Of a DNA stretch of 64,000 nt, positions 1 through 64,000 are shown piece by piece. The translations under genes and the position numbers were made by a program. The notes under the pieces were generated by a model. The model was not told where the DNA came from, did no database searches, and saw only the letters and a program-made list of their open reading frames with translations. Each line of letters begins with the position of its first letter. The first letter of the stretch is position 1. Source of the stretch: Pecten maximus (taxonomy: Eukaryota); contig NC_047020.1 of the NCBI RefSeq assembly GCF_902652985.1, positions 3,596,001-3,660,000 of the forward strand, written 5' to 3'.

Positions 1-138
1 CTCGTGGTAGAATTTTTATGTTTTCTAATGTAAGTTTTATTGAGTTCAGCATGACAGCTATAGTGAGTGGCTGTAGGTACTAGATAGATTTGAAATTAAT
101 ATTACAAGTTAGAACTTCCCTAAGAATACTGAACTCAC

Positions 139-283
139 TCATGTCCGAGATGTAGACACATGTGGTCACTCAACTGCTGCGTCCAATGGCTGCTACACAG
201 AGGCTGGACCTGGTATGAGTATCGGACCCACAACTGACCAGTGGTCAAGCTCAGATTAGACTGGTCAGTAGTTGAAAGTGAAA
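139..283 (-). CDS. TTSP-like gene: first SRCR-domain exon (gene continues off the left edge)
   Basis: FSLSTTDQSNLSLTTGQLWVRYSYQVQPLCSSHWTQQLSDHMCLHLGH matches the C-x3-W-x8-C-x2-LG pattern of TTSP SRCR domains; CAG acceptor, GTGAGT donor, phase 1-2. Confidence 0.82.
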
Positions 284-374
284 CTGGAACAGCAGTTTGG
301 TAATCCATTTGTCAATACAAACATATAATGCACATCAAATGCCTAGAGAAATCACCTTTTACTTATCTTACCAC

Positions 375-790
375 CCTACAGAGGTCACCTATCTTGATAT
401 GTTGCCTCTCTATAGAGGTCACCTGTCTTGACAGGTAAATTCTCTATAGAGGTCACCCCTCTTGACAGGTAACCTCTCTATTCAGGTCATCCGTCTTGAG
501 ATGTAGCCTCTCTATAGAGGTCACCTGATCTGAGATGTAACCTCTCTATAGAGGTCACCCCTCTTGACAGGTTACCTCTCTATAGAGTTCATCTGACTTG
601 AGAGGTAACCTCTCTATAGAGGTCATCCGTTTTCAGATGTTACCTCTCTATAGAGGTCACCCCTCTTGACAGGTAACCTCTCTATAGAGGCCATCCATCT
701 TGAGATGTTACCTCTCTATGGAGGTCATCTGTCTTGAGAGGTACCCTCTCTATAGAGGTCACATGTCTAGAGAGGTAAACTGTCTACAGA
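375..790. repeat. Intronic tandem repeat, 34-bp unit (two 17-bp halves), ~12 diverged copies
   Basis: cctctctatagaggtcacccctcttgacaggtaa with 34-bp period (541, 575, 609); near-palindromic core acctctctatagaggt. Confidence 0.85.
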
Positions 791-1199
791 GAATTAATGT
801 GGACCACAATTCCTTACTTTGATAATTGACTGCCACTCATCCCAGAAAACTAGATTATATACATTGCTACACTAGATGTTGGGGATCTTTAGAAAAATTC
901 TAGGTCTTTAGAAAATTTGAACAGTTTTGACCACATAAATAAGGAAAGAAGTAAAAGTTATTTATTCCAACAGAATTTATAGCAATCCACTCTGGTAAAG
1001 GTAGAGACTGATGACAAGCATGGTTATGGTTCATTAGAAGACATTTTCAGATTGTGAGACATTCATCCCTCTGTGACCTTAAATATTGTCATGGTTATTG
1101 ATTGTTACTACTCTAGCTGTATAACCATTGTTATACTGTTACAGTATTGTGTACATTTTGTTGGTAATTGTTTATAATCCAGCCTGGAGTTTTACTCAC

Positions 1200-1310
1200 A
1201 ACAACCGAGTTCATCTTCACCTCCAGAACAGTCCGGGTGACCATCACAGACAGTATCAATGGCAACACATTGATAGTCAGGGCACACAAATTCTGTACTG
1301 TCGCACCGGT
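1200..1310 (-). CDS. TTSP-like gene: LDLa module 6 exon
   Basis: Manual translation DRCDSTEFVCPDYQCVAIDTVCDGHPDCSGGEDELGC; CAG acceptor, T|GTGAGT donor. Confidence 0.92.
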
Positions 1311-1430
1311 CTGTTACATGAATGAAAATGTTTACAATCTATATAATTATAGATACACGTTATATCAAAATTCTTAAAAAATCTATTTTTAAAACATTTT
1401 TTACAGTCCCTACAAACATAAACCACTTAC

Positions 1431-1541
1431 CACAGTTCTCCTCATCTGTCCCATTGCGACAATCCAGAACTCCATCACAAACCCATTCTCGTCGTATACA
1501 GGCGCCGTCCTGACAAGCTGTCTCTATCAGAGCTTCACACT
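1431..1541 (-). CDS. TTSP-like gene: LDLa module 5 exon
   Basis: [37 protein letters not shown]; CAG acceptor, G|GTAAGT donor. Confidence 0.92.
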
Positions 1542-1696
1542 CTGTCAACAAAAAGAATCGTTTCATCAACAAAAAGTTATTTATATTTTCAAAATTTGAC
1601 AATAAACATTGATATTGTATATATATCAAATAATCCAAGATTTTTAAAGAAAAATATAAACAAAGCAGGTGGGATTAATTTCAAGCCTGAATTATA

Positions 1697-3401
1697 TCAT
1701 CACTGAAGGTAAGATAGATTCTCCTGAGTAACTCACCACACTGTGTCATCACTGAAGGTAAGATAGATTCTCCCCAGTAACTCACCACACTGTGTCTCAT
1801 CACTGAAGGTAAGATAGATTCTCCCCAGTAACTCACCACACTGTGTCTCATCACTGAAGGTAAGATAGATTCTCCTGAGTAACTCACCACACTGTGTCAT
1901 CACTGAAGGTAAGATAGATTCTCCCCAGTAACTCACCACACTGTGTCTCATCACTGAAGGTAAGATAGATTCTCCTGAGTAACTCACCACACTGTGTCAT
2001 CACTGAAGGTAAGATAGATTCTCCCCAGTAACTCACCACACTGTGTCTCATCACTGAAGGTAAGATAGATTCTCCTGAGTAACTCACCACACTGTGTCTC
2101 ATCACTGAAGGTAAGATAGATTCTCCCCAGTAACTCACCACACTGTGTCATCACTGAAGGTAAGATAGATTCTCCCCAGTAACTCACCACACTGTGTCTC
2201 ATCACTGAAGGTAAGATAGATTCTCCCGAGTAACTCACCACACTGTGTCATCACTGAAGGTAAGATAGATTCTCCAGAGTAACTCATCACACTGTGTCAT
2301 CATTGAAGGTAAGATAGATTCTCCCCAGTAACTCACCACACTGTGTCTCATCACTGAAGGTAAGATAGATTCTCCCCAGTAACTCACCATACTGTCTCAT
2401 CACTGAAGGTAAGATAGATTCTCCCCAGTAACTCACCACACTGTCTCATCACTGAAGGTAAGATAGATTCTCCCCAGTAACTCACCACACTGTCTCATCA
2501 CTGAAGGTAAGATAGATTCTCCCCAGTAACTCACCACACTGTCTCATCACTGAAGGTAAGATAGATTCTCCCCAGTAACTCACCACACTGTCTCATCACT
2601 GAAGGTAAGATAGATTCTCCCGAGTAACTCACCACACTGTGTCTCATCACTGAAGGTAAGATAGATTCTCCTGAGTAACTCACCACACTGTGTCTCATCA
2701 CTGAAGGTAAGATAGATTCTCCCCAGTAACTCACCACACTGTGTCATCACTGAAGGTAAGATAGATTCTCCCCAGTAACTCACCACACTGTCTCATCACT
2801 GAAGGTAAGATAGATTCTCCTGAGTAACTCACCACACTGTGTCTCATCATTGAAGGTAAGATAGATTCTCCCCAGTAACTCACCACACTGTGTCTCATCA
2901 CTGAAGGTAAGATAGATTCTCCCCAGTAACTCACCACACTGTGTCTCATCACTGAAGGTAAGATAGATTCTCCTGAGTAACTCACCACACTGTGTCATCA
3001 CTGAAGGTAATATAGATTCTCCCCAGTAACTCACCACACTGTCTCATCACTGAAGGTAAGATAGATTCTCCCCAGTAACTCACCACACTGTGTCATCACT
3101 GAAGGTAAGATAGATTCTCCCCATTAACTCACCACAGTGTATGTCATCACTGAAGGTAAGATAGATTCTCCCCAGTAACTCACCACACTGTCTCATCACT
3201 GAAGGTAAGATAGATTCTCCCCAGTAACTCACCACACTGTCTCATCACTGAAGGTAAGATAGATTCTCCCCAGTAACTCACCACACTGTGTCTCATCACT
3301 GAAGGTAAGATAGATTCTCCCCAGTAACTCACCACACTGTGTCATCACTGAAGGTAAGATAGATTCTCCTGAGTGACTCACCACACTGTGTCTCATCACT
3401 G
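1697..3401. repeat. Intronic minisatellite, 51/49-bp unit, ~34 copies, derived from the LDLa4 exon end plus its splice donor
   Basis: Unit catcactgaaggtaagatagattctccccagtaactcaccacactgtgtct; the array overlaps the last 20 nt of exon 3382-3489. Confidence 0.97.
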
Positions 3402-3489
3402 TTGTCGTAGCAGTCGTCCACACCATCACACCAAGCAGACGACTGGATGAAGATTCCATTACTGCATCGCTTGTATCCTGGTCTGAAGG
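3382..3489 (-). CDS. TTSP-like gene: LDLa module 4 exon (4-Cys variant)
   Basis: Manual translation PFRPGYKRCSNGIFIQSSAWCDGVDDCYDNSDETQC; CAG acceptor, G|GTGAGT donor, phase 1-1. Confidence 0.9.
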
Positions 3490-3777
3490 CTGATAATAAC
3501 AGAAAAACATCAGCTTTATCAAGAGAAACTAAAAAATGTAAAATCTTAATTGACAGTCAATTATTAACAATCTTAATTCACTCGTATAAAAATGAAATAG
3601 TTGACATTACCATATTAATTCTCAAATAAGCTCCCTCCCCTAGATTTAATGTTTCGTATCAAAGTTTGGGTAGGGCTAATATATGTAAACCACTTTTAGA
3701 TTACTATTTTAAAATTGATGATTCTGCAAAAATAAAGAAAGGGGTTATTTGTGGATAAATATGGTATGAATATTTAC

Positions 3778-3882
3778 GGCATCCCAGTTCATCACTAAGG
3801 TCCTCACAGTCGACCACCTGGTTACAGCGACTGGAGTGTGTCCACAGACATAGACCTGAATCACACTGGAACCCAGCACAAC
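3778..3882 (-). CDS. TTSP-like gene: LDLa module 3 exon
   Basis: [35 protein letters not shown]; AG/GT boundaries, phase 1-1. Confidence 0.92.
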
Positions 3883-4097
3883 CTGTAACAAACACATTAC
3901 TTTATAACAACAGTAATTAGGACTAATCATATCTGATATATGTGCTATGTCTGGAGAGGTTCGGGAGGCCGAGACGATATATTTTCTAACACTATGTTTG
4001 CTACGTTCTTGGACAAGACTTTTTGTTTCAATTTCTGTGGAGAGTATGCAGCATATTGTGTTTACAGATGTAGTCACTATCCTCTACAAGGATACCT

Positions 4098-4270
4098 CCA
4101 TCCCCTCACCCCCTACCCCCATCACCCCCCCCCCCCCCCCCCCTCCACTCACCCCCTCCCCTCACCTTCATCCCCTCACCCCCTACCCCTCACCCCCATC
4201 CCTCACCCTCACCCCCATCCCTTCAACCCGATCCCCCCCATCCCCTCATCCCACACCAATCCCTTTCACA
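4098..4270. repeat. C-rich low-complexity tract
   Basis: Runs of cccc(t/a) and a poly-C stretch. Confidence 0.8.
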
Positions 4271-4428
4271 GTCCCTCATTCAAAATTACCCAGGCTGTAA
4301 TTAACAGTAAGATTACAAGAATAGACCAGTATTAAACAGAAACCTTTTAGCTCTCATTTCATGAGTCAGGTTCCATTTGACAATGTAAACATGTGTTTAA
4401 CTGGAAATTTATTTGTATCCATGGTTAC

Positions 4429-4539
4429 CTGAACAGTTGAATTCATCAGTCTTGTCCCTACACTGAGGATGTCTGTCACACCTGGCCAAACTGGACACAC
4501 ACTGACCACTTCTACACTTGAACTGACCATTCCCACAGC
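4429..4539 (-). CDS. TTSP-like gene: LDLa module 2 exon
   Basis: Manual translation SCGNGQFKCRSGQCVSSLARCDRHPQCRDKTDEFNCS; AG/GT boundaries, phase 1-1; not in the ORF track. Confidence 0.92.
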
Positions 4540-4719
4540 CTAATAAAAACACCAGTTTTTAAACATTTAATGGACAGGTTTCATCATTGTGATATAGATT
4601 GAAGGGATGTATTCTAATCAATGGAGTACGACAATAGTCAAAATCCATGAGAAAAAATCTTCAATCTTTAACAACACTTTACAAATACAAAGACATTGAC
4701 ACTTGCTGATGAAGTGAAT

Positions 4720-4800
4720 AACAGACAAGAAGCCCAATGGGCCTGTATCTCTCACCTGCTACTAATGCAAATTTAAAGTTGATCTATGTCATTTATATGC
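4720..4800 (+). mobile_element. Possible 5' fragment of a Helentron/HINE-like non-autonomous element
   Basis: Starts acaagaagcccaatgggcctgtatctctcacctg: small gccc..gggc hairpin plus ctcacctg, resembling bivalve HINE ends as I recall them. No 3' end found. Confidence 0.35.
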
Positions 4801-5108
4801 TGCTTAGCTGAATACCTCTTCATACCAATGAGGGTAGACTAAATGTATTCACTTTAACAAACTTTAAACCTTTCAGACCAGCGTATTCCTCGCCAATATC
4901 ATGAACCCATTGCAGCTCCTTTGTTTATTTAGATAAAAAAACAACTAAATATTAAAACTCTAATGCGCTTACAAAGGAGTTTACTAATGCCTTTCAACGC
5001 TTGCACCAAAAGCTTGACATTTGGAAATCAAAGCTCTTCGAGAGATGAGCTTTAACGGTGTGCTGTCTACACCCGCCTCCGATATATTAAGGTTAACACT
5101 ATACATAC

Positions 5109-5225
5109 TGCAGTCCTTGGCTTCATCACTGGCGTCCGGACAGTTGACCACTCCGTCACAGAACTTACTGGCTAGCAGGCAAGTGCCGTCCTCACAAGGT
5201 GCTTTGTCAGCAGGACATCCGTTAT
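5109..5225 (-). CDS. TTSP-like gene: LDLa module 1 exon
   Basis: DNGCPADKAPCEDGTCLLASKFCDGVVNCPDASDEAKDC; six Cys and SDE motif; AG/GT boundaries, phase 1-1. Confidence 0.92.
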
Positions 5226-5379
5226 CTAGGGAAAATGTACACTCCAAAAGTTAAACTTTAATATCTACTGGAATCTACTGCTCATACATTACTTGAAATG
5301 ATAATGAGATCACTGTCGGATTACAGTAGTCCTTTACAAGTACAAGATTGATAACTTTAACAACTACATAAATACTTAC

Positions 5380-7368
5380 CTATGGTGGTGGTGGGTTCAG
5401 TGATGGTTGTGATCTTGGCTGCGGTGCTGGGTGAGGTGGCTGTGGGTTCAGTAGTGGTTGTGATCTTGGCTGCGGTGCTGGTTGAGGTGGTTGAGGTGGT
5501 TGCGGGTTCAGTAGTGGTTGTGATCTTGGCTGAGGTGCTGGTTGAGGTGGTGGTGGGTTCAATGGTGGTTGTGATCTTGGCTGCGGTGCTGGGTGAAGTG
5601 GTTGTGGGTTCAATGATGGTTGTGATCTTGGCTGCGGTGCTGAGTGAGGTGGTTGTGGGTTCAGTAGTGGTTGTGATCTTGGCTGAGGTGGTGGTGGGTT
5701 CAATGGTGGTTGTGATCTTGGCCCTGGTGCTGGGTGAGGTGGTTGTGGGTTCAGTAGTGGTTGTGATCTTGGCTGAGGTGCTGGGTGAGGTGGTTGTGGG
5801 TTCAGTAGTGGTTGTAATCTTGGCTGAGGTGCTGGGTGAGGTGGTGGTGGGTTCAGTGGTGGTTGTGATCTTGGCTGAGGTGCTGGGTGAGGTGGTAGAT
5901 GTGGTGGCTGTTGGTGCAGTAGTGGTTTTGGTGCTGGCTGAGGTGCTGGTTGAGGTGCTGGCCACTGTGCTGTTTATGACAGTGGTTGTAGACCCTGATG
6001 TTTCACTAGTGTATAAAGGAGTTGTCTTCTCCAAAGGGAGGGTATGATATACAGATGACTGGGGTTGTATGGTACCCTGCCCCTCAGTTCTACCTACCAA
6101 GGCAGACGACACAGAGGTGGGGGTGGGAACAATGGCAGGAATTGGGTGGGTAGACACTAGTACAATGGGGGTGGTTGTTACCGAGGACTGCAAAGGTGTT
6201 TGTGGGTAGGAGACCAAGGACATGGACATTTGTGAGGTAGGTAAAGGAGTTGTAGGGACTGTCTCCTGTACCAAGGAGGAGGAAGACATCAAAGGCCGAC
6301 TGGAGTTCATTATAGAACTCGACATAGAGATGGAAACATCATGTAATAATGATTCTGAAACATCAGCCAAGGTGTCGTCTATTTTCTGAGACGGAGAAAG
6401 ACTACCTGATGAGGAGGACAAGACAAACTTGGCAGATGTTTGTGACATGTGTGTTGTAAATGAGGAAATAAAATGATCTGATATAGAAGAGGTGGCATCT
6501 TCTGAAGTATGTGGGGGACCTACAGAACTTTCTAATGATGTTGTTGATTGGGAAGACACATGATGTTGAGATACCGTTGACTCGGAGAAGGAGTGATTTG
6601 TTGACTCGGAGAAGGAGTGATTTGTTGACTCGGAGAAGGAGTGATTTGTTGACTCTTGAGTGGAGTAAACAAGTGACCTCACTTCTGACCTTAAAAATGA
6701 GGTCATATCACTGGCAATTATTGTGGTCTGATGGAGGCTTGATGGTAGAGGTTCCATAGATGTCATCTCCATGGAGGAAGTTGAAGACATATCTAGCTCG
6801 TCAACTGATGATGAGGAGGAGGATGAGACGTGGTGTGAGGACATCATTGGATCTGTTACCATGGTTACAAAAACAGATACTTCAGATGGAAACAAAGATG
6901 TTGAAGTTGGGTTAAATACAGATGACTGCAGGGCAGGTGTCAAGTGTTGGGTATCCTCTACAATCGGGGAAGGTTTGGTGTCTAAACTTAATGATATGGG
7001 ATTGGTGGCATAAGTCATACTAGTGGAATAGACAGATGATCCAAATGACGATCTTAATGATGATCCTAATGATGACCCTAATGATGATCCTAATGATGAT
7101 TCAGATGATGATTCAGATGATGATCCTAATGATGATTCTGTTGAGGAAGAAGTTGCAGATTGTTGTGGTATAATCAGTGAACTTCTGCTATGGTAAGTAT
7201 CTGTACTGACAGAGACAGAGGTTGTTGCACCCGATGACCCAAAACTACCCAGAAAACTAGCTGTACTCTGTGACCCTTGTGCACTAAATGACCCCAGCCT
7301 TGTCATGCCTACATAATGAGTTGTTGAGTTTTCCAGTAGGGCTGCAGCTTTCACTTGTTGTCTGGTGT
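5380..7368 (-). CDS. TTSP-like gene: ~660-aa Ser/Thr/Pro-rich mucin-like stalk exon
   Basis: Lies within ORF 5357-7411. CAG acceptor at 7371-7369 and G|GTAAGT donor at 5379; phase 1-1, joining in frame to both flanking exons. Confidence 0.85.
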
Positions 7369-7585
7369 CTGTAATACAGCAGAAAACTCTGTTAATAAAA
7401 CATTTCTTCAAATCGTAACAAAATTCAATGCCTCAATTATATTTTTTACATCTCCTATAAAGAGTTGCCTGCTTTTATTTCTTTATTTATTTTAAGTATT
7501 TTTTTTCAACAAACTACACGAAGCACACAGACATTATTTGTGAGATCCTTTTCCTCTATAATGAGATCCTGACTGAATAACGTAC

Positions 7586-7811
7586 CATTTTCTGCTGTGA
7601 GCAGGACAGCAGTTACCACTGCGACCATCACCACTGTTAGGACGAGGCACACTACGCCTAATACCAACACACGCCTTGTCACTGCACGGAACTTCTGACT
7701 TCGCGGATCATCAAAATCAAATTGTTCTATGGCCATGGTCACAGGTGAACTTCCTCTGTTCTGAGTGGTAATTCTGTAACTTCCTGGTTCAGGCCTCAAC
7801 CCATCGTGATT
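7586..7811 (-). CDS. TTSP-like gene: exon with cytoplasmic tail and type II signal-anchor TM helix
   Basis: TAG acceptor at 7814-7812, G|GTACG donor at 7585. Translates NHDGLRPEPG...RAVTRRVLVLGVVCLVLTVVMVAVVTAVLLTAEN (basic residues then ~23 hydrophobic residues). True start (upstream exon, or internal Met of MAIEQF) not resolved. Confidence 0.8.
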
Positions 7812-8000
7812 CTATACACTGCCATGAAGATAAATTAAAAACACATGCTATATATTCGATTTAAATACATGTTCGATACAACTTTGATCAATTTGAAGCC
7901 TTGTCATAGTTCCTAAATTGGGTACATGTAATTTGAATATAAAAATAAAATCAAAAGCAATTTCAAATTTAAACTTTACAGTAACTCATCAATTTGGTGA

Positions 8001-8899
8001 TAACTGTTGTAAACTAATACAGGTAAATAAACTGTAGTAAACTAATACAGGTAAATAAACTGTAGTAAACTAATACAGGTAAATAAAATGTAGTAACCTA
8101 ATACAGCTAAATAAACTGTAGTAAACTAATACAGCTAAATAAACGGTAGTAAACTAATACAGCTAAATAAACGGTAGTAAACTAATACAGCTAAATAAAC
8201 GGTAGTAAACTAATACAGGTAAATAATCTGTAGTAAACTAATACAGGTAAATAATCTGTAGTAAACTAATACAGGTAAATAAAATGTAGTAAACTAATAC
8301 AGGTAAATAAACTGTAGTAAACTAATACAGGTAAATAAACTGTAGTAAACTAATACAGGTAAATAAACTGTAGTAAACTAATACAGGTAAATAAACTGTA
8401 GTAAACTAACTGTAGTAAACTAATACAGGAAAATAAACTGTTGTAAACTAATACAGGTAAATAAACTGTAGTAAACTAATAAAGGTAAATAAACTGTAGT
8501 AAACTAATACAGGTAAATAAACTGTTGTAAAACTAATACAGGTAAATAAACTGTAGTAAACTAATACAGGTAAATAAACTGTCGTAAACTAATACAGGTA
8601 AATAAACTGTAGTAAACTAATACAGGTAAATAAACTGTAGTAAACTAATACAGGTTAATAAACTGTCGTAAACTAATACAGGTAAATAAACTGTAGTACC
8701 AGGTAAACTAATACAGGTAAATAAACTGTAGTAAAACTAATACAGGTAAATAAACTGTAGTAAACTAATACAGGTAAATAAACTGTAGTAAACTAATACA
8801 GGTAAATAAACTGTAGTAAACTAATACAGGTAAATAAACTGTAGTACCAGGTAAACTAATACAGGTTATCAAACTGTTGTAAAACTAATACAGGTAAAG
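8001..8899. repeat. Minisatellite, 28-bp unit, ~32 copies
   Basis: aaactgtagtaaactaatacaggtaaat. Confidence 0.95.
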
Positions 8900-10359
8900 A
8901 ATCTACGAATCTGTCTTTTACACTTGTAAGCTTACATATGTTATAAAAAATAATATTTTGAATATTAACCAATATAGCTTTAATTATAGTCTCATTGATA
9001 AGGTAATTATACTGAATTTTATTTACATTTCCCCTTTTTATAATGCTAATCATTTTACTTTGTAAATTAAATAGTCGTCGATAATAACAATGAAAATTCT
9101 ATCTTTTCCTTTTTTTTACGATCGTACTGGCTATATAGGTTATCTCCCCTAACAAGCAGACAGTTTACAGCAGTGCTCCTACAGGTGTGGTCCGGTATCA
9201 GGGGGTTTCACACCCGTGTAGATAAAGTGTCACAACCTGTGTGTAGTTACTACTGGAGGTATCAGGAGGCCTGTATCGTATTTTACATACACGCCATGTC
9301 ACGGAGTCTATATGTTACAGAACGAAACCCGATAAAAAAATAACGTTTCCGTATAATGTTGCAGTTACATTACGTATACTACCCCAAAGCTGTGCATGTC
9401 TTCATGTACTGTTGGTAGATATAGCCAGACATGGAATTAGAGTTTGTCCTCGATATATACAACAGACATACCGTACATAAACTTGTAAACTTGTTGAAGT
9501 CGTTCTGTACAGTCCCATTAATACTCCCATCAACCTGTCCGGCACATCTTCAGTGATTGTCTCCCCTTGGTATGCTTTACCTCACTGATTTTCACCTGTT
9601 TGGCAGACACAGGTATGTCAACAATGACTAGAACGGTGGTCATCTTATCTCGAGAAGCCACTTTCCCGAGATTAACTCTGATCTCACTGATTTGTCAAAC
9701 TTCCAGTTGCTCCTAACATTGAAACTATGTTGCTATATACGAATAGTTGGCCTATCCCATTCCCACGTATTGCAATTATACCAGTCATAAGGTAAAAATA
9801 TTTTGATATTGTACGCGGCCATCAAATAACTTACCATTCAAGTCGTAAATCAGAATTTCTTCTTAAATATGTCTGTCTATACTGTGCTATCAGAAATGGC
9901 AACACTTAGTTACATAGGGCGATTTATCACGATCGCTAGTTTCTCTTTACACGAATATAATTTATGATACTAGAAGACTCATCTAATAGCAAGCTTTGAC
10001 CTTACATAAAATCACTCCCTCACTCCCAACACTGTAAATCTGATAATTTTTGCGTACATGTAGTTATCTTCGCGGTTACTAACGTAGCACGTGTAATATA
10101 CAAAAGTATATGTTATCGATAGAACGAATACAACATCGCATGCGCAGTTACCAGTATTGATTGATTGATTGATGGGGCTTAACGTCCTTGTTCCGCCAAA
10201 TGATCTACTATGGGAGGGACAGACGATTACTAAGTATCTCTATGTCTTAATATATATATATATATTGAATTAGGACTAGTACCAGTAGAGGTTTTCTTTT
10301 TTATACACAATGGACCCGGGCTACAACTTCGTGTGTTTACCGATCTGTTATTATTGTAT

Positions 10360-10767
10360 CAAAATGTTGGTTATATCAGTGTTTGTTATAAACATTGACT
10401 TGTATCCAGTGGTTGTCCTATAAAATGTTGGTTATATCAATGTTTGTTATAAACATTGACTTGTATCCAGTGGTTGTCCTATAAAATGTTGGTTATATCA
10501 GTGTTTGTTATAAACATTGACTTGTACCCAGTGGTTGTCCTATAAAATGTTGGTTATATCAGTGTTTGTTATAAACATTGACTTGTACCCAGTGGTTGTC
10601 CTATAAAATGTTGGTTATATCGGTGTTTGTTATAAACATTGACTTGTACCCAGTGGTCGTCCTATAAAATGTTGGTTATATCAGTGTTTGTTATAAAAAT
10701 TGACTTGTATCCAGTGGTCCTCCTATAAAATGTTGGTTATATCAATGTTTGTTATAAACATTGACTT
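10360..10767. repeat. Minisatellite, 61-bp unit, ~7 copies
   Basis: ataaaatgttggttatatcagtgtttgttataaacattgacttgtatccagtggttgtcct. Confidence 0.95.
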
Positions 10768-11052
10768 TTTTAAATCTATATCTTAGAGACAAAGCTATTG
10801 TGTAAATGTAGAACATTTTTATTTTCTTACTCTGTTTATGGTCCATCAGCTAGGATCACTGGGAGTAGCTTGTAGTAGCTTGTGGCTACCTCACCTCATT
10901 CAATAACATGTAGAAGGTATGAACAGAGGCTCAGACTTGGATATACAGACCATGTCATGCCTTCTATAGTTCTCTAAAATAATCCTTTATAGCAATAATT
11001 GTGTATCATCCGTTGACACACTATATAGATAAGTTAAATAAGTGATCTCCAT

Positions 11053-12315
11053 TCTTTAATTGGATGGAGATGACTGAGAGACATCTTTAGTTGGTTGGAG
11101 ATGCCAGAGAGACATCTTTAATTGGATGGAGATGACTGACATCTTTAATTGGTTGGAGATGCCAGAGAGACATCTTTAATTGGATGGAGATGACTGGCAT
11201 CTTTAATTGGTTGGAGATGACTGAGAGACATCTTTAATTGGTTGGAGATGCCAGAGAGACATCTTTAATTGGTTGGAGATGACTGAGAGACATCTTTAAT
11301 TGGTTGGAGATGCCAGAGAGACATCTTTAATTGGATGGAGATGACTGAGAGACATCTTTAATTGGATGGAGATGCCTGAGAGACATCTTTAATTGGATGG
11401 AGATGCCTGAGAGACATCTTTAATTGGATGGAGATGACTGAGAGACATCTTTAATTGGATGGAGATGCCTGAGAGACATCTTTAATTGGATGGAGATGAC
11501 TGAGAGACATCTTTAATTGGTTGGAGATGCCAGAGAGACATCTTAATTGGATGGAGATGACTGAGAGATATCTTTAATTGGTTGGAGATGACTGAGAGAC
11601 ATCTTTAATTGGTTGGAGATGCCAGAGAGACATCTTTAATTGGTTGGAGATGCCAGAGAGACATCATTAATTGGTTGGAGATGCCAGAGAGACATCTTTC
11701 ATTGGTTGGAGATGCCAGAGAGACATCTTTCATTGGATGGAGATGCCTGAGAGACATCTTTAATTGGTTGGAGATGCCAGAGAGACATCTTTCATTGGAT
11801 GGAGATGCCTGAGAGACATCTTTAATTGGTTGGAGATGCCTGAGAGACATCTTTAATTGGTTGGAGATGCCTGAGAGACATCTTTAATTGGATGGAGATA
11901 ACTGAGAGACATCTTTAATTGGTTGGAGATGCCAGAGAGACATCTTTAATTGGATGGAGATGACTGAGAGACATATTTAATTGGTTGTAGATGACTGAGA
12001 GACATCTTTAATTGGATGGAGATGCCAGAGAGACATCTTTAATTGGTTGGAGATGACTGAGAGACATCTTTAATTGGATGGAGATGCCAGAGAGACACCT
12101 TAAATTGGTTGGAGATGACTGAGAGACATCTTTAATTGGTTGGAGATGCCTGAGAGACATCTTTAATTGGATGGAGATGACTGAGAGACATCTTTAATTG
12201 GTTGGAGATGACTGAGAGACATCTTTAATTGGTTGGAGATGCCAGAGAGACATCTTTAATTGGTTGGAGATGACTGAGAGACATCTTTAATTGGTTGGAT
12301 ATGACTGAGAGACAT
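11053..12315. repeat. Minisatellite, 31-bp unit, ~40 copies
   Basis: tctttaattggttggagatg(act/cca)gagagaca. Confidence 0.95.
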
Positions 12316-12574
12316 AGTCTTCTTTGTGTCATGTCAACTGTCACTTTTGTTAATAACACAGAAAACAAGAATGTACAATTGTATACAAATTTATTATCAT
12401 AACAGTACAGTTTTACATATTTCAAGGGAATATGAAAGTCATATTAATAAAAAAATATCTTAAAAAGTCACTTATAAACTAATTAACTTATCAAATAAGA
12501 ATTAACTCTGTATTTCTAAGATGGCAATGGTATGGAAACAATTACTGTCAATACTGAATTGTTATGTAGTGGAT

Positions 12575-14577
12575 GGCTCAGAGACAAAAGTTAACCACTG
12601 TGGTGGCCCCACGAGTTAAAGTTTACCACTCTAGTGACTCTGATGAGTCACAAGTTAACTACTGTAGTGGCGCCAAGTCACAAATTAACTATTGTAGTGA
12701 CTCTGAGTCACAAGTTAACTATTGTAGTGACTCTGAGTCACAAGTTAACTACTGTAGTGGCTCTGAGTCACAAGCTAACTATTGTAGTGACTCTGAGTCA
12801 CAAGTTAACCATTGTAGTGACTCTGAGCCACAAGTTAACTACTGTAGTGACTCTGAGGCACAAGTTAACTATTGTAGTGACTCTGAGTCACAAGTTAACT
12901 ACTGTAGTGGCTCTGAGTCACAAGCTAACTATTGTAGTGACTCTGAGTCACAAGTTAACCATTGTTGTGACTCTGAGTCACAAGTTAACTACTGAAGTGA
13001 CTCTGAGGCACAAGTTAACTATTGTAGTGACTCTGAGTCACAAGTTAACTATTGTAGTGACTGAGTCACAAGTTAACTATTGTAGTGACTGAGTCACAAG
13101 TTAACTATTGTAGTGGCTCGGAGTCACAAGTTAACTATTGTAGTGACTGAGTCACAAGTTAACTATTGTAGTGACTGAGTCACAAGTTAACTATTGTAGT
13201 GACTCGGAGTCACAAGTTAACTATTGTAGTGACTCTGAGTCACAAGTTAACTATTGAAGTGACTGAGTCACAAGTTAACTATTGTAGTGACTCTGAGTCA
13301 CAAGTTAACTATTGTAGTGACTGAGTCACAAGTTAACTATTGTAGTGACCCTGAGTCACAAGTTAACTATTGTAGTGACTCGGAGTCACAAGTTAACTAT
13401 TGTAGTGACTCTGAGTCACAAGTTAACTATTGTAGTGACTGAGTCACAAGTTAACTATTGTAGTGGCTCGGAGTCACAAGTTAACTATTGTAGTGACTCT
13501 GAGGCACAAGTTAACTATTGTAGTGACTCTGAGTCACAAATTAACTATTGTAGTGACTGAGTCACAAGTTAACTATTGTAGTGACTGAGTCACAAGTTAA
13601 CTATTGTAGTGACTGAGTCACAAGTTAACTATTGTAGTGGCTCGGAGTCACAAGTTAACTATTGTAGTGACTGAGTCACAAGTTAACTATTGTAGTGACT
13701 GAGTCACAAGTTAACTATTGTAGTGACTGAGTCACAAGTTAACTATTGTAGTGACTCTGAGGCACAAGTTAACTATTGTAGTGACTCTGAGTCACAAGTT
13801 AACTACTGTAGTGGCTCTGAGTCACAAGCTAACTATTGTAGTGACTCTGAGTCACAAGTTAACCATTGTTGTGACTCTGAGTCACAAGTTAACTACTGTA
13901 GTGACTCTGAGGCACAAGTTAACTATTGTAGTGACTCTGAGTCACAAGTTAACTATTGTAGTGACTGAGTCACAAGTTAACTATTGTAGTGACTGAGTCA
14001 CAAGTTAACTATTGTAGTGACTGAGTCACAAGTTAACTATTGTAGTGGCTCGGAGTCACAAGTTAACTATTGTAGTGACTGAGTCACAAGTTAACTATTG
14101 TAGTGACCCTGAGTCACAAGTTAACTATTGTAGTGACTCGGAGTCACAAGTTAACTATTGTAGTGACTCTGAGTCACAAGTTAACTATTGTAGTGGCTCG
14201 GAGTCACAAGTTAACTATTGTAGTGACTGAGTCACAAGTTAACTATTGTAGTGACTCTGAGTCACAAGTTAACTATTGTAGTGACTGAGTCACAAATTAA
14301 CTATTGTAGTGACCCTGAGTCACAAGTTAACTATTGTAGTGACTCGGAGTCACAAGTTAACTACTGTAGGGACTCTTGAGTCACAAGTTAACTATTGTAG
14401 TGACTGAGTCACAAGTTCACCATTGTAGTGACTGAGTCACAAGTTAACTACTGTAGTGACTCTGAGTCACAAGTTCACTACTGTAGTGACTCTGTGTCAC
14501 AAGTTAACTTTTGTAGTGACTCTTGAGTCACAAGTTCACCATTGTAGTGACTCGGAGTCACAAGTTCACCACTGTAA
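12575..14577. repeat. Minisatellite, 30/28-bp unit, ~65 copies
   Basis: gagtcacaagttaactattgtagtgact(ct); contains the dyad gtgact..agtcac and TGAGTCA. Confidence 0.95.
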
Positions 14578-15007
14578 TGTTATCAACTCCTGACAGGTTT
14601 GGTGTATGGAGAATCCATCACCTATACATTTACCAATCCCAAAACAAACACACAACACCCTACAGAAGGTTATAGTATACATCTACCAAACAATACATTG
14701 TTTTCTATATCTACTCGACCTCAAGGGCTCGCGATCTTACCAAGGGACTAACCTTTGAGTTAACGATTCTTACATGAAAACTGTGGCACCTGTATAGTAT
14801 ACATAGTTTATTGCACAAGTAAAAAAAAAGGCACAGTTCTAATGTGAGGTGGTTTGTGGTAGGTGTACCTCTGTAACAGTGTTACTTCTCATGGCAGGAA
14901 GTCATGGTAGATCATATCTATCGTAAGTAATTTGGCTATGTGACAGTTTTCATTTCAGAATTAATAATCCTTGGGGATCAGGAACATGCGTACATCATAA
15001 CATTTTT

Positions 15008-15311
15008 AACAAGAGATCCCCGAGGGATCTTGGCGCCCACCACTGAATGATCTATATCAGTCAAATAATTGACCTATCTTTGATCTTATTTTACCTTCTT
15101 TCACTCTTCTTTAAAAACATTTATTAACTTTATATCTTTATATGACACTATATAGCAGGAGCAACCAACAATTGTCAAATCTCATTATTACTTTCTGAGA
15201 AATATAACGGTAAAAAGAATTGTTTACGGAGGTACTGAGGGATGGAGGGACAACGACCATGGACGCACAGCGATTTGAATAGTGCACCATCTGATGATGG
15301 TGGGCTTAAAA
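15008..15311 (+). mobile_element. Helentron-associated non-autonomous element (HINE/pearl-like)
   Basis: 5' aacaagag with hairpin agatccc-cga-gggatct; subterminal IR gcccacca (15035) / tggtgggc (15298); 3' stem-loop caccatc-tgat-gatggtg then aaaa; degenerate acgg/gacg microsatellite before the 3' end. Confidence 0.65.
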
Positions 15312-15860
15312 TACCAGTAAAAACATAATAAAAAATCTAAAAACAAATCTGAATAAAAGCATTGTATACCTGGTAATTGTTATACAATTACTGTGTACCT
15401 GGTAATTATAATACAATCATTAATTGTGTACCTGGTAATTGTTATATAATCAATGTACCTGGTACATTCCATTATTACACATTATTCCATTAGATTTAGA
15501 TCCGTACAGGTACTGTATACAAAGTAAAATAGCGACAAAAGTAGACACAATACTGTTAGACTGAAGGTCTCTTTAGACAGGTTATATGTACACTGTACCA
15601 TTAATGTTAGACTGAAGGTCTTGTTAGACAGGTTATATGTACCATTAATTGCCACAAACTACCTGGAGGCTGTGTTGTGTATCCATGTTTCCTTTTGGTT
15701 TTTAAACCTTCTTCTGGCTATTACGTCTACCGGTTGATTTTTTTTATTAAATTTAACTTGAAAACTTTTGCTGATAAAGTACATAACATTAAAAATTTCA
15801 TTCTTTTCCTGATCAACATTTAATGTTGAACATTAATTTTGCATCCAAAATTCAAGTATT

Positions 15861-16056
15861 CTGGACCATCTGGATCAACGTCCTGGACCATCTGGATCAA
15901 CATCCTGGACCATCTGGATCAACGTCCTGGACTATCTGGATCAACATCCTGGACCATCTGGATCAACGTCCTGGACCATCTGGATCAACATCCTGGACCA
16001 TCTGGATCAACATCCTGGACCATCTGGATCAACGTCCTGGACCATCTGGATCAACA
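15861..16056. repeat. Minisatellite, 22-bp unit, ~9 copies (probably in the C4orf33 3' UTR)
   Basis: ctggaccatctggatcaac(g/a)tc; lies between the stop codon (16244) and a minus-strand AATAAA at ~15748-15743. Confidence 0.9.
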
Positions 16057-16243
16057 CCATTCCACCAGTTTTCCAGACATCTCCATCTTAAACACTCCTT
16101 CACCAACAAAGTTCATCACATTATAAACACGTGATTAAACTGTCTGAGTCTTTACATCCTTGGATCTCATCATTTCTCCTCATCACCTTCTTTTGTGACC
16201 TTGACCTCCACTAGACCTTGACCTCTACCAGACCCTGACCTCA

Positions 16244-16373
16244 CTAGACCTTCAGTTTGTTGGACTGTGAGAGGGCTTTGACTTCATCCCAAAGATCCGA
16301 TTTGTACTCGTCGGAGTAGAGTGATGGCAGTAAGTCCTTCAGGTCAATCTTCTCAAACACGGATAAGTTGTGA
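16244..16373 (-). CDS. C4orf33: C4orf33 homologue, last coding exon
   Basis: FHNLSVFEKIDLKDLLPSLYSDEYKSDLWDEVKALSQSNKLKV* with TAG at 16246-16244. Total CDS 1233 nt = 410 aa. Confidence 0.9.
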
Positions 16374-16540
16374 CTGTGAGGTATGATAAATCACACTCAT
16401 TATCATGTATAACATTTTGATATTGAGCTATGTAATTACTTTGTGTTATATAAAGAAAAATTCATGCTTTCCACTATATGAGGAAGCATAAGTACAATTA
16501 ATTTACAAATCTGAACATGTTTTAAGCATAATCTACTTAC

Positions 16541-16734
16541 AAATCTGGTTGTTTAGCGGAGCCTGCTGGTACAGGATACAAGGCCTCGTACACACGGTCT
16601 GGCTCACTACCATGGATAGCAAAGGCATTGAACTTTGTCACACCTCGGGGAAAGTAACTAACAGGGAATACCGCCTCACCGATCCATCGCCCGCTACCCT
16701 GGACAGCCACTTTGTACTGACAGGGCAACTCTTT
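16541..16734 (-). CDS. C4orf33: C4orf33 homologue, coding exon 8
   Basis: KELPCQY...YFPRGVTKFNAFAIHGSEPDRVYEALYPVPAGSAKQPD; AG/GT boundaries. Confidence 0.92.
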
Positions 16735-16994
16735 CTGTATAGCCAAAATTTTAAAATCAAATGTAACTATATTTATGACAATAGTTCACACATCTAAATA
16801 AGCATATAAACTTTAATTACCTCAACAGCTTTTATATTCAATAAAAAAAGTATCTATGCAAGCTTGGATATCAAGCATTTTTAAAGCTAATTGAATTTTG
16901 ACAGATTTATTCTTGGAATCACAATGTAAAAATAAAACCTAGTTTACTCAGCTCCGAGTTTACACAATAGATGTAGCTTGTTGATACTGTTTAC

Positions 16995-17046
16995 CTTAAC
17001 TATATTTCTCACTCCACTCAGAAGCAGATTCAAATGTTGTCCATGT
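16995..17046 (-). CDS. C4orf33: C4orf33 homologue, coding exon 7 (52 nt)
   Basis: (P)HGQHLNLLLSGVRNIVK; AG/GT boundaries. Confidence 0.9.
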
Positions 17047-17128
17047 CTGAAAAAATATATGAAGACAACATATTAATAAATATAAGCACTCATCAATACT
17101 CCCCCAAGACTGTGTAACCATGTACTCA

Positions 17129-17443
17129 CTATTAAGGTATATCTATATGGCTATTAAGGTATATCTATATGGCTATTAAGGTATATCTTTACGGCTATTA
17201 AGGTATATCTATACGGCTATTAAGGTATATCTGTATGGCTATTAAGGTATATCTATACGGCTATTAAGGTATATCTATATGGCTATTAAGGTATATCTAT
17301 ATGGCTATTAAGGTATATCTATATGGCTATTAAGGTATATCTATATGGCTATTAAGGTATATCTATATGGCTATCAAGGTATATCTATATGGCTATTAAG
17401 GTATATCTATATGACTATTAAGGTATATCTATATGACTATCAA
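17129..17443. repeat. Intronic minisatellite, 22-bp unit, ~14 copies
   Basis: tattaaggtatatctatatggc. Confidence 0.95.
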
Positions 17444-17546
17444 TGTGTACATGTGTTAAAACACATTTTTAATTGAAAAGTTTCAATGTCATATTTCATC
17501 AAAAATTAAGTACAATGTAATTATACACAAATTAAGTCATTAAGTC

Positions 17547-18101
17547 GTGATAGTGAGAATAAGTCACAAAGTCTTGATACTGAGAATAAGTCACTATGTC
17601 TTGATAGTGAGAATAAGTCACAAAGTCTTGATACTGAGAATAAGTCACAATGTCTTGATACTGAGAATAAGTCACAAAGTCTTGTTACTGAGAATAAGTC
17701 ACAATGTCTTGTTACTGAGAATAAGTCACAATGTATTGATACTGAGAATAAGTCACAAAGTCTTGATACTGAGAATAAGTCACAAAGTCTTGTTACTGAG
17801 AATAAGTCACAAAGTCTTCATACTGAGAATAAGTCACGAAGTCTTGATACTGAGAATAACCCACAAAGTCTTGATACTGAGAATAAGTCACAAAGTCTTG
17901 ATACTGAGAATAAGTCACAAAGTCTTGATACTGAGAATAAGTCACAAAGTCTTCATACTGAGAATAAGTCACAAAGTCTTCATACTGAGAATAAGTCACA
18001 AAGCCTTCATACTGAGAATAAGTCACAAAGTCTTGATACTGAGAATAAGTCACAAAGTCTAGATACTGAGAATAAGTCACAAAGTCTTGATACTGAGAAT
18101 A
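17547..18101. repeat. Intronic minisatellite, 27-bp unit, ~20 copies
   Basis: tgagaataagtcacaaagtcttgatac. Confidence 0.95.
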
Positions 18102-18341
18102 GCTACTAAGAGTAGACACAAAAATGTAAACAGAAGGTGTTGATAGCCTTTATCTATCATCTTGATGATGTTCAAAATTCTGTTTGCTCTTACTTACCAG
18201 GAAAACCGAGACATCTGATTCACATTGAGAATTATAATTTATTGTTCAAACTTGTATAAACTTTGAAAGGTCTTACGTGTGATGAGAGTTCTAATATATT
18301 GTTCTAACTTGATCTGAACCCTAATCAGACATTTTACTTAC

Positions 18342-18399
18342 GGTGAGAGTTCTATTTCCAGATAGTCACCATCATCATTCAGGAAGAAGGCTTCAACAA
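18342..18399 (-). CDS. C4orf33: C4orf33 homologue, coding exon 6 (58 nt)
   Basis: VVEAFFLNDDGDYLEIELSP; AG/GT boundaries. Confidence 0.92.
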
Positions 18400-18772
18400 C
18401 TGGAAAGGGGAGATAATCAATATTGCCATTAACTTGGTTTATCATTGTTATCTGATCACAGGGAGGTAATATATCCCAGGTGAAGCACCAGGACAGGTAC
18501 TCCAGTCATACTGTCATTATTAAGTGTTGAGGTTTGTATCACATTAAAATGAAAAAAAAAAATAAATGAAATCAATTAATTTTTCAATATCCTTTAATTT
18601 TGTTTTGTAATCCAGCCTTGAAATTGCATATTTTCTAGGGAGATAACCATTATTTCACTCTAAAAACAAAATTTGGAATATAGAGTGATTCATCAGGGAA
18701 ATACATGTATGTAACAGGTAAGTGTAACGGTACACTATCTAAAGTTATTGATACTGAGATGGGCATAATCAC

Positions 18773-19074
18773 CTTCATGGTTCCACAGCTCCCAGCATGC
18801 AGTACCCGGCTCTGTAGAAGGTACAGGCTTGTCATCAAAGAATTCAGCATCAACACTGATACGTAATGAGTTCCCGTCATCGGTGGAGGTCAGCGTCAGT
18901 TTGGCCGGGCGGTACTTGATCCCGAGTGGTTCACCGTTCCAGGTCGTATTGATGCAGAAGGTCAAGGACTTTTCACTGAGAATCTCGTCCCACAGCTCTG
19001 ACTTGTACTGGTCAGTGTAGTTATTAGGGAGGATGCTCCGCATGTCAATCGGCTCAAAAACAGATAGGTTATGG
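18773..19074 (-). CDS. C4orf33: C4orf33 homologue, coding exon 5 (end of domain A fused to start of domain B)
   Basis: FHNLSVFEPIDMRSILP...YKSELWDEILSEK, then SLTFCINTTWNG...VDAEFFDDKPVP...CWELWNHE; AG/GT boundaries, phase 2-1. Confidence 0.9.
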
Positions 19075-19179
19075 CTGGAAGAGAGTCAGAATTCAAATGT
19101 TTAGAGCTGTTCTCAAGATTTACTGGAAATTTATTGTATTGTATCTTAACTAGAATGTATTGAACATCTTTTTTTCTTT

Positions 19180-20242
19180 CATTGTCTCATCAATAAGTGT
19201 TTTTGTATCTAGATACCAGTCATGGTCTCATCAATAAGTGTTTTTGTATCTAGATACCAGTCATGGTCTCATCAATAAGTGTTTTTGTATCTAGATACCA
19301 GTCATGGTCTCATCAATAAGTGTTTTTGTATCTAGATACCAGTCATGGTCTCATCAATAAGTGTTTTTGTATCTAGATACCAGTCATGGTCTCATCAATA
19401 AGTTTGTAATTAGATACCAGTCATGGTCTCATCAATAGGTGTTTTTGTATTTAGATACCAGTCATGGTCTCATCAATAAGTGTTTTTGTATTTAGATACC
19501 AGTCATGGTCTCATCAATAGGTGTTTTTGTATTTAGATACCAGTCATGGTCTCATCAATAAGTGTTTTTGTATTTAGATACCAGTCATGGTCTCATCAAT
19601 AGGTGTTTTTGTATTTAGATACCAGTCATGGTCTCATCAATAAGTGTTTTTGTATCTAGATACCAGTCATGGTCTCATCAATAAGTGTTTTTGTATTTAG
19701 ATACCAGTCATGGTCTCATCAATAGGTGTTTTTGTATCTAGATACCAGTCATGGTCTCATCAATAAGTGTTTTTGTATCTAGATACCAGTCATGGTCTCA
19801 TCAATAGGTGTTTTTGTATTTAGATACCAGTCATGGTCTCATCAATAGGTGTTTTTGTATCTAGATACCAGTCATGGTCTCATCAATAGGTGTTTTTGTA
19901 TTTAGATACCAGTCATGGTCTCATCAATAAGTGTTTTTGTATTTAGATACCAGTCATAGTCTCATCAATAGGTGTTTTTGTATCTAGATACCAGTCATGG
20001 TCACATCAATAGGTGTTTTTGTATCTAGATACCAGTCATGGTCACATCAATAAGTGTTTTTGTATCTAGATACCAGTCATGGTCTCATCAATAAGTGTTT
20101 TTGTATCTAGATACCAGTCATGGTCTCATCAATAGGTGTTTTTGTATCTAGATACCAGTCATGGTCTCATCAATAGGTGTTTTTGTATTTAGATACCAGT
20201 CATGGTCTCATCAATAGGTGTTTTTGTATTTAGATACCAGTC
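19180..20242. repeat. Intronic minisatellite, 41-bp unit, ~26 copies
   Basis: agataccagtcatggtctcatcaataagtgtttttgtatct. Confidence 0.95.
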
Positions 20243-20364
20243 CTAGTAAACATCCAGTACGTTAATACTGATGTATATCTACTGACAAACTACATCAATG
20301 ACTGATGTGATATCATTGTAATATTGACATGATGTGATTGTATTATTTCAAGAAAATCACATAC

Positions 20365-20555
20365 AAGTATGGAAGCTCAAATTTGCCAGTAGGAACTGGA
20401 TAAAGGGCCTCGTAGACCCTGTTTGGCTGGGGGCCGTGCATCGCAAACGCATTAAACTTGGTGACACACTTTGGGAAGTAAGCAGCAGGAAACACTGCGT
20501 CACCCATCCATCTGTTACCTTGGATACTGGCTGTGAATGTGCATGGCAACTCTTT
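20365..20555 (-). CDS. C4orf33: C4orf33 homologue, coding exon 4
   Basis: KELPC...YFPKCVTKFNAFAMHG...RVYEALYPVP; AG/GT boundaries, phase 0-2. Confidence 0.92.
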
Positions 20556-20679
20556 CTGCAAATAAAGCACAGAAAAAATAAATATTGACAAATTGTCTGA
20601 TTAAATATCAAACATTTATTTATAGATATCAGATTTTTTAGATCAGATCTCTAAAGGGGTTATCATAAAATATCCTTAC

Positions 20680-20731
20680 CCTTACTAAGTTCATCTCACC
20701 ATGAAGAACAAGATTGAAGTGTTGTCCATAC
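20680..20731 (-). CDS. C4orf33: C4orf33 homologue, coding exon 3 (52 nt)
   Basis: (P)YGQHFNLVLHGEMNLVR; AG/GT boundaries, phase 2-0. Confidence 0.88.
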
Positions 20732-20760
20732 CTAAAAATGAATAAAGATTATAAGACTCT

Positions 20761-21478
20761 ATCAAATGTGGTCATGTAGGATAGGGATATTCCACCCGAG
20801 GGGCACAAAATGTGGTAAAACACGAGGCTCTGCCGAGGGTTTTACCACATTTTGTGACCCAGAGGGTGAAATATCCCTATCCTACATGAACCACATATGA
20901 TTGAGTATTTTTCTCTCATTCCCCAACCTAAAATATACAAAAATAGGCACTATCTGTCGATAGCTTTCTCAGATAGACGCCATTTTTTCTCAATCCAAAC
21001 TTTTTTTCTACTACATATAATAAAAAAAGAACAGCGCCAATGATTTTCCATACCCCATATATGCAAACAACGTTTGCTGTTCTAAAAACGAAGGAAACCA
21101 TTCATTTCCACAGTCTAACGTTGTTTCAGCAGCCCTGTCATTGCAAGCGAAGCCAAATCACTTGATGTCGGCCAAGCTAGTGTGTCCTTTCGCGTGAAAA
21201 TATAGTTCCATGTTTTATTAATAAAAAACAATAAAAGAACGTGTTTTTTTTACATAATTTGTATCATAAATTAAAAAAAATATTATCTGATTACATATCT
21301 TAATTCAATGTATTGTTGAAATGTTTATAGATAGATCTACTTTTGGTTCGGCGACCTACTTTTGTATCATTGCGCGCGCATGGCTATCCTACACCGGAAG
21401 CGAGGTAATACACACACAGCAAGCATGGGTGTATTTACCTGGACAGACCAGTATGATACAGGTAGGGATGAGAGAAAT
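20761..21478. mobile_element. Non-autonomous hairpin-ended element (possibly Crypton-like)
   Basis: ~140-bp hairpin 20761-20901 with loop cgaggctctgccgag, followed by tttctctcattccc whose inverted copy gggatgagagaaa closes the element at 21465-21477. No ORF. Confidence 0.65.
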
Positions 21479-21506
21479 GTTCATATTGTACAGCTCAACA
21501 CTCATC

Positions 21507-22314
21507 CACAGAACTACCTCAGACAATCTGGAAACATCACAGAACTACCTCAGACAATCTGGGAACACCACAGAACTACCTCAGACAATCTGGAAACATC
21601 ACAGAACTACCTCAGACAATCTGGAAACATCACAGAACTACCTCAGACAATCTGGAAACATCACAGAACTACCTCAGACAATCTGGAAACATCACAGAAC
21701 TATCTCAGACAATCTGGAAACATCACAGAACTACCTCAGACAATCTGGAAACACCACAGACAATCTGGAAACACCACAGAACTACCTCAGACAATCTGGA
21801 AACATCACAGAACTACCTCAGACAATCTGGAAACATCACAGAACTACCTCAGACAATCTGGAAACATCACAGAACTACCTCAGACAATCTGGAAACATCA
21901 CAGAACTACCTCAGACAATCTGGAAACATCACAGAACTACCTCAGACAATCTGGGAACACCACAGAACTACCTCAGACAATCTGGAAACATCACAGAACT
22001 ATCTCAGACAATCTGGAAACATCACAGAACTACCTCAGACAATCTGGAAACACCACAGACAATCTGGAAACATCACAGAACTACCTCAGACAATCTGGAA
22101 ACACCACAGACAATCTGGAAACACCACAGAACTACCTCAGACAATCTGGAAACATCACAGAACTACCTCAGACAATCTGGAAACATCACAGAACTACCTC
22201 AGACAATCTGGAAACACCACAGAACTATCTCAGACAATCTGGAAACATCACAGAACTATTACAGACAATCTGTTACACAACAGAACTACCTCAGACAATC
22301 TAGAAACATCACAG
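21507..22314. repeat. Intronic minisatellite, 31-bp unit, ~27 copies
   Basis: cacagaactacctcagacaatctggaaacat, with occasional 20-bp deletion units. Confidence 0.95.
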
Positions 22315-22767
22315 TATAATGAGGGAATTTACCTCCACAATAAAACAATTACTGATACCCTGATAAACATGTTAATTAGATACAGACTGATACCCTGATA
22401 AAAATGTTAATTAGATACTGGAGATGTTTAACAAGATCATTAACCATCCAATAAAAGTATTAAAATGGTAAATCGCAGAGACAACACAGTGTCCACTCAG
22501 GAATTAAGGAGACAATGTCATACATACAGGTGATAGCCTAAATAATAATTTGCACTGTCAATTTATACCTTAGATCGTTCATCACACAAATCTTGTGGGT
22601 TTACTGACAATGTCTATCTCATGGAAAGCTATTATAGAAATGTAAACTTCATTGTCAAGTTGATTTTCATTTTAGAAAAAAGGAATCAGTATTGACATGA
22701 TATTATTAAAACATCTCAACTGGTTTTGTACAACTGAATTATCTCCCCTTAACCATGGTATACTTAC

Positions 22768-22825
22768 GGTGATAGCTCAATTTCCAAATAGTCATCGTTA
22801 TCATTCAGAAAGAAAGCTTCTACCA
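22768..22825 (-). CDS. C4orf33: C4orf33 homologue, coding exon 2 (58 nt)
   Basis: VVEAFFLNDNDDYLEIELSP (family motif EVVEAFFLN..YLEVEL.P); AG/GT boundaries. Confidence 0.92.
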
Positions 22826-23250
22826 CTGAAAGTATAGATATATTATTTTTACTATTATTAACATTTGATCACTGATGATATTTAAATATTCTGTGATTCC
22901 ATATTAATATGACAGCTCCATGTTTTCAGTTCCACCATTTTACCAGTCCAGAATCTCTGATTTTATCAGGCAATAAGCCTATATCGAGTAAATAAGTCCC
23001 TAGTACAGTGTGCAGCCTATCATCCAACAACTACCATACAGTATTTACCCAGCAATAACCTCATGCCAACCCATACAAGGTACATATATATTATTGTTCA
23101 GTAGAATTATCAACAACGCCATTTCATTATCTTGTAATAAGACCCTCTCCTGAATTGAGTTAGACGTTTGTTGCAAGATAAATATGTTATATATACATAT
23201 TTTTGTGGGATAAAAACATTTACCAGAAAGAAAAGAAATACAGTTCATAC

Positions 23251-23446
23251 CTTCATACAGCCATAGTTCAAAGCAGGGCTCCCCTGGTTTTCCATTTGGA
23301 GGAACAGGCTGGTCCCCAAAGAAGGGAGCGTCGACATGAATGTTAAGGTCCTCTCCATTGCTAGCAGTACTCAAGGTCATACGGACAGGATCATACTCGC
23401 CACTGAGGTTCCGTCCATCCCAAGTCTTCGTGATACAGTACTCCAT
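23251..23446 (-). CDS. C4orf33: UPF0462/C4orf33 homologue, coding exon 1 (domain A start)
   Basis: ATG at 23446; MEYCITKTWDG...VDAPFFGDQPVPPNGKPGEPCFELWLYE matches the C4orf33 N-terminus. Exon acceptor at 23488-23487, donor GTATGA at 23250. Confidence 0.9.
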
Positions 23447-23669
23447 TATAACACTGTGTGGACTATCTCAGATTTGGGTTAGGTGTCTACAGGAAATAAA
23501 AATAACCAGTTCAACTATAACAGATTAATGTAGTTAACGTACATGTAGAACATTGTAAACCACACTACACTCTCAGGAATATTGGACATGTACCGTAGGG
23601 TAAAGATGACCAAATTGAGGATCTCAACCTGTGGTTGCTACAACTTATATAGCAGAATAGCATTTTACA

Positions 23670-23999
23670 CTCTCAACCTGAGGATGAAGTTTCTAATTCT
23701 GCATCCTCCTGTGGCTCTCAACCTGAGGATGAAGTTTCTAATTCTGCATCCTCCTGTGGCTCTCAACCTGAGGATGAAGTTTCTAATTCTGCATCCTCTT
23801 GAGGCTCTCAACCTGAGGATAAAGTTTCTAATTCTGCATCCTCCTGTGGCTCTCAACCTGAGGATGAAGTTTCTAATTCTGCATCCTCCTGTGGCTCTCA
23901 ACCTGAGGATGAAGTTTCTAATTCTGCATCCTCCTGTGGCTCTCAACCTGAGGATGAAGTTTCTAATTCTGCATCCTCCTGTGGCTCTCAACCTGAGGA
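23670..23999. repeat. Minisatellite, 45-bp unit, ~7 copies
   Basis: ctctcaacctgaggatgaagtttctaattctgcatcctcctgtgg. Confidence 0.95.
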
Positions 24000-24545
24000 A
24001 GATGTGTCTTATGTTGAGGGGTCAGAGGCTATGTGTCTCTCTGAGCTTATTGTTGGAAGATCAAAAATGGGAAATAGCTATATTTGCCAACATTGCCCAT
24101 TATTTTATTCTCTATAAATGTCAGTGACTAACTATTTTGGGAGAAAACGTTTCTATGCATGTTCTCTGAATAATCTGTTTTCATTCACCGATGATGTCGG
24201 CCATTGCACTCGGCAATATCCATGTATTTTTCCTAAAACGGCCGCCCAACCATGCAGTGAACTGCATCAATGGTAGCCCGATTTTCCTCTGACCCTGACA
24301 CCACAGATAGTCTATATGATGTCAATACTAAATGGAACTCGTGCTACACGGTATCATGATCATCATATAGGCCTAGCTGTGTGATGCATGCCTATCTTCT
24401 CTTCATATAGTAAACTGTGTTACATTGTTGGGTCACAATTAGTCCGAGTTTAGGTCAGAATTTACACAATATCATCGACATGCAGTACATAAAGATTCCA
24501 TGTCATTTCGACAATAGCATGCTAACAGCACGATTTGGTAGTTAC

Positions 24546-24650
24546 CTTTCTTTTACCTGTAGGCCTAGTGTACACACCTGACCTTTGTAGTCTACCGACC
24601 GCCGACTACCGGAAATGAAAGTAGAAACATCGGTACACCGGCAAGTGAGG
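24546..24650 (-). promoter_or_regulatory. Probable non-coding first exon / promoter region of the C4orf33 homologue
   Basis: Minus-strand donors CAG|GTAAAA (24556) and AAG|GTAAC (24545), next to a CpG-richer patch with CCGGAA (ETS-like) and GACTAC motifs. The ATG exon has its own acceptor, so an upstream exon is required. Confidence 0.4.
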
Positions 24651-27170
24651 GCCCCAAAAAAAGGGGAGAAACACTGACTTTTCCCGTAAAATTTGACCCT
24701 CCAACTCTTTAAAACAATTACAAAACCTTAGAAACGTCACCCGGGAAAAAATTAGACGAATTAGTAACTTTGTTAAAATTTTTTAAGCTAAAAATAAAAA
24801 TTCTTTCCCTTTAGGGCCCGTCACGGCCTTAATGACCATAACCCCGGTCTTTTGCATATTGGTTTTTTGGGGTGTAAAAATGTTTGGAGGAATTAAAGAA
24901 AACTCTGTTTAGAATTCCAGGAAACAGCCCGGTTTAAAAAGTTAACATTCACCCCTGAAACTTAGAAAATTTGTAAATTTGCGGAGGATGGGTTTTGCCC
25001 CCCCTCCGGTGAATTCCTTCCCCCCGGGACTGTTCGGAAACAGTTGGGACCGGGAATTGGTGGGGACAAATCGACTTCTTTTTGCCGTTCTTAAAAATTT
25101 TTAAATTATGGAAGTTAAAAATTTAAAAAATGGAATGGAAAATAAAAAAAAAAACGAATAATAAAACCCGATTTTGGGGGGGGAGGGGGGGTAAAGGGGT
25201 TTTTGTATAACAGGTAAATAAAGGAGTGGGGATTATTTTAATTTAGTTTAAAAATTAAAACCCCAATCAAGTATTTTTAATGGCACTTGCCGGCAAAAAA
25301 AAAATGGAGTGGGAAACCCAAGAGTGAAAAAGGGAAAAAGGGTGAAAAAAGTTTTAAACCAAATAAAAAGAAAAGGTAAAAAGAAAAAATAAGGGTTAGG
25401 AAAGGAATAAGTCCCCCTAACAAAAAAACGGGGAATATTTATAAGACACGCCCCTTGGTAAGGGGCAAGAAACTGACATAGGAAGAATGTAGAAGTCTTG
25501 GGAAAAGTTTGGGGGATTAGGAAATATGGTAAGCGTAGAATGGATTGGGAAGGAGAAAGGGATGGGGGGGAATTAGAACGGTATCGAAAAGCGGGGAGGC
25601 CCCCCGGGGGGGGCGAACGGTATTGGTAAGAAGAACGACCCCTGGTAGAAAAAAGGAAGAGGAAAAAAAGAAAAGGGCCAGTTTAAGAAGAGGAACCGCC
25701 CCAAGGGGGTAAAATGAAACGAAATCTGGTAAGAAACACAGCCCCCGGGAAGAATGAGAGGAGGAAGGGGAATGTAGAAGGGATCTGGAGAAATTAATAT
25801 GTAGGAAAGACGTAAAAAAAAATTCCCCCCTTGGAAAGAAGTAGAATGTATTGGGTAAAAAGTAACCCCTGAATCGGGGGGAAAAAGTAAAAGGGAAACC
25901 CCGGTAAAATTAAAAAAGCCCCCTTAAAAACAGGGAATTGCCCATTTGGTAAGACATGAAAGAAACGGTAAAGGGGGGGAAAGGCCCCCAGATTAGAATT
26001 CCCCCCAGTAAGAACAGTACATGCCCCCCTTTGGAAAGAATGGAACGTTTTCCCGGGAAAGGGTAGACACGTACCCCCGGTAAAGAATTTGAAAACTAAC
26101 CCCCGGGGAAGAATGTAGAACGTAAAATTCGGAAGAAGGGCCCTATTGGGGTGAAGAGCCCAAAAATCCGGGGGAAGAATGGAATGCATCCGGTAAGACA
26201 GTAAACGCCCCCCCTGTTAAGAAGGGGGGGATGTACCCTCTGGAAGACATGGAATGCCCCCCCCGGAAAAGAATGAAATCCCCAAGGGGAAGAAAGAAAA
26301 ATGCAAAAATGGTTAGACATTAAAAAGACCGGAAGACAGGAATGATTGGGAAGTAAAACTGAAGGAAGAAGTAGATTGCATCCGGAAGGAATTTGGGGTG
26401 CCCCCGGGAAGAAAGACGTTAAAAGGTGAATTTGGGGATACGGGGTTCGGAAGACAGAGAAATTTTATTTTGGGGGAATTTAAACTTATTGGAAGAGAAA
26501 TCCCCCTCCGGGGAAGAAGGGGGGAAAAAAGGAAGAAGAGATGGCCCCCCGGGTTTTAAAAATCCCCCCCCCGGGGTAAAAATGTGAAGGGTATTGGGAA
26601 AAGGGAATGAGAAAGAATCCGGAAGGGGACTGGAAAAGGATTTGGAAAAGGGTAAAGTATTGGGGAAAAGAATTTCACCCCTGGTAAGCAGAAAAGAAGG
26701 GAAGAAGGGAAACGACCCCGGGAAAAAAAAATTTGGGAAGAATGGGGCCTATTGGAGAAAGAAATTTTGGAAGAATGTAGAAAGAAACCCCGAAAATGTA
26801 GAAGGGGCCCTCCGTAAGCAGTGAAAGCCCCCCCGAAAGAAGGAAGTTTTTGGAAAATTTAGAAGTATTGGAAGACAGTTGAAACATTGGAAAAATTTGG
26901 GACACCCCCTTTGGAAGAAAAATGAAGGAAAGAAAAGAGAGGAGAAGAAAGGAAGTCAACTGGTTAAGAAGTCCATGCAATCCGAGAAAAGAACCCCCCC
27001 CCCGGGCATGTAACAGAAAAAGGAAAAAAAATGCCCCCCTTGGTAAGAAGTCAATGGGGAAGAATTACACATGATTGGAAGACCAGGAAACTGAAAAATT
27101 TGGGGGAATTGACAGACCTCCTAAGACAGGAAGGATTGGGTAAAATGGGGGGAGGAAGAATGTAAAGTGT
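24650..27170. other. Error-rich / unpolished assembly segment; right part is a garbled copy of the 30-bp satellite
   Basis: Abrupt excess of homopolymer runs; scattered ggtaaga/atgtaga/cccc remnants from ~25440; sharp switch to clean satellite at ~27170. Confidence 0.8.
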
Positions 27171-30100
27171 ACCACCCTCCTGGTAAGACATTTAGACGCT
27201 GTCACCATCCTGGTAAGACATGTAGATACTGTCACCCTCCTGGTAAGACATGTAGACATTGTTACCCTCCTTGTAAGACATGTACACACTGTCACCCTCC
27301 TGGTAAGTCATGTACACACTGCCACCCTCCTGGTAAGACATGTAGACACCACCACCCTCCTGGTAAGACATGTAGACACTGTGACCCTCCTGGTAAGACA
27401 TGTACACACTGCCACCCTCCTGGTAAGACATGTTGACACTGTCACCCTCCTGGTAAGACATGTAGACACTGCCACCCTCCTGGTAAGACATGTAGACACT
27501 GCCTTCCTCCTGGTAAGACATGTAGACGCTGTGACCCTCCTGGTAAGACATGTAGACGCTGTCACCCTCCTGGTAAGACATTTAGACGCTGTCACCATCC
27601 TGGTAAGACATGTAGATACTGTCACCCTCCTGGTAAGACATGTAGACATTGTTACCCTCCTTGTAAGACATGTACACACTGTCACCCTCCTGGTAAGTCA
27701 TGTACACACTGCCACCCTCCTGGTAAGACATGTAGACACCGCGACCCTCCTGGTAAGACATGTAGACACTGTGACCCTCCTGGTAAGACATGTACACACT
27801 GCCACCCTCCTGGTAAGACATGTAGACGCTGTCACCCTCCTGGTAAGACATGTAGACACTGTCACCCTCCTGGTAAGACATGTAGATACTGTCACCCTCC
27901 TGGTAAGACATGTACACACTGTCACCCTCCTGGTAAGACATGTAGACACTGTCACCCTCCTGGTAAGACATGTACACACTGCCACCCTCCTGGTAAGACA
28001 TGTACACACTGCCACCCTCCTGGTAAGACATGTACACACTGCCACCCTTCTGGTAAGACATGTTGACACTGCCACCCTCCTGGTAAGACATGTACACACT
28101 GTCACCCTCCTGGTAAGACATGTAGACACTGTCACCCTCCTTGTAAGACATGTAGACACTGTCACCCTCCTAGTAAGACATGTTGACACTGCCACCCTCC
28201 TGGTAAGACATGTTGACACTGTCATTCTCCTGGTAAGACATGTAGACACTGTCACCCTCCTGGTAAGACATGTTGACACTATCACCTCCTGGTAAGACAT
28301 GTAGACACTGTCACCTTCCTGGTAAGACATGTACACACTGCCACCCTCCTGGTAAGACATGTAGACGCTGTCACCCTCCTGGTAAGACATGTAGACACTG
28401 TCACCATCCTGGTAAGACATGTACACACTGCCACCCTCCTGTTAAGACATGTAGACACTGTCACCCTCCTGGTAAGACATGTAGACACGATCACCCTCCT
28501 GGTAAGACATGTTGACACTGCCACCCTCCTGGTAAGACATGTACACACTGCCACCCTCCTGGTAAGACATGTACACACTGCCACCCTCCTGGTAAGACAT
28601 GTACACACTGCCACCCTTCTGGTAAGACATGTTGACACTGCCACCCTCCTGGTAAGACATGTAGATACTGTCACCCTCCTGGTAAGACATGTAGACGCTG
28701 TCACCCTCCTGGTAAGACATGTAGACGCTGTCACCCTCCTGGTAAGACATTTAGACGCTGTCACCATCCTGGTAAGACATGTAGATACTGTCACCCTCCT
28801 GGTAAGACATGTAGACATTGTTACCCTCCTTGTAAGACATGTACACACTGTCACCCTCCTGGTAAGTCATGTACACACTGCCACCCTCCTGGTAAGACAT
28901 GTAGACACCACCACCCTCCTGGTAAGACATGTAGACACAGTGACCCTCCTGGTAAGACATGTACACACTGCCACCCTCCTGGTAAGACATGTTGACACTG
29001 TCACCCTCCTGGTAAGACATGTAGACACTGCCACCCTCCTGGTAAGACATGTAGACACTGCCTTCCTCCTGGTAAGACATGTAGACGCTGTGACCCTCCT
29101 GGTAAGACATGTAGACGCTGTCACCCTCCTGGTAAGACATTTAGACGCTGTCACCATCCTGGTAAGACATGTAGATACTGTCACCCTCCTGGTAAGACAT
29201 GTAGACATTGTTACCCTCCTTGTAAGACATGTACACACTGTCACCCTCCTGGTAAGTCATGTACACACTGCCACCCTCCTGGTAAGACATGTAGACATCG
29301 CCACCCTCCTGGTAAGACATGTAGACACTGTGACCCTCCTGGTAAGACATGTACACACTGCCACCCTCCTGGTAAGACATGTAGACGCTGTCACCCTCCT
29401 GGTAAGACATGTAGACACTGTCACCCTCCTGGTAAGACATGTAGATACTGTCACCCTCCTGGTAAGACATGTACACACTGTCACCCTCCTGGTAAGACAT
29501 GTAGACACTGTCACCCTCCTGGTAAGACATGTACACACTGCCACCCTCCTGGTAAGACATGTAGACACTGTCACCCTCCTGGTAAGACATGTACACACTG
29601 CCACCCTCCTGTTAAGACATGTAGACACTGTCACCCTCCTGGTAAGACATGTAGACACGATCACCCTCCTGGTAAGACATGTTGACACTGCCACCCTCCT
29701 GGTAAGACATGTACACACTGCCACCCTCCTGGTAAGACATGTACACACTGCCACCCTCCTGGTAAGACATGTACACACTGCCACCCTTCTGGTAAGACAT
29801 GTTGACACTGCCACCCTCCTGGTAAGACATGTAGATACTGTCACCCTCCTGGTAAGACATGTAGACGCTGTCACCCTCCTGGTAAGACATGTAGACGCTG
29901 TCACCCTCCTGGTAAGACATTTAGACGCTGTCACCATCCTGGTAAGACATGTAGATACTGTCACCCTCCTGGTAAGACCTGTAGACATTGTTACCCTCCT
30001 TGTAAGACATGTACACACTGTCACCCTCCTGGTAAGTCATGTACACACTGCCACCCTCCTGGTAAGACATGTAGACACCGCCACCCTCCTGGTAAGACAT

Positions 30101-33100
30101 GTAGACACTGTGACCCTCCTGGTAAGACATGTACACACTGCCACCCTCCTGGTAAGACATGTTGACACTGTCACCCTCCTGGTAAGACATGTAGACACTG
30201 CCACCCTCCTGGTAAGACATGTAGACGCTGCGACCCTCCTGGTAAGACATGTAGACGCTGTCACCCTCCTGGTAAGACATTTAGACGCTGTCACCATCCT
30301 GGTAAGACATGTAGATACTGTCACCCTCCTGGTAAGACATGTAGACATTGTTACCCTCCTTGTAAGACATGTACACACTGTCACCCTCCTGGTAAGTCAT
30401 GTACACACTGCCACCCTCCTGGTAAGACATGTAGACATCGCCACCCTCCTGGTAAGACATGTAGACACTGTGACCCTCCTGGTAAGACATGTACACACTG
30501 CCACCCTCCTGGTAAGACATGTAGACGCTGTCACCCTCCTGGTAAGACATGTAGACACTGTCACCCTCCTGGTAAGACATGTAGATACTGTCACCCTCCT
30601 GGTAAGACATGTACACACTGTCACCCTCCTGGTAAGACATGTACACGCTGTCACCCTCCTGGTAAGACATGTACACACTGCCACCCTCCTGGTAAGACAT
30701 GTACACACTGCCACCCTCCTGGTAAGACATGTACACACTGCCACCCTTCTGGTAAGACATGTTGACACTGCCACCCTCCTGGTAAGACATGTACACACTG
30801 TCACCCTCCTGGTAAGACATGTACACACTGTCACCCTCCTTGTAAGACATGTAGACACTGTCACCCTCCTAGTAAGACATGTTGACACTGCCACCCTCCT
30901 GGTAAGACATGTTGACACTGTCATTCTCCTGGTAAGACATGTAGACACTGTCACCCTCCTGGTAAGACATGTTGACACTATCACCTCCTGGTAAGACATA
31001 TAGACACTGTCACCTTCCTGGTAAGACATGTACACACTGCCACCCTCCTGGTAAGACATGTAGACGCTGTCACCCTCCTGGTAAGACATGTAGACACTGT
31101 CACCCTCCTGGTAAGACATGTACACACTGCCACCCTCCTGTTAAGACATGTAGACACTCTCACCCTCCTGGTAAGACATGTAGACACGATCACCCTCCTG
31201 GTAAGACATGTTGACACTGCCACCCTCCTGGTAAGACATGTACACACTGCCACCCTCCTGGTAAGACATGTACACACTGCCACCCTCCTGGTAAGACATG
31301 TACACACTGCCACCCTCCTGGTAAGACATGTACACACTGCCACCCTTCTGGTAAGACATGTTGACACTGCCACCCTCCTGGTAAGACATGTAGATACTGT
31401 CACCCTCCTGGTAAGACATGTAGACGCTGTCACCCTCCTGGTAAGACATGTAGACACTGTCACCCTCCTTGTAAGACATGTAGACACTGTCACCCTCCTA
31501 GTAAGACATGTTGACACTGCCACCCTCCTGGTAAGACATGTTGACACTGTCATTCTCCTGGTAAGACATGTAGACACTGTCACCCTCCAGGTAAGACATG
31601 TAGACACTGTCACCCTCATGGTAAGACATGTTGACACTGTCATTCTCCTGGTAAGACATGTAGACACTGTGACCCTCCTGGTAAGTCATGTAGACACTGT
31701 GACCCTCCTGGTAAGACATGTAGACATGATCACTCTCCTAGTAAGACATGTTGACACAGTACCCTCCTGGTAAGACATGTACACACTACCACCCTCCTGG
31801 TAAGACATGTACACACTGTCACCCTCCTGGTAAGACATGTGCACACTGCCACCCTCCTGGTAAGACATGTAGATACTGTCACCCTCCTGGTAAGACATGT
31901 ACACACTGTCACCCTCCTGGTAAGACATGTAGATACTGCCACCCTCCTGGTAAGACATGTAGACACTGCCACACTCATGGTAAGACATGTAGACACTGCC
32001 ACACTCATGGTAAGTCATGTGCACACTGTCACCCTCCTGGTAAGACATGTAGATACTGCCACCCTCCTGGTAAGACATGTAGACACTGCCACACTCCTGG
32101 TAAGACATTGAGACGCTGTCACCATCCTGGTAAGACATGTAGATACTGTCACCCTCCTGGTAAGACATGTAGACATTGTTACCCTCCTTGTAAGACATGT
32201 ACACACTGTCACCCTCCTGGTAAGTCATGTACACACTGCCACCCTCCTGGTAAGACATGTAGACACCGCCACCCTCCTGGTAAGACATGTAGACACTGCC
32301 ACCCTCCTGGTAAGACATGTAGACACTGTCACCCTCCTGGTAAGACATGTAGACACTATCACCCTTCTGGTAAGACATGTACACACTGCCACCCTCCTGG
32401 TAAGACATGTACACACTGCCACACTCATGGTCAGACATGTAGACACTGTCACCCTCCTGGTAAGACATGTACACACTGCCACCCTCCTGGTAAGACATGT
32501 ACACACTGCCACCCTCCTGGTAAGACATGTACACACTGCCACCCTTCTGGTAACACATTTAGACACTGTCACCCTCCTGGTAAGACATGTACACACTACC
32601 ACCCTCCTGGTAAGACATGTACACACTGCCACCCTCCTGGTAAGACATGTACACAATGCCACCCTTCTGGTAAGACATGTTGACACTGCCACCCTCCTGG
32701 TAAGACATGTAGATACTGTCACCCTCCTGGTAAGGCATGTAGATGCTGTCACCCTCCTGGTAAGACATTTAGACACTGCCACCATCCTGGTAAGACATGT
32801 AGATACTGTAACCCTCCTGGTAAGACATGTAGACATTGTTACCCTCCTTGTAAGACATGTACACACTGTCACCCTCCTGGTAAGTCATGTACACACTGCC
32901 ACCCTCCTGGTAAGACATGTAGACACTGCCACCCTCCTGGTAAGACATGTAGACACTGCCACCCTCCTGGTAAGACATGTAGACACCGCCACCCTCCTGG
33001 TAAGACATGTACACACTGCCACCCTCCTGGTAAGACATGTTGACACTGTCACCCTCCTGGTAAGACATGTAGACACTGCCACCCTCCTGGTAAGACATGT

Positions 33101-33452
33101 TGACACTGTCATTCTCCTGGTAAAACATGTAGACACTGTCACCCTCCTGGTAAGACATGTTGATACTGTCACCCTCCTGGTAAGACATGTAGACACTGCC
33201 ACACTCATGGTAAGACATGTAGACACTGCCACACTCATGGTAAGTCATGTGCACACTGTCACCCTCCTGGTAAGACATGTAGATACTGTCACCCTCCTGG
33301 TAAGACATGTAGACACTGTCACCCTCCTGGTAAGACATGTAGACACTGTCACCCTCCTTGTAAGACATGTTGACACTGTCACCCTCCTTGTAAGACATGT
33401 AGACACTGTCACCCTCCTGGTAAGACATGTAGACACTGTCACCCTCCTGGTA
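27170..33452. repeat. Satellite array, 30-bp unit, ~210 copies, with higher-order blocks
   Basis: tggtaagacatgtagacactgtcaccctcc; variant blocks recur at offsets of 1559 and 2699 bp. Confidence 0.98.
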
Positions 33453-33459
33453 GGTCTGG

Positions 33460-35310
33460 TGAGAGTATTGTTATAGAGATAGTGCCATCATTGGTGTCTT
33501 TGTAGGGTGGGAGTATTATAGAGATAGTGCCATCATTGGTGTCTTTGTAGGGTGTGAGTATTATAGAGATAGTGACATCATTGGTGTCTTTGTAGGGTGG
33601 GAGTATTATAGAGATAATGCCATCATTGGTGTCTTTGTAGAGTGTGAGTATTATAGAGATAGTGCCATCATTGGTGACTTTGTAGGGTGTGAGTATTATA
33701 GAGATAGTGCCATCATTGGTGTCTTTGTAGGGTGTGAGTATTATAGACATAGTGCCATCATTGGTGTCTTTGTAGGGTGTGAGTATTATAGAGATAGTAC
33801 CATCATTGGTGTCTTTGTAGAGTGTGAGTATTATTATAGAGATAGTGCCATCATTGGTGACTTTGTAGGGTGTGAGTATTATAGAGATAGTGCCATCATT
33901 GGTGTCTTTGTAGGGTGGGAGTATTATAGAGATAGTGCCATCATTGGTGTCTTTGTAGGGTGTGAGTATTATTATAGAGATAGTGCCATCATTGGTGTCT
34001 TTGTAGGGTGTGAGTATTATAGAGAAAGTGCCATCATTGGTGTCTTTGTAGGGTGTGAGTATTATAGAGATAGTGCCATCATTGGTGTCTTTGTAGGGTG
34101 TGAGTATTATTATAGAGATAGTGCCATCATTGGTGTCTTTGTAGAGTGTGAGTATTATAGAGATAGTGCCATCATTGGTGTCTTTGTAGGGTGTGAGTAT
34201 TATAGAGATAGTGCCATCATTGGTGTCTTTGTAGGGTGTGAGTATTATAGAGATAGTGCCATCATTGGTGTCTTTGTAGGGTGTGAGTATTATAGAGATA
34301 GTGCCATCATTGGTGTCTTTGTAGGGTGTGAGTATTATAGAGATAGTGCCATCATTGGTGTCTTTGTAGGGTGTGAGTATTATAGAGATAGTGCCATCAT
34401 TGGTGTCTTTGTAGGGTGGGAGTATTATAGAGATAGTGCCATCATTGGTGACTTTGTAGGGTGTGAGTATTATAGAGATAGTGCCATCATTGGTGTCTTT
34501 GTAGGGTGTGAGTATTATAGAGATAGTGCCATCATTGGTGTCTTTGTAGGGTGAGTATTATAGAGATAGTGCCATCATTGGTGTCTTTGTAGGGTGGGAG
34601 TATTATTATAGAGATAGTGCCATCATTGGTGTCTTTGTAGGGTGTGAGTATTATAGAGATAGTGCCATCATTGGTGTCTTTGTAGGGTGTGAGTATTATA
34701 GAGATAGTGCCATCATTGGTGTCTTTGTAGGGTGTGAGTATTATTATAGAGATAGTGCCATCATTGGTGTCTTTGTAGGGTGTGAGTATTATAGAGATAG
34801 TGCCATCATTGGTGTCTTTGTAGGGTGTGAGTATTATAGAGATAGTGCCATCATTGGTGTCTTTGTAGGGTGTGAGTATTATAGAGATAGTGCCATCATT
34901 GGTGTCTTTGTAGGGTGTGAGTATTATAGAGATAGTGCCATCATTGGTGTCTTTGTAGGGTGTGAGTATTATTATAGAGATAGTGCCATCATTGGTGTCT
35001 TTGTAGGGTGTGAGTATTATAGAGATAGTGCCATCATTGGTGTCTTTGTAGGGTGTGAGTATTATAGAGATAGTGCCATCATTGGTGTCTTTGTAGGGTG
35101 TGAGTATTATAGAGATAGTGCCATCATTGGTGTCTTTGTAGGGTGTGAGTATTATAGAGATAGTGCCATCATTGGTGTCTTTGTAGGGTGTGAGTATTAT
35201 AGAGATAGTGCCATCATTGGTGTCTTTGTAGGGTGAGTATTATTATAGAGATAGTACCATCATCTGTGGTGTGAGTATACATATTGTTATAGAGATAGTA
35301 CCATAATCTA
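33460..35310. repeat. Minisatellite, 45-bp unit, ~40 copies, abutting the 30-bp array
   Basis: gagtattatagagatagtgccatcattggtgtctttgtagggtgt. Confidence 0.97.
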
Positions 35311-36087
35311 TGTCTTTGTTGAGTGGGAGTATTGCATTAATTTTGGTCCTGGGTGGGGATATTTGTTGTTGATAACTACCATGACCTATACCACTAACTG
35401 ATAATGACAAATCTTCCTTCTGACTCCTGTATTGATATTAACAGGTCATTGAGATCAACATGAATTAAATTCTCCCTATGACTGATAAGCAGGGAATTTT
35501 AAATAAACAGAAGTAGACCATTGTTTCCCTGGATGGAGTCACATCATTTTGTCCCTCAGATAAATCTATTGTAGACTTTATATACGACTGTAAGGCACCA
35601 GCTGTAGGCCAGTTTGTGTTTTAGGGTAGGAACAAGCTGCTACAACATCAATATTAAACACAATGGAGACCGCTATAGGTATAAATGGTCTCGGAAAGTT
35701 TATAATAACTTGTAATCTGGGAACATCCTATAATATCAATAGCTGATATGAAGTGGATCACTTGCTTATGAATCTACCAATGAAATGTTTGTACAACTTT
35801 ACTCCAAATAAGGGAAACATGGTTGACAAATGATTATGATTAGTATATATCTATAGTTTATCTAGAAATAAAACCGTCCACTGATAATTATAACTTTAGC
35901 TTGTCTGTCCATGATAGCCTAAACTGAAACGCATAAACATCCGCACGTGGACTACAAAATGAAATAAGGTTGGAAATTTGTATGAATTAGTATAGGTTGT
36001 GAAAAAAAATCTTCATTTCTTTGACATTTCTATCCGTGCTAAAATCTAATTACTAATTCAATGATAGGTCCATTGGCTACTACCTGA

Positions 36088-36259
36088 TTAACTTTAACCT
36101 TGCTAGTAACTTTAACCTTGCCAGTAACTTTAACCTTGCTAGTAACTTTAACCTAATTGCCATGGCCAGTAACTTTAACCTTGCCAGTAACTTTAACCTT
36201 GTTAGTAGCTTTAACCTTGCTAGTAACTTTAACCTTGCCAGTAACTTCAACCTTGCTAG
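36088..36259. repeat. Minisatellite, 18-bp unit, ~9 copies
   Basis: taactttaaccttgc(t/c)ag. Confidence 0.9.
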
Positions 36260-37499
36260 CGGCCATTGAACCATATGTTTTTTGCACTTGGAGGCATGTC
36301 AAATGTTGTTTGCATTTCAAAAGTTATGTAAATAAACTATTAAATGTAAACAATTGAACATGTAGGTAGAGAATAGTGCAGGTAAAGATATAAGTGTGTA
36401 CCTGATGGGGACCTGCACGTACTACTTATAAAATGTAAACTCCAGCTTGTTATCAGAGGAAGGATTGCTATAGTGAAGTTTCGAGATGAGACCCCGTTAT
36501 AAATACATAGATAAAGCTGTTTTACTTGTCAATATGATAGTTGTGTGGGGAGATAGTGGCCTAGCTCCGTAGACAGGCAATGTTTGTTGTTGTTACCCAT
36601 CTTCATCATGTTGTAGTCTTTATCTTAGTGATAAAACCATTGTTATGGTTACTTGTGTTGGAAGTCTATAGAAACAGCACTGTTTAACAGTACAGAAGAG
36701 GATGGTACAAATGGAGCCTTGGTACAATGTGACGCTATCAGAAACATTTCAGTTCTTCAGACACTTATCATGATCCAAAATAAAAACCATGCCCATTAAA
36801 TAATTGTGTAGGATCTATATATATACATTTGTATTCTCATAATAAATAATACATATTTCCATAATTTCATCATTGTTCATTCATAATCAGAAACTAAGTG
36901 ACCGATTTGTAACTTAGTTATTTTAACTATTGTTACCTGTTAGTAAAATCTATTTCTGTTAAAACAATCCTCTTCATGTGGCCTTGTATTTCACTATCTT
37001 GTATAACGGTGTATCTGACTTTAGTCCCCATTCTTATACATATACAATAAAACTCATTTGATAGTTTCCATGCATGTTTATGATAGAATAATACGGTACA
37101 TGTATTACACATTAAGGCCCCACCCATGGTGACTGAGTTAATTCTGTGGAGACATAAAAAATTATGTAAGTTTTATTATTGAGTTTTTGTTTTGTAGAAA
37201 ATGAGTCATGTGACTCATGAATAAAATCTGTTATTTTCATTAGCTTGTATAAAAACTATCAAATTGTATACACTGTTTGACTGGTGTGTTTTGTAGTGTT
37301 GTATCATTCAAGAGTCAATACACCGGATTGAACCTTGACCTCTGGTTGCTTGGGTGACAGAATTTTGGTGTGTGTTGTACATGTACCTTTCCCGTGGGTA
37401 CAAACATGTATGGGTATTATGTTGTCAATTTCATATAGATCATAGCAAAAACTGTATACAAAGTCCGGGAACTTAATAAAGTATACTGATGGATATTTC

Positions 37500-38040
37500 A
37501 GGTACGTTGTACCTGCTCTGATCTGATCAAAGGTCTGAAGAAGGTGATGTAATCCTGCTCTCTGTCTGCATCACCATTTCTGAATAATAAATCTAGTTCA
37601 AGTGGACCTGTCTGCATCACCATTACTGAACAATAAATCTAGTTCAAGTGGACCGATCAATCTCAAACTTTACACACTGTTTCCTTATTGGTTTGGGTTT
37701 CTTCTGGGTCTAAAGGTCAAAGGTCAAGGTCACTGTAACTACTGTATTACATGTAATAGAAAATTGATTTTGTTCCCTGACATGAGTTTCTTTGGACAGA
37801 TCCTTCCACTTGGATCACCATTTCCACACTTTAATATGCAAGTTCTGGGGAAACTTTGAACACTGTTTGTTTAATAAATATCAGATGTTTTTTCTTATTA
37901 TCATTTACAAGAAAAAAGGTCATAGGTCAGATGTTGATGTCTACATTATTGAAAATAACAAAACTGTCACTGGCCAATGAATTGATCAGGGGTATATATT
38001 ACCAGGTAATATTGTATAGAAAATCGATCTGAAGCTTGTT
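37500..38040 (-). mobile_element. Degenerate Helentron/HINE-like element remnant
   Basis: Contains ggtcaaaggtcaaggtca and tcaaactttacaca motifs resembling bivalve HINE core repeats, an internal 47-bp duplication (37562-37655), and ends gcttgtt at 38040. Boundaries approximate. Confidence 0.4.
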
Positions 38041-40571
38041 ATCAGATTATCTTTATCGTTGAGCCCTTATCAATAATAGCAATATGCTGTTCTTGTTCAT
38101 ATTTATAAAAATAGTTTTGTTCGAAATCCATTAAATAAAATTTCATGCTGGAATCAGATTTAGATGTCCAGTTAAATTTATGTAGTTTAATTGTAAAAAG
38201 AAACAAGATGATAAGATTTTATGCCTCGAATATCATTTATAAATCATTTGAGTGTTGATAAAGCTACCATGTAATTTATAGTTAAATAATGGAATTGAAA
38301 ATGAGAACATCATAAAAGTTAATAGGCTGGTGACTGTCTACTTAATGTTACACTTGTCAGTGGTACAAAGACACGCCCCCTTTTATGAGGGATCCCAGGC
38401 AGATTGTAGTAGTAAGGACAGATAACGCTGATCTATAAACAGGAAGACTCGGGCTACATTACTTGGGCTGCAGATTGCGGTGGATCACAATATTTGTGTG
38501 AAAGTCAGGTTATTTTGTGGTATCTGTTGGATAGTTACAGGCCTGCAGTCCACGGCAATCTGGTGCTGTCAAATCTCCTACAGGTGAAATGTTGTGTGTT
38601 GGTGTTATAATGTCTTTATCTGGGCCTTTGAAAATCATTCTACTGTTCTGTCATTCTGTAAAATTAAGATGTCCTGTCATTTTAGGTGAGAGCAGTGATA
38701 TAGAAAATTGCTTGTAAAGTGCTGGATCACCACTGCACCATATTGCAGTCATCTAGTCTTCACTCCACTACTTCCAAAAATACAACTCAAAAGCAAATAT
38801 AAATTTGCCGTACTAGCGTGCCCGTGTAATAGCAGTCGGCGTTTAATCAAAATTATGCATGTTTAATGTATATACACCGATCTTTTGTACAAATATTCCG
38901 TACTCAAACGATATCGCTCCTCTGAAATAACATGATACAGATGTACATGAAACTTTGGAAAACTATTTGAATAGTAAAATACAATATCCCCGTCATCAGT
39001 ATGCACCTGGCGCCCAGGAAAAACCGGAGATAGCCCCCGGAAACCTGTATCCGCGGTGGCGGGAAAACGATTATACCCTTACAGGTGTACCTAGGGGTAA
39101 CGCTGGACCTGCGTTATCGAGGAAATATATACAATTGATATTTGTATTACATGTACACTCCATATTTTTTGAAAAACAGGAAAAATCAAATGAAAATTTA
39201 GCTGTGTCCGCCCTGCTGAGATGGCAGCTAGAAAGTGACCTCACGACCACGTGTACCCGGGTATGTACACGTGTACCCGCTCCCGCGGAGCGTGCGCCTA
39301 GCACGAGTAATACGATGTCGTTCAAGACAAATTATTCCCGCTATACTGACGAAACGCGGGAATATTTAATTATTGTTATCAGGGAAGCCAAAAAATGTCA
39401 CAACCAACCATTCTGTAAAGGATGGATCCTGTGGGACTAAACTTCTTAACAAATTTGAACTCTATGAGATGTTATTTTGTTGAAGTCCAGAATAGTGTAC
39501 AAAAAAAAAAAAAAATTCAAATGCTAAAAAAATATTACACCTTTGGAAACATTCCTTGTCTGTGTTTGTTGGGATCTGTTTGAAACAAATTTCCCTTAAA
39601 TATTGAATATAAAATATATCGGTTATAAAAAATTTAAACTGAAGCATTAACTTATGTTTGAAAAATTATAACCACATTTACCTATGATTTATGGACACAT
39701 TATAATTACATGACACAGATAATATAGAATTTATTAAAGAACAAGGTTGGTATGCATGATGTGTGACAGTGTGACAGATTCTTATTTCCCTGTGTGCATG
39801 TTTTACCTGGACTTGTATATGGGATATATGATAAGGTTTTAATCTGTAGACCAGCTAACATATACCATCTTAATGAATATAGCTGTTAATCCCAAGATAA
39901 ATTTACTGATGGAAGAATACAGATTGTACACAGTAATACTTCACCTCAATATAATTGAAGTTGAGCAAGTTTTGGTGAAAATAAGAGAAAAACGTGGTAA
40001 AGAACAGGAATACATGGTGACAGGTACAAAAATATCCACATACGAATCCACAGGCGATTGTCACTGAACAATTTCCGGATCACAAACATAGATATATAAG
40101 TCTCAGGGTATTTAATAATGAGTTATATCTCTTTCATTTATTGGAGTTCTACACTTACTTAAAATTCTGGACAAGATTTTGAAAGCAATTAAAATTACAA
40201 GAATATTTTGGCCAAGGTTACAGGCCTGTAGGTATGAATGTGTGTTATTGATAACGCGAGAGATCTGTATGTTATACCTGACTTTTATGTAATATGCCAA
40301 CAAACTATTAAGCATTCAATTGTGACTAGATTAAAATGTATGGTTGACCGAGTTACAAATTAGAACATACCTGCTGTAGGCTGTGTCTCTATCATAGTTT
40401 AGTGGTTAGTACGTATACCCACCTATCTCTATATAAACTGGACACAATTCATAAACCACAATGTACCCATGTCGACCAAAGCGTAAGTGTCCATCATAAA
40501 CTAGTCGGTCAAACTTAATAACATTATAGTCTATGTTTACCAAAATATTGGGGTTATAGAAGACCACATCT

Positions 40572-41530
40572 CTGTGTAGTGGTCACTATGTGTGACTACA
40601 CCCCTCCATGTGTAGTGGTCACTGTGTGTGACTACACCCCTCCATATGTAGTTGTCACAGTGTGTGACTACACCCCTCCATGTGTAGTGGTCACTCAACA
40701 GTGTGTGACTACACCCCTCTATGTTTGGTGGTCACTATGTGTGACTACACCCCTCCATGTGTAGTTGTCACAGTGTGTGACTACACCCCTCCATGTTTGG
40801 TGGTCACTATGTGTGACTATTCCCCTCCATGTGTAGTGGTCACAGTGTGTGACTACACCCCTCCATGTGTAGTGGTCACTGTGTGTGACTACACCCCTCC
40901 ATGTGTAGTGGTCACAGTGTGTGACTACACCCCTCCATATGTAGTGGTCACTCATCAGTGTGTGACTACACCCCTCCATGTGTAGTGGTCACAGTGTGTG
41001 ACTACACCCCTGCATGTATAGTGGTCACAGTGTGTGACTACACCCCTCCATGTGTAGTGGTCGCAGTGTGTGACTACACCCCTCCATGTGTAGTGGTCAC
41101 TGTGTGTGACTACACCCCTCCATGTGTAGTGGTCACTGTGTGTGGGTAATGTGACCAGACAACCCTCTGTGTGTAGTGGTCACGGTGTGTAACCAGACGA
41201 CCCTCTGTGTGTAATGGTCACATTGTGTGACAAGACGGTCCTCTGTGTGTAGTGGCCACATTGTGTGACCAGTTGGCTGTCTGTGTGTAGTACTAGTGGC
41301 CACATTGTGTGACTGGACAGCCCTCTGTGTGTAGTGGTCACATTGTGTGACCGGACAACCTCTGTGTGTAGTGGTCACATTGTGTGACCGGACAACCTCT
41401 GTGTGTAGTGGTCACATTGTGTGACAGGACAACCTCTGTGTGTAGTGGCCACATTGTGTGACTGGACAGCCCTCTGTGTGTAGTGGCTACATTGTGTGAC
41501 TGGACAGCACTCTGTGTGTATTGTGTGATA
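40572..41530. repeat. Compound minisatellite: 36-bp unit (40572-41143) grading into a related ~36-37-bp unit (41150-41530)
   Basis: gtgtgtgactacacccctccatgtgtagtggtcact, then cattgtgtgaccggacaacctctgtgtgtagtggtca. Confidence 0.9.
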
Positions 41531-42471
41531 GTGTGACCACATTGTAAGTGACGAGCGTGACCAGACCATTGTGTACCCCTGTCTGTGACTGGACACAATA
41601 ACACAGTGAATGTGTACAGTATATATATACCCAGGTTTACAGATCAGCTCTGTCGACCCACTCAACCGATCAGGCTATCTCAGGCTGGTTCAATATTTTC
41701 ATTACTGGTTATCTCGGTTAGATCATTGGTGTGGAAACATGTTTTACAAACAGCCATTTTCACAGTGACAGTGTTTTGACAATATGGGGACCAACTTGTT
41801 CTGTTTGGAGTATATCTCTGCGGAACGGGGGAGATATGTTATCAACACACAGTAGCTAAATGTAGTACTACACATGTTGTTTTCTGAAAGTTAGCGGGAC
41901 TTGATCCAGACAACACAAAGACAGCTTGTCATCTTACATCAGTTGTGAAGAGATATCTCTATGTCTTGATGGGTTTTGATTCTGATTTGACTGGTGTGAT
42001 AAAGCTGAAGATTTAACCTGCAGGCATAACATTGTGTTCTTCCTATATAATTACAGTTCCTACTGAACCCACCTTTGTCCTTTACTGCAGGTAAGATATA
42101 TTTGTACATCTTTTGTGTATGTTTATGGTTGAGCAGACATCACCTTTTTATCTAGGTCTTCAACTTTTCTTTGATTTAAAAAGGTTATTTATTGTACAGG
42201 TAAAAGTTATGGAATGTTTAGCCTGGTATACAGGGTGTTGGTCCCACTGTGTCAAGGCCGAGTCTACCACAGATCGAGCTGCAGCATATATATACATTTA
42301 CATGTTGGGTAGATGTAGAGTATAGATGTAGCACATGTGTTTCGTGTCCTGTTTGATATTGGAGTGAATTTGTGTTAGTTAGATATAAATTTCAGGATAG
42401 TGGAGAAAGCTAGCACTCTGGATATAACATCAACTGTTCAATCTGTGAGGTAGGTTAATGTAATCTATTTG

Positions 42472-42760
42472 TGTTCAGGGTTTGTAGCCGGAGTATGTTC
42501 AGGGTTTGTAGCCGGAGTATGTTCAGGGTTTGTAGCCGGAGTATGTTCAGGGTTTGTAGCCGGAGTATGTTCAGGGTTTGTAGCCGGAGTATGTTCAGGG
42601 TTTGTAGCCGGAGTATGTTCAGGGTTTGTAGCCGGAGTATGTTCAGGGTTTGTAGCCGGAGTATGTTCAGGGTTTGTAGCCGGAGTATGTTCAGGGTTTG
42701 TAGCCGGAGTATGTTCAGGGTTTGTAGCCGGAGTATGTTCAGGGTTTGTAGCCGGAGTAT
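42472..42760. repeat. Perfect minisatellite, 24-bp unit, 12 copies
   Basis: tgttcagggtttgtagccggagta with no mismatches seen. Confidence 0.97.
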
Positions 42761-44198
42761 ATATATATATGTTTAGAAAATTCACCTCAGTGTTAAATTG
42801 ATGTAGATTGATGTTTATAGTGTTAAGACATTCTCATCTGGCAAAAACTAAACATTATTTTTGTCTTTCATGGCCATGTGATTAAAATCAGATATGAATG
42901 CCTTTCGATCCTATCGATAAACCTTGTATAAATGTTCCCCAATCTAACTGTTGTGGGATATGGAGGAGGAATGGTGGGAGGGAATATATATATATTCCCC
43001 AGCTGCCTCTGACATGTGCCTTTCTAGGACTTTGAATCAAACAGAAAGATGTTTATGTGTTTGTGACTACTGACTGTGACAGGGGTATATTATTCATTAC
43101 TGTAGTTTGCTTAAGAATTGATTGACAATGATCAGGATTGATTGGCTATGGTCATGTTAGGATAATTTGCATGAAAGGTTATAAGCTGTTTATATTTGTA
43201 AGTGGACAAATTCAAGATTGATCATACTACCTTGACCATTTCACAAATATACAGTTTAATAATAGTCATTGCCAAATTTCTTTAAAAAAAAAAGAAAAGG
43301 CAAACGAAATGTCAAAACTGGGGGCATTCTTACTGTTGCTATAGCAACGAAACATAATGGTACAGCCAAGAACATCGAAAGCAGATTGCCCCTAAAAAGA
43401 CACCCCTGAAAGTATAATATATGCCCTGTAGTTATTTCTGCATCCACACAACAAACTTTATATAAAGTTTTGAAGTTTATGTTTGTTAAACCTGTCTCGG
43501 GAGAAGGATACTGTACACATGTATCTATATATAGTTGTTAGTGTTGGCTGTTTGAAACCAGTGAATGATCCATGTCGGATGGATGCATATAGTTTTGATG
43601 CCTTTAATTTACATACAAATTAAAGAAGTATATATTTGATCTGGGCAGATTTTCAGGATTGATGTTCTGACACCAAGACTCTAATTACTTATACATTCTG
43701 GATAGCAGCAGCTGAAGTATATCATAATATGGATTTAATTGATAAATGACAAAAGTGGGTGAATTATCATCCTTGGATCATGGGACGTCATCAGTAAACA
43801 ATTCTGCTGATGTGTGCTGTATTGATTCCAGCCATGATGTATTGAAGAATCATTCAAATTTAATTGCTGTTGAATGTTTACTGTGCCACACATCAAATTT
43901 ATTCCTGCACTTTACCATTTGTGTGTCACATTTAACAACATGCTGAGGTGAAAAATGACAGAATTTTCCATTTGTATGCAAATGTATAGAAACTGTTAAT
44001 GTTTCTGTTGATATATGCAGTTGTCACTGGTTTATCTCCAGCATCACGCATTGATACAACAATTGCATTTTTTTTTTCAAGATACAAAAATCTTTCTATT
44101 TGCACTGTCGATCAGTTCAGGATGAAATGGAATGAAGACAATTAACCCCCTAGAGGAAATTGGACTTTTCTTTTGGTTGTTACATGTGATGCTGGATT

Positions 44199-46197
44199 AG
44201 AGGGCAGTATGACTGGGCTGGAGGGGAGGGGGTAAAAGGCAGTATGACTGGGCTGGAGGGGAGGGGGTTAAAGGCAGTATGACTGGGCTGGAGGGGAGGG
44301 GGTAAAAGGTAGTATGACTGGGCTGGAGGGGAGGGGGTTAAAAGCAGTATGACTGGGCTGGAGGGGAGGGGTAAAAGGCAGTATGACAGGGCTGGAGGGG
44401 AGGGGGTAAAGGCAGTATGACTGGGCTGGAGGGGAGGGGGTAAAAGGCAGTATGACTGGGCTGGGGGAGGGGTAAAAGGCCTTATGGACAGGGCTGGAGG
44501 GGTTAAAGGCAGTATGACTGGGCTGGAGGGGAGGGGTAAAAGGCATTTACTGGGGCTGGAGGGGAGGGGGTAAAAGGGCAGTATGGACAGGGCTGGAGGG
44601 GAGGGGGTAAAAGGCATTATGACAGGGCTGGAGGGGATGGGGTAAAGGCAGTAGACAGGACGGAGGGGAGGGGGTAAAAGGCAGTATGACATGGCTGGAG
44701 GGGAGGGGTTAAGGTAGTTGACAGGGCTGGAGGGAGAGGGGGTGAAAATGCAGTATGACGGGCTGGAGGGAGGGGGTAAAATGCAGGTTGACGGACTGGA
44801 GTGAGGGGGTAAAAGGCAGTATGACAAAGGCTGGATGGGAGGGGGTTAAAGGCTATATGACTGGGCTGGAGGGGAGGGGGTTAAAGGCAGTATGACAGGG
44901 CTGGAGGGGAGGGGGTAAAAGGCAGTATAACTGGGCTGGAGGGGAAGGGGTTAAAGGCAGTATGACAGGGCTGGAGGGGAGGGGGTTAAAGGCAGTATGA
45001 CAGGGCTGGAGGGAGGGGGTTAAAGGCAGTATGACAGGGCTGGAGGGGAGGGGGTAAAAGGCAGTATGACAGGGCTGGAGGGGAGGGGTTTAAAGGCTAT
45101 ATGACTGGGCTGGAGGGGAGGGGGTTAAAGGCAGTATGACTGGGCTGGAGGGGAGGGGGTTAAAGGCAGTATGACAGGGCTGGAGGGGAGGGGGTTAAAG
45201 GCAGTATGACTGGGCTGGAGGGGAGGGGGTTAAAGGCTATATGACAGGGCTGGAGGGGAGGGGGTAAAAGGCAGTATGACAGGGCTGGAGGGGAGGGGGT
45301 AAAAGGCAGTATGACAGGACTGGAGGGGAGGGGGTAAAAGGCAGTATGACAGGGCTGGAGGGGAGGGGTTAAAGGTAGTATGACAGGGCTGGAGGGGAGG
45401 GGGTAAAAGGCAGTATGACAGGGCTGGAGGGGAGGGGGTAAAGGCAGTATGACAGGACTGGAGGAGAGGGGGTAAAAGGCAGTATGACTGGGCTGGAGGG
45501 GAGGGGGTTAAAGGCAGTATGACAGGGCTGGAGGGGAGGGGGTTAAAGGCTATATGACTGGGCTGGAGGGGAGGGGGTTAAAGGCAGTATGACTGGGCTG
45601 GAGGGGAGGGGGTTAAAGGCTATATGACAGGGCTGGAGGGGAGGGGGTAAAAGGCAGTATGACAGGGCTGGAGGGGAGGGGGTTTAAAGGCTATATGACA
45701 GGGCTGGAGGGGAGGGGGTAAAAGGCAGTATGACAGGGCTGGAGGGGAGGGGGTTTAAGGCTATATGACTTGGCTGGAGGGGAGGGGGTTAAAGGCAGTA
45801 TGACTGGGCTGGAGGGGAGGGGGTTAAAGGCTATATGACAGGGCTGGAGGGGAGGGGGTTAAAGGCTATATGACAGGGCTGGAGGGGAGGGGGTAAAAGG
45901 CAGTATGACTGGGCTGGAGGGGAGGGGGGTTAAAGGCAGTATGACAGGGCTGGAGGGGAGGGGGTAAAAGGCAGTATGACAGGGCTGGAGGGGAGGGGGT
46001 AAAAGGCAGTATGACTGGGCTGGAGGGGAGGGGGTTAAAGGCAGTATGACTGGGCTGGAGGGGAGGGGGTAAAAGGCTATATGACAGGGCTGGAGGGGAG
46101 GGGGTAAAATGCTATATATTTCGGTTGGCGGGGAGGGGGTAAAAGGTTATATGACAGGGCTGGAGGGGTCGAAGGGGGTTAAAGGCAATATGACTGC
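44199..46197 (+). repeat. G-rich minisatellite, ~35-bp unit, ~57 copies
   Basis: ggcagtatgacagggctggaggggagggggttaaa. Confidence 0.95.
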
Positions 46198-46741
46198 CCT
46201 GGGCTCGAGGGAAATTAGTAATATGTAAGGGTGACAGGGAGGCGGTGAATTGATATTTGATGTCATTCGGTATTTTATAATGATTAAAAATAAGTTTAAC
46301 TTTTTGAATACTACGAAGGAAGGTGCATTGTGCAACACACAATGTATAGTACATATTTACCATTAATTCATCCCTTGATGATTTGTGTCCATGATTATGA
46401 GTGAGAGTGACATTTGTGGTAGTCAAAATACACAGACTGGTTCTAATGTAAAACGTGGTGCTGGCGTGCCCCAGTGACAGATTACAGGTCTACAAAACTG
46501 CCATGGTTACACTTGGAGTGCAAAAACATCAGGAGAAAACTTTGCCTGCCATATGTATCATTATCACTATAATAGTAACACAACAGACATGTTTCTTTGT
46601 AAACAGCTAGCTAGTCATAAGGGTCGAGCTGGATGGTATAGTTTACATGAAGATGTATACAGAGCCCTTAAAGATGACTTTGAGATTATACTAAGTGTAA
46701 TGCTTATTTTCCTTCTGATAACTTTCTTCTTTTCAACTGTG

Positions 46742-46938
46742 GAGAAAACACAATACCACAGAATGAATTTCCTTCTGTTTACAATATGATTATGTGACAA
46801 GTTTTGTTAACTTATGTAATGGAAATGAATATAGAGAAAACACAATACCACATAATGAATTTCCTTCTGTTTACAATATGATTATGTGACAAGTTTTGTT
46901 AACTTATGTAATGGAAATGAATATAGAGAAAACACAAT
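46742..46938. repeat. Local tandem duplication, ~92-bp unit x2
   Basis: gagaaaacacaatacca...aatgaatata repeated twice plus a partial third start. Confidence 0.85.
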
Positions 46939-47166
46939 GAAGTGGATTCATATTATAGCTCGATCTATTTGATACAGTGAGGTATACTATTTCTCCCATC
47001 TTATCAAAGTTATACTTCTCCCCATCTCCCCATACTGTCGGACAATCTCTTTCTTCAGATTACATTTAACATGTTTCATGTACAATATATATATAGTAAG
47101 TTATAATATTAATACCAATGGCAGCCATGACAATTCACACACACACACATATATACAACCCCCCCC

Positions 47167-47198
<32 letters not shown>

Positions 47199-49132
47199 AC
47201 AATATCCATTACCTTCTCATTCTCTGTATTATACATTCTCATTTATAGTTTCCTATCCCCTTGATTACAGTCATTCTTATATCAGTATATCAAAATGGTA
47301 AAATATTCATAAAAACTTTTACTACATAAATTCTGCATTCATGTGTTCATGTATTTATAGAGAATTCTGAGAGGGGGACATAGGGAAAGGGGGGGGGGGG
47401 GGGGGGGGGCCAAAAAAGCTGGTGATGTGTTATATGAATGAACTATATCTGCATTTGTGTATTCATCTGTGTGTTCAGGAAATCTAAAATTGAGGGAGAA
47501 TGGAAAGTTGGCAAGTTGCTGGTAAGGCAGTCTAAGGCTGACTATATAATCAATGGGAGGTATATAGGTTGGGAGGCTGACTATATAATCAATGGGAGGT
47601 ATATAGGTTGGGGGGAGGTGTGTATATTTTCCCAGTCAGTATCAACAACTCCTCCAGTGATCGCTTGTCATGCCTTACCTTCATGGCAGTTCAAGTATTT
47701 TTTTGACATCGGCTGAGAGAAGTGATAAGGTAATTATGATGTTTCTAACATAATGATTTTGAAGGGAATTGGTTTAGAAAGTGGTGGGGATGAGAAGGAA
47801 TGAGGGGGTTACAGAGTTGGAGGAGAGGCTTGTAAGATGACTTATGGCATCATTCATCAAGACAAAACCAGTGTAAAGACATGTGTTAGATGTTCATCTT
47901 CTCTGATAAATGTAATCTAAAGAAAGTCAGAACTTAAAAACAACCTTGATGGGAGGTTGCAGATAGAGACTCCAGACAGTTTCTGATGGGTTTGGCTGAG
48001 TTATGTTATTATATCAGTCCTGCACTGTTTATACACTAATAGGCTATTGTACAATTGTATTGATTTGATAGACATTGTTATGTATATTCATACATCCAAG
48101 GTCATAAATATCCCAAGTTTGTGGCAGCTTACGGCAGCAGTGCCAAGTGATATCAGGTTTGAGGTGTACAGTTAAATTATACATGTGTAGGTGTGTAAAC
48201 GACTAGAGATTACCTACAGTTGTATTTTTCCTGGCAGGTAGTGGTGCACCATAGTCTGCCAGAGAGGAAAGTTGATGGAAGATTTATGGAGATATTTTAC
48301 TGAGTGGGGAAGAGCTACAATGTAAACATAGCTCTAATATGTTCCTCTTCAGACATTGTACAGCTGCCAATGTTGTACCTGTAGTACGGAGCTTGTAGGT
48401 GTGTGATCTCCTAATCATGTTTTTCGTTGCATCAATGGCTTTGTGTGATTTTACTAAGTCGTGTGAAGTGGATCTTCACAATTAGACTTGTATCTCAACA
48501 ACGTCTGACACTACTGGATATAACTAGTCAACAGGTCAATAGTTTGTATGTTATTGTGTTAAGGACTCGCGTATGTTATTGTGTTAAGGACTTGTAGTAA
48601 ACACCGTTAATGAGTCTTTAGTAGGTATGGCTGGGGGCATGGAGAGGGTGCATATTGCAGCTCTATAACACCAACCTGTTCATTGTCTGAAGTTTTGTAA
48701 GTTTAGTATATCTGTGTAATGACGGAGACATTTTAAGGTTAATCTTCCCAGAAATATTAGGAGTGTCTTAAAGGGTTCAATGGGACACTAGCATAGTAGG
48801 TAATATGTTAAAGTCACACATGTCCTGTGTTCAGGTGTGATTATAGTATTGTGGAAGGTTGACCAAACCTCTTTATATAGGATAATACATCTGTAAATTG
48901 GAATTATCATTCATCAAATTTAATATTTTAGCTATATACTGGCTTAAAACCTATGAAATGCTATGTATTATAACTATATTTTGATATATTTTGTCATTTT
49001 CCCTTCAGATATGCTGGTGGCGACCAGTTTGTTGAGAGAATGGCCCTGAAACAGCCAGAGAGGTGATTGGAGTTGTGTGATTCTGGCCAGAGATTTAATG
49101 TGTCAGGTGTGAGGGGAGATAACATAGTGGAG

Positions 49133-49220
49133 ATGTCGTCAGGATCAGGGGAGATCACTCCCATTGAGCAAGGAGCAGTTGGAGGTCAAGAAGATGAAGG
49201 GGCCAAAGTCACATTTGAAG
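49133..49220 (+). CDS. Probable first coding exon of an unidentified plus-strand gene (exon 49009-49220)
   Basis: Strong acceptor ttttcccttcag at 49008, donor GAAG|GTAATT at 49221, in-frame upstream TGA at 49064; ATG 49133 gives MSSGSGEITPIEQGAVGGQEDEGAKVTFE. No downstream exon recognised in the window. Confidence 0.45.
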
Positions 49221-50175
49221 GTAATTGTTGGCATTAATACAAAAGTCATGATACGACTATAGGTATACTGCATGTGTTTTATCCGCAGAATTCCATTGCT
49301 CTATATGGCTGATAAATATAAATATGAAATTACAATATTACCGATATCACTCTGGACATACCATTTTTGATGGATTTCTGCCCTGGAAAAAATAATTTCT
49401 TATTAAATTTTGAACACAAAGAATCTCTGCATCAGATATCAAAATATACCATATGTGAGTTTGTTGTTGACTATCACACTTTTTGCTCACAACTATCTTA
49501 CAAGGTTTGAAAGGTCACAGAGGCAGAAATTGGCTATTTTGGTTTTAATGCCTTTTCTTCCCTAATTTCATGAAATATTTCATCTTAATTTTAACAAATG
49601 TACCCTTAGCCTATTTGGATCAGCATTACATAAAAAAGGGGCTGATCATGTTGGGGACTGTTGGAGTAGGCTTAAAAGGCTTTAATTATATTACATCCCT
49701 CCATACTACTTCACATGCACATTCACTGTATGTATGGTGCAAACTAATGAGCTAATGAGAATCAAAATCATATAGATCAATGAAAGCCTGGATTAAAAGA
49801 TTGAACAAAATAGCATATGTTGTTATAAATAATGTTTTTAAACAGTTTGTCAGATTTCTTTTAAACTGTGGTAATTATAAGCAGGCTTTAATTACCCTTG
49901 GGGATCCAAAGTTACGTACAAATAAAAGGAATTTCTCCTGGAGGGGTAGCAGGAAGGGTCTAATTGGCATTGACTTGGAGTTAATTGATATCTCCTCCCA
50001 AACTACTCATCAGATTTTAACCGAATTGTACTTGTACCAACCTGATCAGCCCATGAAGAATTGTCTGGACTGAATGACTTTACCAAAGTGGTATGATAGA
50101 TTTACTTCCTTTTCTGGCTACATACTAGACATATTCCAAACAAACTGTGATGATATTATCCCTAGCACTTGAGCA

Positions 50176-51110
50176 TAAGTTAAACATATACAATGACTAA
50201 ACCTCTAGGGGATATCTGCTGAATTAATAAGTTAAACATATACAATGACTAAAACTCTAGGGGATATCTGCTGAATTAATAAGTTAAACATATACAATGA
50301 CTAAACCTCTAGGGGATATCTGCTGAATTAATAAGTTAAACATATACAATGACTAAACCTCTAGGGGATATCTGCTGAATTAATAAGTTAAACATATAAA
50401 ATGACTAAACCTCTAGGGGATATCTGCTGAATTAATAAGTTAAACATATACAATGACTAAACCTCTAGGGGATATCTGCTGAATTAATAAGTTAAACATA
50501 TACAATGACTAAACCTCTAGGGGATATCTGCTGAATTAATAAGTTAAACACATACAATGACTAAACCTCTAGGGGATATCTGCTGAATTAATAAGTTAAA
50601 CATATAAAATGACTACAACTCTAGGGGATATCTGCTGAATTAATAAGTTAAACATATACAATGACTAAACCTCTAGGGGATATCTGCTGAATTAATAAGT
50701 TAAACATATACAATGACTAAACCTCTAGGGGATATCTGCTGAGTTAATAAGTTAAACATATAAAATGACTAAACCTCTAGGGGATATCTGCTGAGTTAAT
50801 AAGTTAAACATATACAATGACTAAACCTCTAGGGGATATCTGCTGAATTAATAAGTTAAACACATACAATGACTAAACCTCTAGGGGATATCTGCTGAAT
50901 TAATAAGTTAAACATATACAATGACTAAAACTCTAGGGGATATCTGCTGAATTAATAAGTTAAACATATACAATGACTAAAACTCTAGGGGATATCTGCT
51001 GAATTAATAAGTTAAACACATACAATGACTAAAACTCTAGGGGATATCTGCTGAATTAATAAGTTAAACATATAAAATGACTAAAACTCTAGGGGATATC
51101 TGCTGAATTA
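50176..51110. repeat. Minisatellite, 52-bp unit, ~18 copies
   Basis: taagttaaacatatacaatgactaaacctctaggggatatctgctgaattaa. Confidence 0.96.
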
Positions 51111-52553
51111 TTGGACAGATTTCCAACTTCCTTTCAGAATAACCAAGTAAGTGATGCATGGCCCTAAGCCTTATGGGTAATTTTGTTCGTCTTTTGGACA
51201 AGAATATAAATCTGCTCATTATTTACAAAGCCTAAGAGTTTCCCATACAAGTTAATGTTGTGTACATTATTGACTAAAATCAGGGCTAGCTATAGGTCAT
51301 TATCTTGTGATTGTCTTGACATTCACTAATCTTCGTTTGACATTTATGTCACAATACCTGGGGTTACATGAAGTGATTTTATAATCTACTGGTGATAAAT
51401 TGTACCAGATTGGGAATTACAAGCAGTTCAGAGGAAAACTTCCACTGCATTTCAATGTCGAAATAAGTGACAGGATTATAAAAACCTCAGAGCCATGAAA
51501 TGGCTTTTAATCAAGAAAACTTCATTGTATTTTTTCACTGTTGATCTAAATTGTTTAGAGGGTTACTGGTAAGTTTTGTATAGTTGATAGTGATGGCCAC
51601 TTAGTAACCTCTTACCACATAACTAGGTCAGTGACTGATATAGAAAACCATTCAATTCCTTTATGTAGTAAATGATTTGTTACAATAAGAAACTCCACAA
51701 ATCTCCGTGTTCTAGATGATTTTTTACAATGAATAATACAAGTTTGTAAACATGTTTTATTCCATCTTGCAGCAACATGCAACGTCATTCATGATAAAAA
51801 AAAAGTTTTCAGATATGATTTTTAGATTGTATCCTGTCTTTTTCACCACAGTTTGTTGTTTTCCTGACAGAACTTTATTGATTATTTTGTCCAATATGTC
51901 TCTAATAAATGTTTTGACTGAACTTTATTTCACTTCCAAGGTTGTTACAAATGCCGAAACCAAACAGGCTGTTTCTCCTTTGCTGGTTTTGAGTATGACA
52001 TGCTTACGAGAACTGTAGATCCACAAAACGCTATGGTACATGCTAAATGTCTAATTATATAAACAACCTAAGAAGTGGTGTAACACTATGAAGTAAAATG
52101 CTGTATGCAGGAACCTGGAATTGATGAGTGTATGCAATTTTTTCATGGGGTTAGCTTGCACATCTTAAGAATTTTCAAAGTGTAGTTTGATATTTTTTAC
52201 ACATAATCTTGCATTTACACATACCGTATGTTAGTTATATATATGTAGTGCTTAATCTAAACAGTTTCAGTTTCTATAAACAATTACAAGACTATCTGTT
52301 CAAAAGTACATATAGAAGAAAAATCACAAGAACACATGTTGAAATTTGCCATACTCATTTAAACTGTAAACACATTCCCGCCTGATTAAAAACAAAATCT
52401 GTAGTTCATTGAGAAAGCTGGATTTATTCCAGATATACGACAAAGAAACCAAGGCTACTATATTCAGAAACAATAGTACATATCTGTTATGTACATTAAT
52501 AGGGTTCTGATCACCTGGCACAGTATCAAAGTCAGATCACCTGCTCAATATAA

Positions 52554-53910
52554 GGCCTGTTTTTTATACTCGAACATGTTTATGGTTTGAAATAACCTGA
52601 AACATGTTTAAGCTATTAAACATAAACATGTTTAAGGGTTTTAAAAAACGCATTGGTTGAAAAATATGGTGTTAAAACAACAAGAACTAGTTACAATAGC
52701 ATAAATTTATGTAGCTAATATCAAGAGATATTGCATGTTTAAGATTTAAAAAAGATTAGTAATGAAATTATTAAGTAAGAATAAAGAGCAAAGTGACTTC
52801 ACATTTCGGGCAACATGCTTATATTTATCTATTTTTGGAAAATTACACAGCGGAAAAGTATGTAAAAAATATCAGGTGAATGATCTAACAATTGTTTACT
52901 ATAGTTTCTACCACAATACGCCGTGTTATTCAACTTTGACCCAAGCTGCAACTGTTATTGACGTCATCAATAATCTAATGACGTCACATCACCGGGTCCC
53001 GGATGTCACCGGTACACTTCATTTGCATACGCGAAATTATACTTGGCCACGTTTCCCTTTGATTCAAGCCCATATTATTGTGGTAGAAACAGGTCACATG
53101 ACTCGAAATTGTTGGATATATTTCGTGCATTTTGAAAAATTTTCAATGAATTTTTAGGACTTCGTTTTTCAATGTATTTTCTTGAAATTCCATACATAGA
53201 GGTTACACAACGAGTGGATGTTGGATATGGAATTTATTTCACACGAGTAAGTTATTTTTTAAAAGTTGCAAAAAACACTCGCTAAAGCTCGCGTCTTTTG
53301 TAACTTTTAAAAAATAACTTACTCGTGTGAAATAAATTCCATATCCAACATCCACTCGTTGTGTAACCTCTATGTATGGAATTTCAAGAAAATACATTGA
53401 AAAACGAAGTCCTAAATATTCATTGAAAATTTTTCAAAATGCACGAAATATATCGTAAAAATATGACGTGGCCGAATACTTTTGGCACATTACTGTATAC
53501 TACAACATATACTGTCTGAAAATGAGATGTGCGAAGAGAACAACAGCATTTTTCAGAAATGTTTTAATATAATGAAATCTTGCCGAAGTGATACTCCATA
53601 TCAACTTCATTTATATGCTCTGTTACTGTCATCATTGCAAACAAACCCTGGAGAACATGAAGGTCATATCAGACTGAAGGGTTATGAAGAAATCAAATCA
53701 ACATTTGAAAGTCTCCTCCCTCGCCTGTCAGTTCTACGGCTTGCAGCAGCACTTGCTCCACCATCTTGATTCGATCTCAAACATGCTTTTAATCGCGGTT
53801 GAGGAACTCTTTAACCATTTAACCGAGTGGTTAAAACCAAGCCATGAAAAAACGCTTAACCATAAAAGTGTTTCAAACCTTAAACATGTTTGAGTATAAA
53901 AAAACAGGCC
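52554..53910. mobile_element. Non-autonomous PIF/Harbinger-type DNA transposon
   Basis: ~40-bp TIRs ggcctgtttttt(t)atactc(g/a)aacatgttta(t/a)ggtttgaaa; TAA on both flanks (52551-52553 and 53911-53913), the 3-bp TWA TSD typical of PIF/Harbinger. No intact transposase. Confidence 0.8.
53115..53454. repeat. 340-bp near-perfect palindrome nested inside the Harbinger element
   Basis: Arms of ~160 bp (gatatatttcgtgc...aaaagttgcaaaa / ttttgtaactttt...gcacgaaatatatc) with about 3 mismatches; loop region ctcgctaaagctcg. Confidence 0.95.
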
Positions 53911-55289
53911 TAATGACATTAATTTTTTTTTTTATTAATAAACAAAAATATTTAACACAGTATTGACAGATTTATCTTCATTAAATATAAAACTTATTTT
54001 GGGAGGGTTTATAACACATAGATAAAAACATCACTGTAGTTTTATCTGTATAAGACCAATTAATTCTAATTGGGAGTTCTGAGTAACCAAAATACACTCT
54101 GTTTAATAGTAAGAGGTTTTAAGTTATATTACATTCACATTAAGTAATTACATGTAACTGTTTCAGTATTAAATATGTTTGTTTTGTTTGCCTGCTGGGA
54201 TTATCGCCTCATCAACCACTAGTGTCCTTTTGAGGTAGGATATGTTGGTACTACTTCCCTAACAACATAGATGTGGTCCCTCACCAAAGAAATTGGTGTC
54301 AACATCTTGTCCAAACAGATCTTGGGGGAATATTACTTTAAATAGAACTTTATTACATACAATCATACAATTCTAAATGATAAACATTTCCTTACATAGT
54401 GTTTATATCTACAAAAATGTGGATTATGCATGATCATTAAAACAAATTACATTCCTTTAATACTTTATATATGAATACAGATTTTGTGGTATGTAGTAAC
54501 TCATTATCTGACTCGAATTGTATTTTGATTGTAATTTATTTCAAAAGTTTAAAACACAATACGTTTTGCACATATGAGTGCACTAAGACAATCATGGTTT
54601 TAGGTATTGAATCATCATAGAAATGTAAATTGGTATCATGTTACACAGGTACACACCTATATATATATAAGTGTACCTTGTAGCCTAAACAAAATGATTA
54701 CCTGTACTGTAGACCTCAATGATTTTGTCATGTATACCTGCTCGTATAAAAGACATCTTAATTATTTTTGGGTGTATCTACACTGTTTTTATATAATCAA
54801 CATGAATTTGTAATTGAAAATTAATGAAATAAAGCTGTAAAGGGAAGGCTGACACAGGAAGTTCTGATCAGCTGTCTGATTACCTGTACTAACGAGGTTT
54901 GTTAAATTTATGTAATATATTATGTACCTGTATATATAACATGATAGAAACTTGTTTAGCAGATGGATATGTCTGTCGTTTGAATCCCTATATCCATACA
55001 TCTTATCACAGAGGGCCGGCCATACGTCAGTTATATGAATATTTAATTAATTAGTTACAGGTAGCTATCAAGGTAAAATTTAGGGGAGATGTGTTGTGTA
55101 TATTATATAATTAATACACTTGCATTTCCCTCAAGAAAGCATTTAAGAAACTAGTAACACATGTGACTATGTTGGAGTCAAATCATGTAAATACTTTATA
55201 AAAACATAACAAACTAAATCTGAGTCAAGTATTGGAATTCTCTAAGTGTGGTACTTGATACAGTGCTCTATATATATCTTAGTTTCCCA

Positions 55290-56996
55290 AGTGACATTGA
55301 GACTGCCCCCTTCTGACAGATGTATTGTCTCACCCCTAGTGACATTAGAGACTGCCCCCTTCTGACTGATGTATTGTCTCACCCCCTAGTGACATTGAGG
55401 CTGCCCCCTCCTGACAGATGTATTGTCTCACCCCCTAGTGACATTGAGACTGCCCCCTTCTGACTGATGTATTGTCCCACCCCCTAGTGACATTGAGACT
55501 GCCCCCTCCTGACTGATGTATTGTCTCACCCCCTAGTGACATAGAGACTGCCCCCTCCTGACTGATGTATTGTCTCACCCCCTAGTGACATTGAGACTGC
55601 CCCCTCCTGACTGATGTATTGTCCCACCCCCTAGTGACATTGAGACTGCCCCCTCCTGACTGATGTATTGTCTCACTCCCTAGTGACATTGAGACTGCCC
55701 CCTCCTGACTGATGTATTGTCTCACCCCCTAGTGACATTGAGACTGCCCCCTCCTGACTGATGTATTGTCTCACCCCCTAGTGACATAGAGACTGCCCCC
55801 TCCTGACAGATGTATTGTCTCACCCCCTAGTGACATTGAGACTGCCCCCTCCTGACTGATGTATTGTCCCACCCCCTAGTGACATTGAGCCTGCCCCCTT
55901 ATGACTGATGTATTGTCTCACCCCCTAGTGACATTGAGCCTGCCCCCTTATGACTGATGTATTGTCTCACCCCCTAGTGACATTGAGACTGCCCCCTCCT
56001 GACTGATGTATTGTCTCACCCCCTAGTGACATTGAGACTGCCCCCTCCTGACTGATGTATTGTCTCACCCCCTAGTGACATTGAGACTGCCCCCTTCTGA
56101 CTGATGTATTGTCCCACTCCCTAGTGACATTGAGACTGCCCCCTCCTGACTGATGTATTGTCTCACCCCCTAGTGACATTGAGACTGCCCCCTTCTGACT
56201 GATGTATTGTCCCCCCCCCCCCCCCTAGTGACATTGAGACTGCCCCCTTCTGACTGATGTATTGTCCCACCCCCTAGTGACATTGAGACTGCCCCCTTAT
56301 GACTGATGTATTGTCTCACCCCCTAGTGACATTGAGCCTGCCCCCTTATGACTGATGTATTGTCTCACCCCCTAGTGACATTGAGACTGCCCCCTCCTGA
56401 CTGATGTATTGTCTCACCCCCTAGTGACATAGAGACTGCCCCCTTCTGACTGATGTATTGTCTCACCCCCTAGTGACATTGAGCCTGCCCCCTCCTGACT
56501 GATGTATTGTCTCACCCCTAGTGACATAGAGACTGCCCCCTCCTGACTGATGTATTGTCTCACCCCCTAGTGACATAGAGACTACCCCCTCCTGACAGAT
56601 GTATTGTCTCACCCCCTAGTGACATAGAGACTACCCCCTCCTGACTGATGTATTGTCCCACCCCCTAGTGACATTGAGACTGCCCCCTCCTGACTGATGT
56701 ATTGTCTCACCCCCTAGTGACATTGAGACTGCCCCCTCCTGACTGATGTATTGTCTCACCCCCTAGTGACATTGAGACTGTCCCCTCCTGACTGATGTAT
56801 CGTCTCACCCCCTAGTGACATTGAGACTGCCCCCTCCTGACTGATGTATTGTCTCACCCCCTAGTGACATTGAGACTGTCCCCCTCCTGACTGATGTATT
56901 GTCTCACCCCCTAGTGACATTGAGACTGCCCCCTTCTGACTGATGTATTGCCTCACCCCCTAGTGACATTGACACTGCCCCCTTCTGACTGATGTA
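55290..56996. repeat. Minisatellite, 49-bp unit, ~35 copies
   Basis: agtgacattgagactgccccctcctgactgatgtattgtctcaccccct. Confidence 0.97.
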
Positions 56997-57374
56997 TATA
57001 ATGCCGCGTCATTGTACACATTTGATATACCTATATAGTAGCCAATATTCAAACCCCGGTAGGTATATTGATCTCTAGTAAATGATAGAAGCCATCTAAT
57101 ATACAAGGCAAGTGTTAAATGAATGTCACACCTTGAAAATTTACACCAGCTGTATAATGTATTCATGAAGGACACAGAATTGATATGTAATTAGGTATTA
57201 TAATTAGGCATTAGGCTATAGACAGGCTTTTTCAATTCGTAAATTTATTCAGTCTTGTTATATTCTCCAGAAAAAATTTAAAACTTTCCATTTTTAATAA
57301 CAAATGTTTCTTATAATGGAAATATATTGTATCAAAGTATCTAAGAATAACAATGGTATATGTACACAATGAAC

Positions 57375-57537
57375 TATAGTTGAACCTGTTTAAAAAGCTA
57401 CCTATATCTGGTAAAGAGCTGTCTGTAATGGGCATCTGTGTTGGTTTCCAACCTCTACACAAGGATCACAGCTGTATATAAAAAGGTCACTTTTCTCTGC
57501 TCCCTTGAGTGGCTATCATAAACGGGTTTGACTGGTT
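57375..57537. mobile_element. Old MITE remnant (Tc1/mariner-like ends)
   Basis: Degenerate TIRs agttgaacctgttta / taaacgggtttgact about 160 bp apart. Confidence 0.35.
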
Positions 57538-57939
57538 ATAGACATTTCCACATTTACTACCAAAAGTTCTGGAATATGATTACAAAGCAGACTATGCTAT
57601 CCAGTATAATAAACCAGAAGCCTATATTGCTGAGACAGAAGACAGATGGTAGTTGTGGTTACCAGATCACAGAGGTGTATATCGGTACAGAAGGATATCT
57701 GCTGTACATCTCCTTCACATTTAACATCTCTCACAGATAATATGTTTCTTTTTAATCCTACTTCCCATTATAAATGTGTAAACGTGCTCAATAAAATGAT
57801 GTAAGAGTATGAAGATGTCCATACAAACAGGTAGCTTTCCCAGCCTATGTTTGAGCTATTATTAGACAATAAATTACCTGGCTTGACATTGTAGATCCTG
57901 ATCTTTATATATTATATTGAATAGAGGATCTTACATGAG

Positions 57940-58054
57940 CTATCTAATCAATTGTAGATACTCATTATCTTCTCCGTAAACTCTGATGAACATTCATATA
58001 TAATATATATGGAGTTTACGGAGGAGATAATGAACATCTAATTTGATTAGATTG
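57940..58054. mobile_element. 115-bp MITE with 9-bp TSD (MULE/Mutator-like)
   Basis: ~44-bp imperfect TIRs (ctatctaatcaattgtagatactcattatcttctccgtaaactc / ggagtttacggaggagataatgaacatctaatttgattagattg) flanked by the direct repeat ttacatgag at 57931-57939 and 58055-58063. Confidence 0.75.
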
Positions 58055-58102
58055 TTACATGAGTGGCTATGTCATATGGAACTTATCAATCAAGTTCAAT
58101 AA

Positions 58103-58321
58103 ATGCTACAAGTGTAAGATTCTGTTTATCACATCACTACTACAAGTGTAAGATTCTGTTTATCACATCACTGATACAAGTGTAAGATTCTGTTTATCAC
58201 ATCACTGATACAAGTGTAAGATTCTGTTTATCACATCACTGCTACAAGTGTAAGATTCTGTTTATCACATCACTGCTACAAGTGTAAGATTCTGTTTATC
58301 ACATCACTGATACAAGTGTAA
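58103..58321. repeat. Minisatellite, 34-bp unit, ~6 copies
   Basis: tacaagtgtaagattctgtttatcacatcactg(c/a). Confidence 0.92.
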
Positions 58322-58637
58322 AAAGACAGCTAAAAGCATATTCCTGTTGAGTGGTCCGACAGGAATCAAACCTGGGTCCCTGTAGTGTGATAATTCAGTG
58401 CTCCACTTTCTCAGTAAAAGCAGCATGATCAAGTCATACTGACCCACTTTTTTTACACATATTTATGAAAGTATTTTCTATATAAGATGTAACCATTACT
58501 CCTTAAGAAATTAATAAAAAGTGTCAGCAATACGCATAAACCAGGCTTTTAACGACACCAAGACTGTGATTCTGATAAGGTTGTCAAATTTCAACTAGGA
58601 AGATCATGTTTTCCTCTGTATTTCTATCTTTATTCTA

Positions 58638-60405
58638 TATCTTTGAGACACAAGACATGCCCTCAGTAAACATTATATAAAGTGGATGTAGTTATTGAGA
58701 CGGAGGTGTCTTTGAGACACGAGACTGTGCCCTCAGTAAACATTATATAAAGTGGATGTAGTTATTGAGACGGAGGTGTCTTTGAGACACAAGACATGCC
58801 CTCAGTAAACATTATATAAAGTTGAAGTATAGTTATTGAGACGGAGGTGTCTTTGAGACACAAGTCATCCCCTCAGTAAACATTGTATAAAGTGGATGTA
58901 GTTATTGAGACGGAGGTATCTTTGAGACACGAGACACCCCCTCAGTAAACATTATATAAAGTGGATGTAGTTATTGAGATGGAGGTGTCTTTGAGACACG
59001 AGACATGCCCTCAGTAAACATTATATAAAGTGGATGTAGTTATTGAGATGGAGGTATCTTTGAGACACGAGACTGTGCCCTCAGTAAACATTATATAAAG
59101 TGGATGTAGTTATTGAGATGGAGGTATCTTTGAGACACGAGACATGCCCTCAGTAAACATTATATATAGTGGATGTAGTTATTGAGATGGAGGTATCTTT
59201 GAGACACGAGACATGCCCTCAGTAAACATTATATAAAGTGGATGTAGTTATTGAGATGGAGGTATCTGTGAGACACGAGACATGCCCTCAGTAAACATTA
59301 TATAAAGTGGATGTAGTTATTGAGATGGAGGTATCTGTGAGACACGAGACACCCCCTCAGTAAACATTATATAACGTGGATGTAGTTATTGAGACGGAGG
59401 TATCTTTGAGACACGAGACATGCCCTCAGTAAACATTATATATAGTGGATGTAGTTATTGAGACGGAGGTATCTTTGAGACACGAGACATGCCCTCAGTA
59501 AACATTATATAAAGTGGAAGTATAGTTATTGAGATGGAGGTATCTGTGAGACACGAGACACCCCCTCAGTAAACATTATATAACGTGGATGTAGTTATTG
59601 AGACGGAGGTATCTTTGAGACACGAGACACCCCCTCAGTAAACATTATATAAAGTGGATGTAGTTATTGAGACGGAGGTATCTTTGAGACACGAGACATG
59701 CCCTCAGTAAACATTATATAAAGTGGAAGTATAGTTATTGAGATGGAGGTGTCTTTGAGACACGAGACATGCCCTCGGTAAACATTATATAAAGTGGAAG
59801 TATAGTTATTGAGACGGAGGTGTCTTTGAGACACGAGACATGCCCTCAGTAAACATTATATAAAGTGGAAGTATAGTTATTGAGACGGAGGTATCTTTGA
59901 GACACGAGACATGCCCTCAGTAAACATTATATAAAGTGGAAGTATAGTTATTGAGACGGAGGTGTCTTTGAGACACGAGACATGCCCTCAGTAAACATTA
60001 TATAAAGTGGATGTAGTTATTGAGACGGAGGTGTCTTTGAGACACGAGACATGCCCTCAGTAAACATTATATAAAGTGGATGTAGTTATTGAGACGGAGG
60101 TGTCTTTGAGACACGAGACATGCCCTCAGTAAACATTATATATAGTGGATGTAGTTATTGAGATGGAGGTATCTTTGAGACACGAGACATGCCCTCAGTA
60201 AACATTATATAAAGTGGATGTAGTTATTGAGACGGAGGTGTCTTTGAGACACGAGACATGCCCTCAGTAAACATTATATAAAGTGGATGTAGTTATTGAG
60301 ACGGAGGTGTCTTTGAGACACGAGACATGCCCTCAGTAAACATTGTATAAAGTGGATGTAGTTATTGAGATGGAGGTATCTTTGAGACACAAGTCATCCC
60401 CTTAG
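58638..60405. repeat. Minisatellite, ~69-bp unit, ~25 copies
   Basis: tctttgagacacgagacatgccctcagtaaacattatataaagtggatgtagttattgagacggaggtg. Confidence 0.97.
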
Positions 60406-60984
60406 AGTTCTGTAGTATCCATTGATTCATCAGAAGAATTACTCTGGCTCATTGTCTATTCCTTTATTGGTTGACTATAGAAAGATGGAATTAATCTCTA
60501 TGACTGATGTTTGGGGAAGAGCCCAGTATCACAGTGGTAGATCTGGAACCAGGGACTCTTAGGTCGTTAAAAAAAGATTACAGACTGTCAGTTATTGTCA
60601 GAGTTGATTTAAAAAGCTCCCTTTTTAACAATTAACAATGATACACAATGATAAAGACAGCAACTGATAGGATTCAGAGAATAGTAATAAGTTAAAACTC
60701 ATTAAACAGATATCCGTTATTGATTTGTGAGAAATACCCATCAATATAACCCATTCCTCTGGTGAGTTCCGGTTTTCCCACCAATACAAACTGAGGAATC
60801 AGTATTGACTTCCGGGAGCACATCTTTATATACTTTTTACTTGATTCCTTATACTAAAGAGAATGCTTTGGATAAATTAACCATGCCCATAACTGATCCT
60901 GCTGATTAGGAATAGATTTTGTTTATCAAAAGAACTTTCATTATATCAGTGTAACTGCATCACAGGATTAATTAGATTTAATTC

Positions 60985-61050
60985 ACTGCATAGGGTTCGA
61001 ACCCAGGACCTCGGGCTTTCTAGACTTATGCTAACTGATCAAACTAAAAA
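60985..61050 (-). mobile_element. tRNA-derived SINE head fragment
   Basis: B-box-like gggttcgaaccc followed by aggacctc; no full cloverleaf. A similar weaker fragment lies at ~58350-58420. Confidence 0.35.
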
Positions 61051-62341
61051 ATTCTCTGCAGTCAAGCAGTATGTTGCTTTTCCAATTGATTAAAATATCA
61101 GATCCACCATATGCATTGCATCATATATATATGCATGAGGTTCTGTGATAATTCAGGTCAATTTATTTCTGTAGTGCTTGCCCCGGTATAAGAACAGGTG
61201 TCTCTATACATAGATGTATGGTAATATTAAAACAGATTTCTGATTAGGGAGGTATATTGTTTCTGGAATCTGAACAGGTTTTTGTACAGTATTTATATAT
61301 AACATAAAGGACGTTGTTTTCAGTATAAAACTGTATTATTGGACGATAGTTTAGCTGAACATTATAAAAAAGATAATCAAAATTCTGGCCAATTCAATTA
61401 ATGACAAATAAAAGGAATTTTATTTCTGTTGACTTGACTGGAATTAAAAAATAAATCTTGTCAATGATGATGAAAGATCATTACCCTTCAGACAAATTTG
61501 TTAACCTCCGTCTGAACCTTGTTGATAGAATATTCAACTAAAGATTTTCAAAGGTACAACATTAAGTCTGTCAATATGAGAGAAAACAGCCTATCAATGA
61601 ATACAGATGTAAATTAAATACAGTATAGTAACTGCTTCTCTGACTCAGTCATGATAACTGTGTATAAATCAATACCTCTGTAACTGGACGAGTGATCACG
61701 AACAGTTAACGTATTTAGATGGTTATCGAGTGTGATTGTTGACCAATGTTATACCCACAAAGTTATCAAATTGTTACATATGTATAACAACTTGTAATCC
61801 TGCTCCCTGTTTGTGTAAAAGTATAAGATCATTTCACAACAACTTAAAACCACATATTTTTAAAATATTGAATATATGTTGATATGAAAGCCTCTTATTT
61901 GTAAACCATTTGGACAGATGTAACAAAGTTATCAACTTACTTCTTGTATGGTTCCATTAAAGTTGATTGTTTTCTTTAGAGATGTACATGCTTCCTTACA
62001 CTACACCAGTGTCAGGTTGTTGTGGAGTTGTGTCCCTTTAATGGTGCTACCTTATACAGGATATAACACTCTGCAATTTCAAAACAACAACAAATATTTA
62101 CAGCAAAGTAATAAACTTGATATTAAATCATGTACAAACCACAAAACTGTCCTATTACAAACTTTATTTGTTACCCAGGTGTTATTATAGCAGGTATTCT
62201 TGCATGATTATCTTTAGTTCCTTGTGACTGTTTAAGAAAGAAGACAAGTGTCAGAATATTAAATGCAGTGATGCGTATCTGTGAACAGGCGTTTCTTGCT
62301 ACATCGATAAAGCAGTGATTATAATCTGTCGTACATATAGC

Positions 62342-62692
62342 ATCTGAAATGAGTTTTAAATTCTCACGAGATTTTATGAAACAAGTCTTAGTAAAACCTC
62401 GAGACGAGTTTTATGAAATGAAAGCAAATTTAAGATAATTTTGATCATATAACTCAGAAAACTTCCATTTTACAGGTTTTATTTTTTGCTGAGAACATAA
62501 TTATCAAATGGAGGCCGCTATTTTGTTGTACCATTCACAATTCATGACGTCACTTCATTGTCCATCTTATGACGTCACAATCAATTTTTTGACTCGGGCA
62601 CAATCAATGAAAAATACTCAAGGGAATATTGCACTAGTGTGACATATATGCAACATCAGCAAATTCACAGGATTACAGTGGTTATATGATAA
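62342..62692. mobile_element. Degenerate hairpin-ended element of the same structural class as 20761-21478
   Basis: Decayed 5' hairpin, then tgatcatataac (~62440) whose inverted copy gttatatgataaa closes at 62692; internal paired tgacgtca motifs. Confidence 0.4.
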
Positions 62693-64000
62693 ACCTGGAT
62701 CTTACATGGAGTAGGATCTGAATTCCAAAGATAATAGGATGACCTAAGTAGATAAAGGTTGAGTGTAGGATGTGGATCCTATATTGAAATTAGGGGAGTT
62801 GGTGAGTAGGACAGAGACCCGTAAAGATGTCAATGGATAAGATTTAGATCCCATTGAGGTATAACTGGTAAGAACTGGATCCCATAGATGGTAGATGTTG
62901 ACCTGCTACTGGAGGTATCCCTCTCTGTGTTGCATGTCTGAGAACATTACGTATGGAGAAGTATACAGGATACATGGCCTTATATTTCGGCCTTGTCTGG
63001 AAATGGAGCTGTTTACATAATAACAACTGCCAATGTGATCTATATGTAAATCACAATTGTGATGTTTCTGAATCATAGCCAGAATGGATGACTCACATCT
63101 ATTGATCGTTGTCAGTTAAAAAAGGATGATTGCATAGCAGCAGAGAAAAACTTATCATTGTTGGGGCATTATTTTCCCTCTATCCTGTGGTAATAGGTAC
63201 ATATATATTTTATGGTACTGCACTTAAACTGTTCCCATGGGGATGAGGAGTCGTGTACAAATCAATGGAGTGTGAATTTTATTATAGAGTACATTTGGAG
63301 ATGCAGAATAGAGTGCATCTGTGGGGTTTTCTCAGATTCAGGTGTAGGTTTTATGATGTCGTATCCTGACAGGAGAATGTAGAGTCTAATCTATCAAGCC
63401 TACAGTGCTGTTTGATGCATGCTGGCACCTTCAGTGCAGTCGTATATTTCCTCAATTTAATTAAGATTCCGGTTTAAACATTTTGTTCTAAGCTGACCTA
63501 GATAAAAGTTAGATTATGGCATTTTAAGTATGGTTTGTGAAATGTTAATTTAAAGCATTTACATGTAAGGGAAACAGGTCAATAAGTATTAATTAACCTT
63601 AACAATATTACCATGTACGTGTGTGTGAGAGTTATTTCCCTTTGTCTAATGTTCTGGAGGTTACTGATCAATGACTACACTCCAAGTTAACTCATCAACA
63701 TTCCTTAACTTATGTAAATCCCTTAACCATATATTAACTGTAGGGATTACATTAACTGATGTAGGGTTAAAATCCTAGTTAAAGAACTGTTCTTCATTTC
63801 TTTAATGCATTCCTATGGAAAGTTTTAAAGTTTAGGGATTATCTTTAGCTACTTGTAATGGATATCGGTGAAACTGGGGCCTCAGTTACCATGAGGCTGT
63901 CAACAATACATTGTATGCATACCTGGCTAAATTATGGTTTTGTTAATACAAACAGTTTAATCAAGTCTTATTTTACACCAAGTTGTACACTTAATATAGC

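Follow-up and report, generated by a model that had tools for sequence, protein, structure and literature searches.

A minisatellite reiterating an exon end and its splice donor in an intron of a scallop serine protease gene

One intron of a membrane serine protease gene in the scallop Pecten maximus consists largely of a minisatellite that repeats the end of the preceding exon together with its splice donor. The window analyzed here is a stretch of 64,000 nucleotides (C6:3596001-3660000), in which TRF reports an array at 1697-3401 with a period of 49, 34.2 copies and 94% matches (unit 49/51 bp). The array makes up 91.6% of the 1840-nt intron (3381-1542) that follows the exon for LDLa module 4. 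Our main reading, to which we assign a probability of about 0.85, is that of an intronic minisatellite whose first unit lies across the exon end and donor, that was likely born when slippage or unequal exchange acted on a 9-bp direct repeat present by chance, and that is likely neutral, being tolerated because the main mRNA exits at the first donor. An earlier sequence-only reading had described an exon end and donor amplified some 34 times and an intron that is more than 90% array. Both descriptions hold up, with the correction that the intact decoys number 32 and not 33-34.

The host gene, a type II membrane serine protease, is encoded on the minus strand, and most of it falls in the first 8 kb of the window: an exon for the transmembrane segment (near 7.6-7.8 kb), the stalk rich in Ser and Thr, phase-1 exons for six LDLa modules, and one exon that is SRCR-like (Table 1). 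The protease exons lie 1.7-3.7 kb before the window start and are intact, with Pfam Trypsin matches and the His/Asp/Ser motifs in place. A broken host gene was rejected because the six LDLa exons, like the protease exons that carry these motifs, are all open. The exon for module 4, whose last 20 nt begin the array, shows 86% identity to its orthologues by tblastn; those for modules 5 and 6 fall below the tblastn identity filter and were identified from translation, orthologue comparison and Pfam. Module 4 is without its first and third cysteines, as it is in three orthologues, one disulfide pair having been lost together.

The nearest proteins (P0001-P0003) come from three scallop genera and are 77-82% identical in the protease exon. 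They share with the host gene the transmembrane segment, the Ser/Thr stalk, six LDLa modules, the SRCR-like module and the trypsin domain, and one of them is labelled 'Atrial natriuretic peptide-converting enzyme' in its source record. Vertebrate corin has frizzled domains besides LDLa, SRCR and trypsin. The Pfam lists of P0001-P0003 contain LDLa, SRCR_2 and trypsin but no frizzled domain, which speaks against placing the host gene among the corins; 'corin-like' is a label and does not imply orthology to corin.

Table 1. Features of the host gene and of the array (positions in the window unless a chromosome is given)
Feature	Position	Strand	Basis
Minisatellite, 34.2 copies	1697..3401	-	TRF; unit = 15-17 nt exon end (20 with CAG) + GTGAGT donor + 28 nt intron
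GTGAGT, the authentic donor and first of 34 positions	3376..3381	-	X6/X10 contigs exit the genome at 3382; donor score 8.2 (predicted donors: median 8.1)
Sole dead donor copy ATGAGT, after an AA-type unit	2282..2287	-	Unit split
9-bp direct repeat CAGTGATGA, 5' copy, in exon (SDE codons)	3393..3401	-	Sequence
9-bp direct repeat CAGTGATGA, 3' copy, array end; putative ancestral intron copy	1697..1705	-	Sequence
First pseudo-exon piece, 15 nt, AG...GT, would encode VMTQC	3333..3347	-	Unit split; X6 depth 0 on 3333-3358
Read-through TGA within second donor	3329..3331	-	Translation
Unique 3' intron part with authentic acceptor (AG at 1543-1542)	1542..1696	-	Acceptor score 10.4, 88th percentile
Stop-codon array of host gene	C6:3591971-3592372	-	Repeat analysis, tblastn
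Stalk exon (Ser/Thr-rich) and upstream transmembrane exon	5380..7811, ends approximate	-	ORFs, tblastn
LDLa module 1 exon	5225-5109	-	Translation, tblastn, genome domain matches
LDLa module 2 exon	4539-4429	-	Translation, tblastn, genome domain matches
LDLa module 3 exon	3778..3882	-	Pfam; 3489/3778 joint in RNA runs X6 and X10
LDLa module 4 exon, phase 1-1, 108 nt	3382..3489	-	Pfam PF00057 33.4 bits, above cut-off; spliced contigs end to end
LDLa module 5 exon, 111 nt	1431..1541	-	Pfam PF00057 42.4 bits
LDLa module 6 exon	1200..1310	-	Translation matches orthologues

Read on the gene strand, the array presents 34 donor positions, namely the authentic one, at 3381, followed by 33 copies, 32 of them intact. 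Every unit has a 34-nt intron-like part that starts with GTGAGT and ends with CTTCAG, and the exon-like pieces between these parts measure 15 nt in 19 of 33 cases and 17 nt in 14. All but two of the pieces are flanked by AG and GT (18 of the 15-nt and 13 of the 17-nt class, 31/33). The earlier description of the unit as holding the last 17 nt of the exon is exact for 13 of the 33 pieces; it does not fit the 19 shorter ones, and the stretch common to exon and units is 20 nt when the CAG is included. Scored as an acceptor, the CAG of the repeat, described earlier as an acceptor mimic, ranks at the 69th percentile of those predicted (9.1 bits), much as a real acceptor does. Translation past the authentic donor yields GESLRRIYLTFSDDTVW and then the predicted TGA at the second donor. 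In the phase-1 frame the 15-nt pieces would encode VMTQC or VMRQC, as had been proposed, except that one gives VMRQY and so lacks the unpaired Cys expected of each; the 13 flanked 17-nt pieces would, as anticipated, shift the frame. The 9-bp microhomology reported for 3401-3393 and 1705-1697 is likewise present, CAGTGATGA standing at both places.

The array is real and local, and neither chance nor an assembly artefact, because all 31 exact matches of a 27-nt unit core in the Pecten maximus genome lie within it (control 0) and because DNA runs X4 and X5 each contain a contig that loops back 49 bases at the array. A DNA search likewise matched this locus only, and a dispersed satellite or transposon-derived unit was rejected on the local confinement of the core matches. 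That the assembly might be in error, about either the array itself or its copy number, was considered in view of the widely varying unit depth among DNA runs; moreover, no contig spans the array, so that the figure of 34 rests on the assembly. The stable unit variants, which fall into ordered blocks, together with the loop-back contigs, make such an error exceedingly improbable. Summed unit depth in X5 is 13,653-16,149 against about 30 on the single-copy flanks, a several hundred-fold excess, and in X4 it is 337-387 against 55-80, about fivefold. This contrast weakly hints at length polymorphism of the array, contig depth being no measure of copy number.

Splicing was followed in RNA and DNA contigs from four runs (RNA-type X6 and X10, DNA X4 and X5) of the 24 listed, placed on positions 3333-4090. 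Contigs from X6 (734 nt) and X10 (625 nt), which belong to two studies, are spliced RNA, because in both of them LDLa exons 3 and 4 are joined with a 288-nt GT-AG intron removed. Both cover the exon from 3489 to 3382, exit the genome at 3382 and continue for a further 252 (X6) and 187 (X10) letters, the junction being seen from the donor side only. The main mRNA, which is the form that contigs display, thus leaves exon 4 at the first donor. In X6 the depth is 0 on 3333-3358, in the first intron unit; rare forms are lost from contigs, however, and a piece of 15 nt may escape display. X10 includes an unspliced contig of the array unit at a depth of 11.2, summed over up to 33 copies, against 31.5 for the exon, and its source may be pre-mRNA, intron retention or DNA. 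At positions 3590-3775, within the 288-nt intron, lies an interspersed element of high copy number that has inverted-repeat-like joints and may be a MITE; its depth is in the thousands in all four runs.

Comparison with other scallops bears on the acceptor side of the same junction. The three orthologues read DETQC-V-C, DETDC-A-C and DETQC-A-C where LDLa4 meets LDLa5, with one residue between the modules, and a direct junction from 3382 to 1541 gives one residue as well. An insert resembling VMTQC is absent between the two modules in all three. It is these orthologues, and not the reads, that appear to exclude a 15-nt insert in the main form. The unchanged protein junction also led us to reject intron gain by tandem duplication (the Rogers model), the intron lying, as its neighbours do, in phase 1 at a module boundary.

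The same comparison weighs on the proposal that the array serves as a source of functional micro-exons, in which 15-nt cassettes would add VMTQC or VMRQC, and so a free cysteine, where LDLa4 meets LDLa5. Eighteen of the 33 pieces do have 15 nt, an AG and a GT, and would keep the frame, and the repeat CAG scores like a real acceptor. Nevertheless, besides the missing insert in the orthologues, a frameshift would follow from 13 pieces that are flanked in the same way, and the pieces are interchangeable and recently homogenised. The usual distance between branch point and AG is 18-40 nt; the sole branch-like motif in the unit, CTTAC, has its A only 8 nt from the AG. The splice signals, furthermore, show no sign of purifying selection (p=0.90, see below), the AG having been lost in 2 of 34 units. 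We consider functional micro-exons very unlikely.

What a decoy donor would do to the product was followed in silico by joining each of the first donors to exon 5. Donor 1 leaves the frame open, donors 2, 3 and 4 lead to a stop at residue 52-53, and all later donors would include the TGA of the second donor. Misuse of a decoy would therefore give a null product, with a stop far upstream of the last junction and before the protease exons. This raises the possibility of a rheostat, in which more units divert more transcripts to decoy donors and hence to a stop and NMD, so that allele length sets the level of protease. The stop that follows every later donor would suit such a device, as would the very different allele lengths at which the unit depths of X5 and X4 weakly hint, and human IFI6 and CBS are described as using nearby pseudo-sites. 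Against it, the main contigs use donor 1, the donor shows no special conservation, and the layout is common in the genome; in human F7, according to the published account, leakage is confined to the closest site and does not follow the number of copies (PMC1557585). A rheostat is accordingly unlikely in our judgement. A small leak from the decoy donors may occur, rare isoforms being invisible in contig data.

Neutral birth and tolerance of the array, our main reading, can be laid out as a series of steps. The unit of exon end, donor and 28 nt of intron is bounded by CAGTGATGA, and the ancestor would have been a 195-nt intron with a single unit, a first duplication seeding the expansion; introns neighbouring it in the host gene range from 120 to about 900 nt. 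A second CAGTGATGA presumably happened to lie in this ancestral intron, about 50 nt beyond the exonic copy, for which the local composition gives a chance of about 3% per exon end. Slips of 2 nt in GAGACACA would then have produced the 49-bp unit types. The first donor is used in the main form, and the downstream donors would lose, by analogy with F7 and by exon definition, as the splicing machinery would encounter the upstream site before them and spacers of 34 nt would be too short for splicing. If exon 5 were joined to any later donor, the frame would run into a stop upstream of the protease exons, and the leaked product would probably be removed by NMD. Selection would thus act only as a filter, retaining those arrays in which the first copy leaves the coding sequence intact; the stop-codon array of the same gene, described below, may be compared.

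The proposed origin by slippage or unequal exchange at the 9-bp repeat is supported, and it fits the Haber-Louis model, which, as outlined in PMC3389668, places the birth of minisatellites between direct repeats of 5-10 bp. The scallop array has such a 9-bp repeat at both ends, with one copy being coding, and a single-unit ancestor is the form that we infer. The terminal 9-mer could alternatively be a by-product of a non-integer array. Exact terminal repeats of at least 4 letters were found in 33 of 179 other arrays, a count without meaning given the roughness of TRF edges.

Neither upkeep nor removal of the decoys by selection is visible. Ten arrays with enough copies, this one included, were scored, and no special conservation of the donor appeared: 17 variants fall in the 60 columns of the hexamer, against 108 in the 359 remaining columns of the unit (p=0.90). 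For this array alone the figures are 1 variant in 6 columns for the hexamer and 8 in 43 elsewhere. Selection for or against decoy donors thus gave no signal, as the hexamer varies like the rest of the unit. The same result argues against a U1 sink or telescripting pad, in which 33 strong donors would bind U1 and be kept to protect or pace transcription. The consensus GTGAGT in 32 of the 33 copies is what such a pad would need. However, the intron without the array would be only 195 nt, which leaves little for a U1 pad to protect, and arrays without donors fill other introns of the host gene. A U1 pad seems scarcely credible on this evidence. The functional part of the sequence-only reading (rheostat, U1 sink, micro-exons) thus finds no support, with the first donor in the main contigs, no insert in the orthologues, no conservation of the donor and about 5% of sampled donors in a like arrangement.

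This last figure comes from a survey of the Pecten maximus genome outside this locus. The sample was built on matches to LDLa, Sushi and TSP1 and comprised 80 stretches of 10 kb and three small loci, or 809 kb in all; it was chosen by domain exons and not by repeats, and it is clustered in a few dozen multi-domain genes. Exon ends were predicted from our own profiles and splice-site matrices, without RNA, and an array was taken as three or more copies. Arrays span 14 of 242 predicted donors (5.8%, 95% interval 3.5-9.5%), or 11 of 239 after related copies are merged, and in them a consensus donor is repeated as many as 85 and 104 times. At control positions 60-390 nt away in the introns the share is 1.7% (p=9e-5; p=0.003 with merged copies). 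A first pass with LDLa matches only had given 13 of 143 rows, three of them repeat copies and one an acceptor-side copy, and then 8 of 137; two of these failed the stricter final count. On the acceptor side, arrays span 7 of 267 predicted sites (2.6%). A depletion at acceptors is not established in this sample, the comparison with donors giving p=0.08 and that with the neighbouring 100 nt of intron p=0.24.

The excess over the control appears to reflect where arrays lie in general. Array starts have a density of 1.04 per kb in the last 60 nt of exons and 0.90 per kb in the first 100 nt of introns (p=0.72), and the deeper intron, at 0.37 per kb, is lower than both near-boundary zones (p=0.003). 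The equal density on the two sides of the donor implies that arrays cluster near exons generally and that spanning a donor brings no visible penalty or bonus. Array edges, similarly, show a density about 2.3-2.4 times that of deep intron where an exon boundary lies no more than 100 nt away, on both the donor and the acceptor side (p=0.003 each). Protection from large deletions and the make-up of short introns are candidate causes of this clustering.

Several arrays in the survey are larger than the one described here. Donor-spanning arrays behind LDLa or TSP1 exons lie on C8 near 41,380,900 (43 bp x 85), where the degraded copies are those nearest the real donor, and on C3 near 2,166,200 (36 bp x 104). 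Others are found on C10 near 442,500 (63 bp x 42), C11 near 31,373,900 (21 bp x 42) and C19 near 27,477,500 (21 bp x 36). Acceptor-spanning arrays on C19 near 16,501,400 (39 bp x 56) and C13 near 26,327,300 (37 bp x 45) place 45-50 identical acceptors upstream of the real one, and they are a sharper test of splice-site choice because the real site comes last. At C3:25,365,001-25,375,000 the same 95-bp donor-spanning array occurs on three duplicated Sushi exons, so that it predates the exon duplication or spread with it.

The surroundings are also rich in repeats. In the window 22 arrays of tandem repeats take up 41% of the sequence, and over the 124 kb that surround the host gene the share is 48%; tandem repeats are reported as the top repeat class in two scallops, at 11.3% and 21.7% (PMC5700196; PMC10225492). 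The host gene has a second array anchored in coding sequence, in which the last 20 codons, the stop and 3 nt form a 64-bp unit repeated 6.3 times into the 3' UTR. This array is the counterpart of the donor array in the same gene, and no splicing role is possible for it. Elsewhere in the window, the arrays at 8002-8898 and 27173-33452 carry the donor-like sequences CAGGTAAAT and CTGGTAAGA on the plus strand, the former antisense to the protease gene, and no flanking exon was identified for either. The segment at 25.2-27.1 kb, beside a 6.3-kb array of 30-bp units, is strongly skewed and rich in homopolymers and resembles low-quality read sequence. A neighbour gene on the minus strand at 16.3-23.5 kb has two similar tandem modules with DAPFF, VEAFF and FPRGVTKFNAFAIHG motifs, and it may resemble the C4orf33 family.

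The layout of the scallop array has been known in print since at least 2006, and this locus is one more case of it. In intron 7 of human F7, as described by Borensztajn et al. (2006; PMC1557585), a 37-bp VNTR has its first unit across the boundary and identical pseudo-sites behind it, and only the most upstream donor was used in 50 constructs. The scallop array is a donor-spanning minisatellite of this F7 IVS7 type, and of the type called a mirage in amphioxus: its units are local and run head to tail, the first lies on the boundary, the donor is reiterated, and the upstream donor is the one used in the main mRNA. The boundary-spanning first unit, the reiterated intronic donor and splicing at the most upstream site are thus common to both, as is a serine protease gene as host. 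By that account F7 has 5-9 copies and 4 exonic nt, whereas the scallop array has 34 copies with 15-20 exonic nt, every unit also bearing a CAG that resembles an acceptor, and in the scallop gene, unlike F7 as described there, a leak would always meet a stop. The suggestion that the array is a natural test of how the first donor is chosen is therefore supported as an idea, although such a test has already been done on F7 (PMC1557585).

Other human arrays cited in that paper are similar to the scallop array in layout and copy number: IFI6 (6-16; 25 pseudo-sites), CBS IVS13 (15-20 repeats), LMNB2 (10-15 x 100 bp) and PDGF intron 4 (16-18 x 81 bp). IFI6 and CBS are reported there to use one or two proximal pseudo-sites as well (PMC1557585), whereas for the scallop array the contigs display the main form. 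The invertebrate form is represented by the amphioxus mirages of Adh3 and the globin genes BflGb6 and BflGb9, boundary-spanning minisatellites, many with AG/GT, that are unstable in length and reportedly leave normal splicing undisturbed (PMC3087553). Like the scallop arrays, these occur in an invertebrate and include both donor and acceptor types, but they belong to a different phylum and their frequency is anecdotal in the account given (PMC3087553), whereas for the scallop there is an estimate of about 5% of sampled donors. Variable internal tandem repeats at exon-intron boundaries are described as creating introns (PMC2812944). These are likewise boundary minisatellites with cryptic splice sites; the scallop array differs from that description in having no new intron, its site being the usual phase-1 one between LDLa modules.

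The step beyond what is in print is a rough rate, about 1 donor in 20 in the Pecten maximus genome; no earlier count of donor-spanning arrays in a bivalve was found in the open-licence literature. A far-reaching extension would be that donor-spanning VNTRs sit on about 1 exon in 20 of the scallop, by extrapolation on the order of ten thousand loci, and that, where all decoys give stops, allele length tunes NMD loss, making up a genome-wide and fast-mutating splicing-QTL layer, with acceptor arrays depleted since the decoy comes first there. We give this extension a small chance. In such genomes, exon ends may be placed wrongly by gene predictors and by read mappers. If the rate holds genome-wide, scallop RNA would also offer material on the asymmetry between donors and acceptors (p=0.08, not established), and it would supply natural replicates, in the thousands, for studying how splicing picks the first among many identical donors.
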